A stretch of 64,000 nucleotides of DNA, taken from contig OZ246402.1 in assembly GCA_965230975.1 (NCBI GenBank), positions 1,120,859 to 1,184,858 on the forward strand, given 5' to 3'. This document shows, in pieces, positions 1 through 64,000 of this stretch (position 1 is the first letter of the stretch; each line of letters begins with the position of its first letter). The notes under the pieces are model-generated. The model was given only the letters and a program-made list of their open reading frames with translations, had not been told where the DNA came from and searched no databases. Source of the stretch: an uncultured Candidatus Saccharibacteria bacterium (GTDB lineage: Bacteria; Patescibacteriota; Dojkabacteria; J137). The translations under genes were made by a program, and so were the position numbers.

Positions 1-1230
1 GTCTGTACCAAACTCTCTTTGATCAACAATGGATAATCCTTTAGGAAGTACATACTCTACAGGATCTTCTAAAGTAACAATATGTTTAGAAGATGATAAG
101 TTAATTGCATTCAAAAGAGAGGCAAGAGTAGTAGATTTACCACTTCCTGTTGGACCGGTGATTATAACCAATCCATTAGGGTATTTAGTTAATGAATTTA
201 ATACTGGAGGAAGTCCTAAATTATCTAAAGATAGAATAGTTTCATTTATTACTCTGCAGACAATAGAGTAAACACCTAATTGTTTAAAAATATTAACTCT
301 AAATCTTTTATCTTCTAATGTATAAGTCAAATCCACCTCCTTAATAGTCTCAATATTTATATCTGGCCTATTTTTAATCATTAAGATTGCAAATTCCTTT
401 ATGTTAGTAGCTGTGAGTAATTGTGAGTTGAATGTTTTTAATTCTCCATCAATCCTGAAAGTAGCTCTATAGCCTTGTGTAAAATGAACGTCCGAAGCTT
501 TTCTATTAATTGCTTCTTTTAGTATTTCGTCTAAAGTATAGTTTTTATATTGCAAATCTTTTGCAGCATCAATACCACCTACTAATTGAGGTTTAATATC
601 ATCTTCTATTCTTTTAATTTCTTTAACCCCTTCAATAGTTGAATCTATTTTAACCGGGTTGGCTACCTGTATCTCTTTTTGATAATTTTCCTGAAAGGTG
701 TCTGTAGCATTTGTGTTATAAGTCACTAAATTATTTGATTGAGGGATACTATTAACATCGGCAACAATTTCTGTAGCAGTTGGATTTATAGTTGTATCTA
801 CTAAAGATTTTTGCTCTTCTTTAACAACGTTTGCAGATGTCAGACTATTATTTAAATCTTCTGAAATTTCAGAAATTATAGATTCTACATTCAAGCCTTG
901 TGGAACAGTTGGCATGTTAGCTTGAGATTCAGGTTTCACTGATGATTCCAATGAAGTACTCTGAACTGCAATTTGATCAGGTGTTTCAACCAAATTTTTC
1001 AATAAAGGTTCGCTAGTAGCATTTTGTTGGGTTAAATTTGTTAAGTCGCTTGCTACAATCGGCATAGTATTGGGTGGGTTTATATCCACTTCATTGGTTG
1101 CTGGGTTAGTCGGAGTAGATACAGGCACAGCGCTAGTTGGCAAAGGCGCGGATCCTTGCATATATAAAGGTGAACTAGTATTACTAGATACATAACCCGA
1201 ACTTTGTGTATTTTGTTGATCTTGTGGCAT
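1..1230 (-). CDS. PilT-like type IV pilus retraction ATPase, partial (C-terminus lies beyond the window start), with ~180 aa low-complexity N-terminal extension
   Basis: Minus-strand frame starts with ATG at 1230 (MPQDQQNTQ...). Translation gives ASDVHFTQGYRATFRIDGEL and RFRVNIF motifs and Walker A VIITGPTGSGKST (around nt 130-170), typical of the PilT/GspE family. Absent from the ORF track only because it runs off the window edge. Confidence 0.6.
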   Translation of the reverse strand, partial: MPQDQQNTQSSGYVSSNTSSPLYMQGSAPLPTSAVPVSTPTNPATNEVDINPPNTMPIVASDLTNLTQQNATSEPLLKNLVETPDQIAVQSTSLESSVKPESQANMPTVPQGLNVESIISEISEDLNNSLTSANVVKEEQKSLVDTTINPTATEIVADVNSIPQSNNLVTYNTNATDTFQENYQKEIQVANPVKIDSTIEGVKEIKRIEDDIKPQLVGGIDAAKDLQYKNYTLDEILKEAINRKASDVHFTQGYRATFRIDGELKTFNSQLLTATNIKEFAILMIKNRPDINIETIKEVDLTYTLEDKRFRVNIFKQLGVYSIVCRVINETILSLDNLGLPPVLNSLTKYPNGLVIITGPTGSGKSTTLASLLNAINLSSSKHIVTLEDPVEYVLPKGLSIVDQREFGTD

Positions 1231-1289
1231 ATTATATAAAGCCTAATTTAAATTATTTTTAATGACTTATCAATTTTTTTTTACTTTTG

Positions 1290-3221
1290 TTATTCATTTT
1301 TAACCCTTATCACCTCTTCAATTGTTGTTATTCCTTCTAATGCTTTTATGTATCCATCTTGAACCATTCTAATCATACCTTCTTTGACTGCAAGATCTTG
1401 TACTTCACTTATCGTTGCTTTTTTTATTACCGCCTGACCAATAGATTCGGACATTTTTAATGCCTCAAATATGCCAGTCCTGCTTACAAAACCCGAGTCT
1501 CCACATTTCGGACATCCGACAGCTTTGTACAGAGTTACGTCTGTAGTGTTTTGGTTAAATTTGCCTAATTCATTGTTTTCCTGGTCTCTTAGCGTAATTT
1601 CACCAAGATTATCTAGCTCTGAGTGGATTTCTTTAACAATTTCTGGAGATGCCTTATAAGCTTCTTTGCACTCGCACAAGACTCTGACTAATCTCTGTCC
1701 TAATAACAAGTTTACAGTTGAAGTTAATAAAAATGGCTCAACACCCATGTCAATTAATCTAATAAATGCGCCAGATGCATTATTTGTGTGAATAGTAGAA
1801 AGAACTAACCTACCCACCAAAGCAGATTGTACTGCTAATGCTGCGGTTTCGGAGTCTCTAATCTCACCAACCATAATAATATCCGGATCCTGTCTTAAGA
1901 AAGATCGTAAACCTGTAGCAAAAGTTAAGCCCACCTCAGGATTAACCTGGACCTGAGTAACTCCATCTATTCTTATTTCAACAGGATCCTCAAGGGTTAA
2001 TATATTAACATCTGGAGAATTTAAGATTTTTTGAGAGCTAGCAAGTGTTTGAGTTTTACCACTTCCGGTAGGCCCTGTTACTAAAATTATACCTTGTGTT
2101 TTTTTTAAAGACTCTTTCATTCTTTGAAGAGAAATACCACGTAATCCTAAATCCTCTAAATCCATAATACCTTGTGTTTTCTCTAAAAGCCTCATTACTA
2201 TTTTTTCGCCATGGATACTTGGCATAATAGAAACTCTCATATCTATAACTCTATCTGAACTTTTTGCCTGAAATCTTCCATCTTGAGGAATTCTATGCTC
2301 ATCTATTTTTAAGTTAGATAAGATTTTTATTCTTGTGACAATAGGAGAGAGTAGCTCAGATGGTAGAGATAATTTTTCGTATAATATACCCCTAATTCTA
2401 AATCTAACTCCAATTTTTTTCTCTCTGGGCTCTATGTGAACATCAGATGCCTTATTCTTAATTCCATAATCTAAAATCATATTTACAATTCTGATTATTG
2501 GAGCAGCTGCATTATCTTGCTTAATATCACTTTCATCAAAGTTTTTTAAATCTACTGTACCAACTTCATCCATTGCCTGTGTGACTTCAGAACCCATCTC
2601 AGCACCATATTTGGTGTCAATAATATTTCGAATATCCATTTCACTAGCAAATACCGCATCTACCTTCTTACCAATAATCGATTCTAAATATTTAATCTTT
2701 TGTAAATCCATTGGATCTACCATAGCAACTCTTACTTTATATGCATTTGATTCAAAAACAACAGCCAATGCAGAGGAGGCTATGTTTGAAGGTAATAAAT
2801 TCAAATCCGCATCTTTTATAACTACATTCTTTAAGTCAATGTATTCTAAACCCTTAATCTCTGCGTTTAGCTTTACTAAATCCCTGCTAGATATCAATCC
2901 CTTTTCTACAAGCAAGTCTTCAAAACTTTTATTTGTGTTTATCGATTCAAACTTAATAGCATTATACTGATCAGAATTTATTACTCCTTTAGCTAAACAT
3001 GCGTCTAGTATATTGCTAATTCCTTTTACAGATATCCCTGTGTTTTTAACAGTTTTGCCACCTTTATCTTCTATATATTTTTTATATTTATCTAAATATT
3101 CTTTACTTTCAGCCAAATTAGCCTGTGCAGTTTGAGTAACAACTACATTGGCAACAGGAGTCGCTGGTTGTATGGTATTATTTGTTGTTGGCATTGGTGC
3201 CTGTGGATTTTGCAAATTCAT
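1290..3221 (-). CDS. pilB: Type IV pilus assembly ATPase PilB/GspE family
   Basis: 643 aa. Walker A LVTGPTGSGKTQTLAS, GspE N-terminal domain, tetracysteine CxxC...CPKCGDSG motif characteristic of PilB/GspE. Stop TAA confirmed at 1290-1292. Confidence 0.8.
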   Translation of the reverse strand: MNLQNPQAPMPTTNNTIQPATPVANVVVTQTAQANLAESKEYLDKYKKYIEDKGGKTVKNTGISVKGISNILDACLAKGVINSDQYNAIKFESINTNKSFEDLLVEKGLISSRDLVKLNAEIKGLEYIDLKNVVIKDADLNLLPSNIASSALAVVFESNAYKVRVAMVDPMDLQKIKYLESIIGKKVDAVFASEMDIRNIIDTKYGAEMGSEVTQAMDEVGTVDLKNFDESDIKQDNAAAPIIRIVNMILDYGIKNKASDVHIEPREKKIGVRFRIRGILYEKLSLPSELLSPIVTRIKILSNLKIDEHRIPQDGRFQAKSSDRVIDMRVSIMPSIHGEKIVMRLLEKTQGIMDLEDLGLRGISLQRMKESLKKTQGIILVTGPTGSGKTQTLASSQKILNSPDVNILTLEDPVEIRIDGVTQVQVNPEVGLTFATGLRSFLRQDPDIIMVGEIRDSETAALAVQSALVGRLVLSTIHTNNASGAFIRLIDMGVEPFLLTSTVNLLLGQRLVRVLCECKEAYKASPEIVKEIHSELDNLGEITLRDQENNELGKFNQNTTDVTLYKAVGCPKCGDSGFVSRTGIFEALKMSESIGQAVIKKATISEVQDLAVKEGMIRMVQDGYIKALEGITTIEEVIRVKNE

Positions 3222-3330
3222 AACAAATATATACAGCTAATAAAGATAAATAACTTAACTATTTTATTAAAATATGGTCTAAAACACCAATATTTTAATT
3301 TCAAAGTTAGCTAAAATTTAAGATAAAAAT

Positions 3331-3960
3331 ATGTATTATCAAAGCAAGCTCATTGTTTCACAAAATAGTAATAAAAGCTACCTATTAAATCTGCTAAATC
3401 TAGACGCAAATAGCATAGATGAGAGCATAATTAATAACCAAGACTCCTCAATTGGTATAAAAGAGATCTCTAGCTTATCTGAAAAATCATCCAAAAAAAG
3501 TGATTTAATTAAGGTAATTTTGATAATTAATTCAGAAAAGCTAACAACCGAAGCTCAAAACTCCTTGCTAAAACTAATCGAGGAACCATCAAATAACTCG
3601 CTTATTCTATTGCATACAAATAATATTGGGTTAATTATAGATACAATAAAGTCAAGGTGCGAAGTTATATTTGATAACAAAGAAGTAGAGGATGAAGAGA
3701 AAAACAATATAGAATTTCTATTTAAAGAATTCACGCAAAAAGATTATATTCAAAAAATAAAAGTAGTTGAAAAGTTTTTAAAAGATTATGATAATAAGAG
3801 TAGCTATAAAAAAGCAATACTAGTTATTTTAAACGAATTAGCTAAAAAGCAGAGCCATTTAAATGTTGTGTCAAAAATTGAGAAAGCTTATAAGGCTATA
3901 GATTTAAACGTAAGCCCTAAATTAGTATTTGATTACATATCTATTATTTTAGAAGCATAG
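3331..3960 (+). CDS. Degenerate DNA polymerase III delta-prime-like clamp-loader subunit (no Walker A)
   Basis: LLKLIEEPSNNSLILLHTNN...IIDTIKSRCEVI matches the conserved LLKTLEEPP...LPTIRSRC block of HolB/delta-prime. Short (209 aa) and lacks a P-loop. Confidence 0.45.
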   Translation: MYYQSKLIVSQNSNKSYLLNLLNLDANSIDESIINNQDSSIGIKEISSLSEKSSKKSDLIKVILIINSEKLTTEAQNSLLKLIEEPSNNSLILLHTNNIGLIIDTIKSRCEVIFDNKEVEDEEKNNIEFLFKEFTQKDYIQKIKVVEKFLKDYDNKSSYKKAILVILNELAKKQSHLNVVSKIEKAYKAIDLNVSPKLVFDYISIILEA

Positions 3961-3995
3961 TATAGTTTTAAAGATTATTTAATTATTTTAAAAAT

Positions 3996-4514
3996 ATGAA
4001 AAAAGCAGCCTTCGTCATTTACGCATGGGGTAGCACATTTCTTTTTGCAGCTATAATATATTGGCTTGCAACTTTATCTTACTTAAATGCAGGGGAAAAG
4101 GTTATAGATGAACTTTTAAAAGTAGTGTTTAGATTATCAATGTATTCTATACTATTTATTTTATTTTATAGATCATGCATTATTACTTTAAAAACTACAG
4201 TTGAAAGACTTTCAAAGTGGAGATCAAGGAAAGAAGAGATTGAAGATATGGAGTTTGTGTTAATTATAGAAACTTTAATTGTAATAATAACAATTTTAGC
4301 TACTATATTATTTGCTGTATTTGAAGAATATACACAGTTTGTTACTGGCGGTAGTAGAAATGCAGAAGTAAAAGATGTGTTGATTAGCATAATGGCTGCC
4401 TTACTAACAGCTATCGTTGTTTACAGTATGCCAGTTTTAGGAGAGCTTGAAGTTGCGATCAAACATAAATTTGAAAGAGAAGTAAGAGAATATAAGGCAA
4501 AAAGATTGAAATAA
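3996..4514 (+). CDS. Hypothetical small membrane protein (4 predicted TM segments)
   Basis: Hydrophobic segments; followed by a clean terminator. Confidence 0.5.
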   Translation: MKKAAFVIYAWGSTFLFAAIIYWLATLSYLNAGEKVIDELLKVVFRLSMYSILFILFYRSCIITLKTTVERLSKWRSRKEEIEDMEFVLIIETLIVIITILATILFAVFEEYTQFVTGGSRNAEVKDVLISIMAALLTAIVVYSMPVLGELEVAIKHKFEREVREYKAKRLK

Positions 4515-4533
4515 GTTTTAATTAGGCACTTTT

Positions 4534-4562
4534 AAGGCTCCGATTTATCGGAGCCTTTTTTA
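4534..4562 (+). terminator. Rho-independent terminator
   Basis: AAGGCTCCG-ATTTA-CGGAGCCTT hairpin followed by TTTTTT. Confidence 0.8.
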
Positions 4563-4821
4563 CTTTCAACTTAATATCTAATCTCCAATAAGGTTAAAAC
4601 AAACACAGCGGTTAGTGACCAAAGAATGAACTTGCTAAAAACCGAGCCTAAAACCTAAAATAACAACAGTCCGTGATTTGGACAAACAAACTTAAGATTA
4701 ATCTATTTAATTTGTAGTATTGAGTAAATATTGGTAAGCTTTTTGATGCATACAGTGCTAGCTAAATCGGTATAACAGTGATAAAATCTAAAGCTTCACA
4801 ATTTTATAAGTAATAGAAAAT

Positions 4822-6741
4822 ATGTCAGAAACTAAAACCACAAACGATTATGGCGCTTCGAGCATTACAGTCCTTAAAGGTCTAGAAGCTGTTAGAATGA
4901 GACCAGCCATGTACATTGGAGGCACAGACGAAGTCGGTCTTCACCACATGATTTGGGAAATTGTAGACAACGGAATAGACGAGGCTTTGGCCGGATATGC
5001 AACAAGTATTGCCGTAGTTTTAAATCAGGATGGTTCCGTTAGCGTTAGAGATAACGGAAGAGGAATCCCCGTAGATATTCACCCAACTGAAAAGGTAAGT
5101 GCTTTAGAACTAGCTGCAACAGTACTACATGCAGGAGGTAAATTTGATAAAAACTCTTACAAAGTAAGTTCAGGCTTACATGGAGTAGGACTTTCTGTAG
5201 TAAATGCGCTTTCAGAATGGGCAAAAATTGAAGTTCATAAAAACGGACACGTTTACCAACAAGAATATAAAATTGGTAAACCAGATTACCCTGTAAAAAA
5301 AGTAGGAGATACTAAAATTTCTGGTTCGATAATAACCTTTAAACCAGATGCTACTATTTTTAAAATAACTGAATTCAATTATAAAACAATTATTACAAGA
5401 CTTAGGCAGCATGCATATTTAAATGGTGGGATTAAATTTGAATTAATAGATAAAAGAGATGGTGGTGAAAGATATTTTGCCTTTTATTTTGAAGGTGGTT
5501 TAAAGTCTTATGTAAAGCATTTAAATGAACATGAGAAATCTATTAATAAAGAGGTTTTTTATACAAAAAAGAGTGTTGATGGCATAGATATAGAAGTTGC
5601 ACTACAATTTACAGAAGATATTCAAATTACAGAATATGCTTTTGCAAACAATGTTTTAAACCCAGATGGTGGAACACATTTAGCAGGTTTTAGAACTGCA
5701 TTAACTAAAACAATTAACAACTATTTAAAGGATGTAGGTACAGAAAAAGAGAAAGAAATTGCATTAACAGGAGATGATGTTAGAGAAGGCTTAACAGCAG
5801 CAATATCGGTTAAACTTTCTGACCCACAATTTGAAGGTCAAACAAAAGGCAAGTTAAATAATTCAGAAGTTGCTCCTGCAGTTAGAAGAGCTGTAGAAGA
5901 GGACTTAAAAGTTTATTTATCTGAAAACCCAGTAGATGCAAAGTCAATATTAAATAAAGTTTTAATCTCTTTCAAAGCAAGAAATGCAGCAAAAGCAGCA
6001 AGAGAAGCTGTTATAAGAAAGAGTGTATTTGAAAGTGGAGGGTTACCTGGTAAATTAGCAGACTGCTCTTCAAGAGACCCTAAATCTTGCGAACTCTACA
6101 TTGTAGAGGGAGACTCTGCAGGTGGATCTGCAAAGCAGGGTAGAGATAGAAATGTTCAAGCAATCTTCCCTTTAAAAGGAAAACCTATAAACTCGGAAAA
6201 ATATAGAATTGACAAAGTACTTGCAAACGATGAAATGAACGATCTTGTAAAAACCCTAGGAATTGGAATTGGAGAGACTCTAGATATTTCAAAATTAAAA
6301 TACCATACAATTATTTGTATGGCAGATGCAGATGTAGATGGACACCACATCAATACACTTTTATTAACAATGTTTTATAGACATTTAAGACCAGTTATTG
6401 ATGGAGGGCACTTATATTTGGCTCAACCGCCATTATATAAAGTAATATTCTCTGCAAACGATACAGTTTGGGTTAAAGATGATGCTGCATTAGAAGCATT
6501 ACTTAAACAAAGAAAACCTGCAAAATATCCAACTGTAAACAGATTCAAAGGTTTAGGAGAAATGAATCCTGAACAATTATGGGAAACTACTATGAATCCT
6601 CAAACAAGAATTTTGAGAAAAGTTATAGTACAAGATGCAGAAGAAGCAAGCAAAATGTTTGATGTTTTGATGGGAGAAGAAGTAGCGCCAAGAAAGAAAT
6701 TTATCGAAACTTACAGCAACGAAGCTGAATTAGATATTTAA
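4822..6741 (+). CDS. gyrB: DNA gyrase subunit B
   Basis: 639 aa. GHKL ATPase and Toprim motifs (HAGGKFD, GLHGVG, EGDSAGGS), C-terminal GyrB tail. Confidence 0.95.
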   Translation: MSETKTTNDYGASSITVLKGLEAVRMRPAMYIGGTDEVGLHHMIWEIVDNGIDEALAGYATSIAVVLNQDGSVSVRDNGRGIPVDIHPTEKVSALELAATVLHAGGKFDKNSYKVSSGLHGVGLSVVNALSEWAKIEVHKNGHVYQQEYKIGKPDYPVKKVGDTKISGSIITFKPDATIFKITEFNYKTIITRLRQHAYLNGGIKFELIDKRDGGERYFAFYFEGGLKSYVKHLNEHEKSINKEVFYTKKSVDGIDIEVALQFTEDIQITEYAFANNVLNPDGGTHLAGFRTALTKTINNYLKDVGTEKEKEIALTGDDVREGLTAAISVKLSDPQFEGQTKGKLNNSEVAPAVRRAVEEDLKVYLSENPVDAKSILNKVLISFKARNAAKAAREAVIRKSVFESGGLPGKLADCSSRDPKSCELYIVEGDSAGGSAKQGRDRNVQAIFPLKGKPINSEKYRIDKVLANDEMNDLVKTLGIGIGETLDISKLKYHTIICMADADVDGHHINTLLLTMFYRHLRPVIDGGHLYLAQPPLYKVIFSANDTVWVKDDAALEALLKQRKPAKYPTVNRFKGLGEMNPEQLWETTMNPQTRILRKVIVQDAEEASKMFDVLMGEEVAPRKKFIETYSNEAELDI

Positions 6742-6752
6742 AATAAACAAAT

Positions 6753-9371
6753 ATGTCAGACCAAGAAGAACTAATACAAACAACAACAGCAGGTGATTTT
6801 AGACAAGAAGATATTTCTGAAATAATTAAATCTAGCTATATCAGCTATGCCATGAGCGTTATAGTTGCCAGAGCTTTACCAGATGTTAGAGATGGACTTA
6901 AGCCTGTACAAAGAAGAATTCTTTACGCAATGTTTAAAATGGGTGTAATGCCTGGTAGTGCATACAAAAAAGTAGCCAGAATTACCGGAGAAACAATGGG
7001 TAAATACCACCCACATGGAGATGCTTCTATTACAGACGCATTAGTTAGAATGGCCCAAGACTTCTCAATGAGATACCCAACAGTAGATGGACAGGGTAAC
7101 TTTGGTTCCATTGATGGTGACCCAGCTGCTGCAGATAGATACATAGAAGCTAGACTTGCAAAAATATCTACTAGAATTATAGAAGGAGTAGAGAATACCG
7201 TAGATTTTGGTGCTAATTATGATGGTACAGAAGAAGAACCATTAGTTTTACCTACAGTTGTACCAAATCTTTTAATTAATGGAGCAGAGGGTATCGCAGT
7301 TGGAATGGCTACCAAAATTCCACCTCACAATTTGACAGAAATTATAAATGGTCTAATTAGAATGATTGATGCAGGCAATAAATGGGATATAGCAAACTTA
7401 GCTAACTTAAACATAAATTACGAAAGTGATATTAAGAATTTAGATGATTTAAAAACCTTGCCAAAAAATAGATTTCATAAGTTTATAAGCGAAATTACTA
7501 TTGATGACTTAATGGAAGATGTTAAGGGACCAGATTTTCCAACAGGTGGGCATATATTCAACCAAAGAAATATTCAGACAGTTTACGAGACGGGTAGAGG
7601 AGGCATAGTAATGAGAGCTGTATCTGCTATTGAAGAAACTAAAATGGGAAGGTTTAGAATTATAGTTACAGAATTACCATATCAGGTTAATAAATCATCT
7701 TTATTAGCAAAAATTGCTCAGTTACATAAAGATAAGAAGATTGATGGAATTTCAGACTTAAGAGATGAATCTAATAGGCATGGTATTAGAATTGTTGTAG
7801 AACTTAAAAAAGAAGCAAAACCAAAAACAGTCCAAAATCAGTTATATAAATATACAGAACTTCAAAAAAACTTTAGCACAAACATGCTTTCTTTAGTAAA
7901 TGGCGAACCAAAATTACTAAACTTGAAAGACACATTAGAATTGTTCTTAACTCACAGGCAAGAGATTGTAATTAGAAGGCACGAGGTTGAATTAGCAGAA
8001 AATAGAAAAAGAGAACATATATTAGAGGGGTTAATGATTGCTCTAGATAATATTGACGAAATCATTAGTCTTATTAGAAATGCAAGTGACGCAGAAGATG
8101 CAAAAACAAAGTTAATGAGTAAATTCAAATTATCTGAAATTCAAGCTCAAGCAATCTTAGATATGCAATTAAGAAAGCTTGCAGCTCTTGAGAGAAAGAA
8201 AATAGAAGAAGAATACAAAGCTGTTGTTGCAAGAATTAAAGAGATTATCTTTATCTTAAATACACCTAGTGAGGTATTAAAGATTATTAAATCAGAATTT
8301 ATAGATTTGAGAACAAAATTTGGAGATGAGAGAAGAACAAAAGTATTTAAGGGTGATGTAGATGAATTTTCAGAAGAGGACTTAGTTCCTAACGAAGAAA
8401 CCTTTGTAACAATAAGTACTCAAGGTTATATAAAGCGTATCAAAAGCGATACATACAAGCTTCAAAAAAGAGGCGGTAGTGGTGTAAAAGCTATGGCAAC
8501 AAAGGAAGATGATTCAGTAAGACATCTTTTTAAATGTAATACACATGACGAAATAATGTTCTTTACTAATCTTGGTAAAGTTTATAGCTTAAAAGTTTAT
8601 GAAATTCCCGAATATGCAAGAGTGGCAAAGGGATTGCCAATTGTTAATTTAATAAACATCTCTAATGGAGAACTTATAACTACAGTATTAACAAGAAGTG
8701 AGTCTGGAACTATTATAGATGAAGATGTAGAACAAGAAGGTGAAGTTGAAAAAGAACACAAAGGAAAAGATTATAAGTATTTATTTATGGCTACAAGATA
8801 TGGCACTGTTAAAAAAACTCTAATTTCAGAATACGAAAACATAAGATCTAACGGATTAATTGCTATTAATTTAGTTGATAATGATGAGTTAATTTGGGTT
8901 AAACCAACTACAGGTAATAACGAGATACTACTTGTAACTAAGTTAGCTAAGTCAATTAGATTTAATGAACAAGACGCAAGAGAGACGGGTAGGTCATCTC
9001 AAGGTGTAAGAGGAATTAGATTGAAAGAGGGTGATGAGGTAATTTCTATGGACGTAGTAAGAAACGAAGAGCAATTATTATTAACAATAGCAGAAAACGG
9101 TTTTGGTAAAATTTCGGATCTTGGCCAATTTGGAATCCAAAATAGGGGAGGGTCAGGTATTTTTGCAGCAAGAGTTAATAATAAAACAGGTAACCTAGTA
9201 ATAGCTAGGATTTTAGACCATCCAAATAAAGACTTATTAATATTAAGCTCAAAAGGACAAGCTGTAAGAATTCCTACAAAAGAGCTTCCATTAAGGAATA
9301 GACAAACATCCGGAGTAACCTTAATGAGAGTTAAAGATGGAGATACAGTAGCAGCTGCAGCTATAATATAA
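6753..9371 (+). CDS. gyrA: DNA gyrase subunit A
   Basis: 872 aa. N-terminal breakage-reunion domain ([21 protein letters not shown]), C-terminal beta-pinwheel repeats. 12-nt gap after gyrB. Confidence 0.95.
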
Positions 9372-9415
9372 ATCAATACTGTATATAACATACAGCCCTC
9401 AAACAACATTCAAAC

Positions 9416-9450
9416 GGGGCCTAACTTTTAAGTTAGGCCCCGTTTTTTTT
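9416..9450 (+). terminator. Rho-independent terminator after gyrA
   Basis: CGGGGCCTAAC-TTTTA-AGTTAGGCCCCG hairpin followed by TTTTTTTT. Confidence 0.85.
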
Positions 9451-10386
9451 ACTTCATAATAGTTCTAAATTTATTAATTTGAATATTTAACAAAATATAT
9501 ATAATTTTAATTTGTGTGTTATGGTAAAAATACGCAATGTGAATCCCCTAAAATACTTATCCACAAAGGTTTCACAGAGCATCTCATGGTGCAATGCTGG
9601 TTAATTTTAAAGCTTTAAACAAATCTTTTATTTAAATGCCTAATAGTAAGAATTATAACTTTGAATTTAAGCTTTTTAATTAAAATTTATTTATAAAATT
9701 CAAACTAAATCACAAATATATTTGTACCCAAAATATAAATATACTTTTTAAGTTCTTAAACTAATAAAAAATATTAAATATTTTTAACTAAAGTAAATTA
9801 TTAATTAAATTTAAACAATTTATAATAATTAATTTGTTTTAAAAATTTTTGAAAATAAATAAATTAAAGCAAACAATAATATAACTTGAATTTATATAAA
9901 CTTATATTTTAGCAATTATTAAAATACTTACTTTTATAGCTTTAAAGATACTCAATTTATATACAAAAAGAATCGCGTTTAAATGCGTTTTAAGGCATTT
10001 AATGGATTAAAGACGAGTATTTATACCCTTGAATAAAGCCATGAAAACACGTAAAAGTTATCCACATTAGTAAAACAGGGCGGGTGTACCAAAACTAGGG
10101 ATTTTAAAGAATTTTGGTATACGTAGAAAATAGGAAAGGAAATAAAATAATAAAGTCAAAAATTAGAGTATTTTTAAAGAATAATAACTTAAGTAAAAGG
10201 TTAATAAAACTGTAAGCTAAAAAAGCAATCTGAGTTGCCTTCTCTTCATTTCCTATGGTTTACTAAATATAAGGTGCATTATACTCAGTACAATTAACTT
10301 ATAAATATGCTTAAATACATACTTAACCACTACTACTCTGGGGCGTGTTGATATAAAGTCTAAAAGTCTTTGTGGTAAATGATTAT
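9451..10386. other. Long AT-rich coding gap with two perfect DnaA boxes; candidate oriC or other regulatory/ncRNA region
   Basis: No ORFs. TTATCCACA at 9557-9565 and at 10058-10066 in the same orientation. Extremely AT-rich stretch about 9690-9900 (DUE-like). Imperfect 11-bp inverted repeat GTGTACCAAAA/TTTTGGTATAC at 10085-10124. Confidence 0.4.
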
Positions 10387-11520
10387 TTAAATAATCGAGA
10401 AGTTAATTCCCCACGTAGATGTAGTAAAGAATAGCAAGACTACTAGAATCAATAGTGAGCTATACTCTACCCACAAAGCATTTGTGTATCTAGTTCTAAC
10501 TTCTAATGCTAAATTTAGCAATATATAGTAAACAACTGCAATCATAAGAATTGAATAAGCTACCTCAACTGGCCAAACTGATGCTACAAATGCAGACAAT
10601 AACACCGTTAGTGTAATCCCCATGCTCTTTATAGATGCTACTTTGTAAGAATTTTTGTTAATAGTTAGCCCTGCATATGTATAAACATATACAAATGGAA
10701 TTAATACTATAATTCTAAAAATAATATTCTGGTAAGATCCAAATGCGTAAATTAAAACTAAGTAGGTAGACAATAATGATAAAATAAAATGAGTAGCCTT
10801 AGCAGCTTGTTCTAAAGGGAGCTTGATTGTTAAGCTAGCATTCAATATATTTGTAGTCAAAAAACTTATATACCCTACCACTATAAACATCAGAGATAAC
10901 CCCATTGAACCTATAAATTTATTTGATAATGTATTTATTGTCTCTATTGTAGTAATTGATAATAGTAAGTATGGAATTAATGTTAAGGTTGGAATAAGTA
11001 CAATATTAAGTATGTTCTTTCTAGAGAATTTATAAAACAGAACCCACGCAGTTAAAAGAAAAACTAAAAACCCAAATATTAAAGATCTTATTATAAGAGT
11101 AATTGCAAATGGCTGTTCTATAACTTGATTTAAATTTAGTATGCCGTCAACATCAGAATATCTAAACTGAGTCGTAGTTGATATATTTCCACTAAGATCC
11201 AATGATGCAATACCGAAGGTGTAGTTTCTAAGCTGATCCAACCCAGTGACCACATACTTATCCACATTAGCATCTACATCTTGAAATTCGGAGTCTTTAA
11301 AGATTCTATAGCCTTTCAAATCATATTCTTCTCCTCTGCTCCAGCTAATCGATATTTCCCCAACAGATGTTTTAGAAATAATAATATTACTAACTTCTGC
11401 TGGAGCGAATAGAGTTTCAAAGCCAACTTTAATTAATGGAGATATTAATAAAAAGGCAAATAGACTTATCAGTAAAGAAGCTAAAATAACCCTCTGCCTT
11501 GTACCCATTCGTTTTAACAT
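10387..11520 (-). CDS. Polytopic membrane protein with N-terminal fibronectin-III-like extracytoplasmic domain
   Basis: 377 aa. Signal/TM segment, then a beta-rich segment (ISISWSRGEEYDLKGYRIF), then about 8 hydrophobic helices. Confidence 0.5.
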   Translation of the reverse strand: MLKRMGTRQRVILASLLISLFAFLLISPLIKVGFETLFAPAEVSNIIISKTSVGEISISWSRGEEYDLKGYRIFKDSEFQDVDANVDKYVVTGLDQLRNYTFGIASLDLSGNISTTTQFRYSDVDGILNLNQVIEQPFAITLIIRSLIFGFLVFLLTAWVLFYKFSRKNILNIVLIPTLTLIPYLLLSITTIETINTLSNKFIGSMGLSLMFIVVGYISFLTTNILNASLTIKLPLEQAAKATHFILSLLSTYLVLIYAFGSYQNIIFRIIVLIPFVYVYTYAGLTINKNSYKVASIKSMGITLTVLLSAFVASVWPVEVAYSILMIAVVYYILLNLALEVRTRYTNALWVEYSSLLILVVLLFFTTSTWGINFSII

Positions 11521-11536
11521 ACTTTTATAATAAATT

Positions 11537-12535
11537 TTAAAGCTTTAATAACTCCATTGCTAATTTTAAACCTTTATCGGTTAAAATTCTTCCTCTTGGA
11601 GTTCTATTTATAATACCAATTTTTAACAAATAAGGCTCATGCACACTTTCAATAGTATCTTGATCTTCTGAGATTGATGCTGATAAAGAGTTTAAACCTA
11701 CAGGTTTATTATTAAAATTCGAATAAAGACTTAATATTAGATCGCGATCTAACCTATCTAAACCATTTTGATCTATCGAAAGCATAGACATTACCTCTTT
11801 AATTATTTCACTATTAATCATCGTTAAGTTATTTACCAATGCCAAATCTCTTGCACGTTTTAATATTCTAATTGCAATCCTAGAAGTCATTCTTGATCTT
11901 TCAGCAATAATCCTTGCCTGCTCTGGCTTTATATCTATATTTAGCATATCTGCCTTTTGCATGATAATTTTAACTAATTCATCAATGCTGTAAAAGTCTA
12001 GTCTCATGTTCATACCAAATCTTTCTCTTAAAGGTGCACTTAGCATAGCTAACTTTGTAGTAGCACCAATAATTGTAATTTTTGGCAACTCTATTCTCAA
12101 TGTTTTAGCACTAGTACCCTTTCCTATAATAATATCTAGCATATTGTCCTCCATTGCAGGGTAAAGGACTTCTTCAATCTGTGGTTTCAATCTATGAATT
12201 TCATCTATAAAAAGGATTGAATAATCCTCCTGTGAAGTAAGTATAGATGCTAAATCCGAGGCCTTGGTTATTAACGAACCATTTGTAACGTAAATATTTG
12301 ACCCAAACTCATTTGCAATAACGTGTGCAAAGCTGGTCTTACCCAAACCGGGTGGCCCATAAAAAAGTATGTGATCCAAGGCCTTTCGCCTTTTTTTAGC
12401 AGACTCTATCATTACGTGCAAATTCTTTTTCTCTAACTCTCTACCTATAACTTCTGAAAAATTTTTAGGTCTTAAAGATCTTTCAAAACCTTCTTCTTGC
12501 TCTCCATTAATTTTTAGATTAGTTATATCTGACAT
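11537..12535 (-). CDS. ruvB: Holliday junction branch migration ATPase RuvB
   Basis: LFYGPPGLGKTSFAHVIA Walker A, AAA+ and RuvB C-terminal winged helix. Confidence 0.95.
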   Translation of the reverse strand: MSDITNLKINGEQEEGFERSLRPKNFSEVIGRELEKKNLHVMIESAKKRRKALDHILFYGPPGLGKTSFAHVIANEFGSNIYVTNGSLITKASDLASILTSQEDYSILFIDEIHRLKPQIEEVLYPAMEDNMLDIIIGKGTSAKTLRIELPKITIIGATTKLAMLSAPLRERFGMNMRLDFYSIDELVKIIMQKADMLNIDIKPEQARIIAERSRMTSRIAIRILKRARDLALVNNLTMINSEIIKEVMSMLSIDQNGLDRLDRDLILSLYSNFNNKPVGLNSLSASISEDQDTIESVHEPYLLKIGIINRTPRGRILTDKGLKLAMELLKL

Positions 12536-12536
12536 A

Positions 12537-13097
12537 TTAACTTTGCTTTAAAAATTCCTTAATAATATCCTTTTCGCTCATTTCATTTATAATTGATGAC
12601 TTTGAAGTTATAAACTCTAACACATCGTTTTTTGAATAGCCAAGGCTAATCAACGCATCCAAAATATCTTTAGATTTTGAATTTAAGACAATATGAGCAG
12701 GTGCTTTTAAATCAATCTTTCCCTTTAACTCTATAATTATTTTTTGAATAGTTTTCTCACCTAAACCTTTAACCTTAAGCATCGAAACATCTCCCTCGTT
12801 AATTGCAGAACAGATAGATTCGATACCTTTTGTGTATATTAAAGAACTAGCAGTTCTTGGGCCTACACCTGAAACTGCTAAGAGTTTTTTAAAAAACCTA
12901 AGCTCTTCAAGTGTTTTGAGTCCCCATAATGATGTTTGGTCCTGTGTGTAGTGAGTATAACAAAATACTGAATAGACTTCGCCATTTGTATAGCTACTTG
13001 AGTCTGCTACGTTAATATTCCAACCAACCCCATTGGAATACAAACAGATAGATTCTGCATCTGAAAAAAGAACCTCGCCCTTAACATAAGATATCAT
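12537..13097 (-). CDS. ruvA: Holliday junction DNA helicase RuvA
   Basis: 186 aa. OB domain, HhH motifs (GVGPRTA), RuvA C-terminal domain. 1-nt gap to ruvB. Confidence 0.9.
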   Translation of the reverse strand: MISYVKGEVLFSDAESICLYSNGVGWNINVADSSSYTNGEVYSVFCYTHYTQDQTSLWGLKTLEELRFFKKLLAVSGVGPRTASSLIYTKGIESICSAINEGDVSMLKVKGLGEKTIQKIIIELKGKIDLKAPAHIVLNSKSKDILDALISLGYSKNDVLEFITSKSSIINEMSEKDIIKEFLKQS

Positions 13098-13101
13098 TTT
13101 G

Positions 13102-13581
13102 TTATTTATTAAATTTAGTTGTATTTAAGTGGCAAATCCCAATGGCAATCGCATCTGCCGCATCATCTGGCTTAGGGATCTCATTTAATCCACAAATCAT
13201 TTTTACCATTTTTTGAATTTGAGACTTCTCTGCCCGTCCATATCCTGTTACCGAGACTTTGACTTGTAAAGGTGTATAATCAAAAATCTCCAATTGATTA
13301 TTAGCAAGAGTTAACAATATTACCCCCCTAACTTGACCTACGTTTATTACAGTTTTTTGATTTTTAAAGAAAAACAAACTTTCAACTGCGCTAACATCTG
13401 GTTTGTAATACTTAATTATTTCATCTAATTTCAAATTTACCTGTTGCAATCTGGAAGCAATTAAATCATCTTTGCTTGTTTCTATTACACCATAATCTAT
13501 AAGGTTATATTTCGAACCAGATTTCTCAATAATTGACCATCCTAAAATCGCAAATCCAACATCAATTCCAATTACTTTCAT
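13102..13581 (-). CDS. ruvC: Holliday junction resolvase RuvC
   Basis: MKVIGIDVGF... RNase H-like fold with catalytic D/E/D/D pattern; 159 aa. Confidence 0.9.
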   Translation of the reverse strand: MKVIGIDVGFAILGWSIIEKSGSKYNLIDYGVIETSKDDLIASRLQQVNLKLDEIIKYYKPDVSAVESLFFFKNQKTVINVGQVRGVILLTLANNQLEIFDYTPLQVKVSVTGYGRAEKSQIQKMVKMICGLNEIPKPDDAADAIAIGICHLNTTKFNK

Positions 13582-13596
13582 AATAATTCATTATAA

Positions 13597-14316
13597 TTAC
13601 CACCAAACTTTTACTATATCATCTAAATCTAATAATTTAGATTCAAATTCTTTAAGAATGTTCAAGTTTTCTTGGTTTATATTAGTTACAATTTTGTTTC
13701 TTAAAATAATTTCGGCATTTTTAATATTCACACTGCTCCATTTTGATATTTCCTGTAAAGCATCTTGAAAACTATCTTTAGATATGAACAATATAAATTC
13801 ATTAGATGTTTCAATATAATCTATTATGCCACTAGTAGAAATGATATTGTCAATGGGATATTCGTTAAAAGATGGGTTAAGTTGCAAAATAACTTCTCCA
13901 ACCTCTTCAAAAAATCTTAAAGCAGATCCAGGCTCAAGTATTTTAAATCCTGCCTTGGAAACAACTAATTTAACTTCTGCAATTGTTCTTGTAGGGTTAT
14001 CTGTTTCTGCCTCTATTAAAATATAGTTATTATTAGGACTTAAAACTTCGTAAATTTTGCTTTGTGTTAAATCTTTATCTTCTGATTTACCAGATGCCTT
14101 GTCTATTGCTTTTTGTATTCTATCAGAAGGGATATTTGCTGCCTTAGCTTTATCAAGTGCTGATCTAAGAATTGGATTTAAAGCGGGATCGATACTCTTT
14201 CCAATCCTCACAGCATTAACTATATCTTTAGATAATCTAGTGAATAACTTACTCCTTTTTGCATCTTGTACTGATTTTGTTCCCCAAATATTTGCGGAGT
14301 GTGAATGACCTGCCAT
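13597..14316 (-). CDS. yebC: YebC/PmpR family DNA-binding regulator
   Basis: MAGHSHSANIWGTKS...RLSKDI N-terminal signature. Conserved yebC-ruvC-ruvA-ruvB order. Confidence 0.9.
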   Translation of the reverse strand: MAGHSHSANIWGTKSVQDAKRSKLFTRLSKDIVNAVRIGKSIDPALNPILRSALDKAKAANIPSDRIQKAIDKASGKSEDKDLTQSKIYEVLSPNNNYILIEAETDNPTRTIAEVKLVVSKAGFKILEPGSALRFFEEVGEVILQLNPSFNEYPIDNIISTSGIIDYIETSNEFILFISKDSFQDALQEISKWSSVNIKNAEIILRNKIVTNINQENLNILKEFESKLLDLDDIVKVWW

Positions 14317-14363
14317 AAAATTTATTTTAGTTTATTAAATTATTATATCAGAAGATAGTAAAA

Positions 14364-15725
14364 CTAGTTTTCGCCAATAACCAAAATAACATTACCTAGT
14401 TTGTTATATTTATAGCCACTATCCTTAATTACAACATTTGGATACAAACTTTGTATTAAAGATATTGTATTGGCATAATCTTTGATATTTGAGTCAATTA
14501 AGTAAAGGGTGGTGTTTTCCTCAATTGTAGAATAATTACCTGAATTAACCACATTACCACCCGAATTTTGTATGATTTTTTTATTGATGGTGGCCAACCC
14601 TGAAACTTTTGAAGCATTCAAAACTTCTATCTTTGCCTGCTCTCTTACAATGTCCAAATCCCTAAAGACTTCTTGGACTTTATTATCAATATCAATTTGA
14701 TTAACATACAAACCCTTCCCTGCAAAAGTATCTATAAAGTATCCATCTTTAATTTGAATATATTGGGATTGGATTGGCAAGTTAGATTGAAAAAAAATAT
14801 CGTTATAAAATCTTAATGCCGAATCTTTATCTAGGTTTGTTTTGAAAGTGTTTGTAAATAAATCTGCCTGAAAAAAACTGCTAATTGTAAATAGTATATT
14901 TCTGTTTGACTGTAACATATTAGTTACAAATAGATTATTTCTATATAAGCTTGACTCAATAATCTCTTCTGACTCTATTATATGTAAATATTTTAATAGG
15001 TCTTCACCTTGTATAAACTCTCCAATTTTATAAAACTTGTTATCAACTTTATAATTTTCATTTAAAGTTAATCCTAGGTTTTTTGTCTTAATAAAATTTG
15101 AGTAGGCCTCATTCTCAGTAAAAAAGTAACCATCTATTCTTACACCTAATAAACCAGCTAGAGAATTTTTAAATATAGAAGTTTTAGTCTCTATATTCTC
15201 GTTGATATTGTTATATAAGGTTTTTAATGTATACGCCTTGTTTTTATAATATATTGATAGACTTGGTTCTACAGCTAATATTTTTAAATTATTATTAGTT
15301 TTATCAAAAGATAGTATTGAAATATATTCTGCAAATTTATTACTATCACTACCCTCTTTAAAATTAACAAACAATATATTTTGAGTCTTATTATTGTATA
15401 AGTTAGCTAACTTTTCTTCTGATTCTACAAAGCTTTGTATTTGAATTTGGTTAGATTTTAGTCTTAAAAATGCAAAGATAGCAATTAATATTGAAATTAT
15501 AATTATCACAAAGAAATAGGTAATTAGTTTCTTTCGTTTGCCTAGTAAACTCTTTGCAAAAGAAAAAAGTGTAGTGAATTTAAGTGAGCTAAACTTATTA
15601 CGCTTAAATTTGTTCAACAAACTCTCTAAAGCAATTGGAAGTTTTATTACTGACTTTGAATTAAGTTTGCTTTTGTTTTTTTTTACAATGAATTTATTTG
15701 TTGGTTGTTTCTTCTTTAGTCTCAT
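14364..15725 (-). CDS. Membrane-anchored envelope protein, possibly LytR-CpsA-Psr (LCP) family
   Basis: N-terminal TM helix. Central region LGVRIDGYFF and ILAVEPSLSIY resembles the LCP core. Weak similarity only. Confidence 0.3.
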   Translation of the reverse strand: MRLKKKQPTNKFIVKKNKSKLNSKSVIKLPIALESLLNKFKRNKFSSLKFTTLFSFAKSLLGKRKKLITYFFVIIIISILIAIFAFLRLKSNQIQIQSFVESEEKLANLYNNKTQNILFVNFKEGSDSNKFAEYISILSFDKTNNNLKILAVEPSLSIYYKNKAYTLKTLYNNINENIETKTSIFKNSLAGLLGVRIDGYFFTENEAYSNFIKTKNLGLTLNENYKVDNKFYKIGEFIQGEDLLKYLHIIESEEIIESSLYRNNLFVTNMLQSNRNILFTISSFFQADLFTNTFKTNLDKDSALRFYNDIFFQSNLPIQSQYIQIKDGYFIDTFAGKGLYVNQIDIDNKVQEVFRDLDIVREQAKIEVLNASKVSGLATINKKIIQNSGGNVVNSGNYSTIEENTTLYLIDSNIKDYANTISLIQSLYPNVVIKDSGYKYNKLGNVILVIGEN

Positions 15726-16308
15726 TTTGTTTTACCTCTTCTAACTTCTCTATCTTATCACTATAACTTTTAAATTCCTTTACTAGATTTTTAGAAGCAG
15801 TAGATGCCTTGTTTTTAAATCTTAAAGCTTTTTCCTTTAAAGAGCTAGTCATGCCTGGCTTTGTTGAGTCTATAACTGTAGGTACCGAAGGTGTTGAATC
15901 AACAATATTTTGAGATTCTAACTTGGTACCTTCAATACTTACTTTAACGGTTTCTGTATTAATGCTAGGGTTTAGTTTTATACTTAATGAAAATTCAATT
16001 TGATCTTCTTTTCCTATAAAGTTTGCAATAGGGATATCTAATCCACCATGAAGCATGCCGTAATGGCCTATATCCTCTTCGTTTTCAGGCCTTATAATTA
16101 TATAAAAGATTAGTGCAGGGAAATTTAATACAAATACTAGAATAAAGAATAGTATTCCAATTTTAGTGCTTTGATATCTTTTTTTTGCGTCTACAAAAAC
16201 CCAAAAAGAAAACATAGCCCATAATGCAAGTATGTAAATAATAAAAAGCTTTCCAACTGTTGCGTAGTCTAAGGTCGAATCAACAATTCCAAGTAGTAAC
16301 TGCTCCAT
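15694..16308 (-). CDS. Hypothetical membrane protein
   Basis: 204 aa; three hydrophobic helices then a charged C-terminal tail. Overlaps upstream gene by 32 nt. Confidence 0.45.
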   Translation of the reverse strand: MEQLLLGIVDSTLDYATVGKLFIIYILALWAMFSFWVFVDAKKRYQSTKIGILFFILVFVLNFPALIFYIIIRPENEEDIGHYGMLHGGLDIPIANFIGKEDQIEFSLSIKLNPSINTETVKVSIEGTKLESQNIVDSTPSVPTVIDSTKPGMTSSLKEKALRFKNKASTASKNLVKEFKSYSDKIEKLEEVKQNETKEETTNK

Positions 16309-16408
16309 TTTCTTTTTTTTAATAATTAATATCGAAGTTTTGTATAGGAGATTTTACTATAAGCTGAGAACAAGCGGAATACAAAATAGTAAATATTTAC
16401 AAAAGTTA

Positions 16409-16491
16409 TACCGAAGGAGGGAGTTGAACCCTCACACCATTGCTGGCAACGGATTTTGAGTCCGTCGTGTCTGCCATTCCACCACTTCGGC
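16409..16491 (-). tRNA. tRNA-Leu (anticodon CAA), class II with long variable arm
   Basis: Manual fold: acceptor GCCGAAG/CTTCGGT, anticodon stem ACGGA/TCCGT, loop CTCAAAA, long variable arm, T-loop GGTTCAACTCC. No encoded CCA. Confidence 0.8.
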
Positions 16492-16552
16492 GCTTTACTT
16501 ATATAGGAGCGCAAGAATTATATCACCAAAACCAGTAATACTTAAATATCAC

Positions 16553-17602
16553 TTAATCTAGAAATGTAATCTCAGCTTTGGATAAGATATCGATAATTTT
16601 ATTGCAAACCTGATCAGTATCCCAGTTTTCTTCTCCATTCTTCAAAATATACCTACCTCCAGATGCTCTATCATGACCTCCACCACTAAAATACATTTCA
16701 CAAATTAACCTAACATTTGGATTTTTTGAGGTAGATCTAAAATTTATTTCAAAATGACCTATTTGACTTTCAATTGGCCTTACATAAAAGCCCCATCCAG
16801 ATCCTTTAACTTCTTTTAGCATAGCTAAGAACTTTCTGTTTTTTATTAGTGTTGAGTCGGGAAACTCACTCACAAATTTTTTGGTAACATATGAATATGT
16901 AACTAGTGGACAATTATCTTGAATCTTAACAACTTGTGAGTGTTTAATTACTTCTTTAAACACTCTAAATGAATCAATTCCGTAACGCTCTGATCTTAAC
17001 TTAAACTCTTCTAAGTCTAAATTTCCTTTGTCAACTAGTCTCTTTGCAGTTATTAGTGCCGAAGAATTATTATGACGAATAAATGTAAAGTGGCCAGTAT
17101 CACCAATTAATCCAATCATAAGGAGCTCTATAATCTCATGTGTCCAACATTCTTCTTCAATGACTCTGTCTGCTAATAGCTGAGTTGTAGAAGCCATACT
17201 TGTGTCTATTAATTCTATAGTATGAAAATCCCCCTCTTTCTTATGGTGATCAATACATATTGTTTTAATATTCAAATCACTAAAACTATTTGCATTATAT
17301 GTAAAACGATCTACAGTGCTTCCATCTACAAAAATTGCTAAATCGACTTTTGGAATATATTCTAAAACTAGGTTATCGCTCCATTTCAAATCTTTAAAAC
17401 CTGTAATTTCTCCAAACTCGGAAACAGGAGCAATTCCTTCAAACACTGGATATAAAGATTTGCCTGAATATTTTAGTGAAAGGTATTTATATACCGAGAG
17501 CAAAGAAGTAATTGCATCACTATCTGGCCTAATATGGCTACAAATCATAATACTCTTTGACTCAGACACTAGTTTATCGAAATTACGTTTAAATTCATCC
17601 AT
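16553..17602 (-). CDS. nrnA: DHH-DHHA1 phosphoesterase, NrnA-like nanoRNase/pAp phosphatase
   Basis: DHH motifs (HIRPDSDAITS, CIDHHK) and DHHA1 GGGH motif (FSGGGHDRASGG). 349 aa, too short for RecJ. Confidence 0.75.
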   Translation of the reverse strand: MDEFKRNFDKLVSESKSIMICSHIRPDSDAITSLLSVYKYLSLKYSGKSLYPVFEGIAPVSEFGEITGFKDLKWSDNLVLEYIPKVDLAIFVDGSTVDRFTYNANSFSDLNIKTICIDHHKKEGDFHTIELIDTSMASTTQLLADRVIEEECWTHEIIELLMIGLIGDTGHFTFIRHNNSSALITAKRLVDKGNLDLEEFKLRSERYGIDSFRVFKEVIKHSQVVKIQDNCPLVTYSYVTKKFVSEFPDSTLIKNRKFLAMLKEVKGSGWGFYVRPIESQIGHFEINFRSTSKNPNVRLICEMYFSGGGHDRASGGRYILKNGEENWDTDQVCNKIIDILSKAEITFLD

Positions 17603-17607
17603 GTTTA

Positions 17608-18144
17608 TTATTTAAATATACTTTTTCTAAAGAACTTTAAAATTTCTATTGATTGAATCACATCATCCATTGCTCTATGAGCAGGATTATCAGCTTTCCA
17701 TTTAATATCTGGGTACCATCTAGATTGAATTTGAAATAAAGGACTTACATCTAGCATTCTATAACTTAAAAATTTTGATAATTTAGGCATTTGGCTATCT
17801 ATAAACTGTCTATCTCTATAAATACCTATACCTGCCATAATAGCTTTGCTTTCAATACAATACTGTTTTAAGAAACCAATGACTAAACCTTCCAGTTCTT
17901 CTAATTCTATACCCTTGCTTTTAACATCAGATATCAAACCTGAAGATGTATGGTGGGTTTTATTCCAATCATCCATTTGACTTAATATTTCATCGTTAAC
18001 CTTTATTGGGTAATTTGGTCCTTTGGCAAGAATAGATAAGTCCTTATCTGTTACTACGCATGCAAATTCTAATATTTTCTCTTTAGAAACATCTAAACCT
18101 GTCATTTCTAAATCTAACCAAATTAAGTTTTCTTCACTTACCAT
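17608..18144 (-). CDS. orn: Oligoribonuclease (DEDDh 3'-5' exoribonuclease)
   Basis: ENLIWLDLEMTGLD...HRAMDDVIQSIEIL closely matches the E. coli Orn signature. Confidence 0.85.
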   Translation of the reverse strand: MVSEENLIWLDLEMTGLDVSKEKILEFACVVTDKDLSILAKGPNYPIKVNDEILSQMDDWNKTHHTSSGLISDVKSKGIELEELEGLVIGFLKQYCIESKAIMAGIGIYRDRQFIDSQMPKLSKFLSYRMLDVSPLFQIQSRWYPDIKWKADNPAHRAMDDVIQSIEILKFFRKSIFK

Positions 18145-18158
18145 ATTATTAATGTTAA

Positions 18159-19505
18159 CTAATCTTCTAAAGGCCCTTCGTAATCTAAATATTTCATGTG
18201 ACTTGGGTGGAACATTAACTTTACTTTACCGACAGGTCCATTTCTATGTTTTGCAATATACATATCTACTTTTATTTTTTTATTATAGTCAATATTATTT
18301 GGGTCTACAGTTTCTTCAGCACCCAAATCTCTGCTTAAAAATAAAACTAAATCTGCATCTTGTTCAATAGAGCCGGATTCTCTAAGGTCTGATAACTGAG
18401 GAACTCTATCTATTCTATTCTCTACAGCTCTATTTAGCTGAGATAGTGCAATTATTGGAATATTTAATTCTCTAGCTAGAATTTTTAGAGATCTTGAGAT
18501 CTCACCTACCTCTTGTGCACGGTTATCTGTATTAGAATTACCCTGCATAAGTTGTAAATAGTCAATTATAATTATGTCTAAACCCTCTTCTATCATTAAT
18601 TTTCTTGCTTTACTTCTTAACTGCATAATATTTATGCCTGGGGTTTCATCTATAAAAATTTTTGACTTAGCTAATTCATCTTGTGCAGCGTTTAATCTTT
18701 TAAAATCTACATCTTTAATTTGAGACATTCTCAACTCCCATAAGTTGATACGTGATTGTTGTGCAAGCATTCTTTCTATTACCTGAACTGCAGGCATTTC
18801 TAGTGAAAATACTGCAGAAGTTCTACCCGTCATGGCAACATTTCTGGCAATATCAAATGCTAAAGCACTTTTACCCACAGATGGCCTAGCAGCTAAAATT
18901 ATTAAATCAGATTTATGCAATCCTCCCAAAAACTTGTCCATAGAAGGGATTCCTGTTGGCAAACCTCTTAGCCCATTTGGATTTTTAGCATATTCATCTG
19001 CTCTTTGAATCTGCATCTCTAGCAAAGTTTTTGTATCAAAAAAATCTTTATTAGAACTAGATACTGTAATTGAAAACAGTTTAGATTCAAATACATCCAT
19101 TATGTCATCTAGTTTTTTTTGCTCTTCCCTACTTAAACTATCAATTGTATAAGATAAGTTAATAAGCTCTCTTCTTACAGAACACTCTCTAATAATATCT
19201 GCATAATTTTCTATATTAGTAGTTGTTGGTACTTCAGATATTAGCTCGCTTAAATATGCGGAACCACCAATTTGCTTTAGCTTCTTATCTTTCTTTAACT
19301 CATTTGTAAGTGTTAAAACATCTACTGCCTTTCCCTCTTTATATAAAGATATAATATTTTGAAAAATGATTTGATGTCTTAAATCATAAAAAGAATCCGG
19401 TCTTAATAGATCAGAAATTTTAGTTAAAGATTGACTATCAATTAGTATTGATCCTAATACCGCTTTTTCAGCTTCTAAATTTTGAGGAGGTGTTTTTAAT
19501 TCCAT
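18159..19505 (-). CDS. dnaB: Replicative DNA helicase DnaB
   Basis: 448 aa. DnaB N-terminal domain, Walker A ARPSVGKSALAFDIA, RecA-like C-terminal domain. Confidence 0.95.
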   Translation of the reverse strand: MELKTPPQNLEAEKAVLGSILIDSQSLTKISDLLRPDSFYDLRHQIIFQNIISLYKEGKAVDVLTLTNELKKDKKLKQIGGSAYLSELISEVPTTTNIENYADIIRECSVRRELINLSYTIDSLSREEQKKLDDIMDVFESKLFSITVSSSNKDFFDTKTLLEMQIQRADEYAKNPNGLRGLPTGIPSMDKFLGGLHKSDLIILAARPSVGKSALAFDIARNVAMTGRTSAVFSLEMPAVQVIERMLAQQSRINLWELRMSQIKDVDFKRLNAAQDELAKSKIFIDETPGINIMQLRSKARKLMIEEGLDIIIIDYLQLMQGNSNTDNRAQEVGEISRSLKILARELNIPIIALSQLNRAVENRIDRVPQLSDLRESGSIEQDADLVLFLSRDLGAEETVDPNNIDYNKKIKVDMYIAKHRNGPVGKVKLMFHPSHMKYLDYEGPLED

Positions 19506-20050
19506 TATGCCAATAATTCTCCTATTAATATTGTGTTTTCTGATACAGTAGCAAAGTCTGCCGACTTATGTTTTACTGAGGTAACCTCTTGCATTGAAGT
19601 AATTCCAACAGATTTATATACGGTATCTAACTCAACTTCTTCTCCACCAAAACTTTTTATAATTACTAGTTTTTTAGGCTCAATTGAATTAACTAAAGGC
19701 TTAGTAGCATTAGCATTTACTAATGGTATAGCTAAGATATCTATATTAACTAAACTATTTAAAATATCCTTAGGAATCTCTTTAACTTGTGTAGTTATCA
19801 CTACTTTAACACCGTCAACATTTAGTTTGATAATATTTATTACGCCTGAGTACAATTCTGTTGGGATCTCAAATCCAGTTACTCCTACTCCAAAGTATTC
19901 ATAGTCACCTGGTTTAGAAATTTCAATATCCTTTGACCCATTATTGATTTTAATAAGCAACTGTCCATCTAAGTTTTTTATAGAGACTGCAGTTTTATCT
20001 ATAGAACTATCTACAGATAATGTTGTACTGTTATTTCTTCGAATAATCAT
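19505..20050 (-). CDS. Hypothetical protein (occupies the position where rplI often lies upstream of dnaB, but is not L9-like)
   Basis: 181 aa, beta-rich, no recognisable motif. Stop overlaps the dnaB start. Confidence 0.45.
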   Translation of the reverse strand: MIIRRNNSTTLSVDSSIDKTAVSIKNLDGQLLIKINNGSKDIEISKPGDYEYFGVGVTGFEIPTELYSGVINIIKLNVDGVKVVITTQVKEIPKDILNSLVNIDILAIPLVNANATKPLVNSIEPKKLVIIKSFGGEEVELDTVYKSVGITSMQEVTSVKHKSADFATVSENTILIGELLA

Positions 20051-20225
20051 AACTAGTGAATTTAATAATTTAGTATCAAATTATATGATACCAAACCCGA
20101 ATTTCCAACCAACAAGTGTATTAAATTAATAAAAAGATGCCTATATTAACAATTGTACTAAATTTAAAGATAAAGAACATTTTCCACTTTACCTAAATCA
20201 TAATTAAAGGTTATAATACACTGCT

Positions 20226-20543
20226 ATGAAAACAAATACACATCCAAACTATACAAATACTGTAATCGTTTGTAACACTTGTAAAAAAGAATACAAGCTT
20301 GGTTCAACAATTACAGATGTCAAAGTAGAACTTTGTGCAAATTGTCACCCTTTCTACACAGGTAAAGAAACCCTTGTAGACACAGATAACTTAGTTGATA
20401 AATTCAACAAGAAAAAAGAGTTGGCAGTTACAAGTTCAGCTAAGGTATTAAGCAAAAAAGAAAAACTTCAACAAAGAAAAGCAAAAGCTATGCAAACTAA
20501 GACCGGAAGCACAAGCTTAAAAGATATGCTTTCAAGGCTTTAA
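20226..20543 (+). CDS. rpmE: 50S ribosomal protein L31 (type A, zinc ribbon) with Lys-rich C-terminal extension
   Basis: MKTNTHPNY...CNTCKK...CANCHPFYTGK. Confidence 0.85.
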   Translation: MKTNTHPNYTNTVIVCNTCKKEYKLGSTITDVKVELCANCHPFYTGKETLVDTDNLVDKFNKKKELAVTSSAKVLSKKEKLQQRKAKAMQTKTGSTSLKDMLSRL

Positions 20544-20564
20544 TACACTTTAGATACCAAACGC

Positions 20565-21638
20565 ATGCTTAATGAGGCACAAGAGCTTCTAAAAAGAATA
20601 GATATATCTAGCTATAACTTGCAGCTAGATAAAATTCAAGAAGAATCTAACAATATATTGAATACCCAAGGGTACTCTTCTACAGAATATATCTCTAATC
20701 TTAAAAAGATTAATTCTATTACCGAGGTTATTACAACCTATAAAGAAGTCGAAAAGCTGGCTAAAGACCTAAACGATACGCAAGAGTTATTATCTACAGA
20801 TGAGTTTAAAGACATTGCAGCAGAAGAGATTCTGAAGATAGAAACTACCCTAAAAGATAAGTTATTCAAACTACAAACCCTTACAAGAAAAACTCTTCCA
20901 AATGACGATAAAAAAGCAATAATTGAAGTTAGACCAGGAGTTGGTGGAGTTGAAGCATCTTTATTTGCAGAAGAGATTTTTAACATGTATCTAAATTACT
21001 GCAATTTAAAAAAGTTTAAGATTGAAGTTTATAGCTTAGAACATAATTCAGAAGGCGGAATCACAGAGGGAATATTTTCTATAGAAGAACCTGAATCTTT
21101 TGGACATTTTAGATTTGAAAGTGGTGTCCACAGAGTACAAAGAGTACCGACTACAGAAAGTGCCGGAAGAATCCATACATCTACAGTTTCAGTTGCAATA
21201 CTTCCTCAATTTGAGCAGTCAGAAATCAAGATTGATGATAAAGACTTAAGAATCGACGTATATAGGTCTAGTGGACCAGGAGGTCAATCAGTTAACACAA
21301 CTGACTCTGCTGTAAGAGTGTTACATATTCCTACAGGAATGATTGTTACTTCTCAAAATTCAAGGTCTCAAATTAAAAATAAAGAAATGGCATTAAGTAT
21401 TCTTTTTGCAAAACTTCAGGAGATTGAAATGCAAAAGCAGCTAGAGGCAGAAATGACCCTTAGAAAAGAGGCTGTAGCCACCTCAGATCGATCAATGAAG
21501 ATCAGAACCTACAACTTCCCCCAAAGCCGAGTTACCGACCATAGAGTTAATTACAGCTGGTTTAATATAAACGAAATTATTCAAGGCCAAATAGAAGACA
21601 TTATAAACTACGTAGCTAACGAATTAAGGAAAGACTAA
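20565..21638 (+). CDS. prfA: Peptide chain release factor 1
   Basis: GGQ motif (SGPGGQSVNTTDSAVR), RF1-type C-terminal IRTYNFPQSRVTDHRV. Codon-recognition tripeptide is PTT (VPTTE). Confidence 0.85.
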   Translation: MLNEAQELLKRIDISSYNLQLDKIQEESNNILNTQGYSSTEYISNLKKINSITEVITTYKEVEKLAKDLNDTQELLSTDEFKDIAAEEILKIETTLKDKLFKLQTLTRKTLPNDDKKAIIEVRPGVGGVEASLFAEEIFNMYLNYCNLKKFKIEVYSLEHNSEGGITEGIFSIEEPESFGHFRFESGVHRVQRVPTTESAGRIHTSTVSVAILPQFEQSEIKIDDKDLRIDVYRSSGPGGQSVNTTDSAVRVLHIPTGMIVTSQNSRSQIKNKEMALSILFAKLQEIEMQKQLEAEMTLRKEAVATSDRSMKIRTYNFPQSRVTDHRVNYSWFNINEIIQGQIEDIINYVANELRKD

Positions 21639-21697
21639 ATTCGATAACCGCATATCTAATTAATATTCTAGCAATTTACCAAGTCATATAACTGCTA

Positions 21698-22912
21698 CTA
21701 TTGAATTACCTCTAAAGCCTTATCAAGCTGTGGATCTTCTAAGTTTTTAAAATCGTCTTCTGTAAATTCAACTTCAAAGTTTGGTGTAATTGGATCTTCT
21801 TCTGTAATATTTCTGCCCGTTGGAGTTAACCATTGCTGAAAAACAACAATTAACATTGATCCATCAGAAAGCTCTAACGCCTGCTGTTCAACTCCTTTTC
21901 CGACTGTCTTTGTGCCAACAATACTACCTCTATTATTGTCTTGAACAGCAGCCGAGAAAATCTCAGATGCAGATGCACTACCCTCATTTACTATTACAGA
22001 AAGCGGTATGCTTTCAAATTTACCAGCTCTGTTATCTTTATAAATAGTCTCAGAGGTGTTTTTCTCTTTTTCCTTCATTAAAATAGTGCCATTTTGAAAG
22101 AATTCTTCTAAAATATATCTAACACTGTAAACATAACCACCTGGATTATTTCTTAAATCCACAACAATACCCTTTAAATTCGAATCTAATGATATTTCAG
22201 AAACTATCTTATCCCAACTTTTGTTTAAGGCTTCAGGTGTTACATCTACAAATTGAAAAATATTAATTTTATAAATACCATTATCAAGTTTTTCATAAGA
22301 TATATTATCTATGTCTATTTGCTCCCTAGTAATATCAAAAGATAAAGTATCTGCCTTAGATGGCCTAACAACTTCAACTTTTACCAAACTACCAGCCTTA
22401 CCTCTTACTTTTGAGGCAACTTCTGATGGATATTTACCAGTTACATCTATACCATCTACTTTAATAATAATATCTTTAGCCCTTAACCCAGCTTTTTCTG
22501 CAGGATAATTACTCATCACTGTTTCAATTTCAGTATTCTCTCCATTAAATTTTAATGAAACTCCTATGCCTTCAAAGTTAGGATCCTCTGATTCTTTATA
22601 AGACTTTGCCTCTTCTGGTGTTAAAAAACTTGTGTATTTACTATCCAGTGAATCTACAATGCCTTTTATTTTTGCATAATCTAAATTCTTTCCAGAAGGA
22701 ATATTACCCAAAAACTTTTCTTGAAGAATTTGATAAACACCATTTACATAATCAGAATCTTCTACAGATACTACATTTGAAGAATTTGTATTCGAATTAT
22801 ATGAATTTATTGTTTGAACTATTCCACCACCAATAAACAAACCCAATATTAAAACTATTGGAATAATAAATGGATATGATTGTTTATCTAGGGTGTTTTG
22901 AGTAGTAGGCAC
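21698..22912 (-). CDS. ctp: C-terminal processing (S41) peptidase with PDZ domain
   Basis: N-terminal TM, PDZ (GLRAKDIIIKVDG), S41 core (DLRNNPGGYV, GSASASEIF). Confidence 0.8.
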   Translation of the reverse strand: MPTTQNTLDKQSYPFIIPIVLILGLFIGGGIVQTINSYNSNTNSSNVVSVEDSDYVNGVYQILQEKFLGNIPSGKNLDYAKIKGIVDSLDSKYTSFLTPEEAKSYKESEDPNFEGIGVSLKFNGENTEIETVMSNYPAEKAGLRAKDIIIKVDGIDVTGKYPSEVASKVRGKAGSLVKVEVVRPSKADTLSFDITREQIDIDNISYEKLDNGIYKINIFQFVDVTPEALNKSWDKIVSEISLDSNLKGIVVDLRNNPGGYVYSVRYILEEFFQNGTILMKEKEKNTSETIYKDNRAGKFESIPLSVIVNEGSASASEIFSAAVQDNNRGSIVGTKTVGKGVEQQALELSDGSMLIVVFQQWLTPTGRNITEEDPITPNFEVEFTEDDFKNLEDPQLDKALEVIQ

Positions 22913-22949
22913 AATAGGTAGCTAAAAATTAACTACCTATTGTAATATT

Positions 22950-23195
22950 TTAGACGTATTGTGTAAATGGAATTAATCCAATATACCTTGCTCTTTTTAT
23001 TGATGTTGTAAGTTTCCTTTGACATCTTGCAGAAACACCAGTTTTATCGGTAGACATAATTCTACCTCTTGTTGTTATATACTTTTTTAAAGTAGACACA
23101 TCTTTATAGTCAATTCTTGAAGGATCATTGTTGAATGGGCACTTCAATACTTGAGGTTTGATTATTCTTTGCTGTTTCTTTTTTTTCAAAGCCAT
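22950..23195 (-). CDS. rpsR: 30S ribosomal protein S18
   Basis: CPFNNDPSRIDYKDVSTLKKYITTRGRI...RKLTTSIKRARYIGLIPF. Confidence 0.9.
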   Translation of the reverse strand: MALKKKKQQRIIKPQVLKCPFNNDPSRIDYKDVSTLKKYITTRGRIMSTDKTGVSARCQRKLTTSIKRARYIGLIPFTQYV

Positions 23196-23236
23196 ATCTT
23201 TCCTTTAACAAAATTAAAATATTTATTGAGATCTAA

Positions 23237-23722
23237 TTAAAATAAATCTTCACTTTTTAAATCTTCATCATCAGATTGAGGTTCTGTAACAACAGGATCC
23301 TCTTCGTAAGCTGAATCTGCATCGATTTCTTGTTCAGAATCAGTAGCGTTACTTGCACCTTCAAAACCAACGCCCTTTTTTCCCTTACTATCTAATAAGA
23401 ACATATCATTTAATTTGATTTCTGTTCTGTATTGTTTTTTACCTTCTTGATCTAAAATTACTTTATTTCTTAACTCTCCTTCTACATAAACTAACATACC
23501 TACTGCTAATACTTGAATGCAGATTTCTGCTAATTTATTAAAAGCTACTAAGTTATGATACTCTGCTTTTTCTTTGTACTCTCCATTTTTATCTTTCCAA
23601 CTAGTATTAGTTGCAATTCCAAATGAAGCAATCATAACTCCTCCAGCAGTTTCTCTTAAAACTGGGTCTCTTGTTAAATTTCCAATTAACATTACTTTGT
23701 TTAATGATCTTGATTTTGACAT
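23237..23722 (-). CDS. ssb: Single-stranded DNA-binding protein
   Basis: OB fold (NKVMLIGNLTRDPVLR), acidic C-terminal tail ending DDEDLKSEDLF. Confidence 0.9.
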   Translation of the reverse strand: MSKSRSLNKVMLIGNLTRDPVLRETAGGVMIASFGIATNTSWKDKNGEYKEKAEYHNLVAFNKLAEICIQVLAVGMLVYVEGELRNKVILDQEGKKQYRTEIKLNDMFLLDSKGKKGVGFEGASNATDSEQEIDADSAYEEDPVVTEPQSDDEDLKSEDLF

Positions 23723-23748
23723 AACAATACCTTAATAGTTATATAATT

Positions 23749-24042
23749 TTATAATTCAGTTTTTTTGATATCTAAAAATCTAATTAGTTCTGATGTTAAT
23801 ACTAATTTTTGCTTTAACTTAGAAATATTTGAAGATGTGATAGATAAGTCACATAGTAAGTAGTAACCTTCTTTATTTGCATCTATATCATAAGCAAGCA
23901 ATCTTTTACCATTACCAAATGATTCGTTGATTTTTATAGTACCTTTTAATTCCTTAACGATCTTTTCAATCTTGGGAAAAATTCTTTCCTTAACATCCTC
24001 ATTTGTCAGAGGCTTAAACAACAACATTAATTCGTATTCCAT
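23749..24042 (-). CDS. rpsF: 30S ribosomal protein S6
   Basis: MEYELMLLFKP... Conserved rpsF-ssb-rpsR order. Confidence 0.85.
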   Translation of the reverse strand: MEYELMLLFKPLTNEDVKERIFPKIEKIVKELKGTIKINESFGNGKRLLAYDIDANKEGYYLLCDLSITSSNISKLKQKLVLTSELIRFLDIKKTEL

Positions 24043-24171
24043 AAAGCGTTTTCAAAATTAATTAAATTAGCGCGTAATTATATCTAAGAATATGCTTAGA
24101 CACAAGGACTATTCTTGAAATTATAAGTATATAATAACCCTGAAATTTTACAAAAATACTACAAACTGGAA

Positions 24172-24774
24172 TTAAAACTCTACCCTACTTCTTAAAGAGT
24201 CAACAATTGTTTGACCGGAAACATATTCAATATCTCCACCAACCGGGATTCCCTTGGCCAGTCTTGTAATTTTCAAGGTCGACATTATTTTTAAAACCTC
24301 TTGTTTTATGTATAAACCAGTAGCTTCTCCCTCAATAGTTGGGTTTAAAGCTATAATAAGTTCAGTTACTGAACCCAACTTTAACCTGTTTAATAATTCT
24401 GGTATTCGAATTTCATCTGGACCAATTCCATTTATAGGAGATATCAATCCATTAAGTACGTGATATTTACCTTTAAACTCGGATGATGTTTCTATATTTA
24501 TTAAATCTAGAGGATCTTCAACAACCATAATTTGAGAACTATCTCTAGTTGAGTCTTCACAAATATCACAAAGTTCTTTATTTGATATATTTCCACAAAG
24601 CTTGCAAGGCATAGTATTTTCTATCATATCATCTATACTTTGCGCCATTCTTTTAGCTAAATCTTTCGCATTTATACTTAAATACAATGCAATTCGATTA
24701 GATAACTTGGGCCCAACATTAGGTAATGAAGAAAATATATCTGATAACTTTTGCACCTCTTTTGGGAAATTCAT
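24172..24774 (-). CDS. recR: Recombination protein RecR
   Basis: HhH (LPNVGPKLSNRIA), C4 zinc finger (CKLCGN...CDIC), Toprim domain. Confidence 0.9.
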   Translation of the reverse strand: MNFPKEVQKLSDIFSSLPNVGPKLSNRIALYLSINAKDLAKRMAQSIDDMIENTMPCKLCGNISNKELCDICEDSTRDSSQIMVVEDPLDLINIETSSEFKGKYHVLNGLISPINGIGPDEIRIPELLNRLKLGSVTELIIALNPTIEGEATGLYIKQEVLKIMSTLKITRLAKGIPVGGDIEYVSGQTIVDSLRSRVEF

Positions 24775-24823
24775 AAAAATATATCTTTACTAACTGTTCA
24801 AAATGTAATTTTGTCTTAAACAA

Positions 24824-24856
24824 CCCGGGAAATGATATGACATATCATTTCCCGAG
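24824..24856. promoter_or_regulatory. 33-bp near-perfect palindrome in the ybaB-recR intergenic region
   Basis: CCCGGGAAATGATATG-A-CATATCATTTCCCGAG: 16-bp arms with one mismatch; no downstream T-run. Confidence 0.5.
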
Positions 24857-24869
24857 TTTAGTTACTGGT

Positions 24870-25190
24870 TTATCCAAGCAAATCTTTTATATCATCTACA
24901 TTCATTGTCTCTTGCATCTTTTTTTGCAATTGTTTTTTTGCATCTTCAAAGCTTAATCTTAAGTCTTCTCTAACTGTTTTAACAATTTTTTCTGCTAAGA
25001 CTCTATTTTCTTCAGATACATTTGCTTTTTGCATAACTGCATCTAAATTAATTTCATCTTCAACCCAATCTATTAATCCATTCACCAATATACTTGCAGA
25101 GCCGTGCTTGCCAGCAGCCTCTATTTTTTTAGCTCTGTTTTGAGCCTCTCTTGCCTTTGCAATCATTTTAGGAATATCTAACACACCCAT
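24870..25190 (-). CDS. ybaB: Nucleoid-associated protein YbaB/EbfC
   Basis: 106 aa, lies between dnaX and recR as in most bacteria; helical N-terminus and conserved core. Confidence 0.8.
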   Translation of the reverse strand: MGVLDIPKMIAKAREAQNRAKKIEAAGKHGSASILVNGLIDWVEDEINLDAVMQKANVSEENRVLAEKIVKTVREDLRLSFEDAKKQLQKKMQETMNVDDIKDLLG

Positions 25191-25289
25191 TTTTTTTATT
25201 TAATAAGTAATAAGTTCTCAGTTTTATAATTTCAACATAAAGAGTTTCTTAAAACTGAAGACTCGTGACTTATAGCTAGATATTATACA

Positions 25290-26840
25290 TCAAAGTAATG
25301 ATTCTACTAAGTCAGTGTTATCTGTTTGTTCCTTTACAACTTCTACCGCAATTTCGTTTTCCACATTACTAATTATAGGTGCATGAATAATTTCTACCTC
25401 AATACTTTCCTCTTCAATATTTGAATTATTTGCATCTTCAATTGATTCTACATTGACCCCTGAAATACTTAAGCCACTATTTTTAAATAGTTCAATAATA
25501 TATGTCTTAACCTCCGGCTTATTTAAAAAAGCAATATTTAGCTTGTATGGAGTTTTGATTGTTAGAATATCGTTATCTAAATCTACTTGAGAGTTTAAAA
25601 TTATTTGCCTAAGTCGTGGGTAATCTGTTTTAGCAAATTCTGCTATAGTTTCTTTATAATTTCCCTTAGATACTTGGATTTTGCTTGGGGTAAGAGGTTT
25701 ATCTGGTTTAACCTGAGGGATCTGTTCTATAGCTTTAGATTGCAATGGTGTATTAGGTAAATTTGTTACTGAACCAGCTGATTCAGATCTAAGATTAGGT
25801 AGACTTTCTGCACAATACTTAATGATTTCAAGTCTCAAGATTAAATTTTTATCTATGAATTCTTTTAATAAAGTTTTAGATGTAATTGCAAAATTAACTA
25901 TAGGGATATAACTACTTGCCAGTTTTAAATCACTCAAAATGATTTCATGAAGTTTTTCTATTAGGTTGTCAATTATGCTTATAGATGAATAACCATCATT
26001 TATAAATTGATCATATGTTTTTAAGGAATTTGGCAAATCTCTTGCTAGCAAAAACTTAGCTAAGTTAACTAAGTCATCTTCTTTTAGCATGCCTAATGAG
26101 GTATAAACCTCTTGCAAAGTAATCAAATTATCCTTATTTGTTGTTATAAGTTTAGATAACAAGCTTTCTGCATCTCTAAAACTTCCACCCGATTTTTTAT
26201 AGATAATTTCTAAAACTCCATCTTCTACTTGCATCTTTTCAGATTTTAATACAGTATTTAACTTTTCAAATAACTCTTCTCGAGATGCAAGGGCAAGGTC
26301 ATATCTTTCAACTCTAGAAAGAATAGTTACGGGAATCTTATGTGATTCTGTTGTTGCAAGTATAAACATTACATGAGCAGGTGGTTCTTCTAACGTTTTT
26401 AGAAGTGCGTTAAAGGCCTCCTTCGTCAACATATGGGCCTCATCAATTATGTATACTTTTTTGTTTAAAAAACTTGGTGAAAAATTTACGTTTTCTTTTA
26501 GACTTCTAATCTCTTCTATTCCTCTATTTGAAGCTGCATCCATTTCTATTATATCTATTGCGGAGTATTCATTTATAGCTTTGCAATTACTACATTCATT
26601 ACATACATCTCCTAGTTCGTTAAATTTTTCGCAATTTACAGCTTTGGCCATTAATCTAGCTAAAGTGGTTTTACCTGTCCCTCTTGGACCGGTAAAAAGA
26701 TAGGCGTGAGAAACCCTATTTTTATTTATACTACCTTTTAATATCTCTACCGTTTTTGTTTGGCCAACAACCTCTGAAAAGCTTTTAGATCTATATTTTC
26801 GGTAAAGTACTGTGTTTTCTGCCATAAAGTTATTATACAT
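25290..26840 (-). CDS. dnaX: DNA polymerase III subunit tau/gamma
   Basis: HAYLFTGPRGTGKTTLARLMAKAVNCE, zinc module CxxC, sensor motifs. 516 aa. Confidence 0.95.
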   Translation of the reverse strand: MYNNFMAENTVLYRKYRSKSFSEVVGQTKTVEILKGSINKNRVSHAYLFTGPRGTGKTTLARLMAKAVNCEKFNELGDVCNECSNCKAINEYSAIDIIEMDAASNRGIEEIRSLKENVNFSPSFLNKKVYIIDEAHMLTKEAFNALLKTLEEPPAHVMFILATTESHKIPVTILSRVERYDLALASREELFEKLNTVLKSEKMQVEDGVLEIIYKKSGGSFRDAESLLSKLITTNKDNLITLQEVYTSLGMLKEDDLVNLAKFLLARDLPNSLKTYDQFINDGYSSISIIDNLIEKLHEIILSDLKLASSYIPIVNFAITSKTLLKEFIDKNLILRLEIIKYCAESLPNLRSESAGSVTNLPNTPLQSKAIEQIPQVKPDKPLTPSKIQVSKGNYKETIAEFAKTDYPRLRQIILNSQVDLDNDILTIKTPYKLNIAFLNKPEVKTYIIELFKNSGLSISGVNVESIEDANNSNIEEESIEVEIIHAPIISNVENEIAVEVVKEQTDNTDLVESLL

Positions 26841-26927
26841 GATGATGCTAATTTTTTAAGAAATCTATGCTAAATTTTTAATTTTGTAATTAATGATATA
26901 ATCCAGACTGATATTATTTGAATAAAT

Positions 26928-27716
26928 ATGACAGACAGCAAATATATAGGAAAAAGGCTCCCAAATTTTAACCAAGATATGGTTGAATTAGTCGATCTAA
27001 ATAGTCCAAGTACTTTTAACACAATCAACGATTACGATCTTTCAGTCTTGTGGGAAGCTTATGAAATAGCAAACAACCCCGAAACTACATCTGATGAAGC
27101 TAAAGCTAGAGTTGTTGCAATTGCTGCGGCAATAGCTATGTGCCCTGTACCCGGAAATGCATTAATCGCCTATGGAGGACTTAGTAACTGGAAGGAAGTT
27201 GCAGCTGCTTACATCTCAACAAAGTTTATTCACAGTTACATTGTTGATATGCTAAGAAAATCAGATAAACCTGTTCACCAATATATGATTAGTTTATTTA
27301 CCAGCAATTACCCACGACATGGCGGAAACTTTAGGTCACCAGACTGGCCAGTATCCAAACATATTGCAGAATTTGATATACATTTACTAGGACATGCTAA
27401 CCCGGTTTCCTACTCAGTATCTAGAATAATTCGTGACGGTTTTAAACATTTTAAAGAAACTCAACAAAGAGGAAACCTAGTAGCCATTTATGACAGGATA
27501 ATGGAAATAAATTACATTGAAGATGATGTAGATTTGATTTTAAAAATAGCAAAAATAGCACTAGAACTAGGTGTGCCTAGAAGCATCATTCTTAAACACA
27601 TTAAAAGTCAAGGTTATTTAGTTGAAGAAAATGGATTAAATTACTTAAAAGATAGGATTGAAGAAAGGTTGAAATTACCCGAATTTCAATTACTTTCAGA
27701 AGCAGTAGAAAACTAA
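26928..27716 (+). CDS. Orphan hypothetical protein (no recognisable family)
   Basis: 262 aa. Isolated plus-strand gene between minus-strand operons, with its own terminator. Locally somewhat higher GC than neighbours. Confidence 0.5.
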   Translation: MTDSKYIGKRLPNFNQDMVELVDLNSPSTFNTINDYDLSVLWEAYEIANNPETTSDEAKARVVAIAAAIAMCPVPGNALIAYGGLSNWKEVAAAYISTKFIHSYIVDMLRKSDKPVHQYMISLFTSNYPRHGGNFRSPDWPVSKHIAEFDIHLLGHANPVSYSVSRIIRDGFKHFKETQQRGNLVAIYDRIMEINYIEDDVDLILKIAKIALELGVPRSIILKHIKSQGYLVEENGLNYLKDRIEERLKLPEFQLLSEAVEN

Positions 27717-27752
27717 ATGAAAAAACGTCCCGATTAATCGGGACGTTTTAAA
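27717..27752. terminator. Bidirectional Rho-independent terminator between convergent genes
   Basis: ACGTCCCGATTAATCGGGACGT hairpin with a T-run on both strands (plus-strand AAAAAA 5' of the stem reads as a T-run on the minus strand). Confidence 0.8.
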
Positions 27753-27783
27753 TTCTTTTGAATTGAAGGTTGTATGCTATTAA

Positions 27784-27987
27784 TTATTTAATAATTCTTC
27801 TAGCAGCACTTCGTCTTCGTCTTTTTGTTTTTTCCCAAACTTTTCGTTTTTCGTGAACTGCTTTTGTTTTTGGGTAATAATATCTCTTCTCTTCTAGCTT
27901 TTCCATAACTCCTTCTCGAGTTGCTTCTCTCCAAAGAAGTCTTAAAGCTAAATCGATTGACATATCATCGTGAACTACAACTGACAT
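27784..27987 (-). CDS. rpsU: 30S ribosomal protein S21
   Basis: 67 aa, basic, RLLWREATREGVMEKLEEKRYYYPKTKAVHEKRK resembles S21. Confidence 0.7.
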   Translation of the reverse strand: MSVVVHDDMSIDLALRLLWREATREGVMEKLEEKRYYYPKTKAVHEKRKVWEKTKRRRRSAARRIIK

Positions 27988-28059
27988 ACACCTCCTTTTA
28001 GTTAATTAAATTAATTGCTCGGTATTTTAACATAAGGTATGTTAAGACTCCAAGTATTC

Positions 28060-29184
28060 TTATTTTGGCAACACTAATTGCAAAACGTCTTTAAAAGTAA
28101 CTAATACAAATAGGATTATCATAAACCCAAACCCTGCAGTTGTTATAAAATTAATAACTCTATCTGAAAGTTTTCGTTTTGTTAACTTTTCAATTGTAAT
28201 GATCAATATATGACCTCCATCTAGGGCAGGTATTGGCAATATATTAAAGAATGCTAAAGAGATGCTTATAAAAGCAGTTAGTGCAACAAGAAACGTATAT
28301 TCATTTAAAGCTACTGCACTATTGACAGTTCCTGCAACCTGAACGATTCCTCCAACAGAATTTGATACTTCTTGATAATTTCCACTTGAAAATGCATTTG
28401 AAAATATATTTCCAAGTGCTTTAATTTGGTAAACAAAAATATCATACGTCATTGAAACGCCAGAAAGAATATCTGATTTATACTTTAAGAAGTATGTTGG
28501 TTGATTAGAAGGGTATAAGGTTACTTGAAGTATTCCTCCGTTGTCCGACTTAATTGGTACAGTAAAGTCTATATTTGAAGTCTCGTAGGTATCTAAGTTT
28601 ATTAATGTGAAAGTAGCTTCTTTACCTTGCAAAGATTCTAAATTCTGAAAGAATTCATTGTAACTATCAAAAGATTTTCCATTTATCTGGACAATAGAAT
28701 CTCCGATTTTAAAAATCTCCTTTACCGGACTATCTTCTGAGATAGAAGTTATTGTAACAGGTGCGTAAACACTTTGAGATTGAACATTAGTAAATGAGTA
28801 ATCTGTAAGTTTAGCAATTGGGAATTTGTAATCTGTTATAGCTAAGTACCCTGTCAATAATACTACTGCTAAAACCATATTCATAATTACACCTGCAGAA
28901 AGAACTACCACTTTTTGATAGTAAGGCCTATTTCTAAAATTATTTGGGCTAGAACTATCTAACTCTCCTTCTAACTCAACAAAGCCTCCTAAAGGGAATA
29001 ATCTAAAAGTATAGTTTGTACCCTTATAGAATTTCTTAAATAGAACCCTTCCAAAACCTATAGAAAACTCTTTCACCTCCATTTTAAAGAACTTTGCAGC
29101 ACTAAAGTGACCGAACTCATGAATTGCAACAATTATTGTTAAAACAATTAAAGTTACTAATATAGATATTGGATTAAAAGTCAT
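28060..29184 (-). CDS. rseP: Site-2 protease RseP (M50 zinc metalloprotease with PDZ)
   Basis: HEFGHF zinc motif, PDZ domain, NILPIPALDGGH motif. Confidence 0.9.
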   Translation of the reverse strand: MTFNPISILVTLIVLTIIVAIHEFGHFSAAKFFKMEVKEFSIGFGRVLFKKFYKGTNYTFRLFPLGGFVELEGELDSSSPNNFRNRPYYQKVVVLSAGVIMNMVLAVVLLTGYLAITDYKFPIAKLTDYSFTNVQSQSVYAPVTITSISEDSPVKEIFKIGDSIVQINGKSFDSYNEFFQNLESLQGKEATFTLINLDTYETSNIDFTVPIKSDNGGILQVTLYPSNQPTYFLKYKSDILSGVSMTYDIFVYQIKALGNIFSNAFSSGNYQEVSNSVGGIVQVAGTVNSAVALNEYTFLVALTAFISISLAFFNILPIPALDGGHILIITIEKLTKRKLSDRVINFITTAGFGFMIILFVLVTFKDVLQLVLPK

Positions 29185-29207
29185 ATTTAATAATTGTTAT
29201 AATTAAG

Positions 29208-29756
29208 TTACACAGCCATTATATCTATCTCTTTAACCTTAGCTATTTCCTCTAAGTTAGAGATAGATTTATCCACCAACTCCTGAACCTTCTCTTCGCT
29301 TCTCTTTTGATCATCTTCTGATACTTTATCCATGGAGGAAATCTCTTCCATATACTTTCGCCTTACATTTTGCCTAACTTTAACTCTAGCATCTTCAAGT
29401 AAAGCATTAAGCTCCTTAACTTGTTGCATTCTAACCTCTTGAGTCATTGGCACAAAGTTAACATTAATTGTAACTGGGTCAGATTGATTTACTGAAGCAC
29501 CCAGCTGTGCAGCAACAATTGCATCTAAAACTGATTGAGTCATATTTCTATCAAAGATTTTCCAAGTTATAGACAAACCATTTTGAGTAGGAGAACCCAT
29601 ATAAGAAACTGCAGTTGGTGCACCATAGTAATCAACAAATATCGATTCGAAAACTTGTAAGCTAGGCTTGCCAGTTCTTAAACCAGAAATCTCCTTCTTA
29701 AATCGCTCTTCCTCTTTTTTTAAATCACTAACTATAGTGCTTTCATCTACTAACAT
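29208..29756 (-). CDS. frr: Ribosome recycling factor
   Basis: 182 aa, RRF fold signature (VRRKYMEEI...). Confidence 0.85.
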   Translation of the reverse strand: MLVDESTIVSDLKKEEERFKKEISGLRTGKPSLQVFESIFVDYYGAPTAVSYMGSPTQNGLSITWKIFDRNMTQSVLDAIVAAQLGASVNQSDPVTINVNFVPMTQEVRMQQVKELNALLEDARVKVRQNVRRKYMEEISSMDKVSEDDQKRSEEKVQELVDKSISNLEEIAKVKEIDIMAV

Positions 29757-29765
29757 ATACTTCTT

Positions 29766-29815
29766 ATAAAATTTAATATAAAAAACCCGCTTCCGAACAA
29801 GATATTTTACATCAT
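29766..29815 (-). terminator. Probable Rho-independent terminator between tsf and frr (minus strand)
   Basis: Minus strand reads CCCGTTTTCGAA...TTCGGAAGCGGG followed by TTTTTTAT; imperfect stem. Confidence 0.45.
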
Positions 29816-29849
29816 TATTCGAAAACGGGTAAGCAATTAATTTTTACAA

Positions 29850-30521
29850 TTACTCTTCTGATTCTGTACTTCCTCCAAAAATTGTGGAGATTACAGGATT
29901 TTGAGAAACCTGAACCTTATAAAACTGTGTAATTTGAATCTTTTCACCAATTTTACTAATCATATCATTTAAAGCATCTTCAACTGTTCTTGATTCATCT
30001 ACAAAGAATGATTGTTTTAACAATACTGTCTCTTTAAAGAACTTATCTAGTTTTCCTTGAATAATACTCTCTTTAATATTTTCTGGTTTACCTTCTAAAC
30101 CTTGTTCTGCTGCTTCTTTTTCTGTTTTAAGAGTCTCTGCATCAACAGCTTCTACACTTACATACTTTGGGTTAACTGCAGCAATATGAATTGCTAAGTC
30201 TCTAGCAAATTTTTTCATATCTTCTCCGTTTGCAGCAAAGTCAGTTTCGCAAGCAACCTCAACAACAACTACTAATTTATTATTGTTGTGAATATATGTA
30301 CCTAATATTCCGTTGCTAGCAACTTTGTCTTTTCTTTTTTCTCCCTTTGCAATACCCTTTTCTCTTAAGTATTTTATTGCGGCCTCTACATCTCCATTTG
30401 TAGACTCTAAAGCCTCTCTTACTGAGCCTACTCCTGCACCTGTTCTTTCTCTTAATTCTTTTATTTGTTCTATACTTATCATTGTTTTAAAATTAACAAT
30501 TAAATATTTAACTGCTAACAA
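29850..30521 (-). CDS. tsf: Elongation factor Ts
   Basis: UBA-like N-terminus ISIEQIKELRERTGAGVGSVREALE. Confidence 0.9.
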   Translation of the reverse strand: MLAVKYLIVNFKTMISIEQIKELRERTGAGVGSVREALESTNGDVEAAIKYLREKGIAKGEKRKDKVASNGILGTYIHNNNKLVVVVEVACETDFAANGEDMKKFARDLAIHIAAVNPKYVSVEAVDAETLKTEKEAAEQGLEGKPENIKESIIQGKLDKFFKETVLLKQSFFVDESRTVEDALNDMISKIGEKIQITQFYKVQVSQNPVISTIFGGSTESEE

Positions 30522-31517
30522 TTAGTTGTTAGACTTAACCTTCTTTGCATCCGCTTCTTCTTTAACTCTTTCTAAAATCCCTTTGTTTTTAGTTGCAGAT
30601 TTTAGACTTTTTGTCTTCTCAATTGAATCTTCGATTTTTGAAGGCTCTTTATTATCTTCACTAGATTCTTCTAAATCTACTTTTTCAATCTCATCAACAA
30701 CCTCTTCTGTTTTAACAATCTTCACCTCTGCCTTTGCATAGTCTTTCAGATTATGTTGAATCCCCTTACCCCCATTACCCTCTAAAACAGCATCCGCTAA
30801 AGTTTTTAAGATTAGCTTAATTGAACCAATAGCATCATCGTTTGCAGGAATAACATAATCAACTGATTCAGGATCACAATTGCTATCAATAATACCTACT
30901 ACTGGAACTCTAATTTTTCTTGCTTCTTTTACAGCAGCCTTTTCAAAGTTAGAATCGATAACGATCACAGCAGTTGGTTTTTGTGTTAAAGATTTAATAC
31001 CTGAATAAAGTCTAGTTAACCTTTGCCACTCTTTTTTCATTCTAGATACTTCGTACTTTGTTCTATCTTGAACACCTTCTTCTAATTGTCTTTCAATTAA
31101 GTTTAATTTATCTAAACTTTTTTTAATTACCTGAAAGTTTGTTAAAATTCCGCCTGCCCATCTTTCATCTACATAAAAAGCACCTGCCCTAATAGCCTCT
31201 TCTTTGATTATTTCTGATGCTTGTCTTTTTGTACCAACAAACAAGATGTTACCGTTCGCCGCAGCTTCTTTCAAGAACTCAACAGCAGCTTTTAGCTTGT
31301 CTTCTGTTTGCTGAATATCAATTATATGGATATTGTTTTTTGTACCATATATGTATCGGGACATTTTTGGATTCCATCTTTTAGATTCGTGACCAAATTG
31401 AACGCCAGAAGCAAGTAGGTCTTTTACAGTAGGGATTGCGCTACTTTTCGCTTTTTTTTCAGAAGATTCTTTTACTTCAGCTTCTGAGCCAGAAGGTTCT
31501 TTTACGTCATTTGACAT
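30522..31517 (-). CDS. rpsB: 30S ribosomal protein S2 with long Lys/Glu-rich C-terminal tail
   Basis: VQFGHESKRWNPKMSRYIYG, conserved S2 core; about 90 aa charged extension. Confidence 0.9.
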   Translation of the reverse strand: MSNDVKEPSGSEAEVKESSEKKAKSSAIPTVKDLLASGVQFGHESKRWNPKMSRYIYGTKNNIHIIDIQQTEDKLKAAVEFLKEAAANGNILFVGTKRQASEIIKEEAIRAGAFYVDERWAGGILTNFQVIKKSLDKLNLIERQLEEGVQDRTKYEVSRMKKEWQRLTRLYSGIKSLTQKPTAVIVIDSNFEKAAVKEARKIRVPVVGIIDSNCDPESVDYVIPANDDAIGSIKLILKTLADAVLEGNGGKGIQHNLKDYAKAEVKIVKTEEVVDEIEKVDLEESSEDNKEPSKIEDSIEKTKSLKSATKNKGILERVKEEADAKKVKSNN

Positions 31518-31769
31518 ATTTTATACCTTTACTTAAATAAAATACTTCCGTAAGTAGCCTGATTTTTATCAGGGAAGGTTTAACTTACGTGCTGATTTTT
31601 CAACCATTTAAAAGTTGAATGCTGAATTATATCAAACCCACGAGATAAATACCACCCTGCCTTGCCGGCAAAAGACAAGATGTCCACTACACAGACAGCC
31701 CTAATCGTAACAAACGGAGCAAAAGGTGTTCAAGTAGAAAAATTAGTTCAAAAGGATTAAACTAAACCA

Positions 31770-33479
31770 ATGAAGATATTTCTAACAACATTCACCTTAC
31801 TTGCGATTGCTTGGGCTATTATTGGATCGCCCTTTATTTTTGGAGATGGCTATGGGTATTATCATGCCGGCAAGGCTTTAGCAGAAAAAGGAAGCTTTAC
31901 TACCGAAGAAAAACCTGAGTATTATAACTATACTGGACATGGGGTAATAGAATATCAAGGGAAATTTATCACCCCCTACACCGTAGGTAATGCATTAATA
32001 TGGCTACCCTTGCTGGGATTATACTCAAATATAGAATCTGGAAGTACTACATCAGACTACTACTATGCCTTTAATGGACATTCTCTAGTTGATGGAATGG
32101 TAATCTCCCTAAGCGCAATTACATTGGCATCTTTAAGCGTTTTATTAATCTGCGAATCCTTACAGATACTAGGATTTAGCAAAAGAATTTCATATTTTTC
32201 TGTCGCAACAACATTTTTGGGATCATTTACACTACCTTATACTATTATTAATGCATCATACTCACATATTTACGAAGTGTTTACATTCTCCTTAATCATT
32301 TACCTATGCTTAAAACTAAGGAGCAATAAGTTTGAAAAAATAAAGTACAAGAATGGAGCAATCATACTAATTGGAAGTTTATTTGGATTATTATTTTTAA
32401 TAAGACCATTCGATATCTTGTTACTACTACCTATTGGTATATTTTTACTCAAGAAATTTAGAGCTAAAGCATTGTTGCTAATATTAGGAGGCATACCATT
32501 TGCTTTAATATTTTTCTCGTATAATCTTGCTAGTTACGGATCAATACTAACAACGGGCTACTCTCTCTCAGACGGCTTTGTTTTTATCTTTAACCTAGAT
32601 AGATTAATACAACTTTTATTTTCAGATATACGGGGATGGTACATTTACTCCCCATTAATATTCATAAGTACCGTTGGGCTTTTCATAATAAACAAGCAAA
32701 AAAAAGACCTAATATTACTCACCTTAGCACCTTTAGCTGCTATTTTATTTGGATATAGTTTTTGGCAAAACTGGTGGGCTGGAGATAGCGCGGGTCAAAG
32801 GTTCTTGATAGTACTACTACCTATTATAACGTTGGGCACAGCTTCTTTTATCAATCATTTTAAAAGAAGAAAAACACTCATAGCAATTGCAGTATCTTTG
32901 TTAAGCGTATACTCCTTACTGCTTTTTATATTGTATAGATTTACACCTACAAATATAGTTGGAGAAAATAGAGCTGATTATCAATATATTAATAGCTACG
33001 AAAGATTTGGAGTGAGCGACATTATTAAATATCATATAAAAAAGATCACGGGATCCAATTCACTTTATCAATATGTCAATTCTCTATCAGAAGGATTAAC
33101 CGGAGGTAGAAGTGTTTTAATGATTAGCTTAGGTTTAACTAAGCCTATTATAAATGTAGAAAACTACGATAATGACATTTCAATCTATATTATTCCAACT
33201 CCGACAAAACAAAATACAAACTCAAACATTCTAATGACTTATAAAACCGAAGAATCTATTACTTACTACTCTCTAAAATCAATAAATGCAAATCATCTCT
33301 TTGAAATTGAGATTTCTTGCAAATTAAATTGTTCTAGCAAAAATTACGATCTAACTAAGCTTGAAGAACCTATGGACACAAGCGATTATAATGTTAAGGA
33401 AATAAAATTAAAACAAGGGATGGTGTATTTATATATTCCAAATGATTTGAAATTAGCAAGTCCTATTAGAAAAATATAA
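31770..33479 (+). CDS. Large polytopic membrane protein, possibly GT-C-fold glycosyltransferase (PMT/ArnT-like) with C-terminal soluble domain
   Basis: 569 aa, more than 10 TM helices in the N-terminal 400 aa, aromatic-rich first loop (GDGYGYYHAGK). Assignment by architecture only. Confidence 0.4.
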   Translation: MKIFLTTFTLLAIAWAIIGSPFIFGDGYGYYHAGKALAEKGSFTTEEKPEYYNYTGHGVIEYQGKFITPYTVGNALIWLPLLGLYSNIESGSTTSDYYYAFNGHSLVDGMVISLSAITLASLSVLLICESLQILGFSKRISYFSVATTFLGSFTLPYTIINASYSHIYEVFTFSLIIYLCLKLRSNKFEKIKYKNGAIILIGSLFGLLFLIRPFDILLLLPIGIFLLKKFRAKALLLILGGIPFALIFFSYNLASYGSILTTGYSLSDGFVFIFNLDRLIQLLFSDIRGWYIYSPLIFISTVGLFIINKQKKDLILLTLAPLAAILFGYSFWQNWWAGDSAGQRFLIVLLPIITLGTASFINHFKRRKTLIAIAVSLLSVYSLLLFILYRFTPTNIVGENRADYQYINSYERFGVSDIIKYHIKKITGSNSLYQYVNSLSEGLTGGRSVLMISLGLTKPIINVENYDNDISIYIIPTPTKQNTNSNILMTYKTEESITYYSLKSINANHLFEIEISCKLNCSSKNYDLTKLEEPMDTSDYNVKEIKLKQGMVYLYIPNDLKLASPIRKI

Positions 33480-35726
33480 CTATGTTGTTTCTTCGGATAC
33501 AGATTCCTGACTCTCTTCAGAAGAAGACTGCTTTTTCTTTATTCTAATTATATCTTTTTTTGCAGGGTAATCTGGGTGGGCCCAGAATTCACCGAACTTA
33601 CCTTTTTTAATTAGATACGGTCTACCATCTTCTGTCTTTGGAACTTCACCATATTTCTGCTTTAATCCCTTAAGTGTCATTTCTAAAGGCTTTGCATCCT
33701 TAACCTTTGGGTAGTCAGGATGTGCCCAAAAAGACCCAAACCTACCTTTTTTTAAAACATAAGGATCACCCTGTTCTGTTTTTGGTGCAGGTTTGTATAA
33801 CGACTCATCTAAAACCTCGGCCTCAGATACGCCTTTGTTATCTTCTGTTTCAATAGCTAACATGCCTTTACACTTTGGGAAGTCAGTACAGCTTAAAAAT
33901 CTGCCGTATTTTCCTAATTTAATAACCATAGACTTTCCACACAATGGACATTTTTCTTCAGAAGTACCCAATACAGTAAACTCCTCTCTCCCGATTGACT
34001 TATCATTCTCTATAACCTTCTTTTCAAAAGGAAAGTAGAATTCCTTTAACATTTTTTTCCAGTCAAGCTTACCCACAGCTACATCGTCTAAGTCATTCTC
34101 CATCTTAGCTGTAAATCCATAATCCACTATATCTTTAAAATATTTTTCTAAAAGTTTTGTAACTACAGTGCCTGTATCTGTAGGGCTTAAGTATTTGTTT
34201 TCATTTAAAACATATTTACGAGCAACAATAGTAGAAATAATACTCGCATATGTTGAAGGTCTACCAATACCTAATTCTTCTAATTTTTTAATTATAGTTG
34301 CCTCCGAGTATCTTGCAGGTGGCTCTGTAAAGTGTTGAGAGGCTGTGATATCTTTAGGGTATAGCTGTTCACCCACCTCAAGTTTAGGAAGTATATTCTC
34401 TTTTTGAGATTCTTTATATACTTTTAAGTAACCATCAAAAGCAATGGTTTTCCCATTAGCTCTGAAAAGCATATTATCAATTTGAATATCAGCATTAATA
34501 AGTTCAAATAAGGCATCTGACATTTGTGATGCAATTGTTCTACTCCATATTAAATCATAAACCCTTAGTAGATCTCCTTCCAAGCCTAATTCTGCTCCTT
34601 TTTTTGTTAAATTAACAGGTCTAATTGCTTCGTGTGCTTCCTGTGCATTTTTATTTGAAGATGAATATAGTTTAACTTTTTCTGACAGATATTTTGGCCC
34701 AAACTGTGCTTTGATGTGGTTTCTTACAGACTCTATTGCTTGATTTGAAATATAAACAGAATCTGTTCGCATGTAAGTAATTAATCCGGCTTCATAAAGC
34801 TTCTGTGCAGATTGCATTGCTCTTTTGGCAGTGAAACCTAATTTATTTACAGCTGCTTGTTGAAAAGTACTTGTAATAAATGGGGGCTTAGGGCTTCTTT
34901 TTTGATTAGAAGAACTTATATCTAAAATAATCCACTTATTATTCTTTAGACTTTCTAATATTTTACTAGCATTTTCCTTATTCCCTATTTCTAAATTTTT
35001 ATTATCTATCTTTACAAGTGCAAATTGTATCAAGTTTTGGTCAGAAATATCTTCTGTCTTTTCTTCTTGTCCAGTAGTCTTTTCCTTGATTTTATAGCTA
35101 ACTTTGCTATCTTTATTTTTAGATAAGTTAGCTAATATTCTCCAATATTCGTCTGGTTTGAATGCATTTCTTTCACGTTCTCTTTCTACAATTAATCTTA
35201 ATGCTGCAGACTGCACTCTACCTGCAGATAAACCAAAAGCAATTTTTTTCCAAAGCAATGGTGATAATTTGTAACCAACCAATCTATCTAGTATTCTTCT
35301 TCCTTGTTGAGAATTAACTAAATTCATATCTATGTCCCTTGGATTTTTTAGAGCCTCTAATATTGCATCTTTAGAAATTTCGTGGAAAACAATTCTTTCT
35401 AAAGGTTTTTTAGATTTAAGCTTACCATTGTCATCTATCAACTTTAATTCCTTAGCAATATGCCAACCAATAGCTTCTCCCTCTCGATCCAAGTCAACTG
35501 CAAGTATTAGCTTATCAGCACCTTTATACGCTTTTTTAATATCTGATAAGGATGCCTTATTAGTAACCTCATACTCAGCTTCAAAGTTTTTTTCTACATT
35601 TACTCCTATTTTAGATTTAGGTAAATCTACAACATGACCTTTTGAAGCCTTTACTAGGTAATCTTTCCCTAAATATTTATTGATTGTTTTTGCCTTAGAG
35701 GGCGATTCTACAATTACTAAATTCAT
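33480..35726 (-). CDS. topA: DNA topoisomerase I
   Basis: Toprim N-terminus (LVIVESPSKAKTI), active-site region, C4 zinc ribbon and two C-terminal Lys-rich repeats (GRFGSFWAHPDYP / GKFGEFWAHPDYP). Confidence 0.95.
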   Translation of the reverse strand: MNLVIVESPSKAKTINKYLGKDYLVKASKGHVVDLPKSKIGVNVEKNFEAEYEVTNKASLSDIKKAYKGADKLILAVDLDREGEAIGWHIAKELKLIDDNGKLKSKKPLERIVFHEISKDAILEALKNPRDIDMNLVNSQQGRRILDRLVGYKLSPLLWKKIAFGLSAGRVQSAALRLIVERERERNAFKPDEYWRILANLSKNKDSKVSYKIKEKTTGQEEKTEDISDQNLIQFALVKIDNKNLEIGNKENASKILESLKNNKWIILDISSSNQKRSPKPPFITSTFQQAAVNKLGFTAKRAMQSAQKLYEAGLITYMRTDSVYISNQAIESVRNHIKAQFGPKYLSEKVKLYSSSNKNAQEAHEAIRPVNLTKKGAELGLEGDLLRVYDLIWSRTIASQMSDALFELINADIQIDNMLFRANGKTIAFDGYLKVYKESQKENILPKLEVGEQLYPKDITASQHFTEPPARYSEATIIKKLEELGIGRPSTYASIISTIVARKYVLNENKYLSPTDTGTVVTKLLEKYFKDIVDYGFTAKMENDLDDVAVGKLDWKKMLKEFYFPFEKKVIENDKSIGREEFTVLGTSEEKCPLCGKSMVIKLGKYGRFLSCTDFPKCKGMLAIETEDNKGVSEAEVLDESLYKPAPKTEQGDPYVLKKGRFGSFWAHPDYPKVKDAKPLEMTLKGLKQKYGEVPKTEDGRPYLIKKGKFGEFWAHPDYPAKKDIIRIKKKQSSSEESQESVSEETT

Positions 35727-35727
35727 A

Positions 35728-36768
35728 TTAAATTAATCTATAACTTCCAGAAATATTCCTGGTTATAATACCATTCATTTCTAAATTTAACATAATATCG
35801 CAAATAGATTCAAAAGATAATTCGTTTTTTAAATCATCATAAATTAAATCTAGACCACCGTGTTTTAAGATTGATTGTAAAATCAGGTATTCATTTTTAT
35901 TAGGTATAAACTCGCTATCACTTACAACTGGCTTATTCTCTTTTCTTAAAATATCTGATGGGCTTGTAACAAAATGCGCCATTTCATGCTTAATTAAATC
36001 ATTATTCCCCTCGTATGAATACCAATCTATATTTCCAGGGATTGAATAAAGATCTGTACTAATATCACTAGCTATTTTTGCAGTAAGCATAGACCCACCT
36101 TTTCTTGGTGATTCAATAATTAGGATAGATTTGCAAATTCCAGCCAATATTCTATTTCTCAAGACAAAAGACCCTTTATCTATACTGTCCGTAAAGGGAT
36201 ATTCACTTATAGCTAGCCCCTTATTCTTTAAGATATCATTATATATACCTTGATGCGTATAGGGATGAACTTTAATCAGAGACCCTGGAACTACTACAAT
36301 GCTTTTTGATTCTATTGAAGCTGAAACCTTATTTGCAATAATATCTACCCCAAATGCAAGCCCACTTGCAATAACAAAGTGCTTAACTAACTCTTTGGAA
36401 AAATACAGAGCATTCTTTATGCCTAAATCGGAAGGCTTTCTAGTACCAATAATTCCCATTACATCTTCTTTTAATAAAGATATGTTTCCAATATAAAATA
36501 AAATTATTGGGGGGTTTACCAGCTGTTTGAGTTTTTCAGGGTAAGTTTCTTCCCAATAGCAAATATACTTAATATTGTATTTATCTAGCTTTTCCAAGAA
36601 CTCTTGTAACTTTGACAATTCTGATTGGAAGTTATGTTTTAGATACAAAAAGAACTCATCTTCAGACTTACTTTCTTTGAACAGCTTATGGAATGTTTGA
36701 CACCCAAAACCTTCTTTTAAATATGCACAAAATGTAAATTTGACTTTATCTTGATAATTCATTCTCAA
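35728..36768 (-). CDS. dprA: DNA processing protein DprA/Smf
   Basis: Rossmann-like DprA core (GIIGTRKPSDLG...ASGLAFGVDIIANK). Conserved dprA-topA adjacency. Confidence 0.85.
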   Translation of the reverse strand: MRMNYQDKVKFTFCAYLKEGFGCQTFHKLFKESKSEDEFFLYLKHNFQSELSKLQEFLEKLDKYNIKYICYWEETYPEKLKQLVNPPIILFYIGNISLLKEDVMGIIGTRKPSDLGIKNALYFSKELVKHFVIASGLAFGVDIIANKVSASIESKSIVVVPGSLIKVHPYTHQGIYNDILKNKGLAISEYPFTDSIDKGSFVLRNRILAGICKSILIIESPRKGGSMLTAKIASDISTDLYSIPGNIDWYSYEGNNDLIKHEMAHFVTSPSDILRKENKPVVSDSEFIPNKNEYLILQSILKHGGLDLIYDDLKNELSFESICDIMLNLEMNGIITRNISGSYRLI

Positions 36769-36877
36769 ATTATTACAACCATTTCTTACAAAGTCCTTAC
36801 AATTTCAGAAAATAACCCACTATTTTAAGATTACACATTCAAGAAATTTATAAATTAGAGAGAGATTTAGTAAATAA

Positions 36878-36949
36878 GCCGAGAGCGGGGATCGAACCCG
36901 CGACCTCACCCTTACCATGGGTGTGCTCTACCAACTGAGCTACCGCGGC
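36878..36949 (-). tRNA. tRNA-Thr (anticodon GGT)
   Basis: Manual fold: GCCGCGGTAGCTCAGTTGGTAGAGCACACCCATGGTAAGGGTG...GGTTCGATCCC; anticodon loop ATGGTAA. Confidence 0.8.
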
Positions 36950-37004
36950 AATTATTACTAAGAATTATAGCAAAAGAATTAAGTTTAAGGGGTTTAAAAA
37001 AGTA

Positions 37005-37088
37005 TCCGGAGAGAAGGATTCGAACCTCCGAAAGCCTAAGGCTGCCTGATTTACAGTCAGGTGCGATTGACCGCTCCGCCATCTCCGG
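37005..37088 (-). tRNA. tRNA-Tyr (anticodon GTA), class II
   Basis: Acceptor CCGGAGA/TCTCCGG, anticodon loop CTGTAAA, long variable arm, T-loop GGTTCGAATCC, discriminator A. Confidence 0.8.
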
Positions 37089-37093
37089 ATATA

Positions 37094-37165
37094 AGCTGGA
37101 AGTGGGAGTTGAACCCACAACCTACGGTTTACAAAACCGTTGCTCTGCCATTGAGCTATTCCAGC
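37094..37165 (-). tRNA. tRNA-Thr (anticodon TGT)
   Basis: GCTGGAATAGCTCAATGGCAGAGCAACGGTTTTGTAAACCGT...GGTTCAACTCCCAC. Confidence 0.8.
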
Positions 37166-37299
37166 GTTTTAATGAACAAAATAGACTCTGGGATTATATA
37201 GTTTATAACAGTTTAAGTCCAGATGTATCCGCAATATATTTGAAAATACAGCTCTAATTTGATATAAATCCTATCTAAATTTATTTTAAGCTTGTCATT

Positions 37300-38220
37300 A
37301 TGTCCAATCCTATAAGTCAGTGGATCAGAGAAACGGGAGATGCTAGCTTGGCTTACAAACAAAATCTACATTCTACAGAGTTTACACTTCAAACTATACA
37401 AATGTATGTAAGCAATGGATTCATTAGCTCACAAATCGCTAGTATACTTTGGAATTATTTCAGTGATAATAGTAAATCTTCAAGAATAGGAATAATACAA
37501 TTGTTACAAATTGCTACAAGTAAACATCCTCAAAAAAAAGAAATACTACTAGAGATTATTCAGAGCGAATTAAAATCAGAGAAAGACTCTATGCAAAGCA
37601 TATTAGAAAAATATAATTTTACTAATAATCACTATACTAGAAACCTAGAAGAAATCCCCCCTAGTAATGAATGGGAAGCATACATAAATAGCGCTTCTCC
37701 AGGACCGATACAACAGGTAAGGCTGAATTATTCTGAAATAGAACTAGCATACAAGAATACACCCGATGATAACTTAGATACAGAGAACTTCCACACCAGC
37801 ACTTATCAAATCCTTTTACTTGCTTTCCCCGAGCTGGCTGAGATGTATAAGAAAAGTCCTGAGAATTTTGCTTTTAGATACTTCTATGGATCTCAAGAAA
37901 GAGAAGTTAATTTTGGCAATTACGAGGAAAACTTACAAAAGCATGGTGTAGATTTAGATATCAAGACAGGCTGGAAAGGTATTTGGACAAGAACTTCTAG
38001 AATTTATGGTGGCAAACTTAAAGAGCCTTCGGAAGGTAGCACTTTATTTCTAATAGTATACGTAAATGTTCGCCAACTATTAAACGGACCTGGTTTTTAC
38101 GATGAGGGTGCACTCGATTTCCATAGGTTAGTTGCAGAGGACCAGACACTTAGAGATCTTTTATTAAATGGTTGTATTATTCAAATAAAAGAAGATAAGG
38201 AAGAAAATATTGAGGGATAA
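37300..38220 (+). CDS. Hypothetical protein
   Basis: 306 aa, no recognisable motif; lies next to the tRNA cluster. Confidence 0.45.
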   Translation: MSNPISQWIRETGDASLAYKQNLHSTEFTLQTIQMYVSNGFISSQIASILWNYFSDNSKSSRIGIIQLLQIATSKHPQKKEILLEIIQSELKSEKDSMQSILEKYNFTNNHYTRNLEEIPPSNEWEAYINSASPGPIQQVRLNYSEIELAYKNTPDDNLDTENFHTSTYQILLLAFPELAEMYKKSPENFAFRYFYGSQEREVNFGNYEENLQKHGVDLDIKTGWKGIWTRTSRIYGGKLKEPSEGSTLFLIVYVNVRQLLNGPGFYDEGALDFHRLVAEDQTLRDLLLNGCIIQIKEDKEENIEG

Positions 38221-38287
38221 AAGGTAAATCTCATTGCTTTTTTTAGACTTATACATTAAAATCAACGAGCAATTTTAAGTAAATCAT

Positions 38288-38524
38288 ATGTCAAGAGTTT
38301 GTGAAATAACAGGCAAAAAAACAGCATTTGGTGGAAACCATAAGCACAGAAGAGGTTCATCCGGAGGAGGAGGAATGTGGGCTTTCAAAGCACCTAATAC
38401 CAAAAGAACCTGGAAACCAAATCTTAGAAAAGTAAAGCTTGAGGTAAACGGCCAAGTAAGAAGAGTAAAAATTTCCATGAAAGCTTACAAAAAGCTTAGA
38501 AAATCAGTGGAAGCTTCTGCATAA
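38288..38524 (+). CDS. rpmB: 50S ribosomal protein L28 with Gly-rich insertion
   Basis: MSRVCEITGKKTAFGGNHKHRRGSSGGGGMWAF...RVKISMKAYKKL; L28 N- and C-termini. Confidence 0.8.
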   Translation: MSRVCEITGKKTAFGGNHKHRRGSSGGGGMWAFKAPNTKRTWKPNLRKVKLEVNGQVRRVKISMKAYKKLRKSVEASA

Positions 38525-38526
38525 TT

Positions 38527-38575
38527 AAAATTAAAAAATTTAAAAACTTCTCGATTTTTCGGGAAGTTTTTTTAT
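38527..38575 (+). terminator. Rho-independent terminator after rpmB
   Basis: AACTTCTCG-ATTTTT-CGGGAAGTT followed by TTTTTTATTT. Confidence 0.7.
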
Positions 38576-38614
38576 TTAAACTCTACTCTGTTATTCACTC
38601 TCCATCTGATTTAT

Positions 38615-38659
38615 AATTACGAAGTAATTAGCCCATAATTATGAAGTAATTAGCTCATA
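38615..38659. repeat. Tandem ~22-bp direct repeat x2 upstream of rlmB
   Basis: AATTACGAAGTAATTAGCCCATA then AATTATGAAGTAATTAGCTCATA (2 mismatches). Confidence 0.7.
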
Positions 38660-38738
38660 CCTGCACAGTAATAACTAGACAATATGTTCTAATTTACTGG
38701 CAAGATATTAGTAAAAAATTAAATTTTTAAATAACAAA

Positions 38739-39452
38739 ATGATTATTTACGGAAGAAATGTCTTAATAGAAGCGCTAAAAAGTGACTTTCTTTTTGAAGA
38801 GATATATTTCGAAACAAATTTAAAACAAGAGGGAAAGATAGACGAGATTGTAGCTTTAGCCAAAAGAAGAGGCATAAAAATAGAATTACTTGATAAGAGA
38901 AAACTATCAAAGCTTTCAAATTCAGAGGAACATCAAGGTGTAGCTGCGAAAATAGATTTTCACTTAACTTCTTTGAATGAATTATTCGAAGATCACAAAA
39001 ACTTAAATAAGTCCTACATCTATATTTCCGAAGCAACATTTGAGCATAATGTTGGTGCAATAATAAGAACCGCAGAATGCGCAGGCCTTGGCGGAGTAAT
39101 AATTCCTAATGACATTGAAATTACATCTACTGTAATTAAAATTTCAACCGGAGCAGCATTTCATATTCCAATTATTGGGCTTAATATATATCAAGCAGTA
39201 AAAGATTTTAAAGATAATGGATTTGAAATAATTGGGATCGAAAGAGATGGGCAAAACCTATTTAATTCTAATATGAAAAATCCTGCTTTATTAATTATTG
39301 GTGGTGAAGATAAAAGCTTATCTACCAATCTTAGAGAAAGATGCGATAAAATTATAGAAATACCTCAGGCAGGCAAAGTAAACTCTTTAAATATGTCCGT
39401 TGCAGCAGGTATAGTTATATTTCAACATATAAATCAATTAAAAAATGTTTAA
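38739..39452 (+). CDS. rlmB: SpoU/TrmH-family 23S rRNA 2'-O-methyltransferase (RlmB-like)
   Basis: N-terminal substrate-binding domain, SPOUT motifs (LLIIGGEDKSLS, IPQAGKVNSLNMSVAAGIV). Confidence 0.8.
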   Translation: MIIYGRNVLIEALKSDFLFEEIYFETNLKQEGKIDEIVALAKRRGIKIELLDKRKLSKLSNSEEHQGVAAKIDFHLTSLNELFEDHKNLNKSYIYISEATFEHNVGAIIRTAECAGLGGVIIPNDIEITSTVIKISTGAAFHIPIIGLNIYQAVKDFKDNGFEIIGIERDGQNLFNSNMKNPALLIIGGEDKSLSTNLRERCDKIIEIPQAGKVNSLNMSVAAGIVIFQHINQLKNV

Positions 39453-40203
39453 ACAAGAAAATCAAATTTGGGTCTATTTAGTTGGAATAATAATAATTTT
39501 TGGGATAATCATCTTTTTAGGAAGAGATTTCTTTGTACCACTAATTTACAATAGAAAATCAGTTAATATTGACCAATCATTTAATACCGAGCCTGAATTT
39601 AAACTTACAGATAATACAAACTATCTTGCAAGACTTAATACAAACAAAGGTACAATTACAGTAGATTTGTTTGAAAGCAATGCCCCAAAAAATGTAAATA
39701 ACTTTATATATTTATCTTCTATGGGTTATTACACAAGAACAAAATTCCATAGAATGATACCTGATTTTCTAATTCAAGGTGGGGATAGAAATACTTTAAA
39801 CGATGACCTTACAGATGATGGGAAAGGTAGAACAGGATACTTTATAGAAGATGAAGTTAACTGGGATAGCTTAGGACTATCTCAAGAAAAACGAAATGAA
39901 CTAAGCAACTTAGGCTACAAATCCGCCCCAGTACTAGAATCTAAACCACTCGAGAGATTTTCAGTCGCTATGGCAAACAATGGCCCCGATACAAATAGCG
40001 CACAATTTTTTATAATAATTTCTACTGTTGATGATTCCAGATTAGATACCCTAAATGGTAAATTTACTGTGATTGGGAAAGTCGTATCCGGAGGAGAAGT
40101 TTTAGATCAAATTGCTAAGATTAGTGTAGTTAATATTGAAACAAACAACCCTACCCCATCAGAAGATATAATAATCGAGAGCATTGAAATCTACTCAAGA
40201 TAA
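39445..40203 (+). CDS. Cyclophilin-type peptidyl-prolyl cis-trans isomerase with N-terminal membrane anchor
   Basis: FHRMIPDFLIQGGD and neighbouring cyclophilin motifs; N-terminal TM helix. Confidence 0.85.
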   Translation: MFKQENQIWVYLVGIIIIFGIIIFLGRDFFVPLIYNRKSVNIDQSFNTEPEFKLTDNTNYLARLNTNKGTITVDLFESNAPKNVNNFIYLSSMGYYTRTKFHRMIPDFLIQGGDRNTLNDDLTDDGKGRTGYFIEDEVNWDSLGLSQEKRNELSNLGYKSAPVLESKPLERFSVAMANNGPDTNSAQFFIIISTVDDSRLDTLNGKFTVIGKVVSGGEVLDQIAKISVVNIETNNPTPSEDIIIESIEIYSR

Positions 40204-40220
40204 ATTCAATCAGCTTATCT

Positions 40221-40276
40221 TTTTCAAATTGTGAGCCAATTTTTCAAATTGTGAGCCAATTTTTCAAATTGTAAGG
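40221..40276. repeat. Tandem 20-bp direct repeat x2.8 upstream of comEA
   Basis: TTTTCAAATTGTGAGCCAAT repeated twice exactly, then TTTTCAAATTGTAAGG. Confidence 0.8.
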
Positions 40277-40323
40277 ATTTTGACAGAAACGTAATCTAAA
40301 ATAACAGAAGTTATATTATTATT

Positions 40324-40692
40324 ATGAAAAATGTCATAAAAAAAATGCCTTATGCCCTGTTTATTGGACTCTCTTTACTAACATTAGTACAAATACTAAT
40401 TATTTTTAAGGATACATACTCTGAGAGTAATTTAATAGAATTCACTGGACAAGCCCCTAAAGAAGTTAAAGATATAACTATGCAAAAACAAGAATCTGAA
40501 TCATTAAGTCTATTGAATATAAACAAAGCATCTGCAGCAGAAATACAAGAATTACCTGGAATTGGAGAAACTTATACAAAAAAAATTATAGATAATCGAC
40601 CATTCAATTCAATAGAAGATTTAGAAGTAAAAGCAGGGTTAAATGCTAACATACTTGAGCAAATCAAAGATCTTATAACTTATGATCTTTAA
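40324..40692 (+). CDS. comEA: Competence protein ComEA (HhH DNA-binding)
   Basis: N-terminal TM, C-terminal tandem HhH (ASAAEIQELPGIGETYTKKIIDNR). Confidence 0.85.
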   Translation: MKNVIKKMPYALFIGLSLLTLVQILIIFKDTYSESNLIEFTGQAPKEVKDITMQKQESESLSLLNINKASAAEIQELPGIGETYTKKIIDNRPFNSIEDLEVKAGLNANILEQIKDLITYDL

Positions 40693-42124
40693 CTACCTAA
40701 AGCTTAGATTTTATAGGCCTTTAAAAAAATATTTAGGAATTAAAATTAATTTTATATGCCTATCCTTGGTGATATCAATCCTAATAAACGTGAGTGATTG
40801 TGCTTTATTAATTGCATCAATTACTATACTAACAATTCTTATTTTAAAGTTAAAAATTTACTACCTACTAGTTTTTTTAATTTGTCTAATTTCTAGTAAT
40901 GTTTATATTCAATCTATCCCAACAGAGCCAACATTAATAGCAAAACCTTTTTACATAGCAACAGTCGTATCTGAACCCTTAATTAAAGATTACGAGCAAG
41001 AGATTACTTTGCAACTAGAAGGTAATGCTGGATTGAGCTATGCAAAAACAGATAAATATTCGGACATTGATATTGGCAACATACTGACAATAAGTGGCCG
41101 AATCAGCCCAATAGAGTCCGCAGGTAATCTTAGCGAGTTTGACTACAAAAGATTTTTACTCTCAAAAAAGATCACAAGTGAAATTAAAAATATAAAAATA
41201 ATTTCAATAGATAAAAACCCAAGTTTTATTACAAGTCTTTATAAACTCAAGTCAGAACTAAAAAGTAAAATAGAACAAACATTAGCAGAACCGGACAGTA
41301 GCCTACTAAGTGGTATATTATTTGGCGAAGATAGCAATTTGCCCCAAGAATTAGCCATCAATCTTAAAAATTCAGGTGTTTACCATATAATCTCTGTATC
41401 CGGATTCAATGTTGGAATAATATTTACACTTATTTATTCTATACTTTCAAAAATAATAAGTAGAAGACCAAGAATTATATTCTCACTTTTAATAGTATTT
41501 ATATTTACTCTATTTATCGGATTAGATAACTTACCTGTTTTAAGAGCAAGCCTAATGCTGTTTTTTATTTATTTAGCAAGTTATTTTGGCAGAAAAGTTA
41601 CCGCAATTAGCGCATTACTTTTATCTACAGCCTTATTATTAATTTACTATCCGTTTTATCTATTTAATTTAAGCTTTTTGTTAAGTACATTTGCAACTTT
41701 AGGAATTGTACTGCTTGGTAAACTTTATATAAACATTGCTACCTTAGATAGCTTAAAATCACTCCTAGAAGATTTAAAAACATCTTTATATGCTATTTTA
41801 AGTACCTCAATAATTACATTTCTTTCTTTTAAACAAGTTAACTTTTCAGGATTAATCACAAATATATTTGTATTACCATTTATACCATTACTAATGCTTA
41901 GTGGAATATTAATAATTATATTTAAATATTTGAATTTAGATTTATTTTTATACTTAATTAAACTAGCCACCACTACACTGTTAAATTTAATATATAAGGT
42001 AATAGATTTTATTTCTAACAATATCTATTTAGCATTTGATAATTTACAACCACTTTTTATATGCTTACTAATTATTATTTTTATAGACTATTTTAAGTTT
42101 AAAAAAGAATTTAATAAAAATTAG
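40682..42124 (+). CDS. comEC: ComEC/Rec2 DNA-uptake channel, N-terminal membrane portion (competence domain); appears split from its C-terminal MBL domain
   Basis: GILFGEDSNLPQELAINLKNSGVYHIISVSGFNVGII competence-domain signature, many TM helices. Ends with TAG at 42122-42124. Confidence 0.75.
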   Translation: MIFNYLKLRFYRPLKKYLGIKINFICLSLVISILINVSDCALLIASITILTILILKLKIYYLLVFLICLISSNVYIQSIPTEPTLIAKPFYIATVVSEPLIKDYEQEITLQLEGNAGLSYAKTDKYSDIDIGNILTISGRISPIESAGNLSEFDYKRFLLSKKITSEIKNIKIISIDKNPSFITSLYKLKSELKSKIEQTLAEPDSSLLSGILFGEDSNLPQELAINLKNSGVYHIISVSGFNVGIIFTLIYSILSKIISRRPRIIFSLLIVFIFTLFIGLDNLPVLRASLMLFFIYLASYFGRKVTAISALLLSTALLLIYYPFYLFNLSFLLSTFATLGIVLLGKLYINIATLDSLKSLLEDLKTSLYAILSTSIITFLSFKQVNFSGLITNIFVLPFIPLLMLSGILIIIFKYLNLDLFLYLIKLATTTLLNLIYKVIDFISNNIYLAFDNLQPLFICLLIIIFIDYFKFKKEFNKN

Positions 42125-42131
42125 CTTTCTT

Positions 42132-42974
42132 TTGGTCATACTAAATATTGGCTTATTTTCAGAAATTTTGAAGATAAATTTAATACAAAAAGATCAAATC
42201 ATATTTTTGAATGTTGGACAGGGAGATTCAATATTATTAACTTCAGAAAGAGCAATTGGACTAATAGATCTAGGCCCCGGCAACGTTGTTGTAGAAAGAT
42301 TAAACCAATACGTACCCAAATCTACAACTAACATTGAGTTTGTAATACTGACTCACTTTGATAAAGACCATATAGAAGGCTTTTTGAGGCTTTCAAAATT
42401 ATATTTTATTAAAAACTTATTTATCTCTTACTCTAAAAAAGAAAATTCTTTAATTTCTGAGATTAAAAATACTATTCTAGAAAAAAACATAAAGACATAT
42501 TATATCGATTCAATAAACGATTTTAAATTCGGGAATTTCAATATTAATATTTTGTGGCCATTAAATTTAAACAGTGTAAAAAATTACGATTCCAATGATT
42601 ATTCTATTGCAACAGAAATATATTTAGACAAGTGCAATTTATATTCTGCAGGAGACTTATCGTCCAGCTTTGAGACACTTAGTCTAGAAAACTCCACGGA
42701 CAAAGATTATGAAGTATTAAAACTAGGACATCATGGTAGCAATACTTCAACCGATAAAGACCTAATAAAGAACGTATCTACAGATGTAGCAATTATCTCT
42801 TCTGGTGAAAATAATAAATATGGACACCCTCACATTGAAGTTTTGAACATACTAAAATCGAATAATATTAGTACATTTGAAACAAAAAATGGCGACATAA
42901 AACTATCTTTTAATGAAAGAAATAAAATAATATTTGAGCAAGATAACAAGCTTTCAAGGCTAAATTGTTTTTGA
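42132..42974 (+). CDS. comEC: ComEC C-terminal metallo-beta-lactamase domain encoded in a different frame (possible frameshift or split gene)
   Basis: LNVGQGDSILL...ILTHFDKDHIEG...LKLGHHGSNTS...YGHPH MBL motifs. Frame offset relative to upstream ORF; TTG start in track; in-frame stop upstream at 42069. Confidence 0.65.
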   Translation: MVILNIGLFSEILKINLIQKDQIIFLNVGQGDSILLTSERAIGLIDLGPGNVVVERLNQYVPKSTTNIEFVILTHFDKDHIEGFLRLSKLYFIKNLFISYSKKENSLISEIKNTILEKNIKTYYIDSINDFKFGNFNINILWPLNLNSVKNYDSNDYSIATEIYLDKCNLYSAGDLSSSFETLSLENSTDKDYEVLKLGHHGSNTSTDKDLIKNVSTDVAIISSGENNKYGHPHIEVLNILKSNNISTFETKNGDIKLSFNERNKIIFEQDNKLSRLNCF

Positions 42975-43062
42975 TTTGCAAAAGCTTTAAACAAACGATA
43001 TAATTTCGTGCTTTAAAGCCTACCTGTATTGGGTAAATTTTAGTATAATTAGCTACACAAAT

Positions 43063-43251
43063 ATGGCAAAGTCAAGTAAAAAGAACAAAACAAATGTTTA
43101 CAGATATTTCAGCACTGAAACTGGTGAGCACTATACAGTAAGGCTGTCAAAGAATGCTGTAGAGAAGTTAACTGGACAAACTATTAGCAAATATAGCAGA
43201 AAACTTAGAAAGCACTTGGATTTCAAACTTTCTAAGAAAGTTGGTAAATAA
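43063..43251 (+). CDS. rpmG: 50S ribosomal protein L33
   Basis: 62 aa, basic; canonical position upstream of tRNA-Trp-secE-nusG. Confidence 0.8.
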   Translation: MAKSSKKNKTNVYRYFSTETGEHYTVRLSKNAVEKLTGQTISKYSRKLRKHLDFKLSKKVGK

Positions 43252-43273
43252 TAGCGAGTTGCGAAGCTCATGA

Positions 43274-43345
43274 GCGAGTGTCGGTTAATTGGTAAACCAC
43301 TGGTCTCCAAAACCAGGACTCTCAGTTCGAGTCTGAGCGCTCGTG
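43274..43345 (+). tRNA. tRNA-Trp (anticodon CCA)
   Basis: GCGAGTGTCGGTTAATTGGTAAACCACTGGTCTCCAAAACCAG...CTCAGTTCGAGTCTGAG; discriminator G. Confidence 0.8.
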
Positions 43346-43358
43346 TTCTTATAAAAAT

Positions 43359-43547
43359 ATGAATATTTTAAAAAAACCATACAACTTTATAGTACAAACT
43401 CTAAATGAGTTAAAAAAAGTAGAATGGTTAAGCAAAAAACTTACTGTTAAATACACAATTTTAATAGTAAGCTGCTTAGTTATAGGTACTTTATTTATAC
43501 TTTTTGTAGATCAGATTTTTGTACAAATCAGATCACTAGTAATTTAA
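43359..43547 (+). CDS. secE: Preprotein translocase subunit SecE
   Basis: 62 aa, ELKKVEWLSKKL followed by a single TM helix. Confidence 0.8.
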   Translation: MNILKKPYNFIVQTLNELKKVEWLSKKLTVKYTILIVSCLVIGTLFILFVDQIFVQIRSLVI

Positions 43548-43571
43548 ATTGCAATTTTTAATTCTAAAATA

Positions 43572-44162
43572 ATGGCTAAGAAAAAAGAGGCAGTAACAGA
43601 ACAAACTAGCGAAGTTGTTGAAGTCAAAAAGGAGAATGATAAGGCAAGGTGGTACGTAATTAGCTCAAACTCTAATCAAGAGAAGAAAACTGCAAGAATG
43701 ATAGATCAAACAGTAAAAGCAAACAATCTAGACCATTTAGTAATAGATGTCGTTGTTCCAACTCAAGAAAAAATTGTAATGAAAAACGGTAAAAAGAAAA
43801 CCTTGGTTGAAGTAATTCACAAAGGTTATGTTTATGTAAAAATGGAGCCAACCGAAGAAGTTATCCATTTAATAAGAAACACAGAAGGCGTTAGAGGCTT
43901 TCTAGGAATGACAGCACAATCTAAAAATCCAACACCATTATCAGAAAAGGATTTAAACTTTATAGAAATTAAAAAACAAACAACATTTAAAACCAGCTTT
44001 GAAGTTGGAGATGTTGTTAAAGTTGTTTCAGGCACTTGGGCAGATTTTAGAGGTCCAATTAAAGAAGTAAATGAAGCTAAGGGACAAGTTGTAGTACTCT
44101 TCTCTCTTTTTGGAAGAGATACACCTGTTACATTAGATTTCTTAGAAGTACAAAAAATATAA
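43572..44162 (+). CDS. nusG: Transcription termination/antitermination factor NusG
   Basis: NGN domain (ARWYVISS), C-terminal KOW (GDVVKVVSGTWADFRGPIKEV). Confidence 0.9.
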   Translation: MAKKKEAVTEQTSEVVEVKKENDKARWYVISSNSNQEKKTARMIDQTVKANNLDHLVIDVVVPTQEKIVMKNGKKKTLVEVIHKGYVYVKMEPTEEVIHLIRNTEGVRGFLGMTAQSKNPTPLSEKDLNFIEIKKQTTFKTSFEVGDVVKVVSGTWADFRGPIKEVNEAKGQVVVLFSLFGRDTPVTLDFLEVQKI

Positions 44163-44187
44163 TTTATTTGAAGAAAAGATAAATAAC

Positions 44188-44613
44188 ATGGCAAAAGAGA
44201 TAACAAATGTATTCAAACTACAAATTCAAGCTGGTAAAGCAAATCCAGCACCTCCAATTGGACCTATCTTAGGTCAAAATGGAATTAATATTCAACAATT
44301 CTGCCAAGAATTTAATGCAAAAACAGCTGCTATGGGTAATGACGAAATCCCTGTAGTTGTAACTGTCTTTAAAGATAGAAGCTTTAAAATGGTTTTAAAG
44401 CAACCAACAGTGGCAGGAATGATTAAGAAGAAATTCAGAATAGAAAAAGGATCTGCAACCCCAAATAAAGATAAAGTAGCAAAAATTAAAAGAAAAGATT
44501 TGCAAGAGATTGCAGAAAAAAAATTACCTGATTTAAATACTAAAAAACTAGACTCTGCTCTTAAAATTGTAGAAGGTACTGCAAAAAGCTTAGGGGCTGA
44601 AGTTATAGATTAA
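44188..44613 (+). CDS. rplK: 50S ribosomal protein L11
   Basis: KLQIQAGKANPAPPIGPILGQNGINIQQFCQEFN. Confidence 0.95.
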   Translation: MAKEITNVFKLQIQAGKANPAPPIGPILGQNGINIQQFCQEFNAKTAAMGNDEIPVVVTVFKDRSFKMVLKQPTVAGMIKKKFRIEKGSATPNKDKVAKIKRKDLQEIAEKKLPDLNTKKLDSALKIVEGTAKSLGAEVID

Positions 44614-44641
44614 TTAATTAAAGCCAATTGAAATAAAAAAT

Positions 44642-45304
44642 ATGGATAAGAACGAGACAAAAACACTAACAGAATCTATTGAATTTGTTAAATCAAATTC
44701 TAAGAGCAAGTTTGTAGGATCTGTAAATTTAGACATCCTTTTAAATCTTAAAGATAAAAAGGAAGTGGTGAGAGGGAGCGTTACTTTTCCATACTCACTA
44801 GGAGATGAAAAAAAAGTTATAGTTTTTGCAGATGAAAAAGATGCAAAAGTAGCCTTAGCAGCAGGTGCTGATAAGGCAGGATTAGATGATTTACTTGAAG
44901 AGGTTTTAGGTGGATACACTGATTTTGATGTTGTTATATCAACTCAAAGTGCAATGCCAAAGATAGTAAGAGCAGCTAAGATTTTGGGTCCTAAAGGATT
45001 AATGCCAAACCCTAAAAACGGAACAGTTGTACCTGCTACAGATATTGAAAAAGCAGTAAAGAGTTTTAAAGCAGGAAAAATAAACTTTAAAAGTATTCAA
45101 GATCAAGGTGCTATTAAGTTAAAAGTTGGGAAGGTAGATATGCCTACAGAAAACTTAACTGCTAACATTTTAGAAGTTCTAAAATCAATAATGGCAGAAA
45201 CAAAAAAGTCTGGTTCTGCAATATTTAAGAAAGTAGTATTGAGCCCTACTATGGGTGCTAGCGTAAAGGTAGATGTAAGTGATATAATGCAAAACATTAA
45301 GTAA
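44642..45304 (+). CDS. rplA: 50S ribosomal protein L1
   Basis: 220 aa, L1 fold motifs, conserved position. Confidence 0.9.
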   Translation: MDKNETKTLTESIEFVKSNSKSKFVGSVNLDILLNLKDKKEVVRGSVTFPYSLGDEKKVIVFADEKDAKVALAAGADKAGLDDLLEEVLGGYTDFDVVISTQSAMPKIVRAAKILGPKGLMPNPKNGTVVPATDIEKAVKSFKAGKINFKSIQDQGAIKLKVGKVDMPTENLTANILEVLKSIMAETKKSGSAIFKKVVLSPTMGASVKVDVSDIMQNIK

Positions 45305-45435
45305 TTTAAAAAAGTCAAAGACAGCAGGTTTTCTAGCAATCTTGAAAATAAATTTCCTGCCGAGACGCAATAAACTTATACTTAATTATTGATATTTAGA
45401 GTAATACTCTATTTTATTAGTAATTAGGTATAACA

Positions 45436-45461
45436 TAAGGCGCCTTGGGCGTCTTTTTTTG
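45436..45461 (+). promoter_or_regulatory. L10 leader attenuator/terminator hairpin between rplA and rplJ
   Basis: AGGCGC-CTTGG-GCGTCT stem-loop followed by TTTTTTT inside the 225-nt rplJ leader. Confidence 0.6.
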
Positions 45462-45529
45462 ACCTTATTAAAGCAAAGAATCCTTTAAAAAGGAAACCGT
45501 GAAAGCGGAATATATTTTATTTAAACAAA

Positions 45530-46066
45530 ATGGCAAAAACTAAAGCACAAAAAAAGCAATTAGTTGATAAATACAAAACAAAATTGCAAAACGCTAAGGG
45601 AGTGATTGTCGTAAGACCATCAAAACTAACACCTAACGAAACAAATGACTTTAGAAGAGACCTTTATGATGTTAATGCAGACTTTAACATTGTAAAGAAT
45701 TCCATTTTCAAAATTGCATTAAAAGATCTTGAGTTACCAGAGTTAGAATCTTTGGCAACTGGAGAGCATGCAGTTTTATTCATGGGAGAAGACATTGTTT
45801 CTGCATCAAAAGCTTTAAAAAAGTTTACAGATGCAACAAAAAGCAAAGATGGAGACCTTAAGGTTGACATTATTGCTGGAATCTTAGATGGCCAATTGCT
45901 ATCAAAAGAACAGGCAGCAGAAATTGCAGAAATGCCAGACAAGAAAGGAAGCGTTGCTATGATCTTAGGTATCTTAGATCAAGCTATGTCTGGAGTGGTT
46001 AATGTATTGGAAGATGCTCCAAGAGCATACGTTTCAATTATTGATCAAGCTTTCAAAAGTGAGTAA
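45530..46066 (+). CDS. rplJ: 50S ribosomal protein L10
   Basis: 178 aa, L10 N-terminal domain. Confidence 0.9.
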   Translation: MAKTKAQKKQLVDKYKTKLQNAKGVIVVRPSKLTPNETNDFRRDLYDVNADFNIVKNSIFKIALKDLELPELESLATGEHAVLFMGEDIVSASKALKKFTDATKSKDGDLKVDIIAGILDGQLLSKEQAAEIAEMPDKKGSVAMILGILDQAMSGVVNVLEDAPRAYVSIIDQAFKSE

Positions 46067-46162
46067 TTAGCTTGTGGTTGCAAGTTAAAGTCTGTAGTAA
46101 TAACTACAAACAATAAACTTAAAACTACTAACTATTAAATTTTATTTATTAAAACAACAAAA

Positions 46163-46555
46163 ATGGCAAGCGATAAAGTACAAAAAATTGTTGATAGCAT
46201 TAAAGAGCTTACTGTTGTTGAAGCTTTTGATTTAAAAAAAGCTTTAGAAGAAGCATTTGATGTTAAAGCATCTGCTCCAATGGCTATGATGGCAATGCCA
46301 GCAGCAGGAGCCGCAGCAGAACCAGTAGAAGAGAAAACAGAATTTGATGTTATCTTAACTGATGCTGGAGCAAACAAGATTGGCGTAATCAAAGTTGTTA
46401 AGAATATTACAGGCTTAGGCTTAAAAGAAGCTAAAGACCTAGTAGATTCTGTAGCAAGTGGTGCTAAACCAATTAAAGAAGCTGCTAAGAAAGAAGAAGC
46501 TGAAGATATCAAAAAACAAATCGAAGCTGAAGGTGGAAAAGTTGAGGTTAAATAA
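46163..46555 (+). CDS. rplL: 50S ribosomal protein L7/L12
   Basis: Ala/Met-rich hinge, C-terminal domain [24 protein letters not shown]. Confidence 0.95.
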
Positions 46556-46588
46556 TCTCAACTTTAGCTAACTTAGCTAAGTTATACA

Positions 46589-46633
46589 AGCCCCTGAAAA
46601 TCTAGATTTAATTTAGGTTTCAGGGGCTTTTTA
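46589..46633 (+). terminator. Strong Rho-independent terminator after rplL
   Basis: AGCCCCTGAAA...TTTCAGGGGCT followed by TTTTT. Confidence 0.85.
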
Positions 46634-46744
46634 GACCAAAAAATGCTATAATGCATGTAGGGTTTTAGCTTAAATTTATATTATCAGTTAAGGGTTTCTC
46701 AAAAAAGCTAGGACAAAAAACTACTAATTTTAACAGTCAAAAAA

Positions 46745-47482
46745 ATGGACATTATTTTTAATTTTTTAATAGAATACGGAGTAAAGTATTCCGATATAAT
46801 CATACTTCAAAGGTTATTCTTAATACTTTTATTAATTCCTATAGTTGCAACTATTATTGGCATTGCCAGATATGTAATAGGTTTAAGAAGTATAAACTTC
46901 TACTCTCCTCTATTTGCAAGTTTTGTATTTTTTGATATAGCAAATAATAGCGGGTCTGAAGTTAACTTTATTACCGGGCTTAAATATGGTTTATTGTTTT
47001 ATGTATGCATCTTTATAACATCTACATTGTTCTATAAATTATTGAAAAAACTAAGAATGCATTATATTCCAAAGCTTTCATTAATCATTACAGCAACATC
47101 TATTACTATGATGATTGTAATTACCCTAATGGTATTGTTAGAAAGAACACTCCCTCTATCATTTGCACCTTTCTTATTTATTGCGCTTATTGTAAGTTCA
47201 GAAGGATTTATGGCAGTTTATGCAAAAAAGAATTTTAAATACACTGCAAGATTAGCATTTGAAACACTATTAATTACACTAATTTCATATGCTGTTATAT
47301 CTATTAACGCTATTCAGTATTTTGTTTTAAATAATCCATGGTCAATATTACTTCTAATAGTAATTAACCTTTATGTTGGGAGATTTTTAGGATTAAGATT
47401 GACTGAATATTTTAGATTTCGAACTATTCTACTTAACAAAGATTTAGTTGATGAACACAATAAGTCTAATACTAAAAAATAG
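46745..47482 (+). CDS. Polytopic (6-7 TM) membrane protein, first gene of the ATP-grasp locus
   Basis: 245 aa, hydrophobic helices throughout. Preceded by an extended -10 TGCTATAAT at about 46643-46651. Confidence 0.55.
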   Translation: MDIIFNFLIEYGVKYSDIIILQRLFLILLLIPIVATIIGIARYVIGLRSINFYSPLFASFVFFDIANNSGSEVNFITGLKYGLLFYVCIFITSTLFYKLLKKLRMHYIPKLSLIITATSITMMIVITLMVLLERTLPLSFAPFLFIALIVSSEGFMAVYAKKNFKYTARLAFETLLITLISYAVISINAIQYFVLNNPWSILLLIVINLYVGRFLGLRLTEYFRFRTILLNKDLVDEHNKSNTKK

Positions 47483-48872
47483 AAAGCTTGTTTTAGGTAG
47501 AAATGAGCGTCAGTTAATATTCATAAAAAAGAATAATCTTAAGCCTGCAAAAAAAATTGCAGATAATAAAGTTTTAACAAAAAAAGTTCTTAGCAAAGCT
47601 GGCATCCCAGTACCAAAAAAGATTAAAGTTATTAGGTCTAAAGAAGATTTAGAGGTTTTTGATTTCAATTCTTTACCAAAGAGCTTTGTTGTTAAACCGG
47701 TAAGAGGTACTCGTGGAGGTGGTATTGAAATTTTTTATAATAAAGCTAAAAACGGTAGTTTTGTAAGGGCAGATAGAACTAGAATGAGTGTGCAAGATTT
47801 AAAATCTCACTGCCAAGATATTATAGATGGTAAATACTCTCTTTTTAATGAGCCAGATATTATTTTGATAGAAGAACGGGTACAAAATCATAAAAATTTT
47901 AAAAACTACACTTATAAAGGAACTCCCGATATTAGAATTATTGTATACAACAAAATTCCCATAATGTCTTATATTAGAATCCCTACAAGACAATCTGAGG
48001 GTAAGGCAAATTTAGACTTGGGAGCTATAGGTGTTGGGATTGATATTGCTGTTGGAAAAACTACAACTGCTATTATTGGAAAGTCTACCCCGATTGACAG
48101 TGTTCCAGATACAAAACTATCTTTATCTGGTTTGAAAATCCCATATTGGGATAAGATTTTAAGGTATGCAATTGAGGCAAGTGTAGCTACAAAATTGGGG
48201 TTTGCTGCTGTAGATTTTTTGATAGATAAAGAAAAGGGGCCTATGATTGTAGAACTAAATGCTAGACCCGGGCTTTCTATTCAAATTGCAAATCATGATG
48301 GTTTAAGGTGGAGATTAAAAAAAGCCAAGGGTTTAAAGGTTAAGAGTGTTGAACATGGTATTAGATTAGGCAAAAATTTATTTGGCGGAGAAATTGAAGA
48401 AGAGGTTGAAGAAATTACAGGAAAACAGGTGATAGGCCTTGTTGAGAAGGTAAAATTAATAGGCAAAAATGGAGCTGAGATCGAGGTAGAAGCTAAGATT
48501 GACACTGGAGCAGGTATGACTTCAATTGATGAGTCATTGGCGGTAGAATTAGGTTATAATAATGCAATTGAGTATTCTAAAAATATTCTTTCAGAGGCTC
48601 CTACTTTTACATCTATTGAAGAAGCAAAAAAATATTCAGAAGCTAATAAATTAAATTTCACTTTAGAAAAACACGAGGATATTGTAGGAACAGCTATTAT
48701 TAAAGCATCGAATGGTATAGGATATAGAATAAGCGTACCAGTAAAACTAAATATTTCAGGGTTAGAGCTTGAATCTTATGGGAATATTGCTACAAGAGGC
48801 AATCTAGATTTTAAAATGATTATTGGAAGCAGAGATTTAAAGAAATTTTTAATTGATCCAAGTAAAAAATAA
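47448..48872 (+). CDS. RimK-like ATP-grasp ligase fused to C-terminal retropepsin-like (DTG) peptidase domain
   Basis: ATP-grasp motifs VVKPVRGTRGGGIEIF, DIRIIVYNKIP, DFLIDKEKGPMIVELNARPGL. C-terminal EAKIDTGAGMTSID aspartic-protease-like motif. Overlaps upstream gene by 35 nt. Confidence 0.65.
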   Translation: MMNTISLILKNRKLVLGRNERQLIFIKKNNLKPAKKIADNKVLTKKVLSKAGIPVPKKIKVIRSKEDLEVFDFNSLPKSFVVKPVRGTRGGGIEIFYNKAKNGSFVRADRTRMSVQDLKSHCQDIIDGKYSLFNEPDIILIEERVQNHKNFKNYTYKGTPDIRIIVYNKIPIMSYIRIPTRQSEGKANLDLGAIGVGIDIAVGKTTTAIIGKSTPIDSVPDTKLSLSGLKIPYWDKILRYAIEASVATKLGFAAVDFLIDKEKGPMIVELNARPGLSIQIANHDGLRWRLKKAKGLKVKSVEHGIRLGKNLFGGEIEEEVEEITGKQVIGLVEKVKLIGKNGAEIEVEAKIDTGAGMTSIDESLAVELGYNNAIEYSKNILSEAPTFTSIEEAKKYSEANKLNFTLEKHEDIVGTAIIKASNGIGYRISVPVKLNISGLELESYGNIATRGNLDFKMIIGSRDLKKFLIDPSKK

Positions 48873-49774
48873 TGAAAAAAGTATTAATTACCTTCAAAAA
48901 AGAAGAAACAACTCCTAGACTCCAAGAATTAACAAATAGTATCAAAAAGTATCTAAATGAGGAGATCGAGATCGTTGCTTCTTACGGCTATAGTAATTTA
49001 GAGATTTACAGTGACCCACTAGCAGGGTTAAAGATAAAAATAAATGATCATGATATTTCAAAATTTGAAGTGGTATATATGTATACATTAAGCTCAGCTA
49101 ATTATGATATATCTTGTTTGATTGCACAGTTCTGCGAGTATAAAGGTATCAAATACATAAATTCTCGAGAAAAATTTAATTACCATGTTGGGAAAATATT
49201 GCAAAAAGTTCTATTAACTCTAAATAATATTCCAACCCCAAGGTTTTATTTTTCAAATAACCTTTCTACTCTGTCCTACGATTATCTTTCAAACTTAATT
49301 GGTGAAAGATTTATTTTAAAACAATCTAAAGCAAACTTAGGGAAAAAGGTTTTTTTGATAAATAACGAAGAGGAATTAATTACAAAATTGTCTAGTATAA
49401 AGCATAACGATGATAATGATGGTCTTTGGTTTATAGAAGAATTCATACCCCATAAGAATACCTATAGAGGTTTTGTAAGTGGCGAAGAGTGCAAAACACA
49501 AATACATGTATCAAAAGAAGTAGATTCATTTAAAACTAATCACGGTCAAGCTGTTTTTAGTCGAGAAGTCATTGCAGAAGTTAAAGAACTTGCCGTTAGG
49601 GCAGCTCAATTGCTTGAATTGCAGGTATCTGGGGTAGACATTGTTTTCGATGAAAATGATAAAAAATATAAAGTATTTGAAGTTAACAAATCACCTGGAA
49701 TTACTATTAAAGATACCTTAGAATCATTTGAAGCAGAAGACATTGCAAATTATATAAATAATCTTTTAAATTAA
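48872..49774 (+). CDS. Second ATP-grasp family ligase
   Basis: ANLGKKVFLI, FIEEFIP, VSGVDIVFDE...VFEVNKSPGI motifs. ATGA start/stop overlap with upstream gene. Confidence 0.55.
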   Translation: MKKVLITFKKEETTPRLQELTNSIKKYLNEEIEIVASYGYSNLEIYSDPLAGLKIKINDHDISKFEVVYMYTLSSANYDISCLIAQFCEYKGIKYINSREKFNYHVGKILQKVLLTLNNIPTPRFYFSNNLSTLSYDYLSNLIGERFILKQSKANLGKKVFLINNEEELITKLSSIKHNDDNDGLWFIEEFIPHKNTYRGFVSGEECKTQIHVSKEVDSFKTNHGQAVFSREVIAEVKELAVRAAQLLELQVSGVDIVFDENDKKYKVFEVNKSPGITIKDTLESFEAEDIANYINNLLN

Positions 49775-49778
49775 TATA

Positions 49779-50588
49779 ATGAATACTCCAAAGGTCAGTG
49801 TAGTAATACCAACTTATAACCGTGCTAATGTAATAACCCGATCTATATTGAGTGCTGCAAATCAAGAAACAATTGATGATATTGAAATAGTTGTAGTAGA
49901 TGATGGTAGTACAGACAATACCAAAGAGGTAATAGAAAAACTAAATTTACCAAATGTAAGGTATTTAAAAAAGGAAAATGGGGGAGTTTCTTCTGCAAGA
50001 AATGTAGGTATACGAGAGTCGAAAGGTGAATTTATTGCACTATTAGATTCAGATGATATGCTTAGGTCATGGAGTATACCGTATAGATCAGCCTTTTTGG
50101 ATCAAAACCCACATTATGATGGTATTGCTGGGTCAGCCATTAATATCAATAGTGAATTTCAAGTACATAAAAAGATGTATAGCGAGATAATGGAAAAGGA
50201 CAGAAAATTAGCCGAGTGGGAATCCTTCAACTCTAAACTTATGTTCAATAACGCTAATTCAAAGACTGAATTTTTTAAACTATGCTACCATTACATGATT
50301 TCCACCCAGGGGAAAATTCCATATACAACATCCACTACCATGATACGGAGGAAAAGTCTTATAGATAATCAAATTTATTATAACGAAAAATTAAAAAATG
50401 CTGAGGATATGGAATTTATATATAAATGCGCGAAGGCATTAAACATTAAGTACGATATCATCCGAGCTTTCGCTTACATTCAATTTCAAGAAAATGGACT
50501 AACGAAAAATCTAAAGAATGGACTTGCTCAAAACCAAAAAGATGAAGTCCTTGCATGGATTCAAAATGATTATAAAACAAATTGCTAA
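49779..50588 (+). CDS. Family 2 glycosyltransferase
   Basis: VSVVIPTYNR...VVDDGSTDNT, DSDDM motif. Confidence 0.8.
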   Translation: MNTPKVSVVIPTYNRANVITRSILSAANQETIDDIEIVVVDDGSTDNTKEVIEKLNLPNVRYLKKENGGVSSARNVGIRESKGEFIALLDSDDMLRSWSIPYRSAFLDQNPHYDGIAGSAININSEFQVHKKMYSEIMEKDRKLAEWESFNSKLMFNNANSKTEFFKLCYHYMISTQGKIPYTTSTTMIRRKSLIDNQIYYNEKLKNAEDMEFIYKCAKALNIKYDIIRAFAYIQFQENGLTKNLKNGLAQNQKDEVLAWIQNDYKTNC

Positions 50589-51439
50589 ATTGATTTGACC
50601 TTCTCGAGATATCTATGATTTCTAAAGTGGAGAATTATTGCATCCAGCAATGATAGTTGATAGTCATTTAAAAAGTCTTGTAATTGAACCTTCATATTTT
50701 CAAAATCACGTACTTTTTGTCCGGATATAATACTTTCACCAAACAAACCACCTTGTTCTGGGTGACCAGCTCTACTTCTATAAATCGCAACATAATGTTC
50801 AATTTTCTTTAAAACATAGCCATTGGCAGCTAAAGATAGCCACATTCCAGTATCTTGAGAACTTCTTATTGTATTTATCCATCTAGTTCTAACCGCAGCT
50901 TCTCTTCTAATCATTACTGACTGTGCACTAATTGGAAACTTTGAGGCTAAAACACCTTCAATTACTTCATCTCTAGTATAATTACGATACTCATTTTCAT
51001 TTAGCACATTTTCTTTTCCTGATCTAAAATAGCCTTCATCATTCATTACAAGAACATCGCCACTTACCCAATCAGCACTTGCATCACTAATTAACTCTAA
51101 ATATCGAAAGTAAGCTCCTTTTCTAGTCATTAAATCATCAGCATCAAAGGGTATAATAAAGTTACCTTTTGAAAGATCCAAAGCAGTGTTAAAAGTAACT
51201 GCTGGACCTACATTTTCTTGATTTGAAATAATGTCAACCCTAGTTATATTTGGATTTTTCCATTCAAAATCCTTTACTAATTCAAGAGAATTATCGGTTG
51301 ACTTATCATCAACTATTATAACCTCGATACTAAATTTACCATAAGTAATTTGCCTATCTATTGATGTTAGAGTGTCTACTATATATTTTTCCTTGTTATA
51401 AAGTGGGATTAATATCGAAACTAAATCTGACTGGTTCAT
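50585..51439 (-). CDS. Family 2 glycosyltransferase
   Basis: VSILIPLYNKEKYI...IIVDDKSTDNS, FDADDLM. Confidence 0.8.
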   Translation of the reverse strand: MNQSDLVSILIPLYNKEKYIVDTLTSIDRQITYGKFSIEVIIVDDKSTDNSLELVKDFEWKNPNITRVDIISNQENVGPAVTFNTALDLSKGNFIIPFDADDLMTRKGAYFRYLELISDASADWVSGDVLVMNDEGYFRSGKENVLNENEYRNYTRDEVIEGVLASKFPISAQSVMIRREAAVRTRWINTIRSSQDTGMWLSLAANGYVLKKIEHYVAIYRSRAGHPEQGGLFGESIISGQKVRDFENMKVQLQDFLNDYQLSLLDAIILHFRNHRYLEKVKSI

Positions 51440-52287
51440 TTTGTTCTTATTAAGAAATTTAATACATCTTCTGCCAAATTATTCCCGTAAGCTTCATTTA
51501 CTTTACTGAAATATGGGAATCTATTAATTTCATAAATATACAATTTATTGTCTATTATTTGAAAATCGAAAGCGCAAAAATCTATACTTAAAGCTGTAGC
51601 GATATTTTTTAACTGCTCAACAAATAGGCCATCTAAGTCAAATATCTCAATAGATTTAGTATTATTCCCTTTAAAACTTCCTTCTTTAATAAATCTCTTC
51701 ACGCACCTTATTATTTTATTGTCTAAGTAAATTGCCCGATAATCTACGGACTCTACCTTACTTGGAATAAAATCTTGTACCAAAACATCTTCTTTAACCT
51801 CACTCAACAATTGCTTTGATGCATCAATAGTATCTATTTTGTAAACTCCAGTACCTGCGCAACCTGTAACTTTCTTAATAATAGCTGGATAATTATTTAT
51901 AGAATATTCTCTATTATAATTAAATTGCGTTTGTGGAATAAAGTCACCAATATTTCCTATTAAAATACTTTGAATAAATTTATTAGAAAAAGTTGGGTAT
52001 TTTAATATAGCAGAACCATTTAATATCCTATGTGACTTATTAAGTGATAAAGTAAGTAGATAATAAAGGTGTTCATACTTCTCTGCCAGAAAAACAATAT
52101 ATTTAGCACTTTTAATCAAATCCTCATCTTTACAAAAATTAACTGAATCACCTTTTCCAATAGTAAAAGTTAGCTTTGTTGGATCAAGATCAATAGTTTC
52201 AAAACCTAATTTTTTTGCAGCAGTTGAATAAAACAAATTCCACTGCCAAGCTGGTGCCTCGCCTATAACTAGAATTTTATCACTCAT
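51436..52287 (-). CDS. Third ATP-grasp-like ligase
   Basis: PAIIKKVTGCAGTGVYKI, VLVQDFIP, YIYEINRFPYF C-terminal ATP-grasp pattern. Confidence 0.5.
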   Translation of the reverse strand: MSDKILVIGEAPAWQWNLFYSTAAKKLGFETIDLDPTKLTFTIGKGDSVNFCKDEDLIKSAKYIVFLAEKYEHLYYLLTLSLNKSHRILNGSAILKYPTFSNKFIQSILIGNIGDFIPQTQFNYNREYSINNYPAIIKKVTGCAGTGVYKIDTIDASKQLLSEVKEDVLVQDFIPSKVESVDYRAIYLDNKIIRCVKRFIKEGSFKGNNTKSIEIFDLDGLFVEQLKNIATALSIDFCAFDFQIIDNKLYIYEINRFPYFSKVNEAYGNNLAEDVLNFLIRTK

Positions 52288-52415
52288 ATAATAAATTTTA
52301 ATACAGGATTATACCATCAACCAATTCCCTTTTAAAAGCTGATATGCTAATATCTGCTAACAGAATAAGCGCAATTATTAAATCTTAGCTAACTTATTTA
52401 TTATAACCAACTTAT

Positions 52416-53024
52416 ATGATTCAAAAGCCAAGTAATTACGAAAGAACTCTGGTTATGCTAAAACCAGATGCAGTACAAAGAGGATTAATGGGAGAAATAC
52501 TATCCCGATTTGAAAAGAAAGGCCTTAAAATAACAGCAATGAAAATGGTATGGCCAACTAAAGAACAAGCAGAGCAACACTACTGGTGGAGCGATGAAGA
52601 AAAAACAAAAAACGGAAACAGAACAATAGCAATATACAAAGAAAAAGGAATAGAATTAAATAAAACACCAATCGAATTAGCCGAAGACGTACAAAAAAGA
52701 CTAATTAAATTCTTAACAGCAGGACCAGTTGTTGCAATGGTAATAGAATCTGCACACGCAATAGAACATGTAAGAAAAATCACAGGACACGGTAGCCCAC
52801 TACAAGCAGACGTAGGTACCATAAGATCTGAATTCACAATTGACTCTTACATAATGGCAGACGAAGCATTTAGAGCGGCAAGAAACCTAATACACGCATC
52901 TAGCTCTGTAGATGAAGCAGAAAGAGAACTAAAAGTATGGTTTAAAGAAGAAGAAATCTCTGACTACGAAACAGCTATCGAAAGAGTACTATACAGCATG
53001 GAATGGGAAGAACCAAAGAAATAA
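52416..53024 (+). CDS. ndk: Nucleoside diphosphate kinase with an internal insertion
   Basis: RTLVMLKPDAVQRGLMGEI...NLIHASSSVDEAERE (active-site His context); 202 aa versus about 140 typical. Confidence 0.75.
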   Translation: MIQKPSNYERTLVMLKPDAVQRGLMGEILSRFEKKGLKITAMKMVWPTKEQAEQHYWWSDEEKTKNGNRTIAIYKEKGIELNKTPIELAEDVQKRLIKFLTAGPVVAMVIESAHAIEHVRKITGHGSPLQADVGTIRSEFTIDSYIMADEAFRAARNLIHASSSVDEAERELKVWFKEEEISDYETAIERVLYSMEWEEPKK

Positions 53025-53043
53025 TATTTGCATTAACACTACC

Positions 53044-53074
53044 CCGCCCTGTTAGCAATAACAGGGCTTTTTTA
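53044..53074 (+). terminator. Rho-independent terminator after ndk
   Basis: GCCCTGTTAGCAATAACAGGGC followed by TTTTTT. Confidence 0.85.
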
Positions 53075-53130
53075 TTAATAAAACTTAAATAAGTGATATA
53101 ATTTCCAAGCACTCAGCACATTAAACACAC

Positions 53131-53203
53131 GTCCTTGTAGCTCAATGGATAGAGCAATCCCGTCCTAAGGGAGAGGTTGCAGGTTCAACTCCTGCCAAGG
53201 ATA
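53131..53203 (+). tRNA. tRNA-Arg (anticodon CCT)
   Basis: GTCCTTGTAGCTCAATGGATAGAGCAATCCCGTCCTAAGGGAG...GCAGGTTCAACTCCTGC CAAGGAT; anticodon loop GTCCTAA. Confidence 0.7.
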
Positions 53204-53309
53204 TTTGAAAAATATAGGTAGTAAGTTATCAGTCATAAGAAAACAGTCTAAGTTCCAAATATTTGCTACAAAGAGATCTCTTTAAACTTATTAACCACAA
53301 CTAAAGACT

Positions 53310-54464
53310 TTAATAAGGAACATAAGGAGCTGGGTCTACAATAACACCATTAATTCTCAACCCAAAATGCAAGTGAGTACCTGTACAATTACCCGTACAA
53401 CCCATATACATTAAATCTTGACCTTGAGAAACCTGTTGACCAGATCTAACCCAAATATTTCCATCTCCATGATAATAATGACTTTGAACACCGTTACCAT
53501 GGTCTATTCTAACATTGTAACCTTCACCATAAGTACCCCAACCAGCATAAACTACCGTACCCGAAGCAATAGCCCTAATAGGACACCCTCCTCCTTTTGC
53601 TAAGTCAACACCATTATGCCAAGGTAAAAATCCTCGAGACAAAATATAACCACCACAGTCAGGATTAGACAAAGGATTTGCCGTAGAAATACCATTTACA
53701 TTGCCCGAACCACTAACTAAAGATTGTCCATAGTTTGTTGGGTACCTTGCATAAACAGGTTGTGGCAATGGTGGCGGAGGTGGTGGCAACTTACCATCTG
53801 GAATTAATATTTTTGTACCTACAGTCACTTTAAAATCTGGATATTCTAATTCATTTACACCAATTACCGCTTCCCTATCACCAGAAGTTTTTGAAACAAT
53901 ACTTTCCAAAGTATCACCAGCCTTTACCTCGTATAAAACACCCGGAACCTCCGGAATCTGCAAAGTATCTCCTACATTTAACTTTTCTGAATAATAATCT
54001 ATTTGAGAATTTGCCCATTTAATTGTATCTTTTGAAACCTTAAATTTATCTGCTACGCTTTGAAGGCTGTCTCCATTTTGGACTACATATTGATTAACTG
54101 TAAAGTAAACACCCGGAGTTGACGCTAAAACGGTCTGAATACTGCCACCCTGCTGTAACAAATCTATATCACCAGGGTTCAAAGCCGACTGAATAGATAA
54201 TGTTTGAGAAGTAGATTGAACAGCATTTAACCTGGTAGAAATTCCTGTTAGCACAATTAAAACTGAAAATACAAAAAAAGAAACATGAAGAATATTTTTA
54301 TATAAAGAACTTCTACCCCAAAAAGACCTGTAGACAAGTGCCTTTTTACTTCCTTCTAAACCTTTAGTTAAAGACTTAGCTGATACGCCAAAAAAAGCTA
54401 GTATAATTTTAGCCCACAAAATGGGATTTAAAAAAGAAGCAATTTGTTTAATGCGACCAAACAA
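53310..54464 (-). CDS. Secreted/membrane-anchored M23 (LytM) peptidase with two LysM domains
   Basis: LysM (YVVQNGDSLQSVADKF, YEVKAGDTLESIVSK), poly-Pro linker, M23 motifs HNGVDL...HLHFG. Confidence 0.85.
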   Translation of the reverse strand: MFGRIKQIASFLNPILWAKIILAFFGVSAKSLTKGLEGSKKALVYRSFWGRSSLYKNILHVSFFVFSVLIVLTGISTRLNAVQSTSQTLSIQSALNPGDIDLLQQGGSIQTVLASTPGVYFTVNQYVVQNGDSLQSVADKFKVSKDTIKWANSQIDYYSEKLNVGDTLQIPEVPGVLYEVKAGDTLESIVSKTSGDREAVIGVNELEYPDFKVTVGTKILIPDGKLPPPPPPLPQPVYARYPTNYGQSLVSGSGNVNGISTANPLSNPDCGGYILSRGFLPWHNGVDLAKGGGCPIRAIASGTVVYAGWGTYGEGYNVRIDHGNGVQSHYYHGDGNIWVRSGQQVSQGQDLMYMGCTGNCTGTHLHFGLRINGVIVDPAPYVPY

Positions 54465-54525
54465 TCTTTTAATATCAAAGACTGTAATAACTTAGACCTG
54501 AAAATTATACCACGAAAAGAGTTGC

Positions 54526-54558
54526 CAATAAAAAGGGCCCCGACATTGTCGGGGCCCT
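54526..54558 (-). terminator. Rho-independent terminator downstream of rho (minus strand)
   Basis: GGGCCCCGACAATGTCGGGGCCC followed on the minus strand by TTTTTATT. Confidence 0.8.
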
Positions 54559-54647
54559 TTGGTATTTTGTTATTAGAAGAATTTTTAATTTATACAACTT
54601 AATACTCTAGCCTAGCTACATGCACTCAGCTTTAGCATTAAACTCAA

Positions 54648-55937
54648 TTACATTGTTTCGTGTAATGTTGCTAAAAATTCTTCGTTGTTTTTTGTTTTCT
54701 TTAATCTTTCTACCAAAACCTCTGTTGGGCTAGCGTTAGATTCTGTTTTAATCATATCTAACATTCTAATTACCCTCCATGTTTGAGCTAAGATTTCTGG
54801 TTTTAACAGCTTATCTTCATTTCTTGTGTAAGACTGAGTTACGTCTATTGCAGGGAAAATTCTTCTTTCTGTTAATCTTCTATCTAATTTAACTTCCATG
54901 TTACCAGTTCCTTTAAATTCTTCGAAAATAACTTCGTCCATCTTGCTTCCAGTATCTACTAAAGCTGTTGCAATAATTGTTAAACTACCTCCATTTTCCA
55001 TATTTCTAGCTGCTCCAAAGAACTTTTTTGGTGGGAAAATAGCCTTAGGGTCAAAACCTCCGGATAATGTTCTTCCAGATGGTGGTTCTACAATGTTATA
55101 TGCTCTAGCCAATCTTGTAATACTATCCATTAAAATAACTACGTCTTTGCCGTACTCTACAAGTCTTTTTGCCCTCTCAACTGCCATTTCACTAATTTTT
55201 GTGTGATATTCTGGCATTTCATCAAAGTTTGCAGCAATTACCTCGCCTTTTACAAATCTTTGCATATCAGTTACTTCTTCTGGTCTTTCACCTACTAACA
55301 ACACCATCAAATGAATTTCTGGGTGATTTTTTGCAATTCCAGCTGCAATATCTTTCATTAACCATGTTTTACCGGCTTTTGGGGGAGCAACAATCATTCC
55401 TCTTTGACCTTTACCAATTGGGGAAATTAAGTCAATGATTCTTGTAGCAATTGTATGTTGATCTGTTTCTAATTTAATTTGTTCGTCTGGGAAGATTGGC
55501 GTTAAGCTTTGAAAGCTTGGTCTTGTAATAGCCTTTTCAGGACTATAGCCATTAATTGCTTCAATTTTTAATAAGCTTAAGTATCTTTCACCTTCCTTTG
55601 GTGGTCTTGCTTGACCAGATATAAAGTCTCCTTGTCTTAAGTTAAATCTTTTAATTTGAGAACCAGATACATAAACATCGTTTTCACCAGGAAGCATTGT
55701 TGCAGATCTTAATACTCCATGAGTATCTTTAATAATTTCTAAAAAGCCTTCGGCAAATATATTGCCTCCTCTTTTAGTTTGCTCTGCTACAATATTTAAA
55801 ATTAGGTCGTTCTTTTTGAGTTCTGAAGAATCTTTAATGTCTAAATCTGCTGCTACTTTTCTTAACTCTGCTAATGTTTTGCTTTCTAAATCTTTAATAC
55901 TTGTTGATTGCACAATAGTATCTTTTTTCGTTGCCAT
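54648..55937 (-). CDS. rho: Transcription termination factor Rho
   Basis: Rho N-terminal domain, OB/CSD, RecA-like ATPase (GQRGMIVAPPKAGKTWLM). Confidence 0.95.
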   Translation of the reverse strand: MATKKDTIVQSTSIKDLESKTLAELRKVAADLDIKDSSELKKNDLILNIVAEQTKRGGNIFAEGFLEIIKDTHGVLRSATMLPGENDVYVSGSQIKRFNLRQGDFISGQARPPKEGERYLSLLKIEAINGYSPEKAITRPSFQSLTPIFPDEQIKLETDQHTIATRIIDLISPIGKGQRGMIVAPPKAGKTWLMKDIAAGIAKNHPEIHLMVLLVGERPEEVTDMQRFVKGEVIAANFDEMPEYHTKISEMAVERAKRLVEYGKDVVILMDSITRLARAYNIVEPPSGRTLSGGFDPKAIFPPKKFFGAARNMENGGSLTIIATALVDTGSKMDEVIFEEFKGTGNMEVKLDRRLTERRIFPAIDVTQSYTRNEDKLLKPEILAQTWRVIRMLDMIKTESNASPTEVLVERLKKTKNNEEFLATLHETM

Positions 55938-56443
55938 ACTATAAAAATGAAAATATATAAATAAAAAGTTGAATTACTTTGAAGTTTGAATGTTACTAAT
56001 TAGTACATTTAATAAATAAATCATTTTGGTTAATACCTAGATGCTTTTGGTAAGGTAAATTTGTTTTACCAACTGTCTTGATGATTCTCTTATTACTTTA
56101 CAACAAAGCAAGATGAGAAATATATCGAAGTTGCATTAATTATATTCCAAAATTTAAAGTTAGTCTACAGTTTATATTTTAGGGAATTATTTTGAAAGGA
56201 AAATACCCGCTAATCCGAGAGTCCAGTAAGTACCCAGTAACGTAAGTCACCGAGTTGTACGCGAACCAGACTCTGGGATTAATTGGTATTTTTTAAAGGA
56301 ACACTATTATTATACCCTATAATTATAAAATGTCAACACCTATAGTATTGAGCTATCTCTTGTGCACAAGGCTGGCAATGGATAAATTAGACTATTTGAA
56401 AACTACAAATGCTATAATCTGCTCTAAGATTTACAGATGAATT

Positions 56444-57262
56444 ATGAAAACACAGACAATGCTAGAAGAAACAGCCCTAGAGTTGGTCCATGGATACAAT
56501 GTCGATTCCTCAAGCGTAGAACCTACTAGAATAGACCTATTTAATAAGATGGTGCACAAAGGAATATTAATAGGACTCTCTAAAATTAAGATGGAAGATG
56601 GAAAAATTATTATACCCATAAGATATCATCACTTATCAAAAATAAAATCCCTCCTCAAATCAATTATAGATTATAGAATAGACCCCACGGATCTTGAGTC
56701 AATGCAAGATTTAATAAGCACTTATGTAAATAATATTATTGGGAGTACAAATTTCTTAGCAAAGCTCACTGGTGATAGCACATATAAAGACGATTTACTT
56801 GGAACCGACTCGGATTCACCACTGACAGAGGCAGAGAGAATCTTAGCGGTAAGAACAATCAATGAAAAAAGATTATACGTTATCTTAACCTTGATTATTA
56901 GCCATACCGAATTAACTATTTTAAAAGTTGGAGGATTAGTAGATAGTGTTCATTGTGAGAACTTAATTGGAAAATGCCAACATTGCCATATTGTAATGAG
57001 CGCTAAACCATTAAACGACGACCAATCTTCTTACTTAGATACTGCAGACTTTAAAGATACTCTCGATTTAGCTAAGACTTCTCAGTTACAGCTACATTAC
57101 GAACCGCAACTAGTGATAAGATTTGCTAGCAACGACACCTCCACTCCCTATAAAACGATATTTGCAGAAAACTCACCATTGAGTGGAGATGTCGCAAATG
57201 TGCCATATATAAACTTAAGTTCTACACTTTTAATAGAAAGCCTACACTCCCAAGAAAGCTAG
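56444..57262 (+). CDS. Hypothetical protein with Cys/His cluster (CENLIGKCQHCH)
   Basis: 272 aa, no recognisable family. Extended -10 TGCTATAAT at about 56411-56419. Composition slightly GC-richer than neighbours. Confidence 0.5.
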   Translation: MKTQTMLEETALELVHGYNVDSSSVEPTRIDLFNKMVHKGILIGLSKIKMEDGKIIIPIRYHHLSKIKSLLKSIIDYRIDPTDLESMQDLISTYVNNIIGSTNFLAKLTGDSTYKDDLLGTDSDSPLTEAERILAVRTINEKRLYVILTLIISHTELTILKVGGLVDSVHCENLIGKCQHCHIVMSAKPLNDDQSSYLDTADFKDTLDLAKTSQLQLHYEPQLVIRFASNDTSTPYKTIFAENSPLSGDVANVPYINLSSTLLIESLHSQES

Positions 57263-57267
57263 TCCCC

Positions 57268-59793
57268 TTATTTCTCAAACTCAAATTTAGCAACCCCTTC
57301 TTTAACAAATGCTCGTATTTTTAGAGTATTCTTTCTTTTTTGAGAGATTTTATTTTCTAACAAGAATTTTGCTAAACCATTTTGAAGAATATCCTGAACT
57401 TTTCTTCTTATATTCCTACCTCCAAATTCTTTACTGTAACCCTCATCGTTAATCTTTTGAATAACACTATCATCTACGGTAATGTAAACACCCTTAGGAA
57501 TCATTTGCAATACAAATTCATTAACCTGTTTTTTAGATATTAGCAAGCAATCTTCTTTATTTAAGCCCCTAAAGATATCTATCAAATCAATTCTATTTAA
57601 AATCTCAGGTCTCATTTGAAATCTAAGCTCCTCCATAATTTTGTCCCTCATATCTTCGTATGCACGGTCTAGCTCTTTAGTTTCAAGATCATCAATTCTA
57701 ATATCAAAACCTAGTCTAGAATCCGTTGACACATCTCTAGCTCCAATATTTGAGGTCATTATAATTATTGTATTTCTTAAAGAGACTTTCAAACCTTTTC
57801 CATCTGTAATTTCACCTTCTTCTAAAATTTGCAAAAGCAAATTTAGAACATCCGGGTGAGCCTTCTCTATTTCATCAAAAAGCACTACACAATAAGGTTT
57901 TCTTTTTACAAAAGTAGTTAATTGACCGCCATCTTGAAAACCAACATAACCTGGAGGAGAGCCTATGAGCTTGGAAACGCTATGCTGCTCCATAAATTCA
58001 CTCATATTTATTTGAAATAGCAAGTTGTCAGAACCAAACAATTCTCTTGCCAAAGATTTAGCCAACTCCGTTTTACCAACTCCTGTAGGTCCTAAAAACA
58101 AGAAGGAAGATAATGGCCTTTTATCACTATTCAAACCTAAATGAGATCTCTGTATAGCCATTGTGACCTCATCTATTATTTTTTCTTGACCAATAACCCT
58201 CTCTTTTAATTTTGGAGACAAATCTTTTAAAGACTTGTCTGAAATATCGCTTGCTGCAATTGGAATTTTTGTCCATTCTACTACAATATTTCTGATCAAT
58301 TCTGAAGTTACCGTTTTAGAGTACTTTGAGCTTGTTTTCTTTTTTCCATCTATAACATCTTCAATCTCTTTTATTACAGCATTCTCTTTATCTTTGAATT
58401 CAGATGCTTTTTTAAAATCCTTATTATTTAAAGCTTTTTGTTTTTTTTCTTGAATTTGAAGTAGCTCTTCACCCAACCTACTTAATTCCGGCTCTAAATC
58501 AATTTCTCTACCTACCTTTACGCTAGCAGCAGCCTCATCTATTAAATCAATTGCCTTATCTGGCAAGTATCTATCTTTTATATATTTATCTGATACCTCT
58601 ACAGCCGTATCTACCGCATCTAATTTAATCTTTACATTATGAAATTTTTCAAATTCGGGTACAATTGTTCTAATTACATTTTTTGCGGCATCCAAGCTTA
58701 ATTCTTCTACAAAAATCGGCTGAAACCTTCTTGCTAAAGCAGCATCTGATTCAAAGTATTTACTATATTCATCATGCGTTGTAGCACCAATAACACTTAG
58801 ATTTGAATTTGTTAAATATGGTTTTAGAATATTTGCAATATCCATACTATCTCTAGCCCCTGCAGATCCGGCCCCTACGATTGTGTGAATTTCATCAATA
58901 AACAATATTGTGTCTCCCGATTCCATGACTTCTTCTAGGATTACACTTAACCGCTCCTCTACATCTCCTCTTAAGCGTGCACCCGCCAAAATCGCGGATA
59001 TGTCTAAATTTACTACTTTTTTATTTATAAATGATGCAGGGACTTTTTTTTGAACTAAACGATTTACAAAGCCTTCTACTATTGCAGTTTTACCAACACC
59101 AGCTTCTCCAACCAAGATAGGGTTGTTTTTGGTTTTTCTTGCTAGGATGTGTATTAACCTTTTAATTTCTTGATCTCTGCCACTAATATTGGGAAAGCTA
59201 TCTTCTAAAGCTTGTTGATTCATATCTCTAGAAAAATCCTCTAGAGCATTGTCTTTAAAATCTGCAAATTCGTTAGCAACTCTTGAACCCTGAGGATTCA
59301 TTTGTCCTGGATATGTTACTGTAGAAAGCAGTGCTTTTTGCACCATTTCATAGTTTATACCCAATTTTTTCATATCTTCAATAAAGTCTACATTTTGTAA
59401 TTTAAACATAGCCAATAACAAATGTTCTGTACCTACATAGACGTTTTGAAGCTCTGAAGCAATTACAAAAGCGTTATTTATTATCTCTTTTATCTCTTCT
59501 GAAAACTGAGTTGTTATATCTATATTTGAAAGTGAATTATCTTCAAACTTGATTTTAAATTTGCTTATTGTTGTATCTATATCGATTCCGACTTTTTGAA
59601 TAATTTCGCTTACTACATTGTTTCTATCTCTTAGCATTTCATAGAATAAATGCATGGGTGTATATTGCCTAAAATTATGCTCCTGTGCTGTATCAAATCC
59701 TTTTTGAATTATGTTTCTGGCATTTAAAGTTAGTCTTTGAAAGCCTTTTGTATCTTGAGTTAATTGGTTATCCATAAGTGTTGTAGAAATCAT
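57268..59793 (-). CDS. clpC: Clp/Hsp100 AAA+ chaperone, ClpC-like (Clp-N, two AAA modules, UVR-like linker)
   Basis: GEAGVGKTAIVEGF and LFLGPTGVGKTELAK Walker A motifs; Clp_N repeats; short middle domain. Confidence 0.9.
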   Translation of the reverse strand: MISTTLMDNQLTQDTKGFQRLTLNARNIIQKGFDTAQEHNFRQYTPMHLFYEMLRDRNNVVSEIIQKVGIDIDTTISKFKIKFEDNSLSNIDITTQFSEEIKEIINNAFVIASELQNVYVGTEHLLLAMFKLQNVDFIEDMKKLGINYEMVQKALLSTVTYPGQMNPQGSRVANEFADFKDNALEDFSRDMNQQALEDSFPNISGRDQEIKRLIHILARKTKNNPILVGEAGVGKTAIVEGFVNRLVQKKVPASFINKKVVNLDISAILAGARLRGDVEERLSVILEEVMESGDTILFIDEIHTIVGAGSAGARDSMDIANILKPYLTNSNLSVIGATTHDEYSKYFESDAALARRFQPIFVEELSLDAAKNVIRTIVPEFEKFHNVKIKLDAVDTAVEVSDKYIKDRYLPDKAIDLIDEAAASVKVGREIDLEPELSRLGEELLQIQEKKQKALNNKDFKKASEFKDKENAVIKEIEDVIDGKKKTSSKYSKTVTSELIRNIVVEWTKIPIAASDISDKSLKDLSPKLKERVIGQEKIIDEVTMAIQRSHLGLNSDKRPLSSFLFLGPTGVGKTELAKSLARELFGSDNLLFQINMSEFMEQHSVSKLIGSPPGYVGFQDGGQLTTFVKRKPYCVVLFDEIEKAHPDVLNLLLQILEEGEITDGKGLKVSLRNTIIIMTSNIGARDVSTDSRLGFDIRIDDLETKELDRAYEDMRDKIMEELRFQMRPEILNRIDLIDIFRGLNKEDCLLISKKQVNEFVLQMIPKGVYITVDDSVIQKINDEGYSKEFGGRNIRRKVQDILQNGLAKFLLENKISQKRKNTLKIRAFVKEGVAKFEFEK

Positions 59794-59957
59794 TTAACTG
59801 TAAATTTTACCACACGTTAGCAGGTACGCGTAAGGGGTGATAACGAGAAATTAACTCATTTTATTATGCTCCCAAGTTCTCTGCACATGGCAAATTATCC
59901 CACAAGCTGTGCGACAATTTTTAATACATTTAAATAAATCTATTGTAAAATCCTTAC

Positions 59958-60653
59958 ATGAACCGTGACTACAAACTTGAAATTCTATCTAAACTACTTA
60001 CATCCAAAGATGGTTTGCGATTTGTCGATGCAAAACCAGAAGGTATCGAAAATGATTTATATACTTACCACTTAAAGCAATTAATTAAGCTGGGGTTAGT
60101 ACGAAAATTTAAAGACAAATACTCTCTTACAAAACAAGGCAAACAATCCACTGAGGAAATAGACTTTATTGACTCTTTTAGCTTAAGAGCAGATAGATTT
60201 AAAGTTGCATCTTTATGTTTAGTTTTTGATAAAGAAAGTAAAAAAGTTCTATATCAAACCAGAACTAGGCAACCACTGTACGGTAACCAAGAAATAATTG
60301 GAGGAGGTGTTAGAAAAGGTGAGACTTTTACTGATACAGCCTCAAGACGACTTAAAGAAGAATCAGGTTTAACTGCAGACTTTAAGTGGATTGGAGTTAT
60401 TAGAAAAATTAGGTATGTAAACACCAAAGAGCTTTTTAACGATATTATTTACAATATTTGCTACACAGATACTTTTAATGGTGAACTTGAAGCAGAAAAT
60501 TCTTTTGGTAAGAATTATTGGATAGATTTAGATAAGGCTATTAAGCTGGAAAAAAGTAAAACTTTAGTAGAAACATATAAATTTTTGCAACAAAACTCTA
60601 TTCTACCACCATTTTTCACAGCCGAAGAAAAATATTTTAACTTGGGTGATTAG
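59958..60653 (+). CDS. Nudix hydrolase with N-terminal winged-helix-like domain
   Basis: Nudix box GGGVRKGETFTDTASRRLKEESGL; N-terminal ~80 aa basic and helical. Confidence 0.6.
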   Translation: MNRDYKLEILSKLLTSKDGLRFVDAKPEGIENDLYTYHLKQLIKLGLVRKFKDKYSLTKQGKQSTEEIDFIDSFSLRADRFKVASLCLVFDKESKKVLYQTRTRQPLYGNQEIIGGGVRKGETFTDTASRRLKEESGLTADFKWIGVIRKIRYVNTKELFNDIIYNICYTDTFNGELEAENSFGKNYWIDLDKAIKLEKSKTLVETYKFLQQNSILPPFFTAEEKYFNLGD

Positions 60654-60755
60654 CCCTTAAAATAATATTTTTATTCAGTTTAGGTTAATAAGCGTTCACT
60701 TACGCAAATATTTCTAAAGATTTAAGATTCTTGCATTAATTTTTATTTATTAATT

Positions 60756-61160
60756 ATGAATTATTTTTGCAACCCTTTAAGAGGAAAAGAAAATAGAGAT
60801 AACGTAGATGACCCGCTTACAAAAGATGTAGTTAAGTTAATTAAAGCTCTGGAAGAATTTATTTACTTAAACCATAGATGGCCAATTAATATCATAGTCG
60901 AAACTTTTAAATTGTCCCTCCTTATAGAAAATAGAGATCTTAATTTAATATCAATTTACAAAAAACTAGTTTTGAATTGGGAGTTTGCAGAATACGAGCA
61001 TCTGGATGCATTCTCTTATTATATAGAAGCTGCTATTAGGAGAGCTGATGCAATAATTGAAAATTATCCAGAAATAAGTAAAGCAGGAAAAGTTCCATTT
61101 TTAAATTTCATTTTTTTCAACTTAAATAATCGTAAAAATACTCCTTGGAGATTCGAATAA
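60756..61160 (+). CDS. Hypothetical protein
   Basis: 134 aa, no motif. Confidence 0.4.
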   Translation: MNYFCNPLRGKENRDNVDDPLTKDVVKLIKALEEFIYLNHRWPINIIVETFKLSLLIENRDLNLISIYKKLVLNWEFAEYEHLDAFSYYIEAAIRRADAIIENYPEISKAGKVPFLNFIFFNLNNRKNTPWRFE

Positions 61161-61176
61161 TTTTTTATTTTTAAAT

Positions 61177-61632
61177 ATGAATCAAGAACTACGTTTTGCG
61201 CAAAAAGGTTTAGTTTTAAATAAAGAACGAACTAAGGTTTTAGTAATTAAATACAGCTCAAATCTATACAATAATACAAAGCTAGCTGGTAAATATGCAT
61301 TACCCGGTGGAAGATTTGAATTCGGGGAAGAAGTTGACCATCAAATTATAAGAGAGGTAAAAGAAGAAACAGGAGTTATTGTAAAACCCTTACTTCCCTT
61401 TTATACCTGGACCTGGAGATACCAAAAAGAAGACATCGAAGTACAAATAGTAGCTATAGCAAGAGTATGCATTTACAAATCGGGGCAAGTAATTAAACAT
61501 GACGATTCTGAAAGCAATGTAGAGAAAGTTGAATGGATAAATGTAAGCAATTTGAACTTAGAAAATTTTGTAATAGATGAGAGACCTATAATTGAAAAGT
61601 TTTTACAGTACTCGATTCAAAGCCCTTTTTGA
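61177..61632 (+). CDS. Nudix hydrolase
   Basis: Nudix box GGRFEFGEEVDHQIIREVKEETGV. Confidence 0.7.
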   Translation: MNQELRFAQKGLVLNKERTKVLVIKYSSNLYNNTKLAGKYALPGGRFEFGEEVDHQIIREVKEETGVIVKPLLPFYTWTWRYQKEDIEVQIVAIARVCIYKSGQVIKHDDSESNVEKVEWINVSNLNLENFVIDERPIIEKFLQYSIQSPF

Positions 61633-61769
61633 TTTAATCAACTTAGCTAACTTTGCTATTCTTTGATTTTGAAGATAGTTGGGATAATTACCATACTACC
61701 TATTAACACTACCAAAAGCACCTCGGATATAGCCCTCGGTGTAACAAACATAAAAAAGGAAACAAAGAT

Positions 61770-61803
61770 TATTAAAAACTACCCCTATTTCTAGGGGTAG
61801 TTA
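61770..61803 (-). terminator. Rho-independent terminator downstream of rpsA (minus strand)
   Basis: ACTACCCCTA-GAAA-TAGGGGTAGT perfect 10-bp stem followed on the minus strand by TTTTTAAT. Confidence 0.75.
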
Positions 61804-61888
61804 AAATCCAAAAAGAAAGTTTTAAAGTTTAAAGATTATTAGTTATAAAAAACAAGTTTTTACATAACTAACAAGCTACCAAGGTAGC

Positions 61889-63172
61889 TTACTCTTTTGC
61901 TTCTTCAATTAGTTTATCAAGTTCTGCAAGTTCTCTTGAACCGCTTTCTTCAGATGAACCTTCTGATTTAGCTTTGATTCTCTTTAAAGATAAGCCTAAG
62001 TGTCTATCATCATGAGAAATTGAAATTATCATGACTTTAACATTATCTCCAATCTTAACAACTTGTTCTGGATCTTTGACCAGTTTGTTAGAAAGTTCGG
62101 AAATATGAATAAGACCGTTTAAGCCATCTTCTACTTTAACAAATGCACCGTAGTCTGCAATACTCTTAACTTCACCTTCAACGATTTGTCCGATCTTGTA
62201 TTTATTAACAATACTCTTCCAAGGGTCGTCTTTAAGTCTCTTAATACTGTATGCAACTCTTTTTCCGTTATCTTGAAGTCCAATAACTTGAACATCGATT
62301 TCTTGGTTAATCTTATAAAAGTCGCCTGGATTTGTTACTTTGTCCCAAGATATTTCGGACAAGTGAACCAAACCTTCTAGACCTTGTGCATTAACAAAAA
62401 GACCGAATGGTGTAATTCCAGTTACTGTTCCCTTCAAAACATCTCCAACCTTAAGACCAGTTAGTGTCTGTTTTCTTAAGTTTAGATCAGTTTCGGAATA
62501 AACTGATTTTTCGGACAAGATTACTTTATTTTTCTCCTTGTCGATTTCCATGACCTTAACTTTCAAAGTTTCTCCAATCAACTCTGCAAGTTTAGTTTGT
62601 AGCATTTTGCTTGCTTCTTCTTTTGTAGAGTAATTACCAATATTGTAAATTCTACTGTTTTGAAGTTGCGAGCTTGGAACAAATCCTCTTAAGCCTTCGG
62701 AAATTTCTACAATAACACCTCCGGTGTTTGCTTCAATTACCTTAACTTCGATTGTGCTCTCACTCTTTCTTGCCTGATCCAAATCGTGCCATCTCATAGC
62801 TGCACCAGTCTTTCGAATGGATAGCTCTACTTGGCCTTCTTCGTTTTCAGGGTTAACAACAAAGACAAGAACTTTGTCCCCTACTTTCTTTTGGATTTTT
62901 TTACCATCTAATCTCATCTCTTTACCAGAGATAATTCCTTCTGCCCTAGCGTTTACGCTAACAAGAATTTCACCATCTTTTACATTTAATACTGTAGCTT
63001 CGATGATGTCTCCTTTTTTGTAGACTTTTGGAATTTGTACATCTGACATTAGAGAATCTAATGGATGGTTTGAAGACTTAGTCTTCACTTTTTGGGATTT
63101 TGACATAAAATTTTTAAAACCTAGAGTTTGATTTTCCTCTGTTGAGGATGCTCTAAATTCCTTTCTATGCAA
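61889..63172 (-). CDS. rpsA: 30S ribosomal protein S1 (four S1 domains)
   Basis: Repeated S1/OB motifs (GDIIEATVLNV, GDVLKGTVTGITPFGLFV, GQIVEGEVKSIADYGAFV). Confidence 0.9.
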   Translation of the reverse strand: MHRKEFRASSTEENQTLGFKNFMSKSQKVKTKSSNHPLDSLMSDVQIPKVYKKGDIIEATVLNVKDGEILVSVNARAEGIISGKEMRLDGKKIQKKVGDKVLVFVVNPENEEGQVELSIRKTGAAMRWHDLDQARKSESTIEVKVIEANTGGVIVEISEGLRGFVPSSQLQNSRIYNIGNYSTKEEASKMLQTKLAELIGETLKVKVMEIDKEKNKVILSEKSVYSETDLNLRKQTLTGLKVGDVLKGTVTGITPFGLFVNAQGLEGLVHLSEISWDKVTNPGDFYKINQEIDVQVIGLQDNGKRVAYSIKRLKDDPWKSIVNKYKIGQIVEGEVKSIADYGAFVKVEDGLNGLIHISELSNKLVKDPEQVVKIGDNVKVMIISISHDDRHLGLSLKRIKAKSEGSSEESGSRELAELDKLIEEAKE

Positions 63173-63206
63173 GGGAGATTATAGCATGGTTTTTAGTTTA
63201 TTTAAA

Positions 63207-63899
63207 TCACCGTCCCGGAGCAGCGTTTCTTAAAAATTCCCCTAATCTTCCAAAGAGATTACTGCTCTTTTTAGGCTGAGACCTCTTTATCCATTCTAAA
63301 TCTCCTTCAGAAACCTCAAAAGCCACAGGGTCTTGAGGAGAAGGATTCTCATATTTAACTTTCACCATTTTTCCATCTGAAGTTTTTCTTTCAACAATAA
63401 CCACTCGATTATCGTACATAAGTCGCGCACCCGGAAGGACAAATCCAGACTTGACCTCCTTAGCACTTTCAGTAGATGACTTTGGAGTAATTTGATTTAC
63501 ACCATCCCTTTGAGATAAATTTTGACCTAGCGCAAGTCCAGTTTCGGGATCAATTGGTGTAGCTGTTTGTTCAGGTAATCTTGACGGTTCTCCTGTAATA
63601 AAATTATTGTTTTCAGGATTACTCCTAAATTCAACAGGCGAGAGGTATTGAAGCCTACTGTCCAAAGCGGGGTACCCCATGTCTAAAAATTGAACTATTC
63701 TATTCATGATATCCGTTGATAGGAATTCAAAATCAGTAGATTTTGTATCATTGGAGAGTAAAAACCTATTAAAGGTGCCTAATATTCCATCTGCTTGATA
63801 AATAAGGAAGTAAGGGTTCTTGTTTATACCTTCCTCTGTTTCAGCAGAAAGGCGACTTTCAACAACTTCGATTCTTGAAGATACCGCATTATACTTCAA
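63207..63899 (-). CDS. Hypothetical protein
   Basis: 230 aa, no motif. The frame may continue upstream beyond 63899 toward the window end. Confidence 0.4.
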   Translation of the reverse strand: MKYNAVSSRIEVVESRLSAETEEGINKNPYFLIYQADGILGTFNRFLLSNDTKSTDFEFLSTDIMNRIVQFLDMGYPALDSRLQYLSPVEFRSNPENNNFITGEPSRLPEQTATPIDPETGLALGQNLSQRDGVNQITPKSSTESAKEVKSGFVLPGARLMYDNRVVIVERKTSDGKMVKVKYENPSPQDPVAFEVSEGDLEWIKRSQPKKSSNLFGRLGEFLRNAAPGR

Positions 63900-64000
63900 G
63901 GTTAAATTATTTCTTACCTGACCACTATCACCATCTGTTGACTCTACACTTATCGTAATAGAGATAATTCCCTGACTTGAATCTTGAAGTATATATCTTA

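Follow-up and report, generated by a model that had tools for sequence, protein, structure and literature searches.

A predicted candidate-phyla-radiation version of the Rlo stress-tolerance operon encoding a fused ligase-peptidase

Gene content and layout of the locus

Within the window, the whole 64,000-nucleotide stretch of DNA that was analysed, positions 46745 to 52287 carry a run of genes whose domains were assigned by profile searches. On the plus strand lie a gene for a RloB-like 7TM protein of 245 aa (46745–47482), a gene for a fused ligase-peptidase of 473 aa (47451–48872, with an alternative TTG start at 47448; PF14397, TIGR02291 and PF05618), Grasp2, encoding a RimK-superfamily carboxylate-amine ligase of 300 aa (48872–49774; PF08443, 57.4 bits), and GT2a, encoding a family-2 glycosyltransferase of 269 aa (49779–50588; PF00535, 113 bits). 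The minus-strand pair starts with Grasp3, a RimK-superfamily ligase of 283 aa (51436–52287; PF08443, 58.4 bits), followed by GT2b, a family-2 glycosyltransferase of 284 aa (50585–51439; PF00535, 86.4 bits). By direct reading, the 7TM gene runs 32 nt into the fused gene, whose stop overlaps the start of Grasp2 in TAATG, 4 nt separate Grasp2 from GT2a, the convergent GT2a and GT2b have 4 nt in common, and Grasp3 and GT2b meet in an ATGA overlap. The preliminary description had placed its seven ORFs (listed above as six coordinate ranges), their overlapping or near-overlapping junctions and the two convergent minus-strand genes correctly, and its domain identifications all agree with the profile searches.

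The locus was described as lying directly after the rplL terminator, and this terminator is real. Sequence reading and RNA folding define a 19-bp hairpin followed by a U-tract, UUUUU (46588–46629, plus strand), with a folding energy of −24.4 kcal/mol (z = −5.8; 0/200 shuffles as stable), which sets the locus apart from the ribosomal operon. An extended −10 promoter-like element, TGCTATAAT (46644–46652, plus strand), resembles the consensus and precedes the 7TM gene by about 90 nt; in the surrounding region, promoter-like matches are not enriched relative to shuffles. The best-scoring promoter-like site, TTTAAA-17-TG-TATAAT (52308–52336, minus strand), matches the consensus and lies in the 128 nt that separate the divergent genes Grasp3 and ndk. 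Neither rpoB nor rpoC was found anywhere in the window.

The fused ligase-linker-peptidase and its 7TM partner

Judged by its sequence, the N-terminal part of the fused protein (residues 1–311; 47451–48383, plus strand) is a complete RloC-type (TIGR02291/PF14397) ATP-grasp ligase. It scores 210.8 bits with PF14397 (ATPgrasp_ST) and 255 bits with TIGR02291, under the equivalog cutoff of 314, and aligns with the whole 314-aa RloC of Legionella at 38% identity (E = 2e-62), the canonical Rlo comparison set being that of the Legionella adelaidensis plasmid NZ_LR134414.1. The ATP/Mg motifs K82, D255 and E268-x-N270 are invariant, and the best Foldseek matches are ArgX, LysX and RimK. Assignment to RimK sensu stricto was rejected (PRK10446, 14.8 bits against a cutoff of 331). 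The preliminary description was thus right about the fusion of an ATP-grasp to a DTG domain, and its RimK type gives way to RloC.

The ligase is joined to the peptidase by a Glu-rich linker, translated as FGGEIEEEVEEIT (48381–48419, plus strand), that is near-invariant (FGGEIEEEVE) and starts exactly where stand-alone RloC ends (alignment end F311). Among 78 fused proteins, the F, G and G are found in 78/78, I315 in 77, E314 and E316 in 75 each, E320 in 72, E317 in 71 and E318 in 63. Residues 314–322 have low pLDDT.

A profile and a structure model both define the C-terminal part (residues 324–473; 48420–48872, plus strand) as a RloA/RimB-type retropepsin-like aspartic peptidase domain. As a single sequence it scores 23.8 bits with PF05618, just below the GA of 27. 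The domain profile retrieved from the PDB RloA (9G58, E = 2.7e-10), RloA2 (9G59, 1.9e-8), 2PMA (5e-6) and Ddi1 (2e-3). Moreover, the AF2 model of the domain (pLDDT 92.1) has as its top Foldseek matches RloA (9g58), RloA2 (9g59) and Lpg0085 (2pma), then Ddi1 and the HTLV and HIV proteases, which confirms the retropepsin fold suspected from the DTG segment. A helical insert of ~45 aa follows the DTGA strand and precedes the second beta-sheet, roughly at the flap site of other retropepsins.

Mutagenesis of RloA showed that K46, D48, R114 and R137 bind poly-Glu and support function (PMC12239564). These residues align with K349, D351, R426 and R449 of the fused protein, conserved in 78/78 (K or R), 78/78, 75/78 and 78/78 of the fused proteins, respectively; I-I-G459 is also conserved. 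The verified plus-strand coordinates are 48495–48512 for KIDTGA, which holds the catalytic D351, 48726–48728 for R426 and 48795–48797 for R449. By this alignment, the catalytic Asp is retained in the retropepsin, as are the Lys/Arg equivalents of the poly-glutamate-binding residues of RloA. The fused peptidase has no signal peptide and is therefore predicted to be cytoplasmic, unlike the secreted RloA of Pseudomonas (PMC12239564).

The 7TM protein belongs to PF14402 (7TM_transglut; 58.2 bits against a GA of 25). It matches only positions 300–506 of 508 in the NCBIfam RloB model and aligns with residues 308–500 of Legionella RloB at 24% identity (E = 1e-10); on these alignments it is the 7TM half of RloB without the N-terminal inactive-transglutaminase domain. 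Six to seven TM helices were first proposed; seven, in an N-out/C-in topology, are consistent with both hydropathy and K/R distribution. The cytoplasmic C-terminal motif G-L-R-x-x-E-x-x-R-F is conserved, and P32, T36, G46, Y107, E153, K162, N208, G212, G216, R218, E221, R224 and F225 are common to 69 orthologues.

A conserved core pair and variable downstream genes

In 79 of the 80 independent species-level Patescibacteria loci fetched, the fused gene has the 7TM gene immediately before it, so that the neighbourhood of this core pair is conserved far above chance. The locus had been called accessory. This does not apply to the core pair, because it is present in each of the related loci fetched and the fused protein is conserved to the same degree as L7/L12; it does apply to the four downstream genes, which are variable. 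Indeed, in the closest complete genome (L043) the core pair is kept, the fused gene is directly followed by ndk and all four downstream genes are missing.

The order rplJ-rplL-7TM-fused gene is found in all 33+ Dojkabacteria-type loci, and the position after rplL is a class-wide trait of such genomes. Together with the cytoplasmic location predicted for the peptidase, as for RimB, and the existence of RimBK hybrids (PMC11957791), this order speaks for a role in which the pair adds glutamate to a ribosomal protein and removes it again, like RimK and RimB acting on S6. We regard such a role as highly improbable: the strong terminator and a separate promoter-like element stand between rplL and the locus, the ligase is RloC-type, a ribosomal pathway offers no role for a 7TM partner, and the C-termini of L7/L12 and L10 are non-acidic here. 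Furthermore, Moranbacteria-type genomes do not keep the synteny with rplJ-rplL; there, the pair has ruvC on one side and a PBP on the other.

Envelope genes recur near the core: 29 Moranbacteria-type loci have a class A PBP, and 23 loci have mreB. These neighbours match the cell-shape and beta-lactam phenotypes that rlo mutants of Pseudomonas show; each comes from essentially one lineage with compact genomes, however, and inherited synteny alone may account for them.

Downstream of the core, one to three further ATP-grasp genes follow directly in 46 of the 62 loci with enough downstream sequence (74%). Other associates are separately encoded cyanophycin-synthetase-like G and M domains, GNAT proteins, and MATCAP/QEGLA and M29 peptidases, all belonging to peptide-ligation or peptide-editing chemistry; in relatives, genes of these kinds take the place of the four downstream genes. 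Grasp2 falls in the largest cluster of core-adjacent ligases. It scores 90.6 bits with TIGR00768, under the cutoff of 143.4, and has only three close homologues (59, 58 and 47% identity); both of those with context examined hold the same position after the core (L083, L084). Grasp3 is highly divergent; it shares 21% identity with Grasp2 and is thus not a recent duplicate of it. A word-indexed search returned no homologue of Grasp3, and only six full-length relatives (30–35%) were found among 1.84 billion representatives; three of the four with context examined adjoin GT2 genes.

GT2a carries DxD-type motifs (VVVDDGSTD, LDSDD) and resembles most the EpsD, TuaG and WcaA types of NCBIfam, all far under cutoffs, while the best resemblance of GT2b is TuaG; the two share 31% identity across the N-terminal 129 aa. 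Orthologues of GT2a (46% in L084, 43% in L086) adjoin Grasp2/Grasp3-type ligases, and those of GT2b (46% in L085, in two copies, and 41% in L087) flank Grasp3-like genes. Pairs of the Grasp2-GT2a and Grasp3-GT2b types thus recur in four other genomes, which makes the proposed ligase-glycosyltransferase link plausible. The surface-glycan reading first attached to the locus holds at most for this sub-lineage add-on and not for the core, because only 4 of 77 core loci include glycosyltransferases.

This rarity, and the occurrence of Grasp3/GT2 modules away from the core (L086, L087), mean that the downstream genes may be functionally independent of it. They could form a separate Cj1438-type surface-glycan amidation module in the variable core-ndk slot of a compact genome, a possibility we consider less likely. 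L043 leaves this slot empty; in L087 the Grasp3-like and GT2b-like genes lie in a glycan cluster (GT4, GT28, methyltransferase, epimerase) with no core within 8 kb, and L086 resembles L087; here, the minus-strand pair has its own promoter-like site. Against independence, Grasp2 is TAATG-coupled to the fused gene and keeps its place after the core in other genomes, extra ATP-grasp genes directly follow most cores, and L085 has a GT2-Grasp3-GT2 unit in the same core-ndk slot.

Proposed mechanism and comparison with known systems

We propose, with a probability of about 0.6, that the core carries out membrane-docked synthesis and trimming of acidic alpha-peptide chains, to which lineage-specific decoration is added, possibly of an envelope glycan. 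The locus would comprise two layers: layer A (46745–48872), a Patescibacterial Rlo module, and layer B (48872–52287), a lineage-variable add-on. Layer A would be transcribed from its own putative promoter after the rplL terminator. The ligase would dock at the cytoplasmic face of the 7TM protein through the conserved GLRxxExxRF tail and use ATP to make alpha-linked acidic chains, by analogy most likely of glutamate, free or on an acceptor; a search near the core for a poly-acidic protein, a carrier ORF with an acidic tail or a 7TM tail that is systematically acidic gave none. The fused peptidase would trim, size or release the chains, as RimB does for RimK, and since it presumably needs dimerisation for activity it would dimerise the ligase too. 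Patescibacteria are generally regarded as having neither an outer membrane nor a periplasm, and the peptidase would therefore act in the cytoplasm and not be secreted as in Pseudomonas. The 7TM protein may hand the product to the cell envelope or couple its synthesis with the envelope. In layer B, two RimK-superfamily carboxylate-amine ligases, each with a GT2, would probably put amino acids on carboxylates of a GT2-built glycan or lengthen the peptide; the outcome would be an anionic glyco-peptide of the envelope that is specific to the lineage.

The product could also be a cytoplasmic storage or osmolyte peptide (free poly-alpha-Glu, a cyanophycin-like polymer or an NAGGN-like acetylated peptide), remobilised by the retropepsin, with the 7TM protein as a sensor or regulator and not an exporter. 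Free poly-alpha-Glu is a product of RimK with RimB in vivo as well as in vitro, the Rlo phenotypes are of an osmotic kind and glutamate serves as an osmolyte, and the search around the core gave no protein acceptor. Several loci also have split cyanophycin-synthetase-like G and M proteins and GNATs beside the core. We nonetheless find this rather unlikely, as the membrane partner is kept almost throughout, with a conserved docking-like cytoplasmic motif, the window has no CphA-like or GNAT gene, and secretion of Pseudomonas RloA implies an extracytoplasmic product there. The cyanophycin synthetase CphA1 (ATP-grasp G domain plus Mur-ligase M domain) and N-acetylglutaminylglutamine synthetase (GNAT plus ATP-grasp) share with the proposed core a template-independent synthesis of peptides or polymers by ATP-grasp and Mur-type ligases, and the core has G-like and M-like proteins, encoded separately, and GNAT-ATP-grasp fusions as neighbours in L010, L008 and L003; such genes are absent from the window, whose proteins match these models weakly (≤35 bits against cutoffs of 569–877).

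Membrane-docked synthesis and trimming has a precedent in its fused write-and-trim enzyme, since RimK is stimulated by RimB, which also cleaves the poly-Glu that RimK makes, and hybrids of the two proteins exist (JBC 2025, PMC11957791). Compared with RimK-RimB of Pseudomonas fluorescens and RimBK of Desulfotalea (DP2392), the likeness lies in an ATP-grasp alpha-L-glutamate ligase with a cytoplasmic poly-Glu-specific retropepsin, of which natural fusions are known. Here, however, the ligase is of TIGR02291/PF14397 type and is no RimK equivalog, the 7TM partner is obligatory, and nothing points to RpsF as target. The name rimBK, taken alone, suggests that the peptidase comes first in the hybrids, whereas the ligase is N-terminal here.

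For layer B, the likeness is functional and not one of membership. Cj1438 of Campylobacter jejuni, a GT2 with a TupA-like ATP-grasp amidoligase, amidates capsule glucuronate (PMC11800379), and the teichuronopeptide of Bacillus halodurans combines poly-Glu with polyuronate (PMC8153356); this ligase-plus-GT surface-polymer chemistry is analogous to the Grasp2-GT2a and Grasp3-GT2b pairs. The ligases here are RimK-superfamily (PF08443) and not TupA-like (PF14305), each is a protein apart from its GT, and the locus showed no gene of a uronic-acid pathway.

The closest counterpart is the RloABC operon of Gammaproteobacteria, among them P. aeruginosa, for which crystal structures and in vitro poly-Glu cleavage have been reported (Lormand et al., mBio 2025, PMC12239564). 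The ATP-grasp, retropepsin and 7TM trio rightly recognised as a functional unit is this operon, and the statement that no such system had been characterised is outdated, RloABC having been characterised genetically and structurally in 2025. Its phenotypes concern osmotic stress, biofilm, antibiotics and cell shape, and rloB or rloC deletions suppress an rloA triple mutant (PMC12239564). In both systems the genes are contiguous and co-directional. The RloC likeness is full length, the RloB 7TM region has the same terminal GxRLxExxRF motif, and the RloA retropepsin (24% identity) shares KxDTGA, the two poly-Glu-binding Arg and the IIG...IDPSKK end. In contrast, ligase and peptidase form one polypeptide here through the conserved linker, the ~300-aa periplasmic inactive-transglutaminase domain of RloB is absent, the genes run B-(C::A) and not A-B-C, the peptidase contains the helical insert, and one to three extra ATP-grasp paralogues usually follow the core. 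The host is a member of the Patescibacteria, while 96% of RloB matches are in Proteobacteria (PMC12239564). Altogether, sequence comparison identifies the locus as a previously undescribed candidate-phyla-radiation version of the Rlo stress-tolerance operon, whose fused form offers a minimal system for learning what Rlo systems make.

Identity of the two-gene core

The preliminary description of this locus had claimed seven ORFs, and sequence reading together with profile searches found all seven in place with the domain content proposed; the overlapping or near-overlapping gene junctions also proved as tight as described on direct reading. The first gene (46745-47482, plus strand) encodes a 245-aa membrane protein with seven hydrophobic segments, as expected for the RloB 7TM region, and matches PF14402 (7TM_transglut, 58.2 bits; gathering threshold, GA, 25). 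It is followed at 47451-48872 on the plus strand by a gene for a fused protein of 473 residues that matches the "sugar-transfer associated" ATP-grasp family PF14397 (210.8 bits, GA 31.4) and carries PF05618 at its C-terminus.

The ATP-grasp, retropepsin and 7TM system had been correctly identified in that description; the computational prediction to which it alluded is reportedly the amidoligase paper of Iyer and Aravind from 2009. Its statement that no such system had been characterised experimentally is out of date, since a 2025 study characterised the trio in Pseudomonas aeruginosa, as its rloABC operon (PMC12239564). In that operon, rloA encodes a secreted retropepsin (crystal structures 9G58 and 9G59) that cuts stretches of at least eight glutamates, rloB a 7TM protein fused to an inactive transglutaminase domain, and rloC a cytoplasmic ATP-grasp (PMC12239564). 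Loss of three RloA paralogues causes hypo-osmotic lethality and defects in cell shape, biofilm and antibiotic response, all suppressed by deletion of rloB or rloC, and 96% of RloB matches lie in Proteobacteria (PMC12239564).

We took the canonical rlo operon of a Legionella plasmid as the reference for comparison. The ligase half of the fused protein is 38% identical to Legionella RloC over its entire 314 aa (E 2e-62), and the alignment stops at F311, where stand-alone RloC ends. The alignment of Legionella RloA with the last 150 residues of the fused protein runs from end to end, and that of RloB with the 7TM protein spans RloB residues 308-500 and takes in the terminal G-x-R-L-x-E-x-x-R-F motif. 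From these alignments, the core is an rloB gene restricted to its 7TM part, followed by an rloC::rloA fusion. The weak NCBIfam matches of the core proteins carry the names RloA, RloB and RimB. The ligase half is a cytoplasmic ATP-grasp of the TIGR02291/PF14397 type, its score against TIGR02291 ("alpha-L-glutamate ligase-like", 255 bits) lying below the equivalog cutoff of 314, and it falls far from the RimK equivalogs (PRK10446, 14.8 bits for a cutoff of 331; TIGR00768, 50 bits for a cutoff of 143.4).

The N-terminal periplasmic transglutaminase domain of RloB is missing: of the 508 positions in the RloB model, the match spans 300-506 only, and no transglutaminase domain is encoded upstream of the 7TM gene, where rplL and its terminator occupy the stretch. 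This terminator is a convincing hairpin (-24.4 kcal/mol) with a U-tract, in agreement with the preliminary description, and a TGnTATAAT element stands 3' of it. Neither rpoB nor rpoC was found anywhere in the 64-kb window. Further upstream, the 225-nt rplA-rplJ gap, the expected place of an L10-leader or attenuator, contains a terminator-like hairpin (45437-45455; 8 bp, 5 of them GC, then TTTTT), and no Rfam family reaches its gathering threshold in this gap. Within the locus itself, Rfam and ARAGORN found no RNA element; their only matches were tRNAs, all outside it.

An anti-phage defence system was also considered and rejected, as a search of the six proteins with the PADLOC models (E <= 1e-3) gave no match. 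In a separate observation, an RloC-like ORF that is 38% identical to the fused protein over residues 14-290 of the latter adjoins transposases on an archaeal plasmid of Halobacterium sp. DL1 (locus L091; CP007061.1, 106185-107009), in a stretch without a listed gene in a gene table that is incomplete, so that the original record may annotate it.

The peptidase domain and the acidic linker

The retropepsin-like fold proposed for the DTG segment was confirmed by profile search and by structure prediction. A profile built from 28 family members and run against PDB sequences matched RloA (9G58, E 2.7e-10), then RloA2, Lpg0085 and Ddi1. As a Foldseek search with the whole protein was swamped by the ATP-grasp half and uninformative on the peptidase, the domain was modelled alone; the AlphaFold model (pLDDT 92) has RloA, RloA2 and Lpg0085 as its best Foldseek matches, then Ddi1 and retroviral proteases, with E values of 2e-6 to 1e-3 for the retropepsins. 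While PF05618 scores 23.8 bits on the single sequence, slightly below its GA of 27, the domain has the features of this clan AA subgroup, namely the D-T/S-G-A loop, the later hydrophobic-hydrophobic-Gly and the retropepsin beta-barrel fold. The loop is KIDTGA (48495-48512), and I-I-G459 is conserved in 78/78 fused proteins.

The likeness to RloA extends to the basic poly-Glu-binding channel. K349, D351, R426 and R449 of the fused protein, essentially invariant in the 78 fused proteins, align with RloA K46, D48, R114 and R137, which bind poly-Glu and are required for RloA function (PMC12239564). Some 45 residues of the domain form a helical insert, located approximately at the flap position. 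By family behaviour, we infer that the peptidase forms a homodimer with one active site. Residing at residues 324-473, inside the ligase polypeptide, it cannot carry a signal peptide and is not the separate secreted protein that RloA is.

The linker FGGEIEEEVEEIT (48381-48419) is more than a loose tether, being among the best-conserved stretches of the fused protein. Its pattern is F-G-G-E-I-E-E-E-(I/V)-E, with F, G and G kept in all 78 proteins and the five Glu positions in 63-75 of them. This Glu-rich segment sits directly N-terminal to a protease whose homologues cut poly-Glu, and it may act as a pseudo-substrate or be processed by the protein itself.

A conserved core and a variable downstream slot

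Among the thousands of relatives of the fused protein, the top 120 are full-length proteins with 53-83% identity, and those that carry a name come from Dojkabacteria or Patescibacteria; it is by its nearest relatives that the window is placed in Dojkabacteria. A scan of one genome per species gave 360 genomes with a relative; the best 80 loci span Dojkabacteria, Moranbacteria, Woesebacteria, Paceibacteria and others, and in 79 of these 80 the 7TM gene lies directly upstream of the fused gene. In a comparison of 36 genomes, conservation of the fused protein matches that of L7/L12 (median 55% vs 56%) and exceeds that of L10 in 33. The core is thus not accessory, contrary to the preliminary description.

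A role in ribosomal-protein modification is one alternative to an envelope function. The core is indeed preceded by rplJ-rplL in all Dojkabacteria-type loci, but not elsewhere, and in Moranbacteria-type genomes the cluster is flanked by yebC-ruvC on one side and, on the other, by ruvA and the gene of a class A penicillin-binding protein; among the window ORFs, whose annotation is partial, no rpsF (S6) was noticed. The class A penicillin-binding protein gene is co-directional after the cluster in 29 loci of Moranbacteria-type genomes (L054:14795-17359 and equivalents; such handles denote loci of other genomes), and mreB stands beside the cluster in 23 loci, in many Dojkabacteria (L022:11385-12392 and equivalents). 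Both neighbours are reminiscent of how rlo mutants of Pseudomonas are affected in cell shape and beta-lactam response, but each association comes from essentially one lineage.

Downstream of the core, the window encodes two RimK-like ATP-grasps (PF08443), Grasp2 (48872-49774, plus strand) and Grasp3 (51436-52287, minus strand), and two family-2 glycosyltransferases, GT2a (49779-50588, plus strand) and GT2b (50585-51439, minus strand). The latter have the PF00535 GT-A fold (113 and 86.4 bits, GA 23.3) with DxD-type motifs (VVVDDGSTD/LDSDD and IIVDDKSTD/FDADD), and neither reaches the cutoff of a specific GT2 equivalog. Their convergent stop codons overlap by 4 nt (50585-50588) with no terminator-like structure between the genes, so transcripts from both strands must collide there. 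The locus has the base composition of the rest of the window, and the GC content of these four genes (0.31-0.32) equals that of the remainder, with no compositional signal of recent horizontal acquisition.

These genes (48872-52287) occupy a variable slot, since in the closest complete genome (L043) ndk directly follows the fused gene. The window shares its downstream synteny (53310-59793: LysM and M23 peptidase, rho, a ClpB-like 841-aa gene) with L043 and another locus, L083, which confines the variation among the three to the interval from the fused gene to ndk. The ndk product itself (52416-53024, 202 aa) matches Pfam and NCBIfam in two separate blocks (approximately residues 9-56 and 94-181), which implies that some 35 aa have been inserted between them; two tandem ndk copies occur in many related Dojkabacteria (e.g. 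L006, L010, L012 and L022).

In iterative searches, one to three stand-alone ATP-grasp genes lay directly 3' of the core in 46 of 62 loci, forming three RimK-superfamily clusters and one ATP-grasp_4 type. Grasp2 and Grasp3 both score below the RimK cutoff of TIGR00768 (90.6 and 55 bits for 143.4). The nearest relatives retain Grasp2 at 58% and 47% identity, with either a GT2a orthologue (46%) or a MATCAP gene after it. Grasp3 is extremely divergent, with six relatives at 30-35% identity among 1.84 billion representatives; three of the four relatives whose surroundings were inspected adjoin GT2b-type genes, one in the same slot of another Dojkabacterium (L085) and two in other GT2-containing contexts (L086, L087). 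The recurrence of both pairs in relatives makes ligase plus GT2 a recurrent unit. The unit adjoins an Rlo-like core in some loci and not in others, and in one rival reading the pairs act independently of the core. An inverted duplication was rejected as the origin of the two pairs, Grasp2 and Grasp3 being 21% identical and GT2a and GT2b 31% over the N-terminal half only.

The pairs resemble Cj1438-type amidoligases in mode of action rather than by membership. The ligases are not TupA-like (PF14305): Grasp2 and Grasp3 have no match, and the fused protein reaches 16.9 bits (GA 25). The glycan role that the preliminary description extended to the whole locus would hold, at best, as a lineage-specific one.

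Other associates recur beside the core, including GNATs and, in L085, an M29 aminopeptidase and a GT4. A MATCAP/QEGLA metallopeptidase (PF08014, TIGR02421, HExxH) follows the ATP-grasp genes in distant Patescibacteria (L083:8910-10385, L072:14702-16003, L051:6303-7637, L038:5362-6696). Eukaryotic MATCAP strips the C-terminal tyrosine off tubulin, and by analogy such an enzyme would suit peptide-tail editing. In other Dojkabacteria, the G (ATP-grasp) and M (Mur-ligase) domains of cyanophycin synthetase are encoded separately beside the core (L010:5960-6931, L010:7811-9079, L008:12402-13403; 187 and 253 bits to TIGR02068), which is a split CphA-like system.

Proposed function and comparison with Rlo systems

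By homology, the RloC-type domain is a carboxylate-amine ligase of the RimK/LysX/ArgX structural class, and the peptidase would be specific for acidic alpha-peptides. Together with the precedent of RimB, which trims RimK products and stimulates RimK, and with the natural RimBK hybrids, this favours a membrane-docked write-and-trim enzyme whose products would be acidic chains, probably of glutamate. Coupling of chain synthesis to the envelope would fall to the 7TM protein, and the downstream ligases and GT2s would elaborate the product in a way specific to each lineage, much like Cj1438 or teichuronopeptide.

The chains could instead form a cytoplasmic osmolyte or storage polymer. Searches for an acceptor found no run of at least five D/E and no acidic C-terminus in any window ORF, no small acidic-tailed (LysW-like) carrier ORF near the core in 77 loci and no recurrent poly-acidic neighbour. 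We also rejected the cytoplasmic tail of the 7TM protein as the acceptor, because this tail is short and varies between orthologues; only 13/69 have a terminal D/E, although in two of the orthologues the last residues are EEE or VEE.

A bolder reading, to which we give roughly one chance in four, is that the 7TM and RloC::RloA pair is a self-contained poly-glutamylation "write-and-trim" machine, near-universal in several Patescibacteria classes, that acts on an envelope precursor or polymer; its Glu linker would be the pseudo-substrate or autoprocessing site gating the protease, and the variable downstream ligases, glycosyltransferases and peptidases would diversify the product between lineages, like O-antigen or capsule loci. 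If this is true, no other route to what Rlo systems make, the clinically relevant ones of Pseudomonas and Vibrio among them, would be as simple as this two-gene unit. In Pseudomonas, Rlo systems influence survival of osmotic stress, the shape of cells, biofilm and tolerance of beta-lactams, and in Vibrio the VxrAB cell-wall stress system induces them strongly. Patescibacteria are largely uncultured, and their two-gene form is kept, within genomes of some 1 Mb, under purifying selection as strong as that on a ribosomal protein, which points to an important function, either osmotic or in the envelope. For regulation and docking, the linker and the C-terminal motif of the 7TM protein offer concrete hypotheses that are accessible to mutation, and the variable slot is a natural catalogue of enzymes co-evolving with the core (extra ligases, GT2/GT4, MATCAP/QEGLA, M29 and split cyanophycin-synthetase-like genes).

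In the literature, we found no paper on Rlo-type genes in Patescibacteria, an RloC::RloA fusion, a transglutaminase-less RloB or the conserved linker. The core differs from the known Rlo systems. While RloA is separate and secreted, the peptidase is here the C-terminal part of the ligase polypeptide, which fixes the ligase:protease stoichiometry at 1:1 in the cytoplasm; and while RloB has a transglutaminase domain, the 7TM protein of the window has none. The fusion constrains models of Rlo function: the peptidase need not be extracytoplasmic and the transglutaminase-like domain is dispensable.
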